Source: an uncultured Gemmatimonadales bacterium
Lineage (GTDB): Bacteria; Gemmatimonadota; Gemmatimonadetes; Gemmatimonadales; GWC2-71-9
Assembly (NCBI GenBank): GCA_963739455.1
Contig: CAVUAK010000002.1
Span: forward strand, 260,054 to 324,053
DNA length: 64,000 nucleotides
Reading direction: 5' to 3'
Part shown: one piece after another, positions 1 through 64,000 of the stretch
Numbering within the stretch: the stretch's first letter is position 1
Layout: each line of letters begins with the position of its first letter
The notes under the pieces: generated by a model
The model's database searches: none
What the model saw: only the letters and a program-made list of their open reading frames with translations
Told to the model about the DNA's origin: nothing
Program-made: the position numbers and the translations under genes

Positions 1-244
1 TCCGGGTCATCTCGTGCACGGTGGCACAGTCCGGCGTCGATTCGGTGTCGAAGACGCGGATGATGATGAAATGGCGGTTGGGGAACTTCTCGAACTTGGG
101 AAGGTGCTCGGGGTCGAGGCAGTCGCGAACAGAAGTGGTATGCAGTCCATAGAGGTGCGCCACCTCCGTCAGCTCTGACGCCGTCGGCTCGACCACGTCA
201 ACCCAGGTGACGCCCTGGGTGCCGTCAATGACGGTACGGATCAT
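1..244 (-). CDS. CorA-family divalent cation (Mg2+/Co2+) transporter, N-terminal part (runs off window)
   Basis: Manual translation from ATG at 244: MIRTVIDGTQGVTWVDVVEPTASELTEVAHLYGLHTTSVRDCLDPEHLPKFEKF; WVDV..P and GLH...DCLD..HLPK are typical of the CorA N-terminus. Confidence 0.75.
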   Translation of the reverse strand, partial: MIRTVIDGTQGVTWVDVVEPTASELTEVAHLYGLHTTSVRDCLDPEHLPKFEKFPNRHFIIIRVFDTESTPDCATVHEMTR

Positions 245-269
245 TCGGTCGCGCCCAGGCGGGCGCCGC

Positions 270-1253
270 TCACGCCACCTGCTCTAGCGGCTGGAGGTAC
301 CCCAGGAAAATCGACTCGGCCTCCGCAATCGACTCCACCTGGAAGAGGCGCTGCCGCAGGTCGCTCGCGCCGTGGAGGCCCCTGGTGTACCAGCCCAGGT
401 GCTTCCGGAACTCCATGACCGTCTTGCGCGTGTCGCCCTGCAGCCGCAGCGCCAGCCGGGCGTGCTCGAGGGCCACCCGGAAGCGCTCCGCTGCGTCGGG
501 CGCCTGGGGCAGCGCCTCGCCCGCCAGCAGGGCCTGCGCATCCCGGAAGATCCACGGATTGCCGAAGGCGCCGCGGCCGATCATCACCCCGGCGCAGCCG
601 GTGTGCGCCTTCATCCGGACCACGTCCTCCGCGTGCTGCACATCGCCGTTGCCGATGACGGGAATGTCCAGCGCCTCCACCACCCGGGCGATCTCGTCCC
701 AGCTGGCGCGCCCGCCGAACATCTGGGTGCGCGTGCGCGCATGCAGGGTGAACGCCCGGGCGCCCGCGTCCTGCATGCGGAGCGCGATGCCAACGGGATC
801 GCGGTTCTCCTCGCTCCAGCCACTGCGCGTCTTCACGGTGACGGGGAGGTGCGTGGCGCCGATGACGGCACGGATGATCCGCGACACGAGTTCCGGTTCG
901 CGCAGGCAGCCCGAGCCGCCGTTTCGCTGCACCACCTTCTTGACCGGGCAACCGAAGTTGATGTCGATGAATTCCGGTGCGTAGTGCTCGGTCACCAGCG
1001 CCGCGGCCTCCGCCATGGCGCCGGGATCGGCGCCATAGATCTGGATGCCGATGGGGCGCTCATGCTCCTCGAACTCCGCGCCCTCGAGCGTGGCCCGAAT
1101 GCGGCGCCGGATCGCCTCCGACGAGAGAAACTCGGAAATGACGACGTCCGCCCCCGCCGACCGGCACACCTGCCGGAACGGGGCCTCCGAGACGCCGGCC
1201 ATCGGCGCCAGGATGAGCGCGAAATCGTGTGCGGAGGGATATGGCAAACGCAT
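270..1253 (-). CDS. dusB: tRNA-dihydrouridine synthase DusB
   Basis: LAPMAGV, DINFGCP, HARTR, GNGD and MIGRG motifs; start placed at ATG 1253 (ORF extends to 1280). Confidence 0.9.
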   Translation of the reverse strand: MRLPYPSAHDFALILAPMAGVSEAPFRQVCRSAGADVVISEFLSSEAIRRRIRATLEGAEFEEHERPIGIQIYGADPGAMAEAAALVTEHYAPEFIDINFGCPVKKVVQRNGGSGCLREPELVSRIIRAVIGATHLPVTVKTRSGWSEENRDPVGIALRMQDAGARAFTLHARTRTQMFGGRASWDEIARVVEALDIPVIGNGDVQHAEDVVRMKAHTGCAGVMIGRGAFGNPWIFRDAQALLAGEALPQAPDAAERFRVALEHARLALRLQGDTRKTVMEFRKHLGWYTRGLHGASDLRQRLFQVESIAEAESIFLGYLQPLEQVA

Positions 1254-1346
1254 GCGCGCAAAATACTTGGCGATCGTCATTGGCCGCCAGCCCGGCCCTT
1301 GGTAGGGTTACGGCGGGCGGCCCCGCCGGATTATCTTGGCGGCCTC

Positions 1347-1799
1347 ATGCGACTCCGTGACTTCATCAGCGACGATGCAGTGCGACTCGACCTCGGCGGG
1401 GCGTCGAAGGACGACGTTCTCGAGGAAATGGCGAAGCTGCTTCGCGCCGATGATCGCGCCACGGCCACGCTGCTGCGCATTCTCCGCCGCCGCGAGCACC
1501 TTGGCTCGACTGGCGTCGGTCGTGGCATCGCCATTCCTCATTGCCGGACGCTGGTGTCGAATCGATTGCGCGTGGCTTTCGCGCGGCACCCGGCGGGCGT
1601 CGAATGGGACGCAATCGACCGCCGGCCGGTGCGCTACCTGTTCCTGATCGTGGCGCCGCCGCTCGAGGTATCGAACCAGTACCTGCCCGTGCTGGGACGC
1701 ATCGCCCAGTTCGCCAAGGACGCCGACATTCCCGAGCGCCTGGCATCACTCACCAGTCCCGCCGATTTCTTCGCGCTCCTCGAGGCGCGCGGCGTCTAG
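1347..1799 (+). CDS. PTS sugar transporter EIIA (Fru/Ntr-type)
   Basis: C-terminal part of ORF 372..1799: RREHLGSTGVGRGIAIPHC phospho-His motif and WDAIDRRPV; ATG at 1347. Confidence 0.85.
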   Translation: MRLRDFISDDAVRLDLGGASKDDVLEEMAKLLRADDRATATLLRILRRREHLGSTGVGRGIAIPHCRTLVSNRLRVAFARHPAGVEWDAIDRRPVRYLFLIVAPPLEVSNQYLPVLGRIAQFAKDADIPERLASLTSPADFFALLEARGV

Positions 1800-1829
1800 A
1801 ACCGTATCACTTCACGAGAGGGAGCACGG

Positions 1830-2273
1830 ATGTCCACGACCAAGGACCTGAGCTGGGGCGGCATCGCGCTTCGCCTCCTCGCGGCGCTGGTGCTCGTCTA
1901 CCTGACGTTCAATCCGTTCGGCGTCTCCTGGTTCCACTGGACGATCACCCCGCTCCTCGACACCCCTACCGCCGCGCTGCGCTCCATCACGCCGCTCAAG
2001 GTGCTGGCCGGTATCGCGCTCCTCGGCGGATGGTGGTTCTTCATCCAGGCATCGCAGCGCTCGCTCGGCACCGCCGGCGCCTTCATCGTCCTCGCGCTGT
2101 GCGCAACCTTCTTCTGGGGACTCAGCTACTGGCACATCTTCACGCCCGGCTCCAGTTCCGCGATCGCGCACCTGGTGCTGATCACCGTGGCACTCGTCCT
2201 CGGCCTGGGCCTGTCCTGGTCGGCCGTGAAGCAGCGCATCACCGGCCAGGTGGACACCGACGTTATTGGCTGA
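1830..2273 (+). CDS. small 4-TM membrane protein (DUF6524-like)
   Basis: Four hydrophobic segments; TFNPxGxS motif; C-terminal SWS...RITGQVD; RBS GGGAG. Confidence 0.65.
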   Translation: MSTTKDLSWGGIALRLLAALVLVYLTFNPFGVSWFHWTITPLLDTPTAALRSITPLKVLAGIALLGGWWFFIQASQRSLGTAGAFIVLALCATFFWGLSYWHIFTPGSSSAIAHLVLITVALVLGLGLSWSAVKQRITGQVDTDVIG

Positions 2274-2790
2274 CGGGAGGCACTGCCTTCCGCGCCAGCA
2301 GTACCCCGGCCACGACACTCACCAGGTAAAGCACGATCCCCACCCCATGCACCGCGCGACCGATCGCCAGGTCCCGGTGCAGCAGGTCAAGCTCGTCCAG
2401 GATCCACAACCAGTCATGTTCCCCGCCTCCCACCAGCGGCAGGTCCTGGGCCCGCGCGTCGCTGATGTAGCGCGCGATGTTCCAGCAGTTCTGGCCCGTC
2501 CACCACAGCGGCACCGTCGCCGCGTGCCAGTCGCGCTGCACGGCGAAATAGACCGCGAATGTGAGGGGGACAATCAGCTGGAAGAGCGTACCACCGAGCA
2601 CGTTCATGAACTCGCCGAACGGGGCGAACAGCAGGTGGCCCGTTTCGTGGATCGCGAGGTCGATGTTGTCGACGAAGCCGAAGTGACCGGGGTGCGTGGC
2701 CAGGAACCAGCCGTAGATCGCCAGGACGCCCGTCAGGATCAGCCGCGGATAGTCCCAGGGGCGTCGAGGTCCGGCACTGCTAACTTGCAC
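2263..2790 (-). CDS. membrane protein with HExGH motif (M50-like zinc peptidase family)
   Basis: AIHETGH within a TM segment; LGGTLFQL and YISDA...LPL...HDW conserved blocks. Confidence 0.65.
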   Translation of the reverse strand: MQVSSAGPRRPWDYPRLILTGVLAIYGWFLATHPGHFGFVDNIDLAIHETGHLLFAPFGEFMNVLGGTLFQLIVPLTFAVYFAVQRDWHAATVPLWWTGQNCWNIARYISDARAQDLPLVGGGEHDWLWILDELDLLHRDLAIGRAVHGVGIVLYLVSVVAGVLLARKAVPPVSQ

Positions 2791-2818
2791 GTTCGGCCTT
2801 TCATTTCCCTGAGGTCCG

Positions 2819-5236
2819 ATGCCTCACGACGAACTCGACGGCCTGGAAGTTGGCGCATACACCCTGGAACGTCCCCTCGGTCATGGGGGGATGGGCTCGG
2901 TCTGGCTCGCCCACCGCACGGACGGTCGCTTCGAGGGTCGTGTTGCCGTCAAGCTGATGAACCTGGCCCTGGTCGAGTCGCTCGCCGTGGAGCGGTTTCG
3001 CCGTGAGGGCTCGCTTCTCGCGCGGCTCACCCACCCCGGTATCGCGCGACTGCTCGACGCCGGCGTGGCTGCCACCCGCCAGCCATACCTCGTCATCGAA
3101 TACATCGATGGGTTGCCGATCGACCGGTACGCCGACCTCGCGGTGCTGTCGGTACCCGACCGTCTCAGCCTTGCGCTGCAGGTGCTCGACGCCCTGAGCC
3201 ATGCGCACACCAACTTTGTCGTTCACCGCGACATCAAGCCGACCAACATCCTCGTTACTCCCGACGGGACCGTCAAGCTGCTCGACTTCGGGATCGGGAA
3301 GCTCCTCGGCCAGGAAGAGGGAGGAGATGACAGCCAGCTCACTGCAGCGGGCGGTCGCGCCTTCACACCCGCCTTCGCGGCGCCTGAACAGGTACTCGGC
3401 GGGCCCATTACCATGGCGACCGACGTCTACTCGGTGGGCGTATTGGTCTACCTGCTCGTGGCGGGGCACCACCCGATGGCCGGGCCGGGACAGGCGCCCG
3501 CTTCAATCCCTGCCCTGAGCGATATCGAACCGGCGCGCATCGGGCTGGGCGACCTCGACAGCGTGCTGCTCAAGGCACTGAACCGCCCGCCCGCCGACCG
3601 CTACCAGACTGCGCAGGAGTTCGCGGACGACCTGCGCCGGTATCTCGCGCAGCGGCCCGTGCGCGCCCAGCCCGATTCCGCGACCTACCGGATGAGGAAG
3701 TTCCTTCGGCGGCATCGCGACCTGGTGATCGTCGGAACTGCGATCACCGCTGCCCTCATTGGCATGGCGACCTTCTCCTTTCGACAGATGACCGCGGCTC
3801 GGACCCAGCGCAACGTCGCCATCCGCTCCAGCCAGCGCGAGGGCGCGCTCAGTGAGCTCCAGGGAATCCTGGCTGCTGACCTGCCCGGCCCCGACGGAAA
3901 GTCCCTGTCGATGGCCGGCCGCATCGCGAAGGCCGAGGAAGTGCTTGGCCGCCGCTACCGCAACGATCCCTGGCTCGTCGCCACCGTGCTGGTCGATCTC
4001 TCCGGTCGTCACTTCGAGGTGGGTGACCTTGCGGCCCAGCGCGAGATGCTCGAGCGCGCCCGAGCGGTTGCGAAGCAGGCCAGCCTCGGCTCCCCGCTGG
4101 CACTGGCCGACTGCACGCGCGCCATCAATTTCTGGCTGCTCGATATCCTCGACTCGGCGCGCGCGGATGTCGCCGAGGCCAATGCGGCGCTGGCACGTGA
4201 TCCCGATCCGGATCTCTCGGTGAAATCCGTCTGTCTCGAGGCGGAGGGCAAGCTCCTCCAGTCGGCGGGCGAGACCGACCAGGCGGTGGCCCTGCTGGAA
4301 CAGGCGCTGGCCATCGAGCAGGCGGAGCCGAATGGCGGCCGCCAGCTCTCGGTCGAGAACTCGCTCGCCGAGGTGCTGCGCCTCTCGGGCCGCACGCGTG
4401 AGGCGGTGCCCCACTTCCGTCACATTCTCGCGGAACTGGAAGCGAACGGCTACGGTGACACCGACGCCTGGCCCAATGTCGTCGCGTTCCTCGCGGCGTC
4501 CCTGGAGGAACTGGGTGAGCTGGCCGAACTGAACGTCTCGCTTCGAGAGTATGTGCGCACCCGACAGGGCGCGTCCGGTGCACCGATCGCTTCGCGACTC
4601 TCCCTGCTTTACGGAGTGAGCTTCCTCCGACTGGGCGCGCTCGACTCGGCCGAATGGTGGATCGGGAAGGCGCTGGAGGATACCACCGGACGAGCCGGCC
4701 TCTTCGAGGCGCAGCTCCCCACGGTGCTGTCGCAGTTGCGGCTGGACCAGGGGCGCCTGGCGGACGCGCGTGTGCAGGTGGGCAAGCTGCCCGCGCGGGC
4801 ACGTGGCCAGCGCGCCACGGCGGCGATGATGCAGGCACGAGTCCGGCGGGCGCAGGGTGATGCCGATGGGGCCTCAAGGCTGCTGGAGCTCGAGCTGTCG
4901 AAGTTGGAGATTGACACCCTTCCCAAGCTGGCGCTCTTCACCCTTCCCCTGGTGACGGCGGGAGACTGGCGGCTGGCCCGCGCCGATGCGCACGGCGCCG
5001 ATTCGCTGGCTCGTCTGGCCCGCGAGGCAGCCGCAATCGATTCTCTTGCCCTTACCCGAAGCGCGCTTGTCGGCCGCGCCGAGTTGTTGCGCGCGAGGGC
5101 CCTTGCCGCCAACCGCGAGCTCGTCGAAGCGCGCAGGGCGGCAGAGCGTGCGGTGGCGGCCCTCGATAACGGCTACGGGAGTGAAAACGGTTGGTCGCGA
5201 ATGGCGCGGGAACTGGTGGACTCGCTGTCGCGCTAA
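2819..5236 (+). CDS. membrane Ser/Thr protein kinase with extracellular TPR-like helical domain
   Basis: GHGGMG, VAVK, HRDIKPTN, DFG, APE and DVYS motifs; one TM (LVIVGTAITAALIGMATF); Ala/Leu-rich helical repeats. Confidence 0.9.
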   Translation: MPHDELDGLEVGAYTLERPLGHGGMGSVWLAHRTDGRFEGRVAVKLMNLALVESLAVERFRREGSLLARLTHPGIARLLDAGVAATRQPYLVIEYIDGLPIDRYADLAVLSVPDRLSLALQVLDALSHAHTNFVVHRDIKPTNILVTPDGTVKLLDFGIGKLLGQEEGGDDSQLTAAGGRAFTPAFAAPEQVLGGPITMATDVYSVGVLVYLLVAGHHPMAGPGQAPASIPALSDIEPARIGLGDLDSVLLKALNRPPADRYQTAQEFADDLRRYLAQRPVRAQPDSATYRMRKFLRRHRDLVIVGTAITAALIGMATFSFRQMTAARTQRNVAIRSSQREGALSELQGILAADLPGPDGKSLSMAGRIAKAEEVLGRRYRNDPWLVATVLVDLSGRHFEVGDLAAQREMLERARAVAKQASLGSPLALADCTRAINFWLLDILDSARADVAEANAALARDPDPDLSVKSVCLEAEGKLLQSAGETDQAVALLEQALAIEQAEPNGGRQLSVENSLAEVLRLSGRTREAVPHFRHILAELEANGYGDTDAWPNVVAFLAASLEELGELAELNVSLREYVRTRQGASGAPIASRLSLLYGVSFLRLGALDSAEWWIGKALEDTTGRAGLFEAQLPTVLSQLRLDQGRLADARVQVGKLPARARGQRATAAMMQARVRRAQGDADGASRLLELELSKLEIDTLPKLALFTLPLVTAGDWRLARADAHGADSLARLAREAAAIDSLALTRSALVGRAELLRARALAANRELVEARRAAERAVAALDNGYGSENGWSRMARELVDSLSR

Positions 5237-5511
5237 GTGTCGTCGCCTTGCACCGTCTCGCGGATCTGCAGCCGACGCACCACCAGCTCATCCACCTCCA
5301 GGCGCCGGATCCGGACCCGATGGATGGCAAGCTTGCCGATTGCCAGGGCACCGATCGCAACCGCGCCCAGGGCCAGTGCGCCAAGGGCAAGTGAGCCGAT
5401 GGCGAGGGTCCCTACCGCCTTGGCACCGGCCTTCTCGGACCGGAGGATGACGTCCTCATCGCCGGGCCAGTCCCGCCGCGACCCCCGACCCAGCCTGCGC
5501 GAATGGAGCAT
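5233..5511 (-). CDS. small hypothetical protein with pentapeptide (AIGAL-like) repeats
   Basis: AVGTL-AIGSL-ALGAL-ALGAV-AIGAL-AIGKL-AIHRV-RIRRL-EVDEL-VVRRL; RBS-like GGAAG upstream. Confidence 0.6.
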   Translation of the reverse strand: MLHSRRLGRGSRRDWPGDEDVILRSEKAGAKAVGTLAIGSLALGALALGAVAIGALAIGKLAIHRVRIRRLEVDELVVRRLQIRETVQGDDT

Positions 5512-5535
5512 TGCGTCTTCCTGTTGGATCTTTCG

Positions 5536-6256
5536 CTAGAAATCAGTCGTGGTCGCGCCAAACGCAAGCCCGTCACCTGCCACAATCAGGTTCGGGTTGT
5601 TCGATCCCGAGGTTGAATCCGTACCCGATCACGGCGGCGTCGGGATACAATGCCTTCACTTCCGCCCACGTGAGCACGTTGCTCTGACCGTTCTTCGTGC
5701 TCCACCAGAGCCCCGCACTCGCATCCCATTGCTGCCAGGTGTCGTTCACGATCGCATCCTGGCCGCCGGATTGGCGATACGGCTCGTACACCAGCGTGGC
5801 GAAGTTGCCCGGGACGCTCGTGCCGCTGATCTGGACGTTGAGGGAAATCGTCGCAGCCTGGGGAGCAGTGGGGTCGGCGACAATCGCCGGAGACGTGGAC
5901 GACCGGTAGCCCCAGTACGATACGTTCGCGATCGAGCTGAGCGCAGTGCCGGCTGACGCGAAGGTGAAGAGCTGCGCCTTGTCCTGCAGGGGCGAGCCAG
6001 TCGCCGCACCGGTAGTGAGCTTCACCGCGTCGCAGGTCAGGCCACTCGGTGTGCCGAACTCGGTGGTCATGGCGACGGTGCCGTTCGAGCGGGTATCGGA
6101 CGAGTACCAGCCCGGCGCAGGCACCGAGGCCGGATCGCCCGCCAGGATGGCGACCGGCGTGCAACCCGGTTCCGAGTCATTGGAGCAGGCCACAAGGCCG
6201 GCGCTCGCGGCCAGTGCCGTGACGGCGCAGTACTTCCAGGTGCGACTGAGAGACAT
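5536..6256 (-). CDS. putative lipoprotein of unknown function (1-nt indel near 5606)
   Basis: Signal peptide with lipobox LVAC; removing one G near 5606 gives the C-terminus GFNLGSNNPNLIVAGDGLAFGATTTDF* (TAG at 5536). Confidence 0.65.
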
Positions 6257-6258
6257 TG

Positions 6259-7848
6259 CTATTCCCATTCAATGGTTGCAGGCGGCTTGGACGAGATGTC
6301 GTACGTCACCCGGTTGATCCCCCGCACCTCGTTGATGATGCGCGAGGACACCTTCTTGAGCAGGCTGTACGGTAGCGGCGCCCAGTCGGCGGTCATGAAA
6401 TCGCTGGTCTGAACTGCACGGAGCGCCACCACGAACTCATAGGTGCGCCCGTCGCCCATTACGCCGACACTCCGGACCGGCAGGAACACGGCGAAAGCCT
6501 GGCTGGTGAGGTCGTACCAGCTCTTCCCTGTCGCCTCGTCCCTCGCCTGCCGCAGTTCCTCGATGAAGATCGCATCGGCCCGACGCAGCAGGTCGGCGTA
6601 TTCGCGCTTCACCTCGCCCAGGATGCGAACGCCCAGTCCCGGTCCGGGGAATGGATGCCGGTACACCATGTCGTGTGGCAGGCCCAGTGCCACGCCGAGC
6701 TCCCGCACTTCATCCTTGAAGAGCTCACGGAGCGGCTCGAGAAGCTTCAAGCCAAGCGTTGCCGGCAGGCCGCCGACGTTGTGATGGCTCTTGATGGTGA
6801 TCGCCTTCTTGCCGGCGCTGCCCGATTCGATGACGTCGGGATAAATCGTGCCCTGGGCCAGCCAGCGCACGTTCCTGAGCTTCTTCGCCTCGGCCTGGAA
6901 CACCTCCACAAACTCACGGCCGATGATCTTGCGCTTCTGTTCCGGGTCGGTGATTCCCTTGAGATGCCCGAGGAACTGGTCGCTCGCGTCGACGTGCACC
7001 ACCCGCGCCTTGAGCTGCCCCGCGAACATGTCCATCACCATGCCGGCCTCACTCAGGCGCAGCAGTCCATGGTCCACGAAGACGCAGGTGAGCTGGTCGC
7101 CGATGGCGCGATGGATCAGTGCCGCCGCCACGCTGGAATCGACGCCGCCGCTCAGCCCGAGAAGGACCTCCTCGCTGCCGACCTGCGCGCGGATGCGGGC
7201 CACCGCCTCATCGATGTAGTTGCCCATCACCCAGTCGGGTCGCGCCCCGGCGATGTCCAGCACAAACCGGTTGATCAGCGCCTTCCCCTGCACCGTGTGT
7301 GTAACCTCGGGATGAAACTGCACCCCGTAATATCCTCGCGCTTCATCGGCCATGCCGGCGATCGGGCAGCTCGGCGTAGACGCCAGCAGCTTGAACCCGT
7401 CAGGCAGCCGCGTCACCTTGTCGCCGTGGCTCATCCACACCTTCAGCATGCCGTGCCCTTCGGTGGTGCTGAAGTCCTCGATGCCATTGAGCAGCCGGGA
7501 ATGCCCATGTGCCCGTACTTCGGCGTACCCGAACTCGCGGTGCGTGCTCGGCTCGACATCGCCACCCAGCTGCACCGCCATGGTGAACATCCCGTAACAG
7601 ATGCCAAGGACCGGCACCCCTGCCTCCCACACCGCATGTGGGGCGCGAAGGTCGCGGTCCTCGTATGTGCTGGCGTGGCTGCCGGAGAGGATGATGCCCC
7701 GGGGCTTGAAGTCCCGGATGAACTGGTCGCTGACGTCGTTGGGATGGATCTCGCAGTAGACGTGCGCCTCGCGCACGCGTCGCGCGATCAGTTGCGTGAC
7801 CTGGGAACCAAAGTCGAGAATCAGGATCCTGTCGTGCTGGTCGCTCAC
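6259..7848 (-). CDS. guaA: GMP synthase (glutamine-hydrolysing)
   Basis: [40 protein letters not shown] and KPPATIEWE motifs. Confidence 0.97.
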
Positions 7849-9180
7849 CGCTCCTCACTCGTAACGCGTTCACTGCTGAAGAGATCTGCCACCACCTGCC
7901 GCGGGCGGGACAACCACGCGCGGCCCCGGTCGATGATGACCTCGGGTGGCAGCGGCCTCGTGTTGTAGTTGGAGGCCATCACGAAGCCATAGGCCCCGGC
8001 ACAGAGTATCGCCACAAGGTCGCCCGGTTCCACCGGCGCCACGTCACGATCGAGGGCAAAGAAGTCACCGGTTTCGCAGACCGGTCCCACCACGTCGGCC
8101 ACCATCGAACCACCAGCGCGCAGCTGCACCGGGACGATTCCGTGATATGCCTGGTACCGGCTCGGTCGCTCGAGGTCGTTCATTCCGGCGTCGACGATGA
8201 CGAATTCCTTGCCCCCCGAATGCTTCCTGAAAAGTACCCTCGTGAGGAGCACACCCGACGCACCGACCAGGAAGCGGCCTGGCTCGAGGTACAGCGTGAG
8301 CCCGGTCGGTTTCACCAGCGGCACCAGGGCGTCCGCGTAGGCGCGGGGCGACATCGGCTCCTCGTCGTTGTACCGGATGCCCAGCCCGCCGCCCACGTCC
8401 AGCTCACGAAGCGTCGTGGTGCCATCGGCGCGCACGGCGCTCACCAGCTCCACCAGGCGGCCTGCACCTTCGGCGAATGGCTGCGTATCGGTGAGCTGGC
8501 TGCCGATGTGCATTGCGATCGCCACCAGCTCGAGACCCGGGTGCTTCCGGATCATCGCAGCCGCCGGCCGAACCTGGTCGAGGGGAATCCCGAACTTGAT
8601 GCCGCGCTTGCCCGTGGAGATGTACGGGTGGGTTTCCGCGGTCACGTCGGGATTCACCCGGATGCCGAGGGGTAATGGCCGCTCGGCGTTCGCAGCGAGC
8701 CGCGCCAGCAGTTCAAGTTCGGCCATCGACTCGACGTTGACGTGCCCGATCCCGGCCGCCATCGCCGCGCGGAGCTCATCTTCCCGCTTGCCTACGCCGC
8801 TGAACACGATGTGATCGCTGGCGAACCCGGCGGCTATCGCCCGGGCCATTTCCCCCTCGGAAACAATGTCGGCGCCAGCGCCGAGGTCGCGGAGGACGCG
8901 CAGCACGCCGAGGTTGCTGTTCGCCTTCACCGCGAAGCAGATGCGGTGTGGCATGCCGACTGAGCGCCTGGTCGAGTTCCCGGAACTGCCGCCGGATGAC
9001 GTCGGCGTTGTAGACATATGCCGGCGTCCCGAATTCCCGCGCCACCTCGGCGAGAGAGACGCCGCCATCGACCAGCGTACCGTCGCGCCGCACCAGGTCC
9101 GCGTCCTCGAGCAGCAGCGCCGGGTCTGGCGCAGTGCCCGCCCGCTGGCCGGTGGCCACCGTCAGTACGCCCTCGCCCAC
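7845..9180 (-). CDS. lysA: diaminopimelate decarboxylase (frameshift near 8955)
   Basis: FGTPAYVY in one frame, then [23 protein letters not shown] and GAYG..MASNYN in another; GTG start uncertain. Confidence 0.88.
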
Positions 9181-10613
9181 ACGACCTCGGCCACAGAGGG
9201 CCGGCCCGTCCAGATGCACGTCTTCGGCGCTTCCGAGGAGCGGAACTCGGCGTCCGGAATGACGCGAATCGTCGCCTTCGTCTGCGCCTTGATCTCTGCC
9301 TCGACCGCGGGATCGCCGCACCAGCCGGCATAGACGAACCCGCCGCCGTTCTCGAGGTAGTCGATGAACGCCTGCTTGTTCTCGGGGTGACGGAAGCTGT
9401 TATGCTCGCGCCGGAGGATCGCGGTGTTGAGCAGGTCGTGCTGCATCCGGTCCACCTCCTGCACCATGCGCGGGCCGATCCCCTCGAGCGGCAGCGCCTC
9501 CTTCCCACCACCGGTGCGACGCGCCAGCATCACGGTACCGGCCGTCACGTCGCGCGGGCCGAGCTCGAACCGGAACGGGACGCCCCGCGTCTCCCATTCG
9601 TAGTACTTGGCGCCCGGCTTGATCCCCTCACGACCGTCGATGTGCACCCGGATGCCGGACTTCACCAGCTCGGCCTTCACCTTGTCGGCGGCCTCGAGCA
9701 TCGCGGCGCGCTCGGCGTCGGCCTTGTAGATGGGCACGATCACCACCTGGTACTGCGCAAGGCGAGGCGGGCAGATGAGCCCGGTGTCATCGCCGTGCGT
9801 CATGATCAGCCCGCCGACGAGTCGGGTGGATACACCCCACGAGGTATTCCACACGTACTCCTCCTTCCCTTCCTGGCTCTGGTACCGCACCTCGAACGCG
9901 CGGGCGAAGTTCTGGCCAAGGTTGTGGCTCGTGCCCGCCTGCAGCGCCTTGTTGTCCTGCATCAGCGCCTCGCACGAATAGGTGCGCAGCGCGCCGGCGA
10001 ACCGCTCGCTGTCGGTCTTGCGGCCGGTGAGCACCGGCATCGCCATCCACTGCTCCATGAAGGTGCGGTACAGCCCGAGGATCATCAGCGTCTCCTCCTC
10101 GGCCTCCGCCTCGGTGGCGTGCGCGGTGTGGCCCTCCTGCCAGAGGAACTCGGTGGTGCGAAGGAAGAGGCGCGTACGCAGCTCCCATCGCACCACGTTG
10201 GCCCACTGGTTGATGAGCACCGGCAGGTCGCGATAGCTCTGGATCCACTTCGCGTACATCGCGTAGATGATCGTTTCCGAGGTAGGGCGCACCACCAGCG
10301 GCTCGTCCAGCAGCTTGCCGCCGCCGTGCGTCACCACGGCCGTCTCGGGCGCGAAGCCCTCGACGTGCTCCGCCTCCTTGGACAGGAAGCTCTGCGGGAT
10401 GAACAGCGGGAAGTAGGCGTTCTGGTGGCCGGTGTCCTTGAACATCTTGTCGAGCGCCGCCTGCATCTGCTCCCAGATGGCGTAGCCGTTCGGCCGGATG
10501 ACCATGCACCCGCGCACCGGGCTGTAGTCGGCGAGCTGGGCCTTCATGATCAGTTCGTTGTACCACGCGCTGAAGTCGGTTGCGCGGGGTGTCAGTGCCT
10601 TGTTGTCAGCCAT
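9162..10613 (-). CDS. proS: proline--tRNA ligase, archaeal/eukaryote-like type
   Basis: RPTSET, QWANVVRWE, FLWQEGHT, QAGTSH and SWGVSTR motifs; ends ARAY; no INS editing domain. Confidence 0.95.
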   Translation of the reverse strand: MADNKALTPRATDFSAWYNELIMKAQLADYSPVRGCMVIRPNGYAIWEQMQAALDKMFKDTGHQNAYFPLFIPQSFLSKEAEHVEGFAPETAVVTHGGGKLLDEPLVVRPTSETIIYAMYAKWIQSYRDLPVLINQWANVVRWELRTRLFLRTTEFLWQEGHTAHATEAEAEEETLMILGLYRTFMEQWMAMPVLTGRKTDSERFAGALRTYSCEALMQDNKALQAGTSHNLGQNFARAFEVRYQSQEGKEEYVWNTSWGVSTRLVGGLIMTHGDDTGLICPPRLAQYQVVIVPIYKADAERAAMLEAADKVKAELVKSGIRVHIDGREGIKPGAKYYEWETRGVPFRFELGPRDVTAGTVMLARRTGGGKEALPLEGIGPRMVQEVDRMQHDLLNTAILRREHNSFRHPENKQAFIDYLENGGGFVYAGWCGDPAVEAEIKAQTKATIRVIPDAEFRSSEAPKTCIWTGRPSVAEVVWARAY

Positions 10614-10640
10614 CCGTACTCCAAAGGGAAGATTCCATGA

Positions 10641-11925
10641 TCACCCGGCCAGCAGCGTGGTGACCGCAGTGACCGCATCCGATCGCTTCGCCGCCAGTTG
10701 GCGGTGGCTCGCGAGGTCCTTGAGCTGCACTTCGCCGCGGGCACGGTCATCGGGGCCGATGACCACGGCACAGCGCGCTCCACGCGCGTCCGCCTGCTTG
10801 AGCTGCTTGCCCAGCGCCTGGGACGCGAGCGCGTACTCCACGCTGACCCCGGCGTCACGGAGCTCGTGCACCAGCGCCAGCGCCTCGGCACGATCCTCGT
10901 CCGTCACGGCGGCGACGAACACGTCGAGCCGCGCCTCGGTGGACGGCAGCAGCCCGCGCTCCTTCAGCAACTCGCCCAGGACCACATCGCCCATGCCGAA
11001 CCCGACGCAGGGCAGGTCCACGCCGCCGATGGCACCCACCAGGTTGTCATAGCGTCCGCCGCCGCAGATCGCGCGCAGTTCACCCTTCGTGTCGAACAGT
11101 TCGAACACGGTGCCGGTGTAGTACGCGAGCCCGCGCACGATGGTGAAGTCGGGCTCGACGTACTCGCCCAGTCCCATGGACTCGAGGATCCGCACCACCT
11201 CGCAGGAGCGATGCGCTCGTTTCGGCGAGCGCCGGGTCGGCCAGCGGCTCCCAGCTCTTCGCCCTCGCCACCGTGACGATCGCGTCGACATCGGTGCTGC
11301 TTACGCCAGCATCGCGCAGCTTCTGCCGCGAGACGTCCTCCGGAGTGCGCCCGAACTTGTCGAGCACCTGCTGCCAGGTCGCCACCTGCGCATCGGTCTG
11401 CTTATGGTGGCGCAGCAACGCATCGAGGATGCGCCGGTCGGACAGCCGCACCTTGAAGTCACTGGAGGTCAGCCCGAGCGCGCGCATCACGTCGATCGCC
11501 AGGGCAATGATCTCGGCGTCCGCACCGGGACCCGCCTCACCGATCAGGTCGCAGTTGAGCTGGAAGTGCTCGCGGAGGCGACCGCGCTGCTGACGCTCGT
11601 AGCGGAACAGCTGCGGGATCGAGAACCAGCGAATTGGCTTCCGGAGCCCGTTGGCCCGCGATGCCACCATGCGCGCAAGCGTCGGGGTCATCTCGGGGCG
11701 CAATGAGACCTGCCGAGCGCCCTTGTCCTCGAAGTTGTAGAGCTGCCCCACGATTTCGTCGCCGCTCTTGGCGGTATACAGCTCGAGCGGTTCGAGCGGC
11801 GGACCGTCGTACTCCTCGAAGCCATACCGCGTCGCCACCGACCGCCACGCCGCGAAGACGTGCGACCGGATGAGGTGGTCGGCCGGGAAAAAATCGCGAA
11901 AGCCCGGCAGGGCTTGGAGTTGCAT
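10641..11925 (-). CDS. hisS: histidine--tRNA ligase (frameshift near 11215)
   Basis: PGFRDF, LRPEMT and FRYERQQRGRLREHFQ in one frame; RGLAYYTG and GGGRYD in the next. Confidence 0.9.
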
Positions 11926-11943
11926 GGGCGACAAGATACCAGC

Positions 11944-11971
11944 GTGAGGGGTCAGGAGTGAGGGGTCAGGG
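11944..11971. repeat. short tandem heptamer repeat
   Basis: GTGAGGG-GTCAGGA-GTGAGGG-GTCAGGG at the folC 3' end / folC-hisS spacer. Confidence 0.6.
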
Positions 11972-13211
11972 GTCGAGCCCAAGCAGGTGCATCACGTCCC
12001 CTACCGTATGGAACGATCCGGTGACCAGCAGGGTTCCTGCCCCTTCCTGCCCCATAGCCACCGCCCGGGCGAGGTTGGGCTCGATCACCCAGGGCACGAC
12101 GCCCGGCCCCGGGGTCCGCTCATGGAGCCAGCGCTCCAGCGCGCTCCAGGTTCCACCCCCGCCCCGCCGCGGTCGGCGCCACGGTGAGCACCCCGCGATC
12201 CACGGTGCCGTCGAGGCTCCGCAGCATCTCCGGCCAGTCCTTGTCGCCCAGGATCGCGACCACGGCGTGTATCGGGGTGCTCGGGCGCAGGGCGCCGATA
12301 GCCGCCACCAGCGTGCGCACGCCGTCGGGGTTGTGCGCCACGTCGAAGAGGTAGCGGCCCCGCCGGTCGAGCCGACCGGCGATGAACGCCTCGGCGAAAC
12401 CCCGCTCGGTGGCATCCACATCGGGGCGCCAGGTCTCGGGCAGCGCCTCGAGTGCCGCCAGCGCCACCGCGGCGTTCCGCCGCTGGTGCGGACCCTCCAG
12501 CCGCAACGGACCCTCCCACTGCGCATCCGCCGGCACCGTTCGCATGTCCAGGGTCGCCCCCGGTTCGAGCGCGCTCACGTAGCGCTGGCCCTCGCGCCGA
12601 AGCACCGCGACAATCTCGGGACGCGTCTCGCCCACGACAAAGGGCGCCCCGGGCTTCGCGATGCCCGCCTTCTCCCCGGCAATCAGTTCCAGCGTGTCAC
12701 CCAGGTACTTCACGTGGTCCACCTCGATCTTGGTGACCACGCTGACCAGGGGCTGGAGCACGTTGGTGCTGTCGAGGCGTCCACCCAGACCCACCTCGAC
12801 CACGGCGATCTCCGCTCCGCGCGAGGCGAAGTCGGCGAACGCCATCGCCGTGGTCGCCTCGAAGAACGTGGCGCCATGCTCCTCGATCAGCGGGCGCAGC
12901 CGGGCCGTCCACATTGCCACGGCCCCCTCGGAGATCGGGATCCCGGCCACCCGCATGCGTTCCCGGAACGAGACCACATGCGGCGAGGTGTACAGCCCAA
13001 CCTTCCATCCCATCTCCCCGAGCGCCGACGCAATCAGGCTCGCGACACTGCCCTTGCCGTTCGTTCCCCCCACATGAATCGCCGGGATCATCAGGTGTGG
13101 GTCGCCCACCGCCGCGAGCAGCGTCCGCGTCGTATCCAGCCCGAACTTGATGGTCGTGACACGCGGGAAGAGGAACTCGAGCGCGTCTTCGTAGGCGGTG
13201 GCGGTGGCCAT
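11966..13211 (-). CDS. folC: folylpolyglutamate synthase / dihydrofolate synthase (frameshift near 12140)
   Basis: HVGGTNGKGS, YTSPH, EVGLGGRLDSTN and DVAHNP motifs; C-terminal VTGSFHTVG in the shifted frame. Confidence 0.9.
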
Positions 13212-13252
13212 GAATTCCTGGCAGGGGTGCTTGATCAGGGGCCGGTAGTGCA

Positions 13253-13283
13253 AGCGCCCCGCCCGGTGAGCAGGCGGGGCGCT
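13253..13283. terminator. GC-rich stem-loop between accD and folC
   Basis: AGCGCCCCGCC ... GGCGGGGCGCT, an 11-bp perfect stem; weak U-tail. Confidence 0.4.
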
Positions 13284-13313
13284 GGGGCGCCACCCGGATC
13301 CGGTGCCGAACCT

Positions 13314-14177
13314 CTAGTGAACTTCACTCTCGGGATGCGGTCGCTGACCCTGCATGTGCCGCAGCAGGCGCGCCGTCGTTTCCTTGAGCGAGCCGCGGGG
13401 CACCACATCATCGATCTGCCCGTGCTCCAGCAGGAACTCCGCCGTCTGGAAGCCCTCCGGCAGGTCCTGACCGATGGTCTGCTTGATGACGCGCTGTCCG
13501 GCAAAGCCGATGACCGCACCGGGCTCCGCCAGGATGACGTCGCCCTGCATTGCATAGGAGGCGGACACGCCACCGGTCGTGGGATCGGTGAGGATGCTGA
13601 TGTAGGGCAAGCCGACCTCACGCATCTGGGCGATGGCGGCCGAGGTCTTGGCCATCTGCATGAGGGAGAGCACCCCCTCCTGCATCCGGGCACCGCCCGA
13701 CGTGCTCACCAGGACCAGCGGGATCTTCTTGTCGGTGGAGCGCCGGGCGAGCCGCGCGATCTTCTCGCCCACCACGGAACCCATCGATCCGCCCATGAAG
13801 GCGAAATTCATGACCCCAAGGTGGAACGGCAGCTTGTCGATCTTGCCCCAGCCGGAATACATCGCGTCCGCGTCACCCGCCTTGCGATGGGCGGCGGCGA
13901 GGCGGTCGGCGTAGTGCTCGAATTTCAGGGGATCGGTGGAACGAAGGTTGGAGTACAGCTCTTTCCAGCTGCCTTCGTCGGTAAGGATCTCGATGTACTC
14001 CTCGGCCGATATGCGCCGATGCCGTCCACACTCAGGGCACACATTGAAGGCACGCTCGAACTTCTCGCGAAGATCGAGGTGGCCGCAATTCTCGCACTTC
14101 TCCCACGCATCCGCCGGAATCTCAAGGCGTTCACGCTTCGAGGCGCGGGGCTTTCGTTCCTTCTTGAACCAAGCCAT
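13314..14177 (-). CDS. accD: acetyl-CoA carboxylase carboxyltransferase beta subunit
   Basis: WEKCENC...VCPEC zinc finger; FMGGSMG, SGGARMQE, PTTGGV and FQTAEFL motifs. Confidence 0.95.
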   Translation of the reverse strand: MAWFKKERKPRASKRERLEIPADAWEKCENCGHLDLREKFERAFNVCPECGRHRRISAEEYIEILTDEGSWKELYSNLRSTDPLKFEHYADRLAAAHRKAGDADAMYSGWGKIDKLPFHLGVMNFAFMGGSMGSVVGEKIARLARRSTDKKIPLVLVSTSGGARMQEGVLSLMQMAKTSAAIAQMREVGLPYISILTDPTTGGVSASYAMQGDVILAEPGAVIGFAGQRVIKQTIGQDLPEGFQTAEFLLEHGQIDDVVPRGSLKETTARLLRHMQGQRPHPESEVH

Positions 14178-14297
14178 CACAGCCATAGATGAGTGTGTGT
14201 TTGGGGGTCGAACGGCAACCGCTTCCCGGCTCCCAAGGACCGGTAGAATCTTGCACTGTGTACCTTTCCGCGCCAGACCCCGCCAGCTAAGTCTTTG

Positions 14298-15542
14298 TCA
14301 GAACTCGTGATACGCAGAGCGATCCGACTCCGCCGCAACCCGGAAGCAGATGCCGATGCAGGCACAGCAGATCAGGAAGAACGACCCACCATAGGAAAAG
14401 AACGGCAAGGGAATGCCGGTGATTGGCATCACGTTTACCGTCATCCCAATGTTCTCGAACACGTGGGTGAAGAGCATGCCGAGGATGCCGAACACCATGA
14501 GGCTTGAGAACGGATCGGACGCCCGGCGCGCGATCCGCACCAGCGAGAGGAAGAGCACTGCATAAAGGATCAGCGCCGTCATCACGCCAAGGAAGCCGAG
14601 TTCCTCCCCCACGACCGAAAACACGAAGTCGGTATGCTGCTCCGGCAGGAAGGCCAGGCGCTTCTGGGGCCCCTGGGTGTACCCGGTGCCGAACCACCCA
14701 CCCGAGCCGATGGCCACCTTCGACTGGATCGCGTGGTAGCCCGCCTTCTGGGGGTCGATCTCGGGATTGAGGAAGGTGAGCAGGCGGTTCTGCTGGTACG
14801 TGTGCAACCGGCTCCACAGCGGGATCGCGATCGCCCCCATCACCACATTGGCGAGGTACACCGCCACCGAGTCGAGGATGAAGGGGCGATAGACGGCCAG
14901 CACGATGAACAGCGCGATCATCCAGAGCGTCCAGCCCAGGGTGCTGAAGCCAAGCAGCAGGCTGAAGCCCGGTGACGCGAGGAGGAACAGCACCAGGGGC
15001 CGGGCACCGGCCCAGAACAGCATGGCGAACAGGATGCCGACGAAAACGAGCGCACTGCCCAGGTCCGGCTGCTTGAGCACCAGCAGAAACGGCACACCGA
15101 CGATCAGTGACGGCACCAGCAGGTCGCGCATCGAGCGGGGAGGTTCGCGCAGCCCGGACAGGTGGCGCGCCAGCATCAGCACCGTGGCGATCTTGGCAAA
15201 TTCCGATGGCTGCCCGATCTGGCGCCCGCCAATGGAGAGCCAGCTGTGGCTGGACTCAGCGGTGCCGGCACCAGTGCCTACGGCTAGCACGATCAACAGC
15301 AGGAGAATGCCGAACCCGTATAGGGCGGGTGCGGCCCACTCGAGGATGCGCGGCGAGATCTGGTAGACCACCACTGCCACGGTGAACCCGATTCCACTCC
15401 ACACGAGTTGACGAAACCAGACTCCAGCGGCCTTGGTCGGGACATCGGTCTGCCCCGCTGAATAGAGGGTCAGCAGCCCGAAGCCGATGAGCAGCAGCGT
15501 CGTCACCGCCAGGGTGCGATCGAACGAGCCGACCGACCTCAT
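14298..15542 (-). CDS. rodA: rod shape-determining protein RodA (SEDS family)
   Basis: QPSEFAK, QPDLG, LPEQHTDF and GIPLPFFSYGGS motifs; follows mrdA. Confidence 0.93.
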   Translation of the reverse strand: MRSVGSFDRTLAVTTLLLIGFGLLTLYSAGQTDVPTKAAGVWFRQLVWSGIGFTVAVVVYQISPRILEWAAPALYGFGILLLLIVLAVGTGAGTAESSHSWLSIGGRQIGQPSEFAKIATVLMLARHLSGLREPPRSMRDLLVPSLIVGVPFLLVLKQPDLGSALVFVGILFAMLFWAGARPLVLFLLASPGFSLLLGFSTLGWTLWMIALFIVLAVYRPFILDSVAVYLANVVMGAIAIPLWSRLHTYQQNRLLTFLNPEIDPQKAGYHAIQSKVAIGSGGWFGTGYTQGPQKRLAFLPEQHTDFVFSVVGEELGFLGVMTALILYAVLFLSLVRIARRASDPFSSLMVFGILGMLFTHVFENIGMTVNVMPITGIPLPFFSYGGSFFLICCACIGICFRVAAESDRSAYHEF

Positions 15543-17402
15543 GGCGTTATCCCGACGGTGCGAAGCGCCACCGGCGTCGGCGCGGTGGTATCGGCTGCCG
15601 GGGCATCCCTGGGTGCGCTGTCCACCGGGAGTTCCATCTCGCTCGGGGTGGGCGGTGGTGCGCCGGGGCCAAGTACGTAGCGGCTCAGCGCCTTCATGAC
15701 GTAGGGCGCTACCACGGTACCATGTTCTGCGGCCTCCATGATGCCGCCGATCACGATTGTCGGGTTATCGGCCGGGGCGAATCCGATGAACCAGCCGTGA
15801 TCCTTGCCGTGGGAGTTCTGCGCGGTACCGGTCTTCCCGGCCACCGCCAGGTCGGTGCGGCGGCTCGCTGCGGCGGTGCCCTTCTCCACCACGGCGATGA
15901 GTGCGGTGCGCAGGCCGGCGAGCTGCTCGGGCGTGAGGCCGAGGTCACGAACGGGCTCGGCGGACTCGCGTACCACGTAAGGTGATCGCACCTTCCCGTC
16001 GCCGGCCAGCGCAGCGTAGAACTTCACCATGTTGATCAGGGTCTGGGTGTTCTCGCCCTGGCCGATTGAGAAGTTCAGCACCGTGGCTGGCGCGCTCCAG
16101 TTGCGCGCACCATAGCGTTTGTCGAAGTAGGTCTGGTCGGCCGGGAAGATGGGATCCTGCTCACTCGGCAGGTCCACGCCGCTCCGGTCGCGAAATCCGA
16201 GGAGCACGCCGTCCTTGATGATGGCATCCAGGCCGAGCCGCTGGCCCAGCTGGTAGAAATACACGTCGCAACTCTTCGCCACGGCACCGATCAGGTCGAG
16301 CGAGCCGTGCCCTTCCTTCTTCCAGCACTTGAACACGCGGTTGCCGAGCCGGTAGCCACCGTTGCATGACACCGGCATGTGGGTCTCGAAGCCGACGATG
16401 CCGCGACGCAGCGCCATGGCAGCGATCGCCAGCTTGAACGGTGATGCCGGGCGGATAGCGCCCGTTGATGGCGCGGTTGATGAGCGGGTTCGCTTCATCG
16501 GTGACGAGGTTCTTGTAGTCGGCGCTGGAGATGCCGCTGGCAAAGAGGTTCGGGTCGTACGAGGGCGCGGAGTACAGCGCGCGGATCTCGCCCCGCGGCG
16601 TCATGGCCACCATGGCGCCGCGGACACCGGCCGGCCAGATGCTGTCGATGTACCGCTGCAGGTCGAGGTCGACGGTGGTATGGAGCGCGCGCCCCGCCAC
16701 CGGGGCCAGCGACGCCGCGCTCGCCTCGTTGCGCACCAGCCCGCCGCGCGCGTTCACCTCGATGTAGCGCACACCTTCCCGGCCCCGAAGCGTATCGTCG
16801 TACTCGCGCTCGATCCCGGCGCGACCCACGATCGACCCCGACTGCGCCCCTGGAAACCGGTCCGCCGTGAGTTCGGCATCAGTCACCTCCGACACGTAGC
16901 CCACCACGTGGGCCACGGCCTTCCCCGCCGGGTAGAGGCGGCGCGGCTCCGACTGGAGGACGAGGCCGGGCAACAGTGCCCGATGTTCCTCCAGCCGGCT
17001 CGCTGTCTCGAACGACGCCTCCCCGTACACCACGGCGGGCTGGTAGCGCGCGCCCCGCCAGCGCCGCACGATGTCGGCTATGCCGGCGCTGTCGAGCGGC
17101 ACCACGGTGGCCAGGCGGCGCAGCACGGCTCGCAGCGAATCGGCGTTGGTGGCGATGAGCTTGACGGTGTAACCCGGCAGGTTCTCCGCGATCACCTCGC
17201 CCTTCCAGTCGAGGATCGCACCGCGCGGCGGCGGCAACGGCACCGGACGCAGACGGTTGGACTCGGCGCGCAACTGATACTTCTCGTGCTGGAGGATCTG
17301 CGCGCGGAAGAAGGCCCCGGCGAGGACCAGGAAGGCGAGCGCGATGATCCAGCGGGCGCCGCTCGCCCGACGCTGCAGGTCGGTGGGATCCAGGTGGTTC
17401 AT
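15539..17402 (-). CDS. mrdA: penicillin-binding protein 2 (frameshift near 16445)
   Basis: PPRGAILD and PRRLYP; YPPG-SPFK (SxxK split by the indel); SCD (SxN equivalent); KTGT. Confidence 0.9.
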
Positions 17403-17902
17403 TGCTGGTCGAGGCGGATGCGGAACCAGCCGCCGAACAGGACCAGCAGCACGGTGCCCGCGAGTGCCGTGGTCAGCGCCTGGAGCGGCGCGTCGATCAG
17501 GAGCGACGTGGCGAGACCCTGGTCGCCCGACCCGCTCGCGACCAGCACGATCAGGTCGCGGAGCCAGACGGCGCCAAAGAGGAACCCGGCGTTGACCAGC
17601 ACGTTGTCAGCGAAGAAAAATGCCCGCGTCAGGGCAGCGAGGTAGCCCACCATGGTGTTGGCCAGTGCCGCAGCGCCGAACCTGGCGGGGCTCAGGGCAT
17701 CACTCGCGAGTCCGACGAGGAAACCGGCCAACGCACCTACGCCCGGGCCGCTGCGGAGCGCGAGGAGCACGAGGCCAATCATGACAAAGTCGGGTGCGTA
17801 GCGGCCCTCGAACAACCGTGGACGCACGTAGAACTGCAGGAAGAGCAGCAGCCCCAGGGCCACCGTGAGCTGCAACCGGTTGGCAGCACGGGCGCTGGTC
17901 AT
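17399..17902 (-). CDS. mreD: rod shape-determining protein MreD
   Basis: Hydrophobic 167 aa with PD and G..GF..GL..D patterns; lies between mreC and mrdA. Confidence 0.85.
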   Translation of the reverse strand: MTSARAANRLQLTVALGLLLFLQFYVRPRLFEGRYAPDFVMIGLVLLALRSGPGVGALAGFLVGLASDALSPARFGAAALANTMVGYLAALTRAFFFADNVLVNAGFLFGAVWLRDLIVLVASGSGDQGLATSLLIDAPLQALTTALAGTVLLVLFGGWFRIRLDQQ

Positions 17903-18924
17903 CGTGCGCCGCCGGTGTCAGGAGCAGGCGACGGGGGCTGGGCCGGCGCTGGAGCGGCCCCGGCCGCCGCCAGCGAGTCGGCCCGCCGACGACGCCGGGC
18001 TCGCGCCCGGGCTGCTGAATCCATCACGGCCGGCTGGGGCGCCGCGATCGCGGGGTTGGCCGCCACCGGCCCTGAGTCCAGCGAATCCCTGCTGGGAGCG
18101 AACGCGGCCGGAATGCGCAGTGGTGTGGCACCGTGCAGGATGAGCACGTGTCCTGCCACACTGGGCGAGGCCAATGGCCGGAGGCGATACACCCGCTCCC
18201 AGCCCAGCTGCTCCCGCTCCACCCCCACCACGGTCCCCACCGGGACGCCGCGGGGATACACGCCGCCCAGCCCCGACGCGATGACCACCGCTCCCTCAGC
18301 CAGCGTATCGCGATAGGTGATCGCCCTGAACTCCAGGCCGGTGCGGCTGGCGTCGCCGACCGATGTCGGTCCCACGATTCCCGCCACCTGCCCATTGGCC
18401 GACACGGCGCTCACCCGGAATTCGGGGTGGGCCCAGGTCATGGCGATGCTGGTGTGCTGGTCGACCTCGCGGATGGCGCCGATCAGGCCTTCAGGCGTCA
18501 CCACCGGATCGAGTGGAGCCACGCCTTCAGCGCGCCCGGCATCGAGCAACAAGGTGCGGCCATCGGTCGGAAGAGTCTGGCGGAGGACCTCGGCGGGAAT
18601 GAACCCGGAGCCGGTGCGAACGGTGAGGTTGAGGAGGCTGCGCAGCTGCTGGTTCTCGACTGCCAGACCGGAGAGGGTCCGGCTCAGCTCGGCGAGGGAA
18701 TCACGCTCTGAGGCAACGGCGCGAAAGCGGGTACGGCTGGTACGGCCTTCGGCGGCGCGTTCCTGCAGCCAGACGAACGGGGCCAGCGCGGTCGTGCGCA
18801 GCCCGGCCGCCACCGCCATGCCCCAGCTCGCCGGCATGAGCAGCGCCAGGGCCGACAGGAGCATGCAACCGGCAAAGAGCCACGTGTCGCGGCGGGACTC
18901 CCAGCGTTCAGTGCCCCGCGCCAT
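17899..18924 (-). CDS. mreC: rod shape-determining protein MreC
   Basis: TM, coiled coil ENQQLRSLL, GLIG and SGLGGVYPRGVPVG. Confidence 0.9.
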   Translation of the reverse strand: MARGTERWESRRDTWLFAGCMLLSALALLMPASWGMAVAAGLRTTALAPFVWLQERAAEGRTSRTRFRAVASERDSLAELSRTLSGLAVENQQLRSLLNLTVRTGSGFIPAEVLRQTLPTDGRTLLLDAGRAEGVAPLDPVVTPEGLIGAIREVDQHTSIAMTWAHPEFRVSAVSANGQVAGIVGPTSVGDASRTGLEFRAITYRDTLAEGAVVIASGLGGVYPRGVPVGTVVGVEREQLGWERVYRLRPLASPSVAGHVLILHGATPLRIPAAFAPSRDSLDSGPVAANPAIAAPQPAVMDSAARARARRRRRADSLAAAGAAPAPAQPPSPAPDTGGAR

Positions 18925-18927
18925 GGA

Positions 18928-19959
18928 TCAGGCGGAGAGAACGCTGCGGAACTTCTCGAAGTCGTCGAGAATACGGCCGGTGCCACGAACGACGCACGTG
19001 AGCGGGTCCTCGTCCACGTGGATCGGCAGGCCGGTCTCCTGCTGCAGGAGCACGTCGAGCCCGCGAATGAGCGCGCCGCCACCCGTCATGACGATGCCGC
19101 GATCGACGATGTCGCTCGCGAGTTCGGGCGGCGTGATCTCCAGCGCGCGGCGCACGGCATCGACGATCTGCTGGATCGGCTCCTGCACCGCCTCGCGGAT
19201 TTCACTTGAATGCACTCGCACCGTCTTCGGGATGCCGGACACCAGGTCGCGGCCCTTCACTTCCATCTCCCGCTCCTCACCCACTGGTGCCGCCGAGCCG
19301 ATCTTGATCTTGATCATCTCCGCGGTGGGCTCGCCGACGAGCAGGTTGTAGTTCTTGCGCATGAACTGCACGATCGCCTGGTCGAGCTCGTCACCGCCGG
19401 TGCGGATCGACGTGTCGGACACGATGCCCGAGAGTGCGATGACCGCGATCTCCGTCGTACCGCCACCGATGTCGATCACCATGTTGCCCGTTGGCGTCTC
19501 CACCGGCAGGCCCACGCCGATCGCGGCCGCCATCGGCTCCGCCACCATCAGCACCTGCTTCGCGCCCGCGGTCTCGGCGGAATCGCGCACCGCGCGGCGC
19601 TCCACCTCGGTGATGCCCGATGGCACGCACACGATGACCTTGGGCTTCACGCGGAAGATGTGCTTGTCGATGATGGTCTTCAGGAAGTAGCGCAACATCT
19701 TCTCGGTGACGTCGAAATCGGCGATGACGCCATCCTTGAGGGGCCGCACGGCGAGAATGCCATCGGGCGTGCGCCCGAGCATCCGCTTCGCCTCGAGGCC
19801 GATGCCCTTGATCTTGCCGGTCGCTTTCTCGATCGCGACCACCGAGGGCTCGTTGAGGACGATGCCCTCGCCCTTTACGTAAATGAGCGTATTGGCGGTG
19901 CCGAGATCCACCGCGATTTCGTTCGCGGGGAGGAAAGAACCAAAATTGAACCGTGCCAT
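18928..19959 (-). CDS. mreB: rod shape-determining protein MreB
   Basis: [28 protein letters not shown] and TGGGAL motifs. Confidence 0.97.
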
Positions 19960-20046
19960 TTTCACCGCCCTGGGAGCGCTTTAATACAAGTGAGATCGAA
20001 ACTTACGGCAGGGGGTGTTCCCAATCAACACAGCAAGCAGTTCTCG

Positions 20047-20484
20047 TCAGTGTCCGGTGCTGCCGAAGCCCCCCTCCCCCCGGCCGGTGGCCCCCAGCTC
20101 TTCGGCCCGCCGGAAGGTCACAGCCTCCACCCGGGCGAACACCAGCTGGGCAATGCGCATGCCGCGGGTCACCCTGAAATGTTCGGCCCCCAGGTTGATC
20201 AGCGCCACCTTCAGTTCTCCCCGGTAATCACTGTCGATGGTGGCCGGGGTGTTGGGCAGCGTGACGCCGTGCTTGAGGGCCAGGCCGGAGCGCGGGCGGA
20301 TCTGGCACTCGAACCCGGCCGGTATCGCGATGGCGAAGCCGGTGCGCACCAGTTGCCGGGCCCCGGGAGGCAACTCCACGTCATCCGCGCTCGCGATGTC
20401 GTACCCCGCCGCCCCGGCGGTGGCAGCGGCAGGTTCCGGCAGCCCCTCGCCGTGGGGCAGCCGGACGATCTCGACGTCGATCAT
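20047..20484 (-). CDS. dut: dUTP diphosphatase
   Basis: [21 protein letters not shown] and [10 protein letters not shown] (all five motifs). Confidence 0.95.
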
Positions 20485-20485
20485 C

Positions 20486-21601
20486 CTAGGCCAGCACCGA
20501 CGTGACATCCACCAACGGGAGCCCGAAGGCCTCGGCAACGCCCGGGTAGACCACCTTGCCCTGCACCACGTTCAGGCCCAGCCGGAGGGCGCCATCGGCC
20601 TTGCAGGCCTCTTTCCACCCCAGGCGGGCCAGCTTCATCCCATATGGCAGGGTGGCGTTCGTCAGGGCCAGCGTCGACGTGCGCGGCACACCTCCCGGCA
20701 TATTGGCCACGCCGTAGTGCAGGATGCCATCGACGAAATAGGTCGGGTTCTCGTGGGTCGTCGGCTTGATGGTCTCGACACACCCGCCCTGGTCGACCGC
20801 CACATCGACGATGACGGCGCCGGGCCGCATCAGCTTCAGGTCGGGACGCTTCACCAGGTGCGGCGCCTTGGCACCTGGCAGGAGCACGGCCCCGATGACC
20901 AGGTCGGCGCGCTTGATCGCCTCGAGGATGTTGAAGCGGTTTGAGTAGAGCGTATCGACATTGGCCGGCAGCACGTCGTCCAGGTAGCGGAGCCGGTCGA
21001 GTGAGATGTCGAGGATGGTGACGTGGGCACCCAGGCCAGCAGCCATCTTGGCGGCGTTGATGCCCACCACACCACCACCAAGGATCACCACCGACCCTGG
21101 TGCCACGCCGGGCACGCCGCCCAGCAGCACGCCGGTGCCGCCGAACACCTTCTCCAGGTACTTGGCACCCTGCTGTACCGCCATACGGCCCGCCACTTCC
21201 GACATTGGCGTCAGCAGCGGCAGTTCACCGGACGGCAGCTGCACCGTCTCGTACGCCACCGCAATCGCACCCGACTTGATGACCGCCTTCGTGAGCGCGT
21301 CAGCCGCCGCGAAGTGGAAGTAGGTGTAGATCAGCTGTCCCGCGCGCATGCGGGGCCACTCGACCTCGATCGGCTCCTTCACCTTCATGATCATCTCGGC
21401 GCGCTGCCACACTTCGTCGGCCGTGGCCAGGATCTGCGCCCCAGCCGCGACGTACGTCTCGTCGGCAAACCCGCTCCCGATGCCCGCGCCCTGCTCGAGC
21501 AGCACTGTGTGACCCTGGCTGATGAGCGCCTCTGCGCCTGCGGGCGCGAGGGCGACGCGATTCTCGTTGGTCTTGATTTCCTTCGGTACGCCGATGACCA
21601 T
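20486..21601 (-). CDS. ald: alanine dehydrogenase
   Basis: [34 protein letters not shown] and NMPG motifs. Confidence 0.95.
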
Positions 21602-21660
21602 GGCTTTGATCCGATGCAGGTAAAGTGGTGATCTCACGCCTAACGCCTACCGCCCAACGC

Positions 21661-22914
21661 CTATTTCGCCGGCCCCAGCCGCTGCACCGTCTGTCGCTCG
21701 GGGTCCAGGAATTCCGACGCGACCTCGGCGACCTGCGCCCCCGGCACGGCCTCGATTTCCTGGATGATCGTGTCGAGCGTGCGATAGGGTTCGCGATGCA
21801 GCGTAAAGTTCGCGAGTCGGCTCATGCGCGCCCCCGGGCTTTCCAGCGCCAGCATCACCTGCCCCTGCATCTGGCGCTTGCCGCCCGCGAGTTCGTCGGC
21901 GTCCAGGCCGGCGCCGGCCATGCGCCGGAGTTCCTGCTGGATTGTCTCGAGCGCCGCATCGGCCGTTTCCGGCTGGGTCCCGACGTAGATCCCCAGCTGC
22001 CCCGTGCCCTGATGGAACTGGTTGTACGCGTACACGGCATACGCGAGACCGAGTTCCTCCCGCACGCGCTGGAAAAGGCGGCTGGACATGCCACCGCCAA
22101 GCGCATTCACCAGGAGTGACACGGCGAAACGCCGGGGATCGGCGATGCTGAATGTGTCGGTGCCGAGCACCATGTGCGACTGGGTGGTATCGCGCTCGGC
22201 CCTGCTGACCCGGCCACGCTGCGCTGGATGCGGTGTGACGGCGGCGCGCGCCGGACGCGCGTCGCCAGCGAACCAGCCTTCCTTGTCCAGTGCCTCGAGC
22301 AGCACGGCGTGTTCCACGTTGCCGGCCGCTGCGATGACGCAGTTGCCCGGGAAATATGCCTCGTCGTGCAACCGGCGAAGATCGGCCGCCGTGAGCGCGC
22401 TCACGGTATCCCGGGTACCGAGAATGGAATAGCCGTACGGATGGTCGGGCCAGAGGGCGCGGGCATGCAGCTCGAACACGAGATCATCGGGCGTGTCGTC
22501 TACCCCGCTGATCTCCTCGAGGATGACCTTCCGCTCGAGATCGAGGTCGGACTGGCGCAGCAGCGGACGGCGCACCAGGTCGGTCAGCACGTCCACCGCG
22601 AGCGGGAGGTCGCGGTCGAGCACGTGCGCCTGGAAGCTCGTGGTGTCGCGCCCGGTGAATGCGTCCAGGCTGCCACCGCGCTCCTCCAGCGCCAGGGCGA
22701 GCTCGCGCGCGCCCCGGCGTTCGGTGCCCTTGAACACCATGTGTTCCAGCAGGTGGGAAATGCCCATCTGGCCGACGGGCTCATGGGCGCTGGCGGTACG
22801 CACCCAAAGCCCGACGGCCGCAGAGCGGACGCCGGGCAGGGTTTCCGACAACACCACGAGCCCGTTCGACGCAGTAGAGCGGAAGAGCCCGGCGTCGAGC
22901 TGCTCGGTGCGCAC
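21661..22914 (-). CDS. M16-family (pitrilysin-like) zinc peptidase
   Basis: HLLEH inverted zincin motif; GGGMSSRLFQ..RE..GLAY; typical position after pnp. Confidence 0.9.
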   Translation of the reverse strand: MRTEQLDAGLFRSTASNGLVVLSETLPGVRSAAVGLWVRTASAHEPVGQMGISHLLEHMVFKGTERRGARELALALEERGGSLDAFTGRDTTSFQAHVLDRDLPLAVDVLTDLVRRPLLRQSDLDLERKVILEEISGVDDTPDDLVFELHARALWPDHPYGYSILGTRDTVSALTAADLRRLHDEAYFPGNCVIAAAGNVEHAVLLEALDKEGWFAGDARPARAAVTPHPAQRGRVSRAERDTTQSHMVLGTDTFSIADPRRFAVSLLVNALGGGMSSRLFQRVREELGLAYAVYAYNQFHQGTGQLGIYVGTQPETADAALETIQQELRRMAGAGLDADELAGGKRQMQGQVMLALESPGARMSRLANFTLHREPYRTLDTIIQEIEAVPGAQVAEVASEFLDPERQTVQRLGPAK

Positions 22915-22918
22915 GGGA

Positions 22919-25006
22919 CTACTCCTTCGGGATCAGCGCCTTCCGGGAAAGCTTCATGCGGCCCCGGTCATCGACCTCGAGCAACTTCACCTTGATGATG
23001 TCGCCCTTCTTGACCACATCCTCGGTCTTCTCCACGCGGCCATGCTGCAGCTCGCTGATGTGGAGGAGGCCCTCGACGCCCGGGATGATCTCCACGAACG
23101 CGCCGAACGGCGTGGTGCTCTTGACCGGCCCTTCGTAGATCTTGCCGACCTCGGGCTCCGCGGTGATGGCCATGACCATCTCCTTGGCCCGGTCGCCCGC
23201 CTCGCCGCCGACGGCGGCAATGGTGACGATACCCGTGTCCTCGACCGAGATCTTGGCGCCCGTGGCTTCCTGGATGCCACGGATCGTCTTGCCCTTCGGC
23301 CCGATCAGGTCGCCGATCTTGTCCGGCTTGATCTGCAGCGTGAAGATGCGCGGCGCGTACTTCGACAGCTCCGCGCGCGGCGTCGGCAGGACCTTCGCCA
23401 TTTCCTTGAGGATGTGGAGCCGGCCCTTGCGGGCCTTCTCGAGCGCATCCGTCATGATCTCGATGGTCAGGCCCGCGATCTTGATGTCCATCTGGATCGC
23501 CGTGATGCCCTGCTCCGTGCCGGCCACCTTGAAGTCCATGTCGCCCAGCGCGTCCTCGGACCCGAGGATGTCGGTGAGGACGGCGATCTTGTCCCCTTCC
23601 ATGATCAGGCCCATCGCGACACCGGCGCAGGCCGCCTTCATCGGCACGCCCGCATCCATCAGCGCGAGGGAGCCACCGCAGACCGACGCCATCGACGACG
23701 ACCCGTTCGACTCGAGGATCTCGGACACGATCCGCAGCGTGTAGGGGAAATCGGTGTGGTCCGGCAGCAGCGCCTGCAGGGCGCGCTCGGCCAGCATGCC
23801 GTGGCCGACTTCGCGACGGCTCGTGCCCCGCATCATCTTCACTTCACCGGTGGAGAACGGCGGGAAGTTGTAGTGCAGCATGAACGACTTCTTCGTCTCG
23901 ACGGTCGAGTCGATGCTGTCGATGCGCTGCTCGTCATCAGAGGTGCCGAGCGTCACGGCCACGAGGGCCTGCGTCTCGCCACGCTGGAAAAGCGCCGAGC
24001 CGTGCACGCGCGGCAGCAGGCCGGCGTCGATGCTGATCGGGCGGATGGTGTCGGTGTCCCGGCCGTCAACCCGCTCACCCTTCGTGAGCACCTGGCTGCG
24101 CATGGTGCGGTACTCGATCTCTTCCAGTTCGGAGGAGATGTCCTTGCCCTTGTCCGGGAACTCGGCCGCCAGCTGCTCGGCGACGCCGCGACGCAGTTCC
24201 TTCACCGCGGCCGAACGACCAGCCTTGTCCTTGGCGTTGATCATCTTCGCCATCGAGGCTTCGGCAAGCGCGCGCACGCGAGCGACCACGGTCGCATCGG
24301 GCTCGGGCTTGGTCCACTTCATCTTCGGCTTCGAGGCCTTGTCCAGGACCTTCTTCTGTACCGCGACGAGATCGCGAATGCCCTTCTGGGCAACCTTGAG
24401 TGCGTCGAGCAGTTCCTGTTCGGAAATTTCCAGCGCGCCACCCTCGACCATGAAGATCGCGTCAGCCGAACCGCTGACCACGATGTCGATCGTCGAGAAC
24501 TCGAGCTGCGGGAAGGTCGGGTTCAGGATCCACTGTCCCTCAACGCGACCGACACGCACGGCGGCCAGCGGACCGTTCCACGGTACCGGCGACAGCGAGA
24601 GCGCGGTGGACGTGGCGAGCGCGGCGAGCACGTCGGCATCGTTTTCCTGGTCGGCCGAGAGCACCGTGACGAACACCTGGACTTCGTTCTTGAAGCCCTC
24701 GGGGAACAGCGGACGGATGCTGCGGTCGATGAGCCGGCAGGCAAGGATTTCCTTGTCGGACGGACGACCCTCACGCTTCAGGAATCCACCCGGGATCTTG
24801 CCGGCAGCGTACGTCTTCTCGCGGTACTCGACCGTGAGCGGGAAGAACGGCAGCGAGGAGATGTTGGGGGAGACGGTGACCGCCGCGAGCACCACGGTAT
24901 CACCAAACTGCACGAGGGCTGAACCTGCTGCCTGCTTCGCGAGACGCCCGGTTTCGAGGGTCAGGGTGCGTCCTGCAAATTCCGTTTCGATCCGTTGAAC
25001 AGTCAC
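22919..25006 (-). CDS. pnp: polyribonucleotide nucleotidyltransferase
   Basis: FFPLTVEY, RREVGHG, SNGSSSMA and GDMDFKVAG motifs; KH and S1 domains. Confidence 0.97.
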   Translation of the reverse strand: MTVQRIETEFAGRTLTLETGRLAKQAAGSALVQFGDTVVLAAVTVSPNISSLPFFPLTVEYREKTYAAGKIPGGFLKREGRPSDKEILACRLIDRSIRPLFPEGFKNEVQVFVTVLSADQENDADVLAALATSTALSLSPVPWNGPLAAVRVGRVEGQWILNPTFPQLEFSTIDIVVSGSADAIFMVEGGALEISEQELLDALKVAQKGIRDLVAVQKKVLDKASKPKMKWTKPEPDATVVARVRALAEASMAKMINAKDKAGRSAAVKELRRGVAEQLAAEFPDKGKDISSELEEIEYRTMRSQVLTKGERVDGRDTDTIRPISIDAGLLPRVHGSALFQRGETQALVAVTLGTSDDEQRIDSIDSTVETKKSFMLHYNFPPFSTGEVKMMRGTSRREVGHGMLAERALQALLPDHTDFPYTLRIVSEILESNGSSSMASVCGGSLALMDAGVPMKAACAGVAMGLIMEGDKIAVLTDILGSEDALGDMDFKVAGTEQGITAIQMDIKIAGLTIEIMTDALEKARKGRLHILKEMAKVLPTPRAELSKYAPRIFTLQIKPDKIGDLIGPKGKTIRGIQEATGAKISVEDTGIVTIAAVGGEAGDRAKEMVMAITAEPEVGKIYEGPVKSTTPFGAFVEIIPGVEGLLHISELQHGRVEKTEDVVKKGDIIKVKLLEVDDRGRMKLSRKALIPKE

Positions 25007-25076
25007 TCTCTCTGCCTTCTCTCGTCTTTAATTGGTTTCTTGTCTACGCAATGTGCCATCGGGTCTTGAAAGCGAA

Positions 25077-25105
25077 CGGGCGTCCCGTGCTGCACGGGAC
25101 GCCCG
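25077..25105 (-). terminator. rpsO terminator / rpsO-pnp hairpin
   Basis: Perfect inverted repeat CGGGCGTCCCGTGC-N-GCACGGGACGCCCG followed by TTCGCTTT on the minus strand. Confidence 0.7.
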
Positions 25106-25121
25106 CCTGATGATCTCGATC

Positions 25122-25382
25122 CTAGTGACGGAGCCCCAGCTCCTCGATCAGCGACCGATAGTTCACGACATCGGTGCGCTTGAGGTAGGTCAGGAGGCGC
25201 CGGCGATTGCCCACCATCTTGAGCAGGCCACGGCGACCGTGATGGTCCTTCGCGTGGGTCTTGAAGTGCTCGGTGAGCGAGTTGATCCGCTCCGTGAGGA
25301 GCGCAACCTGCACCTTGGTGGAACCGGTATCGGTTTCGTGGGCGCGATGCTTGGTGACCACCGTCGTCTTGTCGAACGTCAT
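25122..25382 (-). CDS. rpsO: 30S ribosomal protein S15
   Basis: [28 protein letters not shown] and LGLR motifs. Confidence 0.96.
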
Positions 25383-25448
25383 TGCCTGCTTTTTCCTTGG
25401 CCCCACGGGGCCGCAAACGCTTGAGTGTGTGAACTTTAGCAGCTTGGT

Positions 25449-25477
25449 AATTTAGCCCCCGAGGGGACCCGCCGCAA
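25449..25477 (-). promoter_or_regulatory. sigma70-like promoter of rpsO-pnp
   Basis: Minus strand TTGCGG-17 nt-TAAATT. Confidence 0.5.
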
Positions 25478-25486
25478 CCCCGGACC

Positions 25487-26859
25487 CTAGCCGGTGATCT
25501 GCCGGACCAGCCGGGTCAGGTCGTTCCACAGGGCGAACACCATGAGGGCCCCCACGATGGCCAGCCCGGCCAGCGTAAGGCGCTCCCGGAGCTTGAGGGG
25601 CAGCGGCTTCCGCCGGATCGCCTCGCCCACCAGGAAAACGAACTGGCCCCCATCCAGCACCGGGATCGGCAGCAGGTTGAGCACCGCCAGGTTCATGGAA
25701 ATGATGGCCATGAATGTCAGGAACGGCTCAACGCCCATGCGGGCGCTCTGTCCCGCCATCTGGCCAATGGCGATCGGGCCGCCCAGGGAGCTTCGCGCGA
25801 CATTGCCGCTCACCAGCCCCTTGAGCATCCGCACCACGACGGTGGAGGCATTCATCGTTTCCTTCACCCCCGCCCCCATCGCGCCCAAGCACGCTGTACG
25901 GCTCACGGCGGAAGCCACCATAGACCTCGACCCCGATCTTGCCCACGACCCTGGGCCCGGTCGAGTCGCTCACCGTCGTGGACTCCGGCACCACCGTCAC
26001 CTCGGTACGACCGCCGGCGCGACCAAGGCCAAGCCGGAGGTCCTGGCCCGCCGAGCGCTCGATGACCGCCAGCAGGTCCGCCCACTGCGCGATCGGCTGC
26101 CCATTCACCGACACCACCGTGTCACCCTTTGCCACGCCTGCCTTGGCGGCCGCGCGCCCGGGAATGACGCGTCCCGCCACCGCGGGCGTGAACGGCCCGA
26201 GTGACACCGCGAGTGCCATGCGCCGCTCGACGGCATCGGCCGGCACATCGGCGGTGACCGTCCGGCCATCGGACAGGCGTCAGCGCCACCGTATTGCCCG
26301 CGGTGTGCTGCAGCTCATCAAAGACGCTGTTCCAGGAGTCCACCGGTCGCCCGTTGACGGCGGTGATCCGGTCGCCGCGCTGCAGCGTGCGGAACGACTC
26401 CGCGCCGGCAGGAAGGCCCGCCGAATCGACCGCGCCCACGACGGTCACTGGATTGATCGCCTTGCCGTTCTTGAGCGCCAGGCCACTGAAGATGAGCCAG
26501 GCGAAGAGCGTGTTCATGGTGACGCCGGCGAGGATCACGATCATCCGCTTCCATACCGGCTTCGCCTCGAACATCCGGTCGGGCGGCACCTCAGCCTCGG
26601 GCGTGCCGCCCTCGAGCGCCGCACTCGAGGCTTCCTCCTCCTCGCTCGCCATCTTGACGTAGCCGCCAAGCGGAAGCCAGGAGAGCGAGTACTCGGTTTC
26701 GCCGCGTCGGAAGGTCAGTCCCGGAATCGGCGAGCCGATGCCGATGGAGAAGCGGTGCACCCAGATGCCGGCCCACTTGGCCGCGGCGAAGTGGCCGAAC
26801 TCGTGGACGAAGATGAGCACGCCGAGCGTGACGGCGAATGCGAGCAGTGTGACTAGCAT
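25487..26859 (-). CDS. rseP: RIP metalloprotease RseP (two frameshifts)
   Basis: HEFGH, PLGGYV, AGVTMN, PDZ segments and NLLPIPVLDGG, spread over three frames. Confidence 0.88.
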
Positions 26860-28002
26860 GGTTGTCCTGCCAGTGAGCGGGCGTGTTCCCGGGCCCGGCG
26901 ATCCGCGGCGCGGACGGTCTCGACGTCGCGAACCGGTTCGGACACGTGCGCGTCCATGTACCGACTCGATGACGTCACTGATCCGGCCGAAGGGCAGCGC
27001 GCCGGCGAGGAATGCCGCCACGGCCTCTTCATTTGCCGCGTTGAATGCGGCCGGCGACGTCCCGCCGGCGCGCCCGGCTGCAACGCCCAGCGGAAATGCG
27101 CGAAAGACGTCAGTGCGGACTGGTTCGAATGTCAGTTGGCCTGCCGCGATCGGGTCGAAGCGCCGTGTCCCCGCGTCGGGAAGGCGATCGGGATGAGTGA
27201 GCGCGTAGAGAATCGGCAGCTCCATCGTGGGGAAGCCCACCTGCGCCATGACGTTGCCGTCGCAGAACTCTGCGAAGGCGTGCACGATGCTCTGCGGGTG
27301 AACCACGACATCGACCTGGTCGTACGACAACCCGAACAGGAAGTGCGCCTCGATGACCTCGAGCGCCTTGTTGGCCAGCGTGGCGCTGTCCACCGTGATC
27401 TTGCTGCCCATGCGCCATGTCGGGTGATTGAGCGCCTGCTCCACCGTGGCCCCGGCCACCTGCGCCGCGTCCCAGGTGCGGAAAGGACCACCGGACGCCG
27501 TCAGGATGAGCCGCGCGAGCTTGCCGTTGTGGCCGGTGACGCACTGCAGCACGGCGCTGTGCTCGGAGTCCACCGGCACCACCTCACCCCCGCCCAGGCG
27601 CGCGGCCTCGGCCACGAGGTCCCCCGCCATGACCAGGGACTCCTTGTTGGCGAGCGCGACCCGCTTGCCCGCTCGCAGCGCGGCCAGTGTCGCATCCAGT
27701 CCAGCGGCCCCCACCAGCGCGTTGATCACGATATCGACGTCGGGATGCAGTGCCGCCTCGAGCAGCACCTCCACCCCTGAGGCGAGTCCGTTGCCGCTGG
27801 CGCCATCGACGATGCCCGCGAAGGCCGGGCGCCACGTGGCCACCTGGGCCAGCAGGCTCTCACGCTGGCGGCCTGCGGTAAGCGCCACCACGCGGAAGTG
27901 ATCGCGCTGGCGATCGAGCACGCGCAGCGCGCTCTCACCGATCGAACCGGTGGAGCCCAGCACGGCGACACCGCGCGTGCGGCCGTTCACGCCGGGACTC
28001 AT
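26853..28002 (-). CDS. dxr: 1-deoxy-D-xylulose-5-phosphate reductoisomerase (frameshift near 26955)
   Basis: LGSTGSIG, LANKE, PVDSEH, TASGGPF, HPTWRMG and NAANE motifs. Confidence 0.92.
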
Positions 28003-28884
28003 CCGGGAATGCCGAAGAGGGTGTAGCAGAAGGCGGCGATCGGCAGCGCGAAGTACAGCGAGTCGAACCGGTCGAGCACGCCGCCGTGCCCGGGAATCAG
28101 CGTGCTCGAGTCCTTCACTCCCACCTCGCGCTTGAACAGTGACTCCGCAAGGTCGCCCAGCTGACCCAGCACCGAGATCAATGCAGCGATGACGAGCAGC
28201 GCCACCATGCCGGCACTTATCCCAACGCGCGGGAAAACGAGGTACGCGAAGATCGGGGCCACCAGCAGGCCGCCAAGCACGCCCACCGTGGAGCCTGAGC
28301 GCGTCTTCCCTGGACTGATCGTCGGCGCGAGCTTCGCCCCGCCGATGGCACGGCCACCCGACATCGCGGCGCTGTCGCACACCCAGATCACCACCATCGG
28401 GAAGAACACCAGCCAGGTGCCGGCCCATGACTGCCCGCCGAATACGCCGTGGCGGATGCTGATGAGGAACGCCGGTAGCGCGCCGGCATACAGGACACCG
28501 AACGCGGTGACCGCAACGGCCTCGAGCGGCCGCTCGGTCGGCGCGCGTCGCGCCAGCGCCCACACGAGGAGCGCCAGGACCCAGAGGGCGCCGAGGTAAG
28601 GCCACCATCCGAGCAACACCGATATGGAGGCGACACCCGCGAGTGGCCCGCGCGGGCTCGCCAGCAGCGCGAGCGGGCCGCATAGCGCGGCGCTCGCGAT
28701 GCCGAAGCGCCGCGCGGCATCGATGTTGTTCTTGAGGGCGAGGTCGTAGAACTCACGGGTGCCCAAGCGCACTCACCAGCGACACGGTGATGGCGAGCGG
28801 CCAGCCCCCGAACCAGACGATGCCAAGGGCGAGCGGAATGGCGACGGCGGCGAACGCCACCCGTCGCACCATGTTGGAATCCAT
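27999..28884 (-). CDS. cdsA: phosphatidate cytidylyltransferase (frameshift near 28760)
   Basis: SPGKT, GDLAESLFKR..GVKD and PGHGGVLDRFDS motifs. Confidence 0.9.
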
Positions 28885-29627
28885 CAGACCGGGACGCGAC
28901 CGAAGCGGCGATCGCGCCGTTGAAAGTCGAGGATCGCCTCGAAGAAATGCTGGCGGGTAAAGTCGGGCCACAGGACCGACGACACATGGAACTCGGCGTA
29001 CGCGAGCTGCCAGAGGAGGAAATTCGAGATGCGCTGCTCGCCGGAGGTGCGGATGAGGAGGTCGGGATCCGGCCATTCGGCGGTGTACAGGCGGCGCGCG
29101 AGCGCCTCCTCGTCAACCTGGTCGGCGACGATCCGGCCCGCAACGGCATCCTGGGCCAGGATACGCGCCGCGCGCGTGATCTCGGCCCGCGACCCGTATG
29201 ACACGCAGATGTTGAGGGCGAGCGCGTCGCCACCGGCGGTGGTCGCCACGATCCGGTCCACCGCCTCGCGCGCCGACGGCACCAGCCGGTCGAGTTCACC
29301 GAGGAACCGGACGGCTACGCGCCGAGCCCGAAGGTCGGACATTTCCTTCTCGATGTACTCCTCGAGCAGGCTCATCAGTGCGGCGATCTCGTCGGCCGGG
29401 CGCTGCCAGTTCTCCTGGCTGAAGGCGAACAGCGTCAGCACCTCGACGCCGGTGGCCAGGCATGCCTCGACCGCCTCACGCACCGCCGCCATGCCCGCCG
29501 CATGCCCCAGTGGGCGCGGCAGCGACCGGCCCTGCGCCCATCGCCCATTGCCGTCCATGATGATGGCGACATGTGCCGGGATCGCCCCGTTCAGGCGAAT
29601 GCGCTGCAGGAGCGCGTCATCGCTCAC
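28884..29627 (-). CDS. uppS: undecaprenyl diphosphate synthase
   Basis: HVAIIMDGNGRW, FSQENW and RTSGEQRISNFLLWQ motifs; GTG start at 29627. Confidence 0.93.
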   Translation of the reverse strand: MSDDALLQRIRLNGAIPAHVAIIMDGNGRWAQGRSLPRPLGHAAGMAAVREAVEACLATGVEVLTLFAFSQENWQRPADEIAALMSLLEEYIEKEMSDLRARRVAVRFLGELDRLVPSAREAVDRIVATTAGGDALALNICVSYGSRAEITRAARILAQDAVAGRIVADQVDEEALARRLYTAEWPDPDLLIRTSGEQRISNFLLWQLAYAEFHVSSVLWPDFTRQHFFEAILDFQRRDRRFGRVPV

Positions 29628-29628
29628 G

Positions 29629-30183
29629 TCACACTTCCATGATCTCCGCTTCCTTCGACTTGATGATCTCGTCGATCTGGCGGATGTGCTCATCGGTGAG
29701 CTTCTGGACGTCCTTCTCGGCCCGCGTCTTGTCGTCTTCCGAGATGTGCTCGAGCTTCTTGATCTTCGTCAGCGTGTCCGTGCGGCCATGCCGCACCGCG
29801 ACGCGTCCTTCCTCGGCCAGCTTGTGGACGATCTTCACCAGGTCCCGCCGGCGCTCCTCCGAGAGCGGCGGCAGCGGGATGCGGATCAGGTTGCCCTGCG
29901 TCGAGGGGTTCAGGCCAAGGTCACCATCGCGAATCGCCTTGTCGATGGCCTGCGTGAGGCCCTTGTCGAAGGGCTGCACCGTGAGCAGTCGCGGCTCGGG
30001 CGCGGCGACCATGGCCACCTGGTTGAGCGGCACCTGCGACCCATAGGCATCCACCCGGACCAGGTCGAGCAGGCTGGTGCTGGCCTTGCCGCTGCGGATG
30101 GTGCTCAACTCGCGGCGCGTGGCGTCGACCGCCTTCGCCATGAGTTCGCGCCCGTGCTTGGTGATTTCGGGAATGGTCTTCAT
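29629..30183 (-). CDS. frr: ribosome recycling factor
   Basis: [17 protein letters not shown] and PPLSEERR motifs. Confidence 0.95.
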
Positions 30184-30890
30184 TGGACGATGGTTCCCTC
30201 GGTGTCTCCGCGGATTACGCGGGCCAGGGCGCCGGGCCGGTTGATGTTGAAGACGATGATCGGCAGCTGGTTTGCCTTGCACAAGCCGAAGGCATTGGCG
30301 TCCATGACCGCGTAATTCTTGACGATGGCTTCCTGGAACGTCAGCTGCGGGATGAACTCGGCCTTGCTGTCCTTCTTCGGGTCGGCGGTGTAGATGCCGT
30401 CCACATTGGTGCCCTTGAGCACCACCTCGGCCTCCATCTCCAGCGCCCGCAGCACGCCGGCGGTGTCAGTGGAGAAGAAGGGGTTGCCGGTGCCGGCGGC
30501 GAAGATCACGATGCGACCCTTTTCCAGGTGCCGCATGGCACGGCGGCGGATGTACGGCTCCGCCACCGATTCCATCCGGATCGCCGTCATGACCCGCGTC
30601 TGCATGCCGAACTGCTCGAGCACGCCCTGCAGCGCCAGCGCATTGATGACCGTGCCCAGCATGCCCATGTAGTCGGCGGACACGCGGTCGAGTCCCTCAC
30701 TGCTGGCGGTTGCACCGCGAATGATGTTGCCGCCGCCAATGACCAGCGACAGGCGGGCGCCGAGCGCATGCACCGAACGGATCTCCTCGGCGAGGTTCTC
30801 GAGGATCTGTGAGTCGAAGCCAAAGCCACGCTCCCCGGCGAGTGCCTCGCCGGAGAGCTTGAGCAGTGCGCTCTGGTACTTCAGCGCCAT
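30180..30890 (-). CDS. pyrH: UMP kinase
   Basis: LKLSGE, GGGN, DYMGML and [10 protein letters not shown] motifs. Confidence 0.96.
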
Positions 30891-31744
30891 CAGGCTTCGC
30901 CGACCTTGAACCGCGCGAACCGGACGACGCGCGCCCCGGACACCGCGGCCACCAGCTGGCCGACGTTCTTCGTCTCGTCCTTGATGAAGATCTGCTCGAG
31001 CAGGGCACGCTCGCTCGCGAACTTCTTGAGCTTCCCCTCGACGATCTTCGCCCGGATGTTCTCGGGCTTTCCCTCGGCCGCGACCTGCTCCTCGGCAATA
31101 CGACGCTCGCGCTCGAGCAGCTCCGCATCGATGTCGGCAGCCGCCACCGCGAGCGGATCGGCAGACGCGACATGCAGCGCCAGGTCCTTCGCGAGCGCGA
31201 CGGCCGCCTCGCCCGTGGCGCCCTCGATTTCCACCAGCGTGCCGACCTGCTCGTTGTGATGCAGGTAGTGGCCGACGACACCGTTGGCCGGCGCGAACCG
31301 CGCGATCCGGCGCAGCTGCACCGCCTCGCCGGTCTTGGCACTGGTGGCCTTCACGACCTCGTCCACCGTCGACCCGGCGTACGGCGTCTTGAGGAAAGCG
31401 CCATCAGCGCCCACCTCGGTGACGCCCGTCGGGCGCCGACTTGGCGACCAGCGAGGTCAGGCCGTTGAGCACGGCGTGATACTCCTCGGTCCGCGCGACG
31501 AAGTCCGTCTCGCAGTCGAGCTCGATCATGCCGGCCGAGGTGCCGCCCAGGACCTCGATGCCAATGAGGCCCTGCGACGCGCTGCGGCCGGCCCGCTTCT
31601 CGGCCTTGGCGATGCCCTTGGCGCGCAGCAGCTCGCCGCCTTCGCCATGTCGCCGCCCGCTTCCTCGAGGGCCTTCTTGCAGTCGCCGATGCCCGCCCCG
31701 GTCCGCGCACGGAGCTCGCTGATGTCCTTCGTCGAGATCGTCAT
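30890..31744 (-). CDS. tsf: translation elongation factor Ts (two or more frameshifts)
   Basis: [29 protein letters not shown] and RFARFKVGE across frames. Confidence 0.9.
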
Positions 31745-31778
31745 TCCCGTCATTTTTCCAGTTCCCTGTTGTGTATGC

Positions 31779-31821
31779 GAAAGCCGCCGTTCCGCGCCCG
31801 CACGGGCCCGAAGCGGCGGCT
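31779..31821 (-). terminator. hairpin between rpsB and tsf
   Basis: AGCCGCCG...CGGCGGCT stem followed by TTT on the minus strand. Confidence 0.5.
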
Positions 31822-31846
31822 CAAGTTCCGAAGCTACCGTCCTCGC

Positions 31847-32734
31847 TTACGCGCCCGTCGTCTCGCCGGCAACCGCCTCAGCCGTTTCCGGCGTGCCGTC
31901 GGTCTTCAGCCGTGCGGCAATGGCCTCCGGCTTCGGCCGGCGCTTGCGGCGCGGCCGGCGACGGCGACGCTCGGCGTCGGTGTCACCCTCACCACCGGTG
32001 TCGCTGCTGTACGTCTCGGCCTCGACATCCTCGCCCGACGTCGCGCGTCGGCGCGCTCGCACGGGCCTCGCGGATCTCGTCGCACAGCGCCTGCGTGATC
32101 AGGCCGACCGACCGGATCGCGTCGTCGTTGCCCGGCACCGGCACCGTGATGACATCGGGATCGGCGTTGGTGTCCACAATGGCCACCACCGGGATGCCGA
32201 GCTTGTTGGCCTCGCTGACCGCGATACGCTCCTTCTTCGCGTCGACCACGAAGAGGGCGCCCGGGAGCCGGCTCATGTGCTTGATGCCCTCGAGGTTGCG
32301 CGACAGCTTCACGCGCTCACGCTCGAACAGCAGCTTTTCCTTCTTGGTGTAGTTCTCGAAGTCGCCGTCCGACGCGCCCTGCTCGAGTTCACGCAACCGG
32401 CGGATCTGCTTCTTGATCGTCGCGAAGTTGGTGAGCGTGCCGCCGAGCCAGCGCTCGGTGACGTAGAACGCGCCGCAGTTGGCGGCGTCCTCTGAAGGAC
32501 ACCCTTCAGCTGCTTCTTGGTGCAGACGAAGAGCACGTTCTCGCCCTTCTGCACCACGCCACGGAGGAGCTCCTGCGCCTTGGCGATCTGGCGGAGCGTC
32601 TTCTGCAGGTCGATGATGTAGATGCCGGAACGCTCGGCGAAGATGAACCGGCGCATCTTCGGGTTCCAGCGGCGGGTCTGGTGCCCGAAATGGACACCGG
32701 CTTCGAGCAGGTCCTGGAGCTGAGGCTGCGACAT
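31847..32734 (-). CDS. rpsB: 30S ribosomal protein S2 (two frameshifts)
   Basis: [32 protein letters not shown] and PGNDDAIRS; acidic/Arg-rich tail. Confidence 0.93.
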
Positions 32735-32759
32735 GCGGAGTGGTGCGTCCTTCCTTCGT

Positions 32760-32872
32760 TGGGGTTGATCGTCCATCGCGTTCATCGGCGGCTGGATCCC
32801 TCGCCCTGGCGACCTCGCGGGCCGCAACTCGAGCTCTGGACACCCCGGCCTGCCTCCAGCGATGTGCGTGAT
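32760..32872 (-). promoter_or_regulatory. S2-binding rpsB leader (t44-like)
   Basis: Minus strand CACGCACATCGC...GCCGGGGTG...GCGATGG...AACCCC; same element order as the enterobacterial rpsB leader (GGGG/ACCCC pairing). Confidence 0.6.
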
Positions 32873-32927
32873 GCGCGGAAACCTTCCCGCGCGTCGGGCG
32901 GCCGAATAGTGGCCGCCCGAAAATCGA

Positions 32928-33333
32928 CTACCGCTTGCTGAACTGGAACCGCTTGCGGGCACCAGCGCGGCCCGGCTTCTTGCGCTCGACGGCGCGCGGA
33001 TCGCGCGTCATCAGGCCCGCGGCACGGAGCTTCGTGCGGTGCTGGCCGTCGGCCTCCACCAGCGCGCGCGCGATCGCGTGGCGCAGTGCACCGGCCTGGC
33101 CGGTCATGCCGCCGCCATTCACGATGCGCCCGCACGTCGAACGCGCCGAGCGTGTCCGTCGTGGTGAACGACTGCTGGATGTGCTGCACCAGCGAGGGCC
33201 GCGGGAAGTAGTCGCCCAGCGTGCGGCCGTTCACGTCCCACTTGCCGGTGCCCGGCGTGAGATAGACCCGGGCCACGCTCGTCTTGCGTCGGCCAACAGC
33301 CTGCCAGCGGAACTGATCGAGCGTGGCGCTCAT
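32928..33333 (-). CDS. rpsI: 30S ribosomal protein S9 (frameshift near 33130)
   Basis: [18 protein letters not shown] and [13 protein letters not shown]...QFSKR. Confidence 0.95.
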
Positions 33334-33785
33334 GCGGTCGCCTTCTTGTACGCGGTAACGGTGAACGGCTTCGGCTGCTGCGCGACGTGCGGATGCTCGG
33401 CACCAGCGTAGACCTTGAGCTTGCCCCGCATGTGCTGCTTCGCCAGCGAGTTCTTCGGCAGCATGCCGAACACGGCCTTCTCGATGACGCGGTCCGGATG
33501 CGTGTCCATCATGTCACGCGCCACCGTGTGGCTCTCGTGACCCATGTACCCGGTGTGCTTGAAGTACGTCTTCTGGGTCAGCTTGCGGCCGGTGAACTTC
33601 ACCTTGGCCGCATTGAGCACGATGACGAAGTCGCCACCGTCCATGTGCGGCGTGAACGTCGGCTTGTGCTTGCCGCGAATCAGCTGCGCCACGACGCTGG
33701 CGAGTCGGCCGAGGGGAACGCCCGCGGCGTCAACCACATGCCAGTCGTGCGAGATGTCGCTTGGCGTGGCGGAAAAGGTCTTCAT
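33330..33785 (-). CDS. rplM: 50S ribosomal protein L13
   Basis: WHVVDA..LGRLAS, GKHKP, GMLPKN and HPHVAQQP motifs. Confidence 0.97.
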   Translation of the reverse strand: MKTFSATPSDISHDWHVVDAAGVPLGRLASVVAQLIRGKHKPTFTPHMDGGDFVIVLNAAKVKFTGRKLTQKTYFKHTGYMGHESHTVARDMMDTHPDRVIEKAVFGMLPKNSLAKQHMRGKLKVYAGAEHPHVAQQPKPFTVTAYKKATA

Positions 33786-33837
33786 TGTCCACTACTCTCG
33801 AGAGTCTGGTAATCGAGCCAAATCAAGACAGACTCAC

Positions 33838-33867
33838 AAGATACCTCGAAATCAGAGCTCGGGTCAA
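33838..33867 (-). promoter_or_regulatory. sigma70-like promoter of rplM-rpsI
   Basis: Minus strand TTGACC-18 nt-TATCTT; the -35 overlaps the BCCP stop codon. Confidence 0.55.
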
Positions 33868-34377
33868 GCCCCGGGCACGGGGCCCAATTGGAGGAGGACC
33901 TGCCCCTTCTCGACCGCCTGACCCGGCTGGACCGGAATGGCCGTCACTACCCCCGGCGCGGACGCCTTGATCTCGTTTTCCATCTTCATCGCCTCGAGCA
34001 CCAGGACCCCCTGCCCCGGCGCCACCGGTCTGCCCCACCGTCGCCAGGATCCGGAGCACCAGGCCCGGCATCGGCGCCCGGATGACACCCCCCTGAGAGG
34101 GCGCTTCGGCCTGCCGGACCAGGCCCTGAATGTGGCGCGCCCGCTCATCCAGCACCGTCGCGTCGGTCCGCTCCCCCCAGGCCGTCACCGACCAGCGCCC
34201 GGCTCCCAGGCGCTCGAGCGGCACCAGCAGGGCCCGGCCATCGATCGTGACCTGGCGCAGCGGAGTTCCCGGGATGGCCGACTGGCGCACTGCGACCGTC
34301 CGTCCGTCTACCGTGACCCGCTCACCGTCGATGACCACCTCGAGCTCCCGGCCGCCAATCGTCACGAAGTACTTCAT
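33864..34377 (-). CDS. biotin carboxyl carrier protein (frameshift near 34035)
   Basis: MKYFVTIG...APMPG; biotinylation motif EAMKM in the shifted frame. Confidence 0.85.
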
Positions 34378-35609
34378 GCGCGTTCCAGGACGGCGACGGT
34401 TTCGACGTGCGCCGTCTGGGGAAAGAGGTCGAAGGCCCTGGAGGTCGGTGAGCCGCCAGCCCTCGCCCAGGCCCCGGAGATCGCGCCCGAGCGTGGCCGG
34501 ATCGCAGGAGACGTAGACGAGGCGACGCGCGGACGAGGCGCCGATCGCCTGCACGACGCGCGCATCCATGCCGGTCCGCGGCGGGTTGGTGATCACGAAA
34601 TCGGGCGGTCGCATCGTGTCGATGACATTCTCCACCTTCGCGGCGTGCGCACGCAGGTCACCCCGTCGCCCCGCTCGACTCGGCGAGACGAACCGCCCTC
34701 GACGTCCGACTCGACGCTCTCGACTCGCGCGCCGCGCTCCAGCAGCATCCGGCTGGTCTCGCCGATACCGGCGTAGAGGTCCCATCCTGCCTGATCGCGC
34801 ACGTCCCCCAGCGCATTCACCGCCCACGCGCGAACGCGGTCGCCCATCGACGGATTCACCTGCTCGAACACCGTCGCCGGAAAAGCCACGCTCTCGCCCA
34901 CGACGCGGGCCGCACCCTCGGGTGGCTGCCACCAGACCGTGACATTGGGCAACCGCGCCCGCAACGTGTCCACCAGCCGCCTGGCGTCGGGCCAGGCGGG
35001 GTCACGCCACGCACCATGACGTGCCGGGCCCCACCGCGCTCGAGCCGGAGCGTCAGGGAGTCGAACCGGGCCGGGAGCAACCGGCGCAACAGGCGCACGA
35101 CACTCCACAGCTCCTGCACCGACGGTTCCGTGATGTGACAGGTCTCGAGGTCGAAGATCTCGCCCGGCTGACCAAGTCGGTGGAAGCCGATGCGACGACC
35201 ATCGGCGACTCTGGTGCAGCGTGATGCGCGCGCGATACCCCCAGTCGCTGGCCGCCGGTTCCAGCGACGGGTCCGCCACCTCGAGGCGACCGACCCGGCG
35301 CAGGGCATCGCCCACGATGGCGCGACGCGCCTGGCGCTGCGCTTCAGGCCCGAGATGCTGGAGCTGGCACCCGCCGCAGCGATCGCGCTCATAGTGCGGA
35401 CAGCGCGGCGCCACGCGACCGGGTCCCGGCTCCACGATCCGGCCGATGCGGGCCCGCGCGAAGGAGCGCTGCCGCGTCACCTGCGCGAGTTCAAGGAGGT
35501 CACCCGGCGCACTGCGCGGCACGAACACCGCCCGCCCATCCTGGAGGTGACCGATGCCGTCGCCACCGGCCGCGATCCGCTCGATGCGCACCGACTCGAC
35601 GGCGCCATC
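34374..35609 (-). CDS. RlmD/TrmA-family RNA m5U methyltransferase (several frameshifts)
   Basis: TRAM-like N-terminus (IAAGGDG..VFV..PGD); CPHY..CGGCQLQH; FEQVN; DLYAG; NPPRTG; YVSCDPATL.RD; DLFPQTAHVE; start uncertain. Confidence 0.8.
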
Positions 35610-35629
35610 GTCCGGCGCCGCGCCGCGCG

Positions 35630-37125
35630 TCAGCGGACGCTGGTCGCGTCTGGCGGCGTCGAGCCATGCGCTGCGCTGCGTCGCGACGTCCGCCGCCGCC
35701 GGGGCCCGACTCTCGCGAGCCTCGTCCTCGGCCACGGCGATTGCGACCGCGAGATCGGCGACGAGGTCACCATCCGCTGACGCCGCCAGCAGGTCCGGCC
35801 GGCGTTCCAGCAACTGAATGTCGAACTGGCCCTCGCGGAAGGCATCATCGGCCATCAGGCGCCGATGGAACGACTGGTTCGTCGCCACACCGGCGATGAG
35901 CAGCTCATCGAGCGCGCGCCCCATGCGCGCGATCGCATCCGCCCGGTTCGGCGCCCACACAATCAGCTTGGCGAGAAGCGAGTCGTAGTAGAGCGTCACC
36001 TCGTTGCCGACCTCGACGCCCGAGTCCCAGCGAACCCCCGGTCCGCCGGGGACCCGGAGGGCCGTGATGCGGCCCGTCGACGGGAGAAATCCCGTCGCCG
36101 GATCCTCGCTCGTGATGCGGCACTCGATCGCCCAGCCGCGCGGATGCAGGTAGGTGCTCGGCACCGCCATCGGGAGACCCTGCGCAATGCGAAGCTGTTC
36201 CCGCACCAGGTCGACACCGAAGACCAGTTCGGTGACCGGATGCTCCACCTGGATGCGCGTGTTCATCTCCAGGAAGTAGAACGAACCACCCGGGCGCGAG
36301 CAGGAATTCCACCGTGCCGGCACCGCGATATCCCACCGCCTCGGCGGCGGAGACGGCGGCCTGGCCCATCCACTCGCGCAGCTCCGAGGAGACCGCCACC
36401 GACGGCGCCTCCTCGACGAGCTTCTGGTGCCGACGCTGGATGGAGCACTCGCGTTCACCGAGGTGCACCGTCCGGGCCTCGTCGGCCAGCACCTGGATCT
36501 CGATGTGCCGCGGCCGCTCGATGTACTTCTCGAGATAGACACGCGGATCGCCGAACGCCTTCTCCGCCTCCGAGGCCGCAGTCTCCAGTGCCGCGCGCAA
36601 CTCACCTGGTGCGCGCACCACGCGCATGCCGCGCCCACCGCCACCCGCCGAAGCCTTCACCATCAGCGGGAACCCGATTTCCTCGGCCACCAGCCGCGCG
36701 CTCTTGAGGTCGGCGACCGGGGTGACGGCTCCCGGCACCACCGGCACGTTGGCGAGCTGCATCCGTCGGCGCGCCTCGGTCTTGTCGCCCATGGCGCGGA
36801 TGGCGTCAGCCGGCGGCCCGATCCATGTCAGGCCGGCGCCGGTCACGGCATCGGCGAACGTCGCCCGCTCCGCGAGGAATCCGTACCCGGGATGGATCGC
36901 ATCAGCGCCACTCGAAGCCGCCGCCTCGAGCAGGCGCGCCACATTGAGGTAGCTCTCGGATGCGGGCGAGGCGCCGATATGGATGGCGCGATCGGCCGCC
37001 TGCACATGAGGACTCGTGCGGTCGGCGTCCGAGTACACGGCGACGGCCTCGATGCCATCCTCGTGACAGGCGCGCACGATCCGCAGGGCGATCTCCCCGC
37101 GGTTCGCAACCAGGACTCTTTTCAC
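35630..37125 (-). CDS. biotin carboxylase subunit of acyl-CoA carboxylase (AccC/PccA-like; frameshifts)
   Basis: VANRGEIA, HPGYGFLAE, GGGGRGMR, ERECSIQRRHQK, EMNTRIQVEH and YDSLLAK motifs. Confidence 0.9.
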
Positions 37126-37141
37126 GATGGCTTGGGCGTCG

Positions 37142-38113
37142 TCAGGGGCGACAGGCGGCCGGCGGGGAGTTTGCGAAGACGGGCTGGAGCACGGGGCACA
37201 GGAGCACGTTGTAGCGGGAAGCCCCGTCATAGACTTCGCGCACGTCGGCAACCCACGCGGATGCGTCGCCCTTGCTGGCCTCGAGTACGGCGGTAAAGGC
37301 GAGCGCATCGCCAGCCGGGGCGTCGTCGCGATTCACCCGCACGAGGCGGCTCGCGTGCCAGGGCATGTCGGGAATGGCCGCCGCGTCGGTGGCCGGGGCA
37401 ATGCAGATCGGGCGCCGACTCGCAGCATCGGCAAGCGCGCTCCGCAGAGACAGCGCGGGATCGACCTGCAGCAGTTCCGCCGCGCGCTTGCGATACACCG
37501 CGTCGGAGACGTACAGGTCGGGACGAATCGGGACCACATCGGCGCGCTCGCGGGACGAAAGCGCTGCCTGCCATACCGCTACGGCTTCGATATCGCCCCC
37601 GGTAACCAGCACGCCACCGGAGGGACAGGAGCGGAGCAGGTTCTGCCCCAGTTCGGCGAGCTCAGGCGGAAGCTGCGTGTGTGACACACGCTGCCACTGG
37701 GCACGGGCGGTGGCCCATCCCAACACCTCGAAGACAACGAGCGCGCGGTCGATCTCCACCTCGGTGTGCAGCACGGAACTCGAGTCGGGCACCAGCCGCT
37801 CCGCCTGGTCGAATGCCGCCTGTGCAAAATCGAGCAGCAGCGCACCATCAGGTTCACCCTGATGCCGAGCGTGCCATTCACTGATTTCGATGAGGTAGAG
37901 ACGACCGAGTTGCAGCCAGGCATGACCATCGTCGGGCGCCACGGCGAGGTAGCGGCCCAGCATGTCGGTGGCCACGCTCCGCTCGCCCTGGCGTACCAAC
38001 TCGGCCGCGCGTACTGGCATTCGCGGGTCGATGGCGCCTTGTGCCGCAAGCAGCGTAGGAACACCCGACAGGCAGAAACCGAGCAGGAGTCGGCTCGTTA
38101 CAAGTCGAGGCAT
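37142..38113 (-). CDS. exported hypothetical protein with N-terminal TPR-like repeat
   Basis: Signal peptide (LLAAQ); PDDGHAWLQLGRLY TPR-like helix; sits inside the pccB-accC cluster. Confidence 0.6.
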   Translation of the reverse strand: MPRLVTSRLLLGFCLSGVPTLLAAQGAIDPRMPVRAAELVRQGERSVATDMLGRYLAVAPDDGHAWLQLGRLYLIEISEWHARHQGEPDGALLLDFAQAAFDQAERLVPDSSSVLHTEVEIDRALVVFEVLGWATARAQWQRVSHTQLPPELAELGQNLLRSCPSGGVLVTGGDIEAVAVWQAALSSRERADVVPIRPDLYVSDAVYRKRAAELLQVDPALSLRSALADAASRRPICIAPATDAAAIPDMPWHASRLVRVNRDDAPAGDALAFTAVLEASKGDASAWVADVREVYDGASRYNVLLCPVLQPVFANSPPAACRP

Positions 38114-38181
38114 CGCTTGAAGATGGCCTCCGGACCGCCGGGGTGCAAGGCTCGGCGGTTACCGCCTCCGGCCGAGGGGCG

Positions 38182-39736
38182 CTAGAGGGGGATGTTTCCG
38201 TGCTTCCGGGACGGGTTCCGGTCCCGCTTTGTACGCAGGGTCTGGAGCGCCTCGATGAGGCGGGCGCGGGTCTCCCGGGGGTCGATCACGTCGTCCACGT
38301 AGCCCCGGGCAGCGGCAGCATAGGGGTGCGCAAACCGGGCCTGATACTCCTCGCGTGAAGCGCGCCAGGGCGGCTGCGGGATCGGCCGCCTTGGCGATCT
38401 CGTCCCGGAAAAGGATCTCGACCGCGCCCTTGGCCCCCATCACCGCGATCTCGGCAGTGGGCCAGGCGAGGTTCAGGTCGCCCCGGATGTGCTTCGAGCT
38501 CATCACGTCGTACGCACCGCCGTAGGCCTTCCGGGTGATGACCGTCAGCTTCGGCACCGTGGCTTCGCAGTAGGCATAGAGCAGCTTGGCACCGTGGCGG
38601 ATGATGCCGCCATGCTCCTGTGCGACGCCGGGCAGGAACCCGGGCACGTCCACGAAGGTGACGATCGGGATGTTGAAGCAGTCGCAGAAGCGGATGAAGC
38701 GCGCCGCCTTTGAGCTGGCGTTGATGTCGAGGACACCGGCGAGCACGGCCGGCTGGTTGGCGACGACGCCGACCGGACGCCCACCCAGCCGCGCGAAGCC
38801 GACGACGATGTTGTCGGCGAATCCCTTGTGCACCTCGAGGAAGTTTCCCTCGTCGGCGATGCGGTGAACCACGTCCAGCATGTCATACGGGCGCGTGGCA
38901 CTGTCCGGGACGGCATCGAGCAGCGCCTCGTCGGCGCGGTCAGCCGGGTCGTCGGTGCCGCGCACCGGGGGATCATCGAGGTTGTTCGCCGGAAGGAAGC
39001 CGACGAGCTCGCGCACCGCACCCAGGCAGGCAGGCTCGGAGTCGAAGCTGAAGTGGGAGACACCGGACACGGTGCCATGGACGTCGGCACCGCCGAGGTC
39101 GTTGAAGGTCACGTCCTCGTGCGTCACCGTCTTCACGACGTTGGGCCCGGTGACGAACATGTAGCTCACGTCGCGCACCATGAACACGAAATCGGTGATG
39201 GCGGGACTGTACACGGCACCACCGGCGCAGGGCCCGAGGATGACGGAGATCTGTGGCACCACGCCCGATGCGAGCGTGTTGCGCAGGAAGATCTCGGCAT
39301 AACCGCCGAGCGAGACGACGCCCTCCTGGATCCGCGCGCCGCCGGAATCGTTCAGCCCGATGATCGGCGCGCCATTCCGCACCGCGAGGTCCATCACCTT
39401 GCAGATCTTCTCGGCGTGTGCCTCGGAGAGCGAGCCGCCAAAGACCGTGAAGTCCTGCGAGTAGACGTAGACGAGCCGCCCGTCGATGCGGCCCCACCCG
39501 GCCACGACACCGTCCCCGGGGTAGACCTGCTCCGCCAGACCGAAATCAGTCGACCGGTGGGTCACGAAGCGATCGAGTTCCGTGAAGGTGCCCGGATCAA
39601 GCAGCAGGTCGAGCCGCTCCCGCGCCGTGAGCTTGCCCTTCTTGTGCTGCTGCGCCACGCGCGCCGGCCCCCCGCCCTGCTCGGCGGCGGCGCGGCGATG
39701 GTGCAGGTCGTCGAGAAGGTCGCGAGGTGAGGGCAT
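38182..39736 (-). CDS. pccB: acyl-CoA (propionyl-CoA) carboxylase beta subunit (frameshift near 38355)
   Basis: [33 protein letters not shown] and RKAYGGAY; C-terminal KHGNIPL* in the shifted frame. Confidence 0.9.
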
Positions 39737-39940
39737 TGGGGAGGGGACGGGGGAAAGGTGAGTGCCGGAAGCGGAAGTTACTCCCCCCGGCGAGTTCCTC
39801 AAGACGCTCAAGGACTTCCCGCCTCGACCGAAGCCGACCAGTTTCAGCATCAGAAGCGCACCGCATCTGGCAACCCGGCATCGCATCAGATGGCATCAGC
39901 CGCGAGCAAGGAGCGAATAGACGTGACAGGTTCGAACCTG

Positions 39941-40882
39941 ATGAACGACGCGCCCCCGGCGCCGGGCATGAACTGGGTCCCCGGTGGCACGTTCCGCATG
40001 GGGTCGGATGCCCACTACCCGGAGGAGCGGCCTGCGCATCCGGCGTCGGTGGATGGATTCTGGATCGACGAGCGTCCGGTGACCAACGCGCTCTTCCGGG
40101 CATTCGTGGAAGCGACCGGGCACGTCACGTCGGCGGAGGTCGTGCCCGACCCTGCCGACTATCCCGGTGCACTGCCGGAGATGCTGTACGCCGGGTCGAT
40201 GGTCTTTATCCGGCCTCCCACGAAGGTGGACCGGCGCAACATCGGCAACTGGTGGCACTTCCTGAAGGGAGCCAACTGGCGCGAGCCGCAGGGACCGGGA
40301 AGCTCTATCGAGGGGAAGGATCAGCACCCCGTGGTGCACGTGGCGTTCGCCGACGCAGAGGCCTTCGCGCGCTGGGCGGGCAAGGAGTTGCCGACGGAGG
40401 CGGAGTGGGAATTCGCGGCGCGAGGTGGCCTCGACGGTGCCGCCTACGCCTGGGGTGACGAGTTCATGCCGGGCGGGCGCTACATGGCCAATACCTGGCA
40501 GGGCGAGTTTCCCTGGGAAGCCCTCGGGAGCGATGGGTTCGAGGGTACCTCTCCGATAGGCGCATTCGACCCGAATGGCTACGGGCTGTACGACATGATC
40601 GGCAACGTATGGGAGTGGACCACGGACTGGTACTCGACCCGGCATCCTGAGGCGCCAGGCCATGCGTGCTGCGCGCCGCGGAACCCTCGAGGCGGTCCAG
40701 TGGAGGAGAGCCTCGACCCGAACCTGCCGGCCATCAAGATCCCTCGCAAGGTGATCAAGGGTGGCTCGCACCTCTGCGCGCCGAACTACTGCCGCCGCTA
40801 CAGGCCGGCCGCGCGCTTCCCCGAGCCGGTCGACACCTCCACCAGCCACCTCGGCTTTCGGTGCATCGTGCGACCGGCCTGA
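39941..40882 (+). CDS. formylglycine-generating enzyme family protein (SUMF1/FGE)
   Basis: FRMGS..YPEE, HPVVHV, LPTEAEWEFAARGG, NGYGLYDMIGNVWEW and KGGSHLCAPNYCRRYRPAAR with the catalytic Cys pair; start may be GTG 39923. Confidence 0.92.
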   Translation: MNDAPPAPGMNWVPGGTFRMGSDAHYPEERPAHPASVDGFWIDERPVTNALFRAFVEATGHVTSAEVVPDPADYPGALPEMLYAGSMVFIRPPTKVDRRNIGNWWHFLKGANWREPQGPGSSIEGKDQHPVVHVAFADAEAFARWAGKELPTEAEWEFAARGGLDGAAYAWGDEFMPGGRYMANTWQGEFPWEALGSDGFEGTSPIGAFDPNGYGLYDMIGNVWEWTTDWYSTRHPEAPGHACCAPRNPRGGPVEESLDPNLPAIKIPRKVIKGGSHLCAPNYCRRYRPAARFPEPVDTSTSHLGFRCIVRPA

Positions 40883-40888
40883 AACGGA

Positions 40889-40921
40889 AGCGGGAGGCCC
40901 CCATTCTGGGAACCTCCCGCT
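40889..40921 (-). terminator. terminator between convergent rpsA and FGE genes
   Basis: AGCGGGAGG...CCTCCCGCT stem followed by TCCGTTTC on the minus strand. Confidence 0.55.
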
Positions 40922-40950
40922 CACCGCTCACCGCGTACGCGGTAGCAGTC

Positions 40951-42657
40951 CTACATCTCGTCTGGCGGGATCTCGAGCTTCGGCACGGTGATCCACTCGC
41001 CCTCGGGATACCCGATCGCCGCGAGCACGATGCGGTGATGAATCGGGTCCACCTCGAGCACCTTCAGGTCCACCGGCTGGCCTTCCTTCACGGCATCGCC
41101 CGGGTTCTCGAGATCGGGAACGCCGAGCTGCGAGATAGGGACGAAGCCTTCGATGTCATTGCCGCAGTCCACGACGACGCCCTTGTCCATGAGGCGGACG
41201 ACGTGACCCTTGAGCTCCATGCCGATCGGGTAGGTCTCGCCGATCTTGAGCCACGGATCCTCTTCCGCCTGCTTGAGGCCGAGGGAAATCCGCTTGTTGT
41301 CGGCGTCGATGTTCAGGATCACGACGTCGACTGCGTCGCCCTTCTTCACCACTTCCGACGGGTGCTGGACCCGCTTGGTCCATGACATGTCGGAGATGTG
41401 GATCAGGCCGTCGATGCCCGGCTCGATTTCCACGAAGGCACCGAAGCTGGTGAGGTTCCGCACCTTGCCGGCGATGCGCGTGCCGACCGGGTACTTGAGC
41501 GGCAGCACCATCCACGGATCCTGCTCGGTCTGCTTCATGCCGAGGGAGATCTTCTCCTCGGTCTCGTCGACCTTGAGCACCACTGCCTCGATCGTCTCGC
41601 CGATGCTGACGATCTTCGACGGATGGCGCACGTTCCGCGTCCAGCTCATCTCGGAGATGTGCACCAGGCCCTCGATGCCGGGCTCGAGCTCGACGAACGC
41701 GCCGTAGTTGGTGATGGAAACCACCTTGCCCTGCACGCGCGTGCCGACCGGGTACTTCGCCGCGACGTTCTGCCACGGGTAGTTCTGCAGCTGCTTCATG
41801 CCGAGCGAGATCCGCTCACGCTGCCAGTCGATGTCGAGCACCTTGACCTCGACCTCGTGGCCGATCTGCACCATCTCGGTCGGGTGCGATACGCGGCCGT
41901 ATGACATGTCGGTGATGTGGAGCAGGCCGTCGACGCCGCCGAGATCGATGAATGCACCGAAATCGGTGATGTTCTTGACGATGCCCTTCCGCACCTGCGC
42001 CACCGCCAGCTCCTTCATCAGGAACTCGCGCTTGTGCGCCCGCTCGTTCTCCAGGATGACACGGCGGCTGACGACGATGTTCCGCCGGCGCTTGTTGAGC
42101 TTGATGATCTTGAACTCGAACGACTGCCCGAGCAGGTCGTCGATGTTCGGCACCCGGCGAAGCGCGATCTGGCTGCCGGGGAGGAACGCGTCGACGCCCA
42201 TGAGGTCGACCACGACGCCGCCCTTGATCTTCTTCTTGAGCGAACCCTGCACCGGCTGGTCGCTCTCGTAGGCCACGCGGATCTTCTCCCACACGCGCAT
42301 GAAGTCGGCCTTCTTCTTGGAGAGCACGACCGCGCCCTCCGCATCCTCGAGGTGCTCGAGGAACACTTCGACTTCATCGCCTTCCTTCAGGTCCTGCGGA
42401 TTGTTGAACTCGTCCAGCGGCACCGAGCCTTCCGACTTGAAGCCGACGTCCAGGATGACGGCATTGTCGGTGACGCGGAGGACCTTCGACTTGACGATCT
42501 CGCCCTCGACGATGGACGCCATGGTCCCCTCGTACAGGGACAGCATCGTCTCGTAGTCGGAGTCGGAATACTCCTCGTCGTAGAGGTCCTGGCGGACGCG
42601 AAGTCCGGTCGGCGTGGCGAACTGCTTGAGGTCGGTGGTGGTGTCCTGGTCAATCAT
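40951..42657 (-). CDS. rpsA: 30S ribosomal protein S1
   Basis: DVGFKSEG, AFLPGSQ, DGLLHITDMS and EGLVHISEMSW; six S1 repeats. Confidence 0.97.
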   Translation of the reverse strand: MIDQDTTTDLKQFATPTGLRVRQDLYDEEYSDSDYETMLSLYEGTMASIVEGEIVKSKVLRVTDNAVILDVGFKSEGSVPLDEFNNPQDLKEGDEVEVFLEHLEDAEGAVVLSKKKADFMRVWEKIRVAYESDQPVQGSLKKKIKGGVVVDLMGVDAFLPGSQIALRRVPNIDDLLGQSFEFKIIKLNKRRRNIVVSRRVILENERAHKREFLMKELAVAQVRKGIVKNITDFGAFIDLGGVDGLLHITDMSYGRVSHPTEMVQIGHEVEVKVLDIDWQRERISLGMKQLQNYPWQNVAAKYPVGTRVQGKVVSITNYGAFVELEPGIEGLVHISEMSWTRNVRHPSKIVSIGETIEAVVLKVDETEEKISLGMKQTEQDPWMVLPLKYPVGTRIAGKVRNLTSFGAFVEIEPGIDGLIHISDMSWTKRVQHPSEVVKKGDAVDVVILNIDADNKRISLGLKQAEEDPWLKIGETYPIGMELKGHVVRLMDKGVVVDCGNDIEGFVPISQLGVPDLENPGDAVKEGQPVDLKVLEVDPIHHRIVLAAIGYPEGEWITVPKLEIPPDEM

Positions 42658-42801
42658 TGCGGATTCAGTTCCTTGCTGTCGTCCGCGGCACCCCGGGAGG
42701 GCGGGCGCAACGGGCTGGGGTGAAAAAGGCCCTGAACGCGGAAGTGCGCCCAGAGCCCTAGAAGCTACCAGCGTTTCAGCCCGTTCGGAAGCCACCTGAT
42801 G

Positions 42802-43973
42802 CTACATCAGCATGTGCTTTGCAACGTCGACCAGGTCCGCGAACGACACCTGCCGCAGGATGATGGGAAGGAAGGGCAGGACCGTCGCCACCAGCAGGGG
42901 CAGGAAGTCCTTGATCTCGATGGGGATCGGGCGCATTTCCACCACGTGGCCCACCACGCTGAACAGGTCCGCGGTCGTCGAGAAGTCGGGAACGGCGAGG
43001 GCGTCCGGGGTCAGGTCACCCGCCTTGGCGAGCCAGCGCTCCTCCAGGCGGGAGCCAAGCTGAGGTAGCGAGGGCGCCATAGGTCAGTTCCGCATCGTCT
43101 TGGGCGTCCCGCATCGGCTTCACGAAAGCCAGGAGCGGGCCGGCACAAATCAGGAGAATGAAGACCATTGTTGCCACGACGACCGGCGTCAACGTCGTCG
43201 TGCTGCGGCTGTCGTAGATCACCAGGTTGGCCAGCGTGCCGGCGATGGCGCTGCCGAACGCCAGGGCAAGCAGTGGAAAGGCCCGCAGTGATTGCCCGAG
43301 AAATGCGAGACCCCCCGCCTTGTCGGGATGGGACGCGACGATCCGCACATCCATGTGCGCAATAGCGCCGCAGGCAGCGCATCCAGAGGAACAAGCGCCA
43401 GAACCAGGTCAGCAGCAGCGACATGAACAGGGGTTGGCTCACCAGGAGGCGCCACCAGCCGGCGTACGAGACACTGCGCCCGGTTTCGCCGCCGATGAGC
43501 AGCCAGTTCGCCGCGCCATACGAGATCCATGCCCGCGCTGACGCCAGTGTCATCGTGTAGGCCAGGACGAGGACGGCCAGCAACACCAGCTTCGAGCCGA
43601 GCAGGTTCCGGGTAGAGGTGAGGAGCGCGGTGAAGTCCGCCTGTCGGGAGGGCGGAATAAGCCGCGCCTCAATGAAATGACCCAGCACCCGGGTGAGCCA
43701 CAGCCGGGCCGGCGCTTCAGCGATGACGAGCAGTGGAACCGCCACAAGGAAGCGGGTGTACGCCGCGAAATCCTGCAGCAGCGACGCCTGGCCCGTCCCG
43801 ATCGCCAACCCCTGCAGCTGGGCGAGCACGGCCAGGGGAACCCAGGCCACGAGCACTGCAAGCAATGCCCGGCGCAGGACCGCCTTGTCCGCACCCGCAG
43901 GCAGGCGCAGGGCGTGCAGGAGGGACTGGAAGGGACCGGTGCCGAACGGATCTGCGGTACCGGGATCAGTCAC
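42802..43973 (-). CDS. multi-TM membrane protein of unknown function (two frameshifts)
   Basis: Joined frames 43011..44156, 43016..43354 and 42802..43080: WVPL, RFLVAVPLL, AGWW..LVSQP, HPDKAGGLAFLG, DFSTTADL; GTG start at 43973. Confidence 0.65.
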
Positions 43974-43975
43974 GG

Positions 43976-44809
43976 CTACTTCTTCTCCTCGGGCTTGTGC
44001 GCATTCGGGTACAGCAGGGCGAAGATGATGCGGAGCTGGCTCGACGGACCGTTGTCGGGATGCACCACATTGTAGTAGTACTGGACGCCGAGGTTGATGG
44101 GCCGCCGGCCCAACACCTGGGTTCGCGTAATACCGAGGCCGAGCGGAACGGTCCATTCCTGGCCCGACGGCGCCGACCAGTTGGCCGTGATGATCGGCCC
44201 GGTGGCGATGGCCCAGCCCTTCCCGAAGTTGTAGTTGATGAAGGGCTGGATCAGGAGTTGGTTCACCTCAGGGTCCCCGCCAGCGTCGGCAAAGGTCCAC
44301 AGCTGATTGGCCAGAAGGCCAATTACCCAACTGCCCCTCATCGTGAGGGCGACGGCCGTCGGGCCCACAGCCCACGAGCCGGTGCGGAAGAGCGGGTTCG
44401 TCGCAGCAGGCACCGAGAACTCCGGACCAATACCCCAAATGATCTTCCCTGGATGGGCCGGCGACAGAAATGTCTGGAAGATGATGTCTCCGATGCCGCC
44501 GACCTGTCCGCCATCCGGCGTGGGACTGCTGAGGTAGGGAACGATGGTCCGCGCGATCACGGTCCAGTCGGGCGTCACCTTGATCGGGATGACAGGCTGG
44601 ATATTCAGGTTGAACAGGGTGCCATCCCCGAGACCTCCACCAGTGTTGAAGTTGAACTGGAACGGAACCGTGATCAGGTCGGCCACCGGGTTCTGCGTTT
44701 GCATGGCCAGTGCCGTGGCGTCAATGGCTGGCTTCTGCTGCGCCGCCAGCGCACTCGCCGCGAGGAGCATGCAGCCGGTGAATACTGTCGCACTCCGCAC
44801 AATCCGCAT
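43976..44809 (-). CDS. putative outer-membrane beta-barrel protein
   Basis: Signal peptide; QNPVADLITVPFQ, QPVIP, GIGDI, QPFINYN and WTVPLG; alternating aromatic strands. Confidence 0.7.
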   Translation of the reverse strand: MRIVRSATVFTGCMLLAASALAAQQKPAIDATALAMQTQNPVADLITVPFQFNFNTGGGLGDGTLFNLNIQPVIPIKVTPDWTVIARTIVPYLSSPTPDGGQVGGIGDIIFQTFLSPAHPGKIIWGIGPEFSVPAATNPLFRTGSWAVGPTAVALTMRGSWVIGLLANQLWTFADAGGDPEVNQLLIQPFINYNFGKGWAIATGPIITANWSAPSGQEWTVPLGLGITRTQVLGRRPINLGVQYYYNVVHPDNGPSSQLRIIFALLYPNAHKPEEKK

Positions 44810-44911
44810 TACTGCCTCCCATGAATCCCGTGCCGTGACGCAGGCAACGCGCCCCCGAATGACCGCGGATGATGCACCTGCACGGCTCGCTTGTCGAGTG
44901 ATACCAAGGAC

Positions 44912-45613
44912 CTACTCGGAAAGCACGCGCCGCGCGGCCGCGACGATCTCGCGCACCTGCTCCGAGAACGTGAGGGAGGTCGTGTCAACTTCCACCGCGT
45001 CCTCTGCCCGGCGAAGCGGCGCCACCGACCGGGAGGCGTCGGCGCGGTCGCGGAGCGCGAGCCGCTCCGCCTCGCGCGCGAGCTCCTCAGCGTCGACCGC
45101 GGTGCCGCGCTGCTCAAGCCGGCGCCTCGCCCGCGCTTCCGGGCTCGCGGTGAGGAACACCTTGAGGTCGGCATCGGGAAAGACGACGGTGCCGATGTCG
45201 CGACCATCCACCACGACGCCGACGCCGGCGCGCGCCAGCTCGCGAAGTTTCGCGTTGATCCACTCCCGCACCACCGGCACCGCTGATACCGCCGACACGT
45301 GCGAGGTGACGAGCGTTGTTCGCAAGTCGGCGTCGGCTGGGGCGCCATCGAGATAGGCGGCGAAACCGGCGCCGTCTGGCTGCAGCATCAGGCCGCGGTC
45401 CTCTGCGCGGCGCAGCACCGAGTCGAAGGCCAGCGCGAGCGGATTGTCCACGCCGGCCCGAGCCGCTTCCTCGAGCGCCACGTGGGTAATGGCGCGATAG
45501 AGCGCGCCCGAATCGAGGTGCCCGAACCCCAGTGCTTCGGCCACCGCGCGCGCGGTGCTCGATTTCCCCGATGCCGCCGGGCCATCGATGGCGACGATGC
45601 CGCGGCGCATCAT
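44912..45613 (-). CDS. cmk: cytidylate kinase
   Basis: AIDGPAASGKS, LDSGALYR, DGRDIGTVVFPDA and RD..D..R..APL motifs. Confidence 0.95.
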   Translation of the reverse strand: MMRRGIVAIDGPAASGKSSTARAVAEALGFGHLDSGALYRAITHVALEEAARAGVDNPLALAFDSVLRRAEDRGLMLQPDGAGFAAYLDGAPADADLRTTLVTSHVSAVSAVPVVREWINAKLRELARAGVGVVVDGRDIGTVVFPDADLKVFLTASPEARARRRLEQRGTAVDAEELAREAERLALRDRADASRSVAPLRRAEDAVEVDTTSLTFSEQVREIVAAARRVLSE

Positions 45614-46881
45614 GTCCCGCGCACCCTGATACTCGCGAGGGTCTCGCGGAACCGGGGGAAGCTCACGTCGGCGCAGCGCATGTCGTCGATGGCAATGCGC
45701 GCCCCGGGAACGGTGCCGAGCACCGCGAACGCCATGGCAAGGCGGTGGTCTCCCTCCGTGCGCACCCGTCCCGATGGCACCTGGTCAGACCCGCTGACAT
45801 GCAGGTCATCACCCTGCACTTCGGCCTGTACACCCACGGCGCGGAGGTTCGTCGCCATCAGGCCGAGTCGGTCGCTCTCCTTTACCCGGAGCTCGCCGAC
45901 ATCGTGAAATACCGTGGTGCCGGCCGCCCTCGAGGCCACCACGGCGAGCAATGGAATTTCGTCAATCAATCCGGGAATCTCTCCCGCACTCACGTCGGTC
46001 CCGCGAAGCGAGCCCGGTGCCACCACCAGGTCACCCACCGGTTCGTCGAACTCCGTCGTCACCGACTCGATGCGTGGCGTTGCACCCATGCGCTGCAGCA
46101 CCGCCAGGAACCCGATCCGTGTCGGGTTGATTCCCACGCCGGTAATGCGGAGTTCCCCGCCCTCGGCGATCAGTGCGGCACCCGCCAGGAAGGCGGCTGA
46201 CGACGGATCGCCGGGCACCTGGAGGTCGAATGGCTCGATCCTGCCCGTCGGTGACATCTCGATCCACCCGTCGGCTGCGTCGTCGACCCTGTACCCGAAC
46301 GCGCGCAGCAGGCGCTCGGTATGGTCGCGGGAGCGGCCGAATGGCTCGCGAATCGCAACCTCTACACTTCCAGTCACGCCAGCGAGCAGAAGGCAGCTCT
46401 TGATCTGGGCACTCGAGACCGGCTGTTCGTACCGGATGGCCCGAAGTGAACCGCCCTTGATGGTGAGTGGCAGTCCATCATCGTGCATCTCGGAGAAGCG
46501 CGCCCCCATCTGGGAGAGCGGAACCGTGACGCGCCGCATCGGCCGGCGCCGCAGCGAGCGGTCGCCAGTCAGGGTGGCCGCGAAACGGTGACCCGCGAGC
46601 ATACCCAGGAGCAATCGCGTGGTGGTGCCGGAATTGCCGCAGTCGAGAATACCCTCAGCACGACGGAGGCGGCCGCGCCCCTGGATTTCGATGACACTTC
46701 CGGCGCGGAGTGCGGAGATACCGACGCCGAGCTGGCGCAGTACCCGCGCGCTCGAGCGGGCGTCAAGCGACGTCAGCGCGCCGCCGACATGGCTTCGCCC
46801 CTTCGCGAGCGCGCCGAAGAGGAGCGCGCGATGCGTAATGCTCTTGTCGCCGGGGACTCGTACGCTACCGTGCACCCTCAT
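45610..46881 (-). CDS. aroA: 3-phosphoshikimate 1-carboxyvinyltransferase (EPSP synthase)
   Basis: PGDKSITHR, GNSGTT, SAQIKS, RDHTE, ELRVKESDR and DHRLAM motifs. Confidence 0.95.
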   Translation of the reverse strand: MRVHGSVRVPGDKSITHRALLFGALAKGRSHVGGALTSLDARSSARVLRQLGVGISALRAGSVIEIQGRGRLRRAEGILDCGNSGTTTRLLLGMLAGHRFAATLTGDRSLRRRPMRRVTVPLSQMGARFSEMHDDGLPLTIKGGSLRAIRYEQPVSSAQIKSCLLLAGVTGSVEVAIREPFGRSRDHTERLLRAFGYRVDDAADGWIEMSPTGRIEPFDLQVPGDPSSAAFLAGAALIAEGGELRITGVGINPTRIGFLAVLQRMGATPRIESVTTEFDEPVGDLVVAPGSLRGTDVSAGEIPGLIDEIPLLAVVASRAAGTTVFHDVGELRVKESDRLGLMATNLRAVGVQAEVQGDDLHVSGSDQVPSGRVRTEGDHRLAMAFAVLGTVPGARIAIDDMRCADVSFPRFRETLASIRVRGT

Positions 46882-47763
46882 CGATCCAGGCCCTTCCGGA
46901 ACGCGACGCCCCGCGCCAGGAAATCCTTGACGCCGGCCGCGTCGCGTGAAGCGACCAGGGCGCGAAGTTGTTCCAGCGCCGCGCCAGCCTGCGCCAGCGC
47001 CTCGGCTACCGGGCCACTGTTCGCCAGGAAGATCTCGGCCCACAGCTCGGGATCGCTCGCCGCGAGCCGGGTGGTGTCGCGCCCCCCTGAGCCGAACGAC
47101 ACGCCACCAAGTGCGCGCGCGCCAAGTGCCACGGCCAGTGCGGATGACACTGCCTGCGGAAGGTGACTTGTCCAGGCAAGCTGGATGTCGTGCGCGGCGG
47201 CATCGATGGTCACCACCTGCGATTCACCCACGAGCTTCCAGAAGCTGGCCACAGCCCGCGCGACACCGTCACCCTCGAGCGTCCCGGTGGGGCACACGTA
47301 GACGACGGCATTGCGGAAGAGGTCCGCACGCGCCGCGGCAAATCCGGTTTCATGCGTGCCGGCGAGCGGGTGTGCCCCGGCGAACCGGGCGGCGAGGCCC
47401 GCCGCCCGGGCCTGCTCGATCACCGGCGCCTTGATGCTTGCCACATCGGAGAGGATGGCGCCGGGCGCGAGCCATGACGATGCCCGCGCGATAAGTTCCA
47501 GCGTGGCCGACGGCGGGGTGGCGAGGACGACGAACGCGACACCGCGCGCCGCTCCCTGGGGGGAGTCCGCGCCCTCGGAGATTGCGCCGCGCTTGAGGGC
47601 CTCGATGACGTCCGCGGTCGAACGGGAGTAGCCGACCACGCGCTTGACGCCCGCTTGCGTGGCACGCCATGCGAGCGACCCGCCAATGGCGCCGAGTCCG
47701 ATGATGCCGATCGAGTCGGGAAGGATGGCAAAAATCCCGGGGTCGCACGTGTTGTGAGGTCAC
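46878..47763 (-). CDS. tyrA: prephenate dehydrogenase (probable extra T in homopolymer near 47732)
   Basis: IGIIGLGAIGGS, DVASIK, HPLAG, HD..LAWTSHLP and GGRDTTRLA motifs; start uncertain. Confidence 0.85.
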
Positions 47764-47804
47764 TGCCGACAGGTCCGAGCGGCAGTTGCCGCCGGACCGG
47801 AAGC

Positions 47805-47833
47805 ATTGTAGCTATCGGCAGTTGCAGGCACAA
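47805..47833 (-). promoter_or_regulatory. sigma70-like promoter of tyrA-aroA-cmk
   Basis: Minus strand TTGTGC-17 nt-TACAAT. Confidence 0.55.
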
Positions 47834-47951
47834 CGCGCAGCCCAATATCGGTAATGGGAGATGGCCGGACAGCCGGGCCAGGATCTTGCTGACTCTGGGC
47901 CGGCTGGAGCATAGTCTGCAGCGCGACGTCCCCTTCGACACCAGAGACCGA

Positions 47952-48452
47952 ATGACTGGATCAGCCAGCCGGCCGCAGTCCTCACGCAGTGCGCTCGCCG
48001 AGGCCTACGAGCAAGCCGTGAAGTCGGAGGCGGAAAAGAAGGCCCAGAGTCTCGCCGTACAACGCAAACGCTTCCGTACCCGGGTCGTCCTCCTCAGCCT
48101 GGCCTGGGTCATCATTGTTGGGTGTCTCGCGACTGTTGCATTGCACCCGGAGTGGTTCGGGCTCGGTGATGTCGCGGAAACGCCGAACGAGCGCGACGCG
48201 AACCTGCGGCTCACGCTGTATGTGGCCGGCCAGCAACTGGCGGCGTTCAAGAAACAGCGCGGCACGTTCCCGGATCGCCTGGCGGACGCCGGTACGTTTG
48301 CCCCGGGCCTGGTGTACGTGAAGACGCCGGACGGCGGCTATGTCCTCAAGCTCTCGCGCGGGGAGGACAGGGTCACGCTGACCTCCAAGGACTCGTTGAG
48401 CGCCTTCCTCAGTCCCAGCCTCACGCGCCTTGTGCAGCGCAGGGGGAAGTGA
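47952..48452 (+). CDS. single-TM hypothetical protein with a pilin/GspG-like periplasmic part
   Basis: ATG at 47952; basic stretch then TM, then helix ...FKKQRGTFPDRL..; overlaps the next gene (GTGA). Confidence 0.6.
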   Translation: MTGSASRPQSSRSALAEAYEQAVKSEAEKKAQSLAVQRKRFRTRVVLLSLAWVIIVGCLATVALHPEWFGLGDVAETPNERDANLRLTLYVAGQQLAAFKKQRGTFPDRLADAGTFAPGLVYVKTPDGGYVLKLSRGEDRVTLTSKDSLSAFLSPSLTRLVQRRGK

Positions 48453-48901
48453 CCATGTCGCTACGCGATCGGCGTGGTTTCACCCTCATCGAGTTGCTGA
48501 CGGTGGTCACCATTCTGGGAGTGCTGGCCGCGATCTCCACCATGCGGTACCTCTCACTCGAGAACGATGGCCTCGCCGCGAAGGTGGGCTCCGAGATGCA
48601 GGAGATCCGGCTCGCCAGCATCAACTATTTCTCGGAACACGAGATCTGGCCCGGCCCCGCAGGCGCGGGCACCATTCCCGTTGAGCTTGTGCCGCTCCTC
48701 TCCGGTGCCACGCAGTTCGACACGCCGAACTACACCCTGGAGTGGGTGAACGCGGGTGATGGCCTCATCGGCGTGATTGTGCGGGGCACGCGACCCGGCC
48801 TCTCGCAGAAACTGGTGCAGCGCCTGGTGTACGGAAGCCCGTACGTGCCCTACGGCAGCGACGTGATGTACATCATCAAGGCGCCCGGGATCGATATGTA
48901 G
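48449..48901 (+). CDS. prepilin-type N-terminal cleavage/methylation domain protein
   Basis: RRG|FTLIELLTVVTILGVLAAI class III signal with Glu5. Confidence 0.88.
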   Translation: MTMSLRDRRGFTLIELLTVVTILGVLAAISTMRYLSLENDGLAAKVGSEMQEIRLASINYFSEHEIWPGPAGAGTIPVELVPLLSGATQFDTPNYTLEWVNAGDGLIGVIVRGTRPGLSQKLVQRLVYGSPYVPYGSDVMYIIKAPGIDM

Positions 48902-50974
48902 CCTGCTCCTCGAGCAGGACGACAGCGAAGCCCTGCAACTCCACCGCCCCGGTCATCGACTCACCCTCGATACCGGGGCGAGTCGTATCCAGCATCAGGC
49001 GCCAGGGACCCGGGGGCAGGTGCTGGTGTACCGTTGCCTCGCCCCCGTTCATCAGCAGCACAATGCGAGTGGTGAGGTCCGGGGATTCTCCTGCCTCGAC
49101 AGCACCCTGCACCTCCGTGTCGAGCAGGACCGCGCACGGATCGCGTGCTCGATCGTGCCAGTCGGCCTCGGACATGGCGCCGCCGGAAGCCCGCAGCCAG
49201 TGCGCCGCACCACCAGCGGCCCCCTGGCCGGGCAGGAACGTGGAAGTCCGGAACACGGTGTATCGCCGCCGCAGCGCGAGTACGCGGCGGGTGAACGCAA
49301 GCATGTCCCCGGATGCCGGTGAGGCAATCCAGGGCAACCAGCTCAGCGCGGAGTCCTGGCACCAGGGATTGTTGTTCCCCTGCTGGGTGCGGGCCAGCTC
49401 ATCGCCCTGGCCCAGCATCGGGACGCCGAGTGAGAACGCGAGCGTCGCCATCATGCCCCGCGTGGCACGTTCACGGTGCTCGGCGTACGCGCGGATCGGC
49501 GGTGGGACCCTCTACTCCCCAGTTGCGGCTCTCGTTCCATTCGGAGCCGTCCCGATTGCGCTCACCATTGGCCAGGTTGTGCTTGCGCTCATAGGAGACG
49601 AGGTCCTGCAGCGTGAACCCGTCGTGGCACGCGATGAAGTTGATGCTCGCTTGCGGGGATCGCGCGTGCGAGAAGAGGTCACTCGAGCCGCTCAGGCGGG
49701 TGGCGAGCTCGCCCATATCGCCCGTACCGCGCCAGAAGCGCCGGACGGTGTCGCGGTAGCGGCCATTCCATTCGGCAAATCCTGCGGGAAACGCGCCTTG
49801 CTGATAGCCACCGGGACCGAGGTCCCACGGTTCAGCGATGAGCTTCACGTGCTGGAGGTGCGGATCCGCCAGGATTTCCCGGAGGAGGGTCGCGCCGGCA
49901 TCAAACGCCAGCGGATCCCGCCCGAGCACCGGGGCCAGGTCGAAGCGGAATCCGTCAACGTGCATCTCATTCACCCAGAACCGAAGGCTGTCGAGGATGA
50001 GCCGGCGCACCATCGGGTGGCGCGCGTCGAGTGTATTGCCGCACCCGGTGAAGTCCTCGTACATGGCGCCCGAGCCGTCGTGCTGCAGCCGGTAGTAGGC
50101 GGCGTTGTCGAGCCCGCGGAACGCCAGCGTCGGCCCGTCCACCGCGCCCTCTCCCGTGTGGTTGTACACGACATCCAGCAACACCTCGATGCCGGCGGCA
50201 TGAAGCCGTCGCACCATCTCCCGGAATTCATGGCGCTCGCGGCCAGCGACGCTCGCGAAGCGGCGGTCGGGGGCAAAGAACCCGACCGTGGCATATCCCC
50301 AGTAGTTCGTGAGGCCGTTTCGCGCGAGCAGCGCGCTGTCGGCTGCGGGTTGAACGGGCAGGAGTTCCACCGCGGTGACGCCGAGGCCCTTGAGGTGCTC
50401 GACAACAGGCTCCGCAGACAGGCCAAGCCAGGTGCCCCGCAATGCCGGCGGCACGGCGGGATGCAGCGCCGTCATTCCCTTCACGTGGCACTCGTAGATC
50501 ACGCTCTCGGACCAGGACACCGCCGGCGGACGATCACCCTGCCAGTCGAAATCGTCCGCGACAACCACACTGCGGGGAAGGTGCGCCGATGAATCAGTGG
50601 TGTCAGGATGCAGGGGTCCACTGGTTCCGGCTCGATGCGCGACGCGAAGACTCTCATGCCACCGGATTGCTCCGTCGATGACGCGCGCGTAGGGATCGAG
50701 CAGCAGCTTGGCGGGATTGAACAGGTGTCCCGCACCTGGATTCCACGGGCCATACGCGCGGAAACCATAGCGTGAGCCCGGGCGGGCCACCGCGCTGCGG
50801 AGGTGCCACATTCCATCGCCATCCCGCTCCATCGGAAGGCGTGTGGCGGTCATCGTCGAGCACCAGCTCGATCGACGTCGCGTGGCCGGAAAAGAGCCTG
50901 AAGGTGGTGGCGCTGCCGTCCCATGTCGCGCCGAGTGGCGGGTGTCCGGTGCCGTCGCCCACAGCTGGTGTCAT
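48876..50974 (-). CDS. glgX: glycogen debranching enzyme GlgX (GH13; two frameshifts)
   Basis: PLGATWDG, LLDPYA, NYWGY, DVVYNHT, DGFRFDLA, AEPWD, HDGFTL.D and GDE..RTQQGNNN. Confidence 0.9.
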
Positions 50975-51276
50975 GCGCGGAACGATAACAAGCGAGCCGG
51001 TGCGTTGTGGGGTGACCGAGAATCGTCAGGGGATGCGACACCATGCACCGAACTGCGCGCGCCCGGGATCGAAGCGGCCAGGAAGCGATTCTGTCGTCGT
51101 CCTGATACAGCCTCGGTCCACGAGGCTCGGATATGGGTCGAACGGCCTACGTGCAAGGGGCTGCACCCGCCTCTGCATACTGTTATTGCTGAATGGCTTA
51201 CCGAAGGACCGATGTGGGCGGAGTCGATGGCACGACTCCGGTATTACCAAGGGCAACCTCAACAGAAGGCTGCCCC

Positions 51277-51486
51277 ATGTCGTTGCTCGAGTACGTGACG
51301 CCGCGCAAGCTTGAGGACCCGGCTGACTACACGACGTCCAAGGCCATGCTCGTCAAGGAACGGCGCACCTGGCTCACCAGCGGAGCCAACGTCATCGAGG
51401 GGCGCGTGTGGCGCCACGCCGAGATCGTGATCGAGGCGAAGCACTCGCAGTGGGACCGCGAGAACTGCCGCCAGCGGGTCGCCTAG
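51277..51486 (+). CDS. small hypothetical protein (69 aa)
   Basis: ATG at 51277 after AGAAGG; GC3-rich codons; converges on rpsD. Confidence 0.5.
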   Translation: MSLLEYVTPRKLEDPADYTTSKAMLVKERRTWLTSGANVIEGRVWRHAEIVIEAKHSQWDRENCRQRVA

Positions 51487-51492
51487 GCTCGG

Positions 51493-52089
51493 CTAGCGCG
51501 AGTAGAACTCCACGACGAGCGGCAGCTGACAGATCACGGGGATCTGGGTTGCCTCGGGAAGCTCGCGCAGCCGGGCGCCGTCACCCCGAAGTTCCAGATA
51601 TGACGGTGCACGGGTGGCCTCCATGGCCATCACCACCTGCGGAATGGCGCGAGCCTTCTCCGTGAGCGCCACCTCGTCGCCCGGCTTCACCGCGTGGCTC
51701 GGGAAGGAAACCCGCCGCCCGTTCAGCTTCACGTGCCCGTGCACCACCAGCTGGCGCGCAGCGAAGATGGTGCGCGCGTAGCCGGCGCGAAGCACGAGCG
51801 CGTCGATGCGCGTCTCCAGCAACTGCAGGAGGGCCGCGCCCACGTTACCACCCCGTCGTGACGCTTCCTCGAAGTAATTCCTGAGCTGCCGCTCACCAAC
51901 ATTGTACTGCGCCCGCAGCCGCTGCTTCTCCATGAGCTGCCGCTTGTAGTTGGACATCTTGCCCGGCCGTTGGTTCTGGCCGTGCTGCCCCGGCGTGCCA
52001 GGACGCCGGTCCAGGTGCTTCTGCGCCTTGGGCGTGAGGGGAATGCCGAGCTGGCGCGAGATGCGCACCTTGGGACCGCGGAGATTCAT
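51493..52089 (-). CDS. rpsD: 30S ribosomal protein S4, paralog lacking the zinc ribbon
   Basis: PGQHG, EKQRLR..Y, LETRID, ARQLVVHGH and VVEFYSR; N-terminus GPKVRISRQLGIPLTPK has no CxxC; located outside the alpha operon. Confidence 0.92.
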   Translation of the reverse strand: MNLRGPKVRISRQLGIPLTPKAQKHLDRRPGTPGQHGQNQRPGKMSNYKRQLMEKQRLRAQYNVGERQLRNYFEEASRRGGNVGAALLQLLETRIDALVLRAGYARTIFAARQLVVHGHVKLNGRRVSFPSHAVKPGDEVALTEKARAIPQVVMAMEATRAPSYLELRGDGARLRELPEATQIPVICQLPLVVEFYSR

Positions 52090-52328
52090 GCGTCGCTTCC
52101 TTCAAAGCGGATGCCGAGTGACTGCTCGAGAGAACGGTAGATCTGCTGGAGGTTCGTGTTGGCCTCACCCAGTGCCGAGGCCAGCGCACCGAGACCCTCA
52201 TCGGTGACGTGCGCGGTAATGCCGCCCACCGAGATATGGATGGAGCCACAGCTGCACCGCTCCACTGCCACGAAGTCATTGGCTGCGAGCAGCTGGAGGG
52301 AGCCGCACTGGACTGAACGCGGTGTCAT
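52086..52328 (-). CDS. small Cys/His-containing hypothetical protein (80 aa)
   Basis: RBS GGAG; QCG...RCSCGSIH...AH; stop overlaps the rpsD start (ATGA). Confidence 0.65.
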   Translation of the reverse strand: MTPRSVQCGSLQLLAANDFVAVERCSCGSIHISVGGITAHVTDEGLGALASALGEANTNLQQIYRSLEQSLGIRFEGSDA

Positions 52329-52347
52329 CGGGTCTCCGGGTCAGGCA

Positions 52348-52384
52348 TTGAGAATGACGCGCCACGGTTGAGAATGAATGTCAA
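52348..52384. promoter_or_regulatory. Fur/Zur-like operator
   Basis: Imperfect palindrome TTGAGAAT-G-AATGTCAA (52368-52384) plus a second TTGAGAATGA 20 bp away (52348-52357); AT-rich in a GC-rich background. Confidence 0.55.
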
Positions 52385-52421
52385 CCGATATTTCCAGCGC
52401 CAACAATGTAACCCGAAGCAA

Positions 52422-52895
52422 TTACTCGGCAATAGGAAATCCTACGGAGGCCAGCCGATCGGCCGGCACGGCAAGCAGCAGGTCGATTCGCCGCGAAAGG
52501 AGGTTCCGCGCCCCCTCGAATGCGCGCTGCTTCACCTCATTCGATCCCTCCACCTCGGCGGGGTCGTCCATGCCCCAATGGGCGAATGTTGGCTGACCAG
52601 GAAAGACCGGGCACGCTTCCTTCGCATTGTCACAGACAGTGATGATCAGGTCCCAGTGCTGGTTCACGAGCCCGTCGATCCCGCGCGGTTGCCTGCCCTC
52701 CCAGGAAATGCCGATGTCGGCAAGTGCCTGAATGGCGTATGGATTGACTCGCGCCGCCGGCCGGGAGCCGGCGCTCTCGGCGTGAAAGCGGCCCTGCCCC
52801 TTCCGGTTGAGGAGTGCCTCAGCCATCTGGCTGCGCGCCGAATTGCCGGTGCAGAGGAACAGCACGCGATACGGCTGCCTCGCCAGACTAGACAT
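52422..52895 (-). CDS. arsC: thioredoxin-coupled arsenate reductase (LMW-PTP fold)
   Basis: LFLCTGNSARSQMAE, TVCDNAKEACP and HW..DDP motifs. Confidence 0.9.
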   Translation of the reverse strand: MSSLARQPYRVLFLCTGNSARSQMAEALLNRKGQGRFHAESAGSRPAARVNPYAIQALADIGISWEGRQPRGIDGLVNQHWDLIITVCDNAKEACPVFPGQPTFAHWGMDDPAEVEGSNEVKQRAFEGARNLLSRRIDLLLAVPADRLASVGFPIAE

Positions 52896-53547
52896 GCTTC
52901 GTTCCCTTTCTGAGATAGTCATATGCGACGACGGCGAGGCCCGCGCCGACCATCGGGCCAACCCAGTAGATCCACTGCTCCTGCCAAATGTCATTCGCGA
53001 AGGCTGGTCCGAAGCTGCGCGCCGGATTCATGCTCGCCCCTGTCAGCGGCCCCGCCATGAGTGCCTCGCCTCCCACCGTCGCGCCGATGGCGAGGCCGGC
53101 CACCGCGCCCGCCACGCGTGCGTCGGTCGCCACGGCCATGATCACGAGCATGAGGAAAAATGTCAGGACACCCTCGAGGGCGACGGCGGATCCGGGAGGC
53201 AGGATGGTGGTCGTCATGCTCCCGCGAGCTGACGCACCGAGTAGCACGCGCAGGAAGAGGGCGGCGACGGTGGCACCGGTGAGTTGCGCGCCGACATAAG
53301 GGACCACGTCAGCTCGGGGGAAGCGTCGGGCCAGCCAGAAGCCGAGTGTCACGGCGGGATTGAGGTGCGCGCCCGAGATATGGCCAAGGGCATACACTGC
53401 GGCGATGAGGACAAAGGCGAATGCCAACGCGACGCCGGTGTGGGTTACCGAATCAGGCACGAGACGATCAACCGCCGCTGCCCCCGGGCCAACCAGGACG
53501 AGCATGAAGGTGCCGACTGCTTCTGCGGCAAGCCGCGCGCCTTTCAC
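52888..53547 (-). CDS. MIP-family channel (aquaporin/aquaglyceroporin), probable As(III) channel
   Basis: SGAHLNPAVT and GASMNPARS; GTG start overlaps the upstream stop; ars context. Confidence 0.88.
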   Translation of the reverse strand: MKGARLAAEAVGTFMLVLVGPGAAAVDRLVPDSVTHTGVALAFAFVLIAAVYALGHISGAHLNPAVTLGFWLARRFPRADVVPYVGAQLTGATVAALFLRVLLGASARGSMTTTILPPGSAVALEGVLTFFLMLVIMAVATDARVAGAVAGLAIGATVGGEALMAGPLTGASMNPARSFGPAFANDIWQEQWIYWVGPMVGAGLAVVAYDYLRKGTKHV

Positions 53548-53993
53548 TTCGACCCTGCCATCCGACGCATGACCACCGCCGAAGCCGGACAAGCCACGGC
53601 GAACTCCACGGAATTGCGGATCCCATGCGGCACGTCGCTGCGCGCCGTCACCTCGAAACCACGGCGATGGAAGAATGCCTCGGCGGTGTCGGTAAGAAGG
53701 AAAGTGTGGCGAGCGCCGAGTTCCCAGGCCATCGCGAGGGCGGCGTCCGAAAGGAGCGCCCCGAGACCGCCACCACGGTGTGAAGGCGCCACGACCACCG
53801 ACCGCAGCAGTGCGGCGTCACCATAGAGCTCGAGGCCTGCCGCCCCCACAACGAGATCGTCGTCCTCGGCGACCAGAAAGTGCTCGAGCTCCTCAGAGAG
53901 GCCATCGAGCGGCAGCCTGGCCGCAGCAAGGAGCTCGCAGACGCCACGACGATCGGCGGCGCCTGCGATGCGAATGGCGGCTCTCGTGCTCAC
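53544..53993 (-). CDS. arsN2: arsenic resistance GNAT N-acetyltransferase (ArsN2-like)
   Basis: [17 protein letters not shown]...[16 protein letters not shown] and SVEF...CPASA.VM. Confidence 0.8.
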
Positions 53994-54814
53994 GCAGCCG
54001 GCTTCCGCGCCCGGATGAATGCCCCCATGACGCGGCCGCCCACTTCGCGCGCCAGGACTTCGGTATCGAGGCCCGCCCCGCCAAGGAACGCCGCGGCGTC
54101 CTCAAACTCGTAGACTCGCGTCGGCTCGATGGAGACGTCGGTGAAGCCAGTCGCCTCCAGCATCGAGATGAACTGCCTGCTCCTCGAGCGCGCCTGCCAC
54201 GCAGCCGACCCAGAGTTCCATGCTGTGGCGCACCGCGGGCGGTACATCGCCCCGGATCACCACGTCCGACACCGCCAGCCTGCCACCCGGCTTGAGCACC
54301 CGAAAGGCCTCGGCGAAGACCTGGCGCTTGTCCACCGACAGGTTGATGACGCAGTTCGAGATGATCACGTCCACCGTATTGGCAGGCAGCGGGATCTCCT
54401 CGATGGTGCCCTTGAGGAACTCGACGTTTGTGGCGCCGGCCTTCAGGCTTGTTCGACCGGGCGAGGGCCAGCATCTCGTCAGTCATGTCCAGGCCATACG
54501 CCTTGCCGGTGGGCCCGACGCGCTGCGCCGAGAGCAGCACGTCGATGCCGCCGCCGCTGCCGAGGTCGAGTACGACTTCGCCTGCGTGCAGGTCCGCGAG
54601 GGCGGTGGGGTTGCCGCACCCGAGCGACGCGAGGACTGCGGTCTCGGGCAAGGGTCGCCGTCTGCTCGGCGCTGTAGAGGTTGGCAGTGATCGGGTCATC
54701 GGATCCGGCGCCGCAGGATCCGCCGCAGCAACTGTTCGACTGCCCCTGCACTACCCTCAGGGCGGCGCCGGCGTAGGCCTGGCGCACCGCTTCCCTCGTG
54801 TCGGTGTTGCTCAT
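53990..54814 (-). CDS. arsM: arsenite S-adenosylmethionine methyltransferase (three frameshifts)
   Basis: [34 protein letters not shown] and WVGCVAGA reconstructed across frames. Confidence 0.9.
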
Positions 54815-54825
54815 TGCAGTGCTCC

Positions 54826-54841
54826 ATCAAGAATGGTTGAT
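54826..54841. promoter_or_regulatory. ArsR operator upstream of arsM
   Basis: ATCAA-GAATGG-TTGAT. Confidence 0.75.
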
Positions 54842-54859
54842 GCATTAGAGCCGAACAAT

Positions 54860-55178
54860 TCAGCCACAGCAGCGGGCCGCCTTCCTCCAGCCGCTGGATG
54901 GCGCACTGGTGAGGAAAGGTCGCGACCTCGTCGACCGCTTCGTCGACCAGGGTGTAGTAGACCCAACGTCCGTCGCGCCGGTCGGTGACCAGGCCGGCGT
55001 CCTTGAGGACCTTGAGATGGAAGGACAGGCGCGACTGGGCGGCGTCGAGGGCGCTTGTCAACTCGCACACGCACTGCTCGCCCGGCTTGAGCAGGGCGAT
55101 GATCTCCAGGCGAGTCGGGTCGGACAGGGCCCGGAGGCGCTGCACGGTGCGGGTGAGGTCGACGGTCGGTTGGGCCAT
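54860..55178 (-). CDS. arsR: ArsR/SmtB-family repressor (frameshift near 54915)
   Basis: [26 protein letters not shown] and GRWVYY; removing one base gives the end [12 protein letters not shown]. Confidence 0.9.
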
Positions 55179-55183
55179 GACGT

Positions 55184-55213
55184 AGTATACATCAAGTTGT
55201 ATTGATATGTCAA
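55184..55213 (-). promoter_or_regulatory. arsR promoter with ArsR operator in the spacer
   Basis: Minus strand TTGACA-18 nt-TATACT; ATCAA-GTTGTA-TTGAT at 55191-55206; ATG 5 nt after the -10. Confidence 0.8.
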
Positions 55214-55278
55214 GCGGGGCCACGACCGAATGACCGGCCCCGGATTGCGTCGGCGCGACCGACTTGCTAGCCTGCCGC

Positions 55279-55894
55279 ATGACCGACTCAACTCCCAAGG
55301 GAACGCCGCTCGGCGCCGGCCGACTGGAAGCGTTCAGCGACGGCGTCCTCGCCATCATCATCACGATCATGGTGCTCGAGCTGAAGGTGCCGCACGACGA
55401 CTCGGTCGCGGCGCTTGCTCCCCTGATACCGGTGTTACTGAGCTACCTGCTCAGCTTCGTGTACGTCGGCATCTACTGGACCAACCACCACCACATGATG
55501 CATACCTGCGCCAGGGTGACGGGCCCGATACTCTGGGCCAATCTTCACCTGCTCTTCTGGCTGTCGCTGGTGCCGTTCGTCACCGGATGGATGGGCGAGA
55601 ATCACTTCGCGTCGATCCCGACAGCCTTGTACGGCGTGGTGCTCTTCATGGCAGGGATGGCCTACGTGATCCTGCAGCAGCAGATCATCGCGTCGCAGGG
55701 TCCGGACTCGTTGCTGACAGCGCGCCGTGCAGGGCGACCGGAAGGGGAAGGCATCCGAACTGCTGTATCTGGTGGCGATCCTGCTGGCATTTCGGTGGCG
55801 GTGGGCCGCGCAGGCGATCTACGTCTTCGTGGCGCTGATGTGGCTGGTGCCCGACAAGCGCATCGAGGAGACACTCGCCAGCCGGGGGAGCTGA
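55279..55894 (+). CDS. TMEM175-family potassium channel (frameshift near 55725)
   Basis: RLEAFSDGVLAIIITIMVLEL, YWTNHH, NLHLLFWLSLVPF and WLVPDKRIE. Confidence 0.88.
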
Positions 55895-55922
55895 CCAGTG
55901 AGAAGCCTGGTTTTGTATCAAG

Positions 55923-56008
55923 TGCCCGGAGCAGGACTCGAACCTGCACGAGGATTGCTCCTCAACGGATTTTAAGTCCGCGACGTCTACCAGTTTCGCC
56001 ATCCGGGC
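55923..56008 (-). tRNA. tRNA-Leu(TAA)
   Basis: GCCCGGATGGCGAAACTGGTAGACG...GACT-TAA-AATC, long variable arm, GGTTCGAGTCC...CCGGGCA; CCA not encoded. Confidence 0.95.
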
Positions 56009-56036
56009 CTACCACCTGTAACCTACACCGGCTGCG

Positions 56037-57181
56037 TCAGCGGTCGATCTTCACACCGCCGCTCGCCCGACCTTCCCACACCTGCGGCGTGCGGCCGTAC
56101 TTCCGGCGCAAATCCCTCCTGGATCCGCGCCACCACTGCATCCGCCGACCGCTCCGGCGCGAGGACGATCACGACGCCACCCCACCCTGCCCCGGTCAAC
56201 CGCGCGCCCGTGGCACCCGCTTTTCGCGCCAACGCGACGATGGCGTCGGCCTCATCGCACGACGACTCGAAATCGCGACGCAGCGAGTCGTGACCGGCGT
56301 AGAGAAGTTCGCCAAACCGAGTCCGTCGACCGCGGCGGAGCGCGTCCACCCCTTCGTGCACTCGCGCCGTCTCCGTCACCACGTGCCGGACCCGTCGCGC
56401 CAGCGTTCTCGGCAGTTCGCGCCCGACCCTCGGCAGCGCCCGAACGGGGATCTCGGCGAGCGAGTTCAGTTCCGGGCATGAAGCGACGGCATCGTCGCAG
56501 TGCCTCCTCGCACTCGATGCGGCGGTGCTCGTACTCCCCGGCCACCAGCGCGTGGCGAAGCCCGCTGTCGATCATGCGCACGCTGCCTGTGAACGGCGCC
56601 TGGCGTCGTTCGCCCGTTGCGGCGTCGAACTCGAGCGCCTTCCCCGCCCGCCCGAACACCGCGATGGTCTGGTCCATCCGGCCACAGCGCACGCCGGCAT
56701 AGCCGGTTTCGGCGCGCCAGGCGACGTCGACCAGTGCGTCGGGGGCGAGGCGCCGGCCGGCCAGCGTCGACAGGGCCGCCGCCGCGCTCACGGTGAGTGC
56801 CGCCGACGACGAGAGCCCCGCGCCCGCCGGCACCGTACTCGCCACCGTGACGTCGGCACCGGACAGGTCGACGCCCAGGGCACCGAGCTCGCGCACCACC
56901 CCGACCAGGTAGTCGGACCAATGACCGCGTGGCCCGTCCTCGATGCGCCGCTCCACCACGCCCGGCTCGAGCGTCGACGCAAAGCGAAAGCCGTGCGCCG
57001 GCCGTGCATGGACGACGGTGCGGAGGTCGAGGGCAATCGGGAGGACGGGCCCCCCGTTATAATCGGTGTGCTCACCCAGCAGGTTGACGCGGCCGGGCGC
57101 CGACGCGGATACCTCCGGCGCCGTGCCGAAGAGTTCGCGAAAGAGTGCATTCCCGGCTTGTCGCGGTCCCTGTTTCGCCAT
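56037..57181 (-). CDS. galK: galactokinase (GHMP kinase; two frameshifts)
   Basis: APGRVNLLGEHTDYN, PAGAGLSSSAA, CGRMDQ and GARLTGAGWGG motifs. Confidence 0.88.
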
Positions 57182-57208
57182 TCCGCAGTGCCCGTCGGAG
57201 GAAACCTG

Positions 57209-58772
57209 GTGCGGCTTGTCTGGTGCGCGCTGCTGACGACCCTGTTGCTGCCGGCTGCGAGCGAGGCCCAGCTGGCGCCGATCGGCATCCCCCGCGGACT
57301 GCTGCGGTTCGGGATCGATGGCTCGTTCGCGTATGCGAACGAGCGCTTCAACGACGGCACGCGCGAGAACCTCGGCGCCAACTTCACGTCACCCGCGCTT
57401 GGGTCGGACCAGATTCCGACGCTCGCCGAGGCCGACCAGCGCATCGCGGTACTGCTGAACCAGCCCGGCTACAAGCTGAATCTCGGCGCCTCGATCGGAA
57501 CGGCGCAGGTGTCGAGCGGCACCGGCGCGTTCAGCATTGGCCTCGGCATTACCCGTGGCCTCGCGATCTACGGCCGGCTTCCCATCGTCAGCACCTGGTG
57601 GAGGCAGGGCGTCTCCATTGATACCGCCACATCCACGGCCGGTGTCAACCAGGCCGATCCGGTGATCGGGAACACCACCGGTGCCTCGGTGGCGGAGTCG
57701 TTCTTCACCGAGTTCAACACCTCACTGGCGGGACTGGAGCAGCGCATCGCCTCTGGCGTCGTACGATGGCGATCCCACGCAAAAGGCGCTCGCCATCCAG
57801 ACGCTCGCCTCGGGCACGGCCCTGTCGGACAGCCTCAGCGCGTTGATCACCAACGCCGGCACGGCGTCGCCATTCCTGCCGTTGGCCTCGAGCAGCGCCG
57901 GCCAGACGCTGAGTGGGCAGGTCACCTCGGTGCAGCAGGCCCTCGACGGCTCTAGGCGCGGGCGGGTTCACTGCCGCGCTGCCGTTGCCCACGGACCCGG
58001 CACAGGCAACCGACCTCAATAGCTACGCCACCGCGGCATCAGGCTCCATCGGGTATTCGTCGCTCACCAACAGCAAGCGCACCGGCATCGGCGATGTGGA
58101 AGTTGGCGCGGTGTACACCGCGATCGATCACTGGAATGCCGATGCCGCGCGCGGCGTGCGCCTCGCTGCCATCGGCACGGTCCGCTTCCCGACCGGTGCG
58201 GTGGCCCTGCCGACTGACCCCTATGGCGTTTCCCTCGGGGCCGGCACTCCCGCCGATCGGATTCGGCCTGGCGCTCGATCTCGGCGGAGGCACGTTCGGG
58301 GCCCGGATCAGCGGCGGATACCTGCTCCAGCTTTCAGGGGACTTCACGCGCCGGGTGGGCAGTCCCCTGACGGCGATCGTGCCGCGCAGTGCCACCGCCG
58401 ACGTGACCGTGAACCCTGGCGACCAGGTCCGTATCGGCATTGCACCGTTTGTCCGCCTGGCGCGCGCGTTCGGCGTCGTGGGTTCGGCGGTGTGGCTCAA
58501 CCAGGGCACGGACGACGTGCGCTACGCCACCGCCGCCGACTCGGTGCCCGGCGTACCGGCCTCCCTCCTGGCGGAGGGGACGGGAGCATCGCGGTTCCTG
58601 CTGTCGATCGGGGTGACATACTCTTCACCGGGCACGCGCGCAGATGGTACCGGCCGGCATGCCGATCGACGCCGGCTGGCGCTGGGAAACGACGGTGGCT
58701 TCGTCCGGGGGCATCGCCACGAGCTGGTCGGCGATCGTGTTCTTCGCCCAGATCTACGCGCGGATCTGGTAG
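57209..58772 (+). CDS. exported / outer-membrane beta-barrel-like hypothetical protein (about three frameshifts)
   Basis: Signal peptide (ASEA|Q), GIGDVEVGA, VRFPTG and PGD; reconstructed C-terminus FFAQIYARIW*. Confidence 0.6.
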
Positions 58773-58786
58773 GGCCCCGGTTCAGC

Positions 58787-59181
58787 TTATCGTCGTTGCG
58801 AAGGCGTTCGATAGCCCGCCGATCTCGCTTGGTGGGACGGCCGCCTTCGTAGAACGACCGGCGGTGGCGCGCTTCGAAGTCGCTCGGCGGTACGCTCCCG
58901 CGCTGCAATGCTCTCGGCGGTCTCCTCGTACAGTTCCCTCGCCACCGCACGCCGGTCCCCGACGCCCCGACAACCCGCGCACCACCACGATGATGCTGGT
59001 AGGGCCCGAGCCGGATCGAGAGCCGGTCGCCGACATGCACGGCGCGCCCCCGCTTCGGCCGGTCGTCGTTGACGTCGATCTTGCCACTCTCGATCGCGTC
59101 CGCGGCCAGGGCGCGTGTCTTGAAGAAGCGCGCGGCCCAGAGCCACTTGTCGAGCCGGGTCTTTTCGTCGTGCTCTGTCAC
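58787..59181 (-). CDS. hslR: ribosome-associated heat shock protein Hsp15 (S4 domain; frameshifts, end approximate)
   Basis: RLDKWLWAARFFKTR, LYEET and GRPTKRDRR motifs. Confidence 0.85.
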
Positions 59182-60871
59182 GGGACGTGAGGACGTGAAG
59201 ACGTGAGGACCTGATGTGTCGCCAGCAACTCGCGAGCGTGCTTCCGCACGGTGTCACTCTCCGGCGCCGCCGAGCATCCGCGCCACTTCGAGCACCCGGT
59301 CCTCGCCGTGAATCGTCGCGACATCACTCGTTGCGACGCCGCGCTTCGCCGCCTTGGAGACGACGAGATGCTGGTCGGCGCGAGCGGCGATCTGCGGCAG
59401 GTGCGTGATGACCAGCACCTGGTGACGTTCGGCCACCTCAGCGAGGGCCTCACCGACCTGGACGCCGATCTCGCCACCAATGCCCTGGTCGACTTCGTCG
59501 AAGACCAGCGTCGGTACGTGGTCCTGTTTCGCCAGCACGACCTTGAGCGCGAGCATGAGACGTGAGAGTTCGCCGCCGGACGCGACCTTGGCGAGCAGTC
59601 GCTCCTCGAGGCCGGCGTTGAGCTGCACCATGAACGCCGCGGTCTCCTGCCCGAATGCGTGCGGCACCGAGAGTCGCTCGAGCGCCGCCCGGAAGCGGCC
59701 GCCCAGGAAGTCCGAGGCGCGGAAGCCATTTGTTCACCGCGCGCGCCAACCGGTCGGTGGCCGCGGTACGCCGCGCCGACAGCTGCTCCACGGCGTCATG
59801 GCAGCGCCGCCTCGGCCGCCAGGCGCCGCGCAGCCAAGGGCGCGCAGGTCGAGTTCGGCCGTGTCGAGCAGGTCCAGTTCTGCGGCCGCGGCGGCGCGCG
59901 TGTCGAGGACGGCCGCCGAGTCGGCGCCATGCTTCTGGAAGAGCCCGAAGAGCTGGTCGCGGCGCCGTTCCAGTTCGGCGAGCCGCGCCGGATCATCCTG
60001 AACCTCCTGGGCATAGTCCGCCGCAAGCCGAGCCAGTTCGTCGAGGTTGGCGAACGCGGCGTCGAGCAACTCGCGCCACGGTGCCACGGTGGGGTCGGCC
60101 CGCTCGAGTGTGGTCAGCGCGCGGTCTGCCTGGGCCAGCGCGGCGAGCGCGCCGTCGTCTCCCGACCCGGCCGCCTCACTGACCCGTGACGCATGGCCAC
60201 TCAGCGTACCGGCCTGTGAGAGGCGGCGCACCTCCAGCTCGAGCGCCTCCTCCTCATTGGGCTTGAGCTTCGCGCGATCGATCTCGGCGACCACGTGGCG
60301 CAGGTAGTCGGCCCGCCGGCGCACCTCGTCCCGCCGCTGGGTGAGCGCTGATTCTTCCGCCCGCACCGACTCGGTGGCGAGGTGCGCCTCGGCCACGGCG
60401 CCGCGCTCCCGTTCGGCGCCGGCGAAGGCATCGAGCATGTCGCGCTGGGCCTCGGGGCGCAGGAGCGACTCGGTCTCATGCTGTCCGTGGAGGTCCACCA
60501 GGATCGCGCCGAGCTCGCCCAGCACGGTAGCAGTGGTCGGGCTGCCGTTCACCCAGGCACGCGACCGCCCCTCGGTCGACACTTCGCGCCGGACCACGAT
60601 GCGTCCGTCGTCCAGGTCGAGCCCCAGTGCCTCGACGCGCTTTCGCAAGCCGGCGCCAGGAACATCGAACGCGCCTTCCACCACCGCGCGTGAGCGCACC
60701 GGGACGGACGAGGCCGCTATCCGCGCGTCCACCAAGCAAGAGGGCGAGGGCATCGACGAGCATCGACTTCCCCGCCCCGGTCTCGCCGCTCAGGACATTC
60801 AGTCCCGGTGCGAGTTGCAGCGTCACGTCCGCGATCGTGGCAAGGTCGCGAACCCTGAGCTCGGCGATCAT
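59178..60871 (-). CDS. recN: DNA repair protein RecN (about three frameshifts)
   Basis: SGETGAGKS, DLHGQHE, VASGGELSRLML, VFDEVDQGIGG and ITHLPQIAA motifs. Confidence 0.92.
59183..59214. repeat. tandem octamer repeat at the recN 3' end
   Basis: GGACGTGA-GGACGTGA-AGACGTGA-GGACCTGA. Confidence 0.6.
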
Positions 60872-61737
60872 CGCTCGATCTCGCGCTCGGAGAGGTCGCC
60901 CCAGTGGAGCTTGTCGCGCAGCAGCGAGAAGTACCCGAGCGGGTCGAGCCGGACGAGGCAGACCGCCGTGTTGCACCGCTGCACTTCCACCCGGGCGCCC
61001 TCGGCCAGGATGATGCCGGTCTGGCCGTCGAACGACACGAGCAGGTCCTCGGCCCATCCCTCCATCGGTTCCACCGCGATGACGCTGGTGGCCGATGCGA
61101 CCAGCGGGCGCACCGTCATGGTGTGCGCGCAGATCGGCGTGATGCAGATGGCCTCGAGGCCGGGAAGCAGGATCGGCCCGCCGGCACTGAGGGAGTAGGC
61201 GGTGGACCCGGTGGGCGTGGCGATGATGATCCCGTCGGCGCTGAACGGGCCAACGCTCTCGCCGTCCACCGTCACGTTGACCCGCACGACACGCGCGACA
61301 CCGCCCTTGTGCACCACGACATCATTCAGCGCCCGCTGGCTCTGGACCGTCGTGCCGTCACCGAGCGATACCGTTGCGGTGAGCGTGAGGCGCCGCTCGA
61401 CGTGGTAGTCACGCCGGACCAGCGCCTCGACGGCACGCTTCAGGTCGGAGCGCTGGACGCCGGTGAGGAACCCGACACGGCCGAGGTTGACGCCGAGTAT
61501 GGGAACTTCCTGGCCGTTCAGGAGGCGCGCGCCGCGAAGCAGCGTGCCATCGCCGCCAAAGGTGACGAGTGCATCGAGCGGCGCGGATTCGAGGAATGGG
61601 ACCGGACGGTCCCAGAATGGTTCGAGGCGGGGTTCACTGAACAGCCTGACGCCGAGCGTCGGCGCCAGGCTGGCGAGGTCGCGCAGGACCGCCGCCAGGT
61701 CCGCGTACCGCGGGTTCCCGACGACGCCGAGATTCAT
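60868..61737 (-). CDS. nadK: NAD+ kinase
   Basis: GGDGT, GVNLGRVGFL, ALND and ATPTGSTAYSLSAGG motifs. Confidence 0.95.
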   Translation of the reverse strand: MNLGVVGNPRYADLAAVLRDLASLAPTLGVRLFSEPRLEPFWDRPVPFLESAPLDALVTFGGDGTLLRGARLLNGQEVPILGVNLGRVGFLTGVQRSDLKRAVEALVRRDYHVERRLTLTATVSLGDGTTVQSQRALNDVVVHKGGVARVVRVNVTVDGESVGPFSADGIIIATPTGSTAYSLSAGGPILLPGLEAICITPICAHTMTVRPLVASATSVIAVEPMEGWAEDLLVSFDGQTGIILAEGARVEVQRCNTAVCLVRLDPLGYFSLLRDKLHWGDLSEREIER

Positions 61738-63635
61738 CGTGCTTCCAGGCTCTCCTCGCGCACGAGCGCGGAGATGCGGCGGGCGATGCCGTCGGCGGTG
61801 AGGCCGAACTCCTCCAGCTGGTCGGGGCGAGGGGCCTGCTCCACCAGCTTGTCCGGAATGCCGAGAGCCACCACGCGCACCTCGGGCCGGGTGGTCTGCA
61901 GCATCTCGGCGAGGTATGCGCCGAAGCCGTTCACCACCGTCCCCTCCTCGACCGTGACGATGGTGCGATGATCGCGCGCGATGGCCTCGAGCATGGTGGA
62001 ATCGAGCGGCTTCAGGAAGCGACAGTTGACGACGGCCGCGTCGATGCCGGTCGCCGCGAGTCGCTCGGCGGCCTGCAGCGCCGGCTGGACCATGGTGCCC
62101 ACAGCGAGGATGGCGAGGTCACGGCCCTCGCGCAGCGACTCCCACGTGCCGTACGGCACGGCCGGCATTTCGCTGACGGGGCGCGGCTCGACCGGCACCT
62201 TGTCGCGCGGATAGCGGGTGCAGAACGGCCCACCGGTGTGCGCCAGCGCGGTGCGCAGGAGGCCCACCAGCTCGTCGCCATCCTTCGGGGCGGTGACCGT
62301 CATGCCCGGCACCGCCAGCATGTAGGCGATGTCGTAGAGGCCCATGTGCGTCTGGCCGTCTTCGCCAACCAGCCCCGCGCGGTCCATGCAGAAGATCACG
62401 GGCAGGTGCTGCACGGCGATGTCGTGGATGATGTTGTCGTATGCGCGCTGCAGGAACGTGCTGTAGATGGCGCACGACCGGCTTGATGCCCTGCGTGGCA
62501 AGACCGCCGGCGAACGTGACGGCGTGTCCCTCGGCGATGCCCACGTCGAAGAACCGCTCCGGCCACTTCTTCTGGAAGATGGCGGTGCCCGTGCCCGAGG
62601 GCATGGCCGCCGTGATCGCGACCAGGTCCTTGTCTTCCTCGGCCAGCGCCGTCAGCGCGTCCCCGAAGACCTGCGTCCACGTTGGGTGGGCCGCTCGCCT
62701 TCTTCCGCGGCTCGCCGGTGATCGGGTCGTACGCCGCGAGGCCATGCCACTTCTCACGGTTGGATTCCGCGAAGCCGAAGCCCTTCCCCTTCTCGGTGAG
62801 CACGTGCACCACCCGGGGGCCCGTCATCGATCGCACCATCGCGAGCGTGTCGGTCAGCTTGTCGAGGTCATGGCCGTCGATGGGGCCGAAGTACCGGAAG
62901 CCGAGCTCCTCGAAGAGCATGCCCGGCGACCAGAGGTTCTTGACGCTCTCCTCGACATTCTTGGCGAAATCCACCACGCCCTGCGCCGAAGACGCCACCG
63001 AGCGCGAAGGTCATGTGCTTCACCTTCTCGCGGAGCCGGTTGGTGCGCGGATCGGCGACGATGGCACCGAGTGTCTTGTTGATCGCACCGACGTTGGGCG
63101 AGATCGACATGCCGTTGTCGTTGACGATGAGCATGATGTCGCGATCGGAGTGCCCCGCGTTGTTCATGCCCTCGTACGACAGGCCGCACGTCAGGGCGCC
63201 GTCGCCCACCACGGCCACGACCTTGTGCTGCTGGCGCCGGAGGTCGCGCGCGGTGGCCATGCCCAGCGCCGCCGACATCGCCGTGCCGGCGTGCCCGGCA
63301 CCGAACTGGTCGTGCTCACTCTCACTGCGCTTGAGGAAGCCGGAAATACCATCGGTCTGGCGCAGCGTGGGGAATCCCTCGTTGCGCCCCGTGAGGAGCT
63401 TCCAGGCGTAGGCCTGGTGACCGACGTCCCAGAGAATCTTGTCGGTCGGGGAGTCGAACTCGTACAGGAGCGCGATGGTGAGCTCCACAACGCCGAGGCT
63501 CGCCCCGATGTGGCCCCCGGTCTGCGAGCAGCACTCGATCAGGCGCTCGCGGATATCCGCGGCCAGCTGCGGCAGCTGGTCGCGCCGCAGGCGCTTGAGG
63601 TCGGCGGGGCCGTGGATGGAATCGAGGAGAGACAT
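61734..63635 (-). CDS. dxs: 1-deoxy-D-xylulose-5-phosphate synthase (about three frameshifts)
   Basis: [21 protein letters not shown]...[26 protein letters not shown] and [10 protein letters not shown] motifs. Confidence 0.93.
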
Positions 63636-63638
63636 GGG

Positions 63639-64000
63639 TCAGGAGTTCCTTGTCACAATATAGTGCGCCAATGCCCCGAGGGCGGGCGTGGACAGCCCTG
63701 CCCGCTCCAGGTGACTGATCGCCGAGCGTGCCAGCCGCTCCGCCTCCGCCCGCGCGCCATCGATTCCCAGCAGCTGCGCGTAGGTGGACTTGCTGAGCGC
63801 CTCATCCTTGCCTGCGGTCTTGCCCAGCTGATCGCTGGTTCCAGTGACGTCGAGCACGTCATCGGCGACCTGGAACGCGAGCCCGATGTCGGCACCGTAG
63901 CGCTGCAACGCGAGCAGGCCCTCGTCCGAGGCTCGCGCAGCCAGGCCGCCGAGCACGCAGGACGCCTGGATCAGCGCGCCCGTCTTTCCCCGATGCACGG
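63639..64000 (-). CDS. ispA: polyprenyl (farnesyl/geranylgeranyl) diphosphate synthase, C-terminal part
   Basis: KTGAL, GLAFQVADDVLD and GKTAGKD; position upstream of dxs. Confidence 0.88.
   Translation of the reverse strand, partial: VHRGKTGALIQASCVLGGLAARASDEGLLALQRYGADIGLAFQVADDVLDVTGTSDQLGKTAGKDEALSKSTYAQLLGIDGARAEAERLARSAISHLERAGLSTPALGALAHYIVTRNS

What the first reader, a model, noticed from the sequence alone, without database searches (positions are those of the whole stretch)
51493..52384. Candidate metal-starvation ribosome module: Fur/Zur-like box, unknown Cys/His protein and zinc-free S4 paralog
Seen: an rpsD outside the alpha operon whose N-terminus (MNLRGPKVRISRQLGIPLTPKAQKHLDRRP) has none of the zinc-ribbon cysteines. 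It is translationally coupled (ATGA overlap) to an upstream 80-aa ORF, and 20-56 bp upstream is an AT-rich Fur-family-like palindrome. Established: Cys-free paralogs of L31, L33, S14, S18 and S4 are typically Zur-repressed and replace zinc-binding copies during zinc limitation. Inference: this is an alternative S4 induced by metal starvation, with a dedicated partner that may sense metal or help subunit exchange. I know of no described S4-paralog partner, so this is the best candidate for a new system here.
Basis: partly seen in the sequence, partly recalled or inferred. Interest (0 to 1): 0.8.

Follow-up and report, generated by a model that had tools for sequence, protein, structure and literature searches.

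The report
Iron-box operon: small Cys protein plus S4 paralog
A soil bacterium carries a spare, zinc-free copy of ribosomal protein S4 fused into one operon with a small cysteine-rich protein of unknown function, and the DNA switch in front of it looks like the one that turns on iron-uptake genes, so this looks like an iron-starvation (not zinc-starvation) ribosome module.

Summary
Window 51493-52089(-) encodes a full-length S4 without zinc-ribbon cysteines. It overlaps by ATGA a real 80-aa gene at 52086-52328(-). A 21-bp palindrome lies 38-58 bp upstream. The genome's other S4 has four Cys and lies in rpsM-rpsK-rpsD-rpoA-rplQ.

The zinc/Zur reading is not supported; an iron/Fur reading is. 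A matrix built from 22 sites upstream of a cytochrome c-FTR1 iron permease in other genomes of the family ranks this palindrome second in 3.6 Mb (22.2 bits; next 13.8). L31, L33, L36 and S14 are single-copy, and znuA has no box.

The small protein is a divergent relative of Pfam DUF6686, with signature C-x16/17-CxCG-xx-H. In Myxococcota, 19 of 31 of its genes carry the equivalent box. Their neighbours are TonB receptors, HmuY, HemS and ferritin-like genes, and mostly not S4.

In Gemmatimonadota, 4 of 5 DUF6686 genes sit directly upstream of a Cys-free S4 paralog. Against a general rule, only 2 of 60 Cys-free S4 genes sampled in Myxococcota have a box.

The module is sporadic and decays in relatives. 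It is a new variant of a known kind. The protein functions are inferred.

The parts
51493..52089 (-). rpsD paralog: Cys-free (C-) ribosomal protein S4, 198 aa
   Evidence: Pfam Ribosomal_S4 1.1e-21 and S4 domain 2.6e-15. TIGR01017 at 196.7 bits, cut-off 177.2. 41% identical to the genome's own Cys4 S4, with a 6-residue N-terminal gap. 50-67% identical to many other S4 proteins, including ones named Gemmatimonadales, Acidobacteriota and Caldilineaceae.
52086..52328 (-). 80-aa small protein, a DUF6686-like family; signature C8-x16-C25-x-C27-G-x2-H31; predicted four beta-strands plus one long helix
   Evidence: No Pfam or NCBIfam hit for this protein itself. Family of 70 representative hits. C25 and C27 in 48/48, H31 in 44/48, C8 in 42/48. 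pN/pS 0.06-0.16. AlphaFold2 pLDDT 88.8. hhalign to a DUF6686 set: probability 81.5%, E 1.1e-5.
52086..52089 (-). ATGA stop/start overlap of the small ORF and the S4 paralog
   Evidence: Read directly from the sequence. The same 4-nt overlap is seen in G010. In G037 a 4-nt gap separates the DUF6686 gene from S4.
52366..52386 (.). 21-bp palindromic Fur-family-type operator (7-1-7 core at 52369-52383)
   Evidence: 22.2 bits, second best of the whole genome, with a matrix built from 22 sites of other genomes. 11 of 12 defined positions of the 7-1-7 core. Kept at 17-22.5 bits in metagenome relatives L032, L033, L035 and L038.
52348..52357 (.). second copy of the operator's left half-site, 20 bp from the first
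   Evidence: Exact 10-nt repeat; only 3 exact copies exist in the genome, 2 of them here. Conserved in L033 while the spacer between the repeats varies.
52405..52432 (-). possible promoter (-35 at 52427-52432, -10 at 52405-52410), conserved in relatives; inferred only
   Evidence: The blocks are conserved in G000, L032, L033, L035 and L038, and similar hexamers appear in G007, G009 and G010. The consensus scan did not report it, so this is my own reading.
52334..52337 (-). Shine-Dalgarno-like GGAG, 6-9 nt before the small ORF's ATG
   Evidence: Sequence; invariant in the 6-sequence alignment.

Best explanation
This is a two-gene operon controlled by a Fur-family operator. It most likely responds to iron through the genome's single Fur homolog found.

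Proposed mechanism:
- When iron is sufficient, the repressor sits on the 21-bp palindrome and the neighbouring half-site, and transcription is blocked.
- Under iron limitation the operon is transcribed and the two reading frames are translated as a coupled pair.
- Gene 1 is a small DUF6686-like protein with a conserved three-Cys/one-His set that probably binds a metal. This family is a regular member of iron/haem-uptake regulons.
- Gene 2 is a horizontally acquired, zinc-ribbon-free S4. It supplements or replaces the Cys4 S4 of the alpha operon in newly made 30S subunits.

Shown here: gene structure, paralogy, the operator match, and the recurrent linkage.

Inferred: which regulator binds, the iron response, metal binding by the small protein, and incorporation of the paralog into ribosomes.
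For: Operator in the Gemmatimonadota family:
- A 7-1-7 palindrome lies upstream of the cytochrome c-FTR1 iron permease gene. It scores at least 10 of 12 core positions in 22 of 29 loci from other genomes of the family. The gene is confirmed as Cytochrom_C and FTR1.
- The matrix built from those 22 sites scores G000's own FTR1 site at 31.2 bits, this locus at 22.2 and nothing else above 13.8.
- Five related genomes hold only 1-2 such sites each, with 0 in the controls. They lie at FTR1-cytochrome c and PepSY_TM genes.

Small-protein family in Myxococcota:
- 19 of 31 loci have a box of at least 16 bits within -250..+30 of the gene start. Only 7 such hits occur in the other 256 kb.
- The core pattern has 2, 3 and 10 sites in three 10-Mb genomes, with 0 in the controls.
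- Those sites precede FeoA, FeoB, a ferritin-like gene, a TonB receptor, two imelysins, HmuY, the small ORF itself and an AhpC-S4 pair.
- Among 120 neighbouring ORFs of 33 loci, the family counts are Plug 7, TonB barrel 5, HmuY 4, HemS 3, ChuX 3 and S4 3.

Linkage to S4:
- G010 has the same pair with the same overlap, at 64% (S4) and 41% (small protein) identity.
- 4 of 5 DUF6686 genes in 400 Gemmatimonadota genomes are directly followed by a Cys-free S4. One of these has a 33.4-bit box and one a 16.7-bit box.
- G133, G219, G269 and G010 each hold two S4 genes. G212, where DUF6686 follows hemS, holds one.
- 3 of 33 Myxococcota small-protein loci have a Cys-free S4 within about 4-5 kb, each with a box in the cluster.

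Regulator: only one clear Fur-family gene was found, and its best NCBIfam models are Fur (112 bits, against Zur at 50; all below the cut-offs).
Against: - No expression or binding data exist for this organism.
- G010 (intact pair), G219 and G037 show no box above 11 bits in the locus held, so Fur-type control is not universal for the pair.
- Of 60 Cys-free S4 genes sampled in Myxococcota (59 outside the alpha operon), only 2 have a box within 1.5 kb upstream and none has the small ORF within 2.5 kb. S4 paralogs as a class are therefore not iron-box genes.
- If the conserved promoter-like hexamers are the real promoter, the box lies downstream of the transcription start. That is less usual for Fur.
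- The genome is 84% complete, so a Zur gene could be missing.
- The Fur homolog scores below every curated cut-off, and PerR is its second-best model.
- The module is dispensable. The small ORF is deleted in G007, both genes are truncated in G009, and L036 and L038 carry internal deletions.
Confidence: 0.55

Rival explanations
1. Zinc-starvation (Zur) module. Zur represses the operon, and the Cys-free S4 replaces the zinc-binding S4 to spare or release zinc.
For: - The pair is the classical C+/C- arrangement.
- Fur-family boxes for different metals look alike, and only one Fur-family gene was found in an 84%-complete genome. One regulator sensing more than one metal, or a missing Zur gene, cannot be excluded.
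- Alternative ribosomal proteins under Zur control are well established for other proteins (PMC3087516, Background passages and section 8 read).
Against: - The operator is shared with the FTR1 iron permease. In Myxococcota the equivalent box precedes feoAB, a ferritin-like gene, hmuY, TonB receptors and imelysin.
- The region just upstream of znuA shows no AT-rich palindrome on reading, and no genome-scan hit listed lies near it.
- The only cobW-family hit of note is a UreG-like gene beside urease genes.
- L31, S14, L33 and L36 each give one match.
- Chen et al. 2009 found no Zur site near any S4 paralog (section 8 read).
Confidence: 0.12
2. The two genes are only co-regulated neighbours. The small protein works in iron or haem handling, for example as a small redox or metal carrier, as its Myxococcota relatives suggest. 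The S4 paralog is a horizontally transferred passenger with little or no link to it.
For: - 30 of 33 Myxococcota small-protein loci have no S4 nearby. Their neighbours are haem/iron uptake genes.
- In L068 the small ORF sits directly upstream of a ferritin-like gene behind a box.
- In L192 a DUF6686 domain follows hemS with no S4.
- The module decays in relatives.
- Stand-alone C- S4 genes are known to move by horizontal transfer (PMC3087516, section 12 read).
Against: - Tight coupling (a 4-nt overlap, or gaps of 4-31 nt) recurs in lineages whose small proteins are only remotely alike: G000/G010, G037, G219/G269, G133 and L064.
- In the five genomes tested, adjacency to S4 goes with presence of the paralog.
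- Taking about two S4 genes in a genome of about 6-7 Mb (my rough figures), chance adjacency in a 10-kb window is about 0.003 per locus. 3 of 33 were seen.
Confidence: 0.2
3. The palindrome works as RNA. It forms a leader hairpin in the 5' UTR through which S4 regulates its own operon, as S4 does on other leaders.
For: - The palindrome can form a 7-bp stem with a 9-nt loop.
- The two natural changes in the stem (L033, L038) each give G-U wobble pairs.
- A second predicted helix pairs the second repeat with the Shine-Dalgarno sequence.
- The conserved promoter-like hexamers would place the box inside the transcript.
Against: - No pair shows a compensatory double change among the 15 predicted pairs. 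The consensus energy is only -9.9 kcal/mol.
- There is no Rfam match even at E<=10.
- The same palindrome stands upstream of unrelated iron genes in many genomes, which an S4-binding RNA would not explain.
- This rival is not exclusive of the operator reading.
Confidence: 0.08

Closest known systems
C+/C- paralogs of ribosomal protein S4 (Chen, Roberts and Luthey-Schulten 2009, PMC3087516; abstract, matched passages of the Background and sections 5-7, and sections 8 and 12 read)
   Same: A Cys4 S4 sits inside the alpha operon and a Cys-free S4 lies outside it. The paralog is nearer to S4 of other phyla (50-67%) than to its own partner (41%). It shows the paper's C-(IV) marks: Leu where C+ has Glu15, Pro where C+ has Leu21, and a short N-terminal deletion.
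   Different: That paper found no regulatory site near any S4 paralog and described no partner gene. Here there is a Fur-type operator and a coupled small gene. Gemmatimonadota is not named in the parts of the paper I read.
Zur-regulated alternative ribosomal proteins (L31, L33, L36, S14, S18, L28, L32 paralogs in Bacillus, Streptomyces and Mycobacterium)
   Same: A Cys-free paralog of a Cys4 ribosomal protein lies behind a Fur-family palindrome. In M. smegmatis the alternative-protein operon is needed for growth in iron-depleted medium (PMC7431078; passages on iron read).
   Different: The operator here groups with iron and haem genes, not zinc genes. S4 is the only duplicated protein among the five tested, and a small Cys/His protein is co-translated with it.
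Pfam DUF6686 (PF20391), family of unknown function
   Same: The protein upstream of the S4 paralog in G037 is a member, at 26.2 bits against a cut-off of 23.9. The window's family aligns to a DUF6686 set over 44 columns that cover the Cys motif and the following strands.
   Different: The window's protein does not reach the Pfam model at all. It has CxC-G-xx-H where DUF6686 has CxxC-G-xx-E, and at 80 aa it lacks the C-terminal half. No paper in the library mentions DUF6686.
Small Fur-regulon proteins such as bacterioferritin-associated ferredoxin (Bfd) or the haem-uptake protein HemP (names and properties recalled, not tested)
   Same: A small protein at the head of iron/haem-uptake or ferritin operons behind a Fur box. 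It is Cys-rich, like Bfd.
   Different: No sequence match to any Pfam model, a different order of ligands, and linkage to a ribosomal protein.

Membership tests
Bacterial ribosomal protein S4 (uS4) | Full-length match to the curated equivalog models and both Pfam domains | tested here: met
   TIGR01017 at 196.7 bits (cut-off 177.2). NF003717 at 213.7 bits (cut-off 116). PF00163 and PF01479 both match.
C-(IV) zinc-free S4 variant of Chen et al. 2009 | No Cys4 motif; Leu/Phe in place of Glu15; Gly/Pro in place of Leu21; short N-terminal deletion; gene outside the alpha operon | tested here: met
   The pairwise alignment with the genome's own C+ S4 shows L14 opposite E15, P20 opposite L21 and a 6-residue gap. 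The criteria come from section 12 of PMC3087516. No tree was built.
Zur-regulated alternative ribosomal protein set | Operator shared with zinc-uptake genes; other Cys-free paralogs in the genome | tested here: not met
   No palindrome was read upstream of znuA. L31, S14, L33 and L36 give one match each. The operator is shared with FTR1. The genome is only 84% complete.
Fur (iron) regulon | A palindromic operator of the clade's own consensus, shared with iron-uptake genes | tested here: met
   22.2 bits, second in the genome, with a matrix built from FTR1 sites of other genomes. In Myxococcota the equivalent box precedes feoAB, a ferritin-like gene, TonB receptors, imelysin and hmuY.
Fur (iron) regulon | Binding by Fur and de-repression under iron limitation | not testable with these tools
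   No culture and no raw RNA reads are available. Only contigs of public runs hold parts of the stretch.
Pfam DUF6686 (PF20391) | Score over the gathering threshold of the Pfam model | tested here: not met
   No hit even at E<=10 for the window's protein or for four other members tested. One of 48 family members gave E 0.046. The profile-profile link is 81.5% probability, so I call the family DUF6686-like and do not file it as a member.
Metal-binding small protein (3 Cys + 1 His site) | Conserved ligand set; ligands close in space; bound metal | tested here: inconclusive
   Ligand conservation is met: 42, 48, 48 and 44 of 48.

The most novel reading that the evidence does not exclude
DUF6686-like small Cys/His proteins are iron- or iron-sulfur-sensing partners of Cys-free S4. 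Together they build an iron-starvation form of the 30S subunit, or shut down ribosomal-protein synthesis through S4's repressor activity. This would be a Fur-controlled counterpart of the Zur-controlled alternative ribosome. It could also imply that the Cys4 ribbon of the standard S4 in these phyla holds iron rather than zinc.
Probability: 0.2. Interest if true: 0.85.

Novelty: new variant of a known kind. Interest (0 to 1): 0.66.

Why it matters
Zinc-free paralogs of ribosomal proteins are the textbook case of metal-driven ribosome remodelling. S4 has been the odd one out: its paralogs were catalogued in 2009 with no regulator and no rationale.

This locus adds three things:
- a concrete, testable regulatory input, namely an operator shared with iron-uptake genes;
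- a first candidate partner gene for an S4 paralog;
- a first context for an uncharacterised protein family (DUF6686 and its shorter relatives), which turns out to be a common member of iron/haem regulons in Myxococcota.

If the iron link holds, alternative ribosomal proteins are not only a zinc story. That would fit the unexplained iron phenotype of the mycobacterial alternative-ribosome mutant (PMC7431078).

Tried and rejected
- Complex prediction. Small protein with the S4 paralog, both given as alignments: no verdict, score 0.00 in both runs. This counts neither for nor against binding.
- Fold searches with the pLDDT-88.8 model. Foldseek against PDB gave no match at E<=0.001. VIA-align over 48,161 chains gave a best Z of 5.0 (COMM-domain-like, Pur-alpha, PC4-like beta-sheet-plus-helix proteins). 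That is within the range the tool calls a common arrangement, so no fold relative is claimed.
- Profile search against sequences of solved structures: nothing below E 0.0079, and the hits were coiled or repeat proteins.
- ESM Atlas: the nearest clusters are unnamed Myxococcota and Acidobacteriota proteins at 0.87. One cluster has DUF6686 on 10% of its members. I used this as a lead only.
- Rfam at E<=10 over 51300-52600: no match.
- Consensus promoter/terminator scan: only a plus-strand hit made by the two repeats, and no terminator.
- Scans of the genome with recalled literature consensus boxes for Fur and Zur (one search timed out). They gave mostly coding-region noise and were replaced by the clade-derived matrix.
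- Public runs. No run holds more than 0.19 of the sampled words. When laid at 85% likeness, one metatranscriptome has a 151-nt contig over 51534-51681 with 20 differences. This is too weak to claim expression.
- General link between Cys-free S4 and the iron box in Myxococcota: tested and rejected (2 of 60).
- DUF6686 in 301 Myxococcota genomes: none found. The controls also gave nothing, so this does not show absence.
- Supplementary files of Chen et al. 2009 (genome list, Zur profiles) could not be seen. They may show whether any Gemmatimonadota or Myxococcota genomes were included.
Full report
WHAT IS THERE

On the minus strand of the window there are two genes. Window 52086-52328 is an 80-aa ORF. 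Window 51493-52089 is a 198-aa S4. The small ORF's stop overlaps the S4 start as ATGA.

The S4 matches both Pfam S4 domains. It also matches the curated equivalog TIGR01017 above its cut-off, at 196.7 against 177.2 bits. Its N-terminus has no cysteine.

A search of the whole assembly (3.6 Mb, 4 contigs, 84% complete) finds exactly one other S4, at G000:C2:478835-479377. That copy sits between rpsK and rpoA, with rpsM and rplQ around it. It carries Cys at positions 9, 12, 26 and 31. The two copies are 41% identical, with a 6-residue gap in the paralog's N-terminal part.

The paralog is 50-67% identical to many S4 proteins from other sources. These include ones named Gemmatimonadales (63-67%), Acidobacteriota (54%) and Caldilineaceae (53%). 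The organism is therefore most likely a Gemmatimonadales bacterium, going by the names that sources give to the closest hits.

This is the arrangement described by Chen, Roberts and Luthey-Schulten in 2009 (PMC3087516). I read the abstract, matched passages of the Background and sections 5-7, and sections 8 and 12. They describe a C+ copy in the alpha operon and a C-(IV) copy elsewhere, acquired by transfer. They searched 26 such genomes for Zur sites and found none near any S4 paralog.

THE SMALL ORF IS A REAL GENE

- Against four metagenome relatives, synonymous sites differ at about 0.4-0.5 per site and non-synonymous sites at 0.03-0.08, giving a ratio of 0.06-0.16.
- A full HMMER scan of 1.84 billion representatives gave 70 hits at E<=1e-3. 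The repetitive long proteins among them are low-complexity matches to the helix. The 70-110-aa proteins form a family.
- In an alignment of 48 members, C25 and C27 are invariant. G28 is in 47, H31 in 44 and C8 in 42, with constant spacing C-x16/17-C-x-C-G-x2-H.
- None of the 48 reaches a Pfam family convincingly.
- AlphaFold2 on this alignment gives pLDDT 88.8, with four strands and one long helix.
- No solved structure matches convincingly.

THE PALINDROME IS A FUR-FAMILY OPERATOR LINKED TO IRON

A scan of the genome for the 7-1-7 core gave two outliers. One is a 12/12 site overlapping the start of a cytochrome c gene that is followed by an FTR1 iron permease (families confirmed). The other is the 11/12 site at window 52369-52383.

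I then took the orthologous cytochrome c-FTR1 gene in 40 other genomes of the same family. There were 33 of 41 genomes with a match, counting G000 and one genome flagged unpublished; that genome's sequence I did not use. In the 29 loci from other genomes, 22 carry the palindrome at 10 or more of 12 core positions.

A 21-bp matrix built from those 22 sites, none of them from G000, scores as follows over the whole G000 genome:
- G000's own FTR1 site: 31.2 bits.
- The site upstream of the small ORF: 22.2 bits.
- The third-best site: 13.8 bits.

Five complete or near-complete relatives hold only one or two sites each, with none in the reversed-pattern control. These lie at the FTR1 gene and at a PepSY_TM gene.

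The site is kept at 17-22.5 bits in four metagenome relatives, although synonymous sites in the adjacent gene are about half saturated. In the most distant of them (L033) both repeats are unchanged while the spacers differ.

ZINC IS NOT SUPPORTED

- The assembly gives one match each for L31, S14, L33 and L36.
- The one znuA has no palindrome in the sequence just upstream of it.
- The best cobW-family match is a UreG-like gene next to urease genes.
- Only one clear Fur-family gene was found. Its best curated models are Fur (112 bits), then PerR (89), with Zur at 50. All are below their cut-offs.

THE SMALL-PROTEIN FAMILY ELSEWHERE

A pattern scan of one genome per species returned 13 loci, all titled Kofleriaceae, Haliangiales or other Myxococcota/Deltaproteobacteria. 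A profile search found the family in 23 of 301 Myxococcota genomes. It was in only 2 of 400 other Gemmatimonadota genomes, one of them marginal, and in 1 of 40 close relatives.

In 31 Myxococcota loci, 19 have a box of at least 16 bits within -250..+30 of the projected start. Only 7 such hits occur in the remaining 256 kb, and several of those stand before neighbouring receptor or S4 genes.

Among 120 neighbouring ORFs from 33 loci, the commonest families are:
- TonB-receptor Plug: 7
- TonB-receptor barrel: 5
- HmuY: 4
- HemS: 3
- ChuX: 3
- S4: 3
- cytochrome c: 3
- FecCD: 2
- imelysin: 2

The core pattern occurs 2, 3 and 10 times in three 10-Mb Myxococcota genomes, and never in the controls. 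The genes behind those sites are FeoA, FeoB, a ferritin-like protein, a TonB receptor, two imelysins, HmuY, three copies of the small ORF and an AhpC-S4 pair. This is an iron regulon, which is why I read the box as Fur and not Zur.

IS THE SMALL PROTEIN A PARTNER OF S4?

Evidence for:
- G010 (same genus) has the same pair with the same overlap, although the proteins are only 64% and 41% identical to those of the window.
- In G037 another Cys-free S4 (45% identical) is preceded, 4 nt upstream, by a 121-aa protein. That protein is Pfam DUF6686 (26.2 bits, cut-off 23.9).
- A profile-profile comparison links the window's family to a six-member DUF6686 set at 81.5% probability (E 1.1e-5) over the 44 columns that hold the Cys motif and the next strands.
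- DUF6686 was found in 5 of 400 Gemmatimonadota genomes. In 4 of them a Cys-free S4 follows directly. In the fifth it follows a HemS gene.
- The genomes with the pair have two S4 genes. The one without it has one.
- Boxes stand just upstream in G133 (33.4 bits) and G269 (16.7 bits), and before hemS in G212 (22.3 bits). G219 and G037 have none.
- In Myxococcota, 3 of 33 small-protein loci have a Cys-free S4 nearby, in three different layouts:
  - co-directional with a 31-nt gap (L064, behind a TonB receptor with a 25-bit box);
  - divergent around a shared 33.9-bit box (L028, where a uL3 paralog follows S4);
  - convergent 1.1 kb away with its own 21-bit box (L023).

Evidence against:
- Most family members have no S4 nearby.
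- Of 60 Cys-free S4 genes sampled from the 116 of 301 Myxococcota genomes that have one, 59 lie outside the alpha operon. Only 2 have a box within 1.5 kb upstream, and none has the small ORF within 2.5 kb.

So the linkage is real and recurrent, strongest in Gemmatimonadota, but it is not obligatory. A binding prediction gave no verdict.

THE MODULE IS DISPENSABLE

Within the genus, only G000 and G010 have it intact. In G007 the small ORF is reduced to its last 19 codons in front of an intact paralog. In G009 both genes are truncated.

Metagenome contigs show two further deletions:
- one that removes the box and the first 46 codons (L036);
- an in-frame deletion that leaves a 27-codon remnant still overlapping S4 (L038).

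MECHANISM, WITH STEPS MARKED

- Shown: two overlapping genes; a strong operator of the clade's iron-gene type; conserved non-coding blocks upstream.
- Inferred, likely: the single Fur homolog binds there when iron-loaded and releases the operon under iron limitation.
- Inferred, plausible: the paralog enters 30S subunits, or acts through S4's known RNA-binding and repressor roles.
- Inferred, speculative: the small protein binds a metal or cluster through C8, C25, C27 and H31 and acts on or with S4.

The position of the box relative to the transcription start is unknown. Conserved hexamers upstream would place it in the leader. An RNA-hairpin reading is possible but has no covariation support.

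COMPARISON AND NOVELTY

C+/C- S4 paralogy is known. I found nothing in the searched library on three points:
- an operator for an S4 paralog;
- an iron rather than zinc association;
- a coupled partner gene of the DUF6686 type.

Search listings were seen for all of them, and 'DUF6686' and 'rpsD2' gave nothing relevant.

The nearest functional precedent is the mycobacterial alternative-ribosome operon, which is Zur-regulated yet needed in iron-depleted medium (PMC7431078; iron passages read).

I rate the finding a new variant of a known kind, with moderate to high interest.

Noticed in passing
window 52422-55370 (-): An arsenic-resistance gene row lies directly upstream on the same strand. It comprises a low-molecular-weight phosphatase-type ArsC (52422-52994), a MIP channel (52888-53592), a GNAT acetyltransferase (53544-53993), a methyltransferase and an ArsR-type regulator (54696-55370). 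The scan found no terminator between arsC and the small ORF, so read-through is possible.
   Followed up: partly
window 53893-54699 (-): The methyltransferase matches Pfam only over residues 38-84. The rest of a typical enzyme reads in another frame (ORFs 54102-54374 and 53990-54247). The gene looks frameshifted, or there is a sequencing error.
   Followed up: partly
window 51193-51486 (+): A 97-aa ORF convergent on the S4 paralog, with 6 bp between the stop codons. It has no Pfam or NCBIfam family. It is conserved next to the module in G009, and a 99%-alike contig is present in a metatranscriptome run.
   Followed up: partly
L028:2425-3171 (-): In a Deltaproteobacteria MAG, the Cys-free S4 that shares a 33.9-bit iron box with the small ORF is followed by a uL3-like gene (Pfam Ribosomal_L3, 4.7e-11). 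This may be a two-protein alternative ribosomal operon.
   Followed up: partly
L114:1538-2710 (+): In Myxococcota genome G419, an iron box precedes an AhpC-type peroxiredoxin gene that is followed, 6 nt later, by a Cys-free S4.
   Followed up: partly
L068:950-1793 (-): The small ORF sits behind a box and directly upstream of a ferritin-like (bacterioferritin-type) gene. As I recall, this is the position that bfd takes in many bacteria.
   Followed up: no
L192:385-1827 (+): A DUF6686 domain lies in the same open frame as, or immediately after, a HemS/ChuX haem-degrading gene, behind a 22.3-bit box. No S4 is adjacent, and that genome has only one S4.
   Followed up: partly
L023:4207-4746, L025:3512-3910, L031:4285-4686, L058:5651-6061: A second unannotated protein (about 130-180 aa, with a shared Trp/His-rich motif) recurs next to the small ORF in several Myxococcota loci. 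The L023 copy was scanned and has no Pfam family.
   Followed up: no
L038:2983-3051 and L036:1154-1252: Natural deletion variants of the small ORF. One is an in-frame 27-codon remnant that keeps the overlap with S4. The other has lost the box and the first 46 codons.
   Followed up: partly
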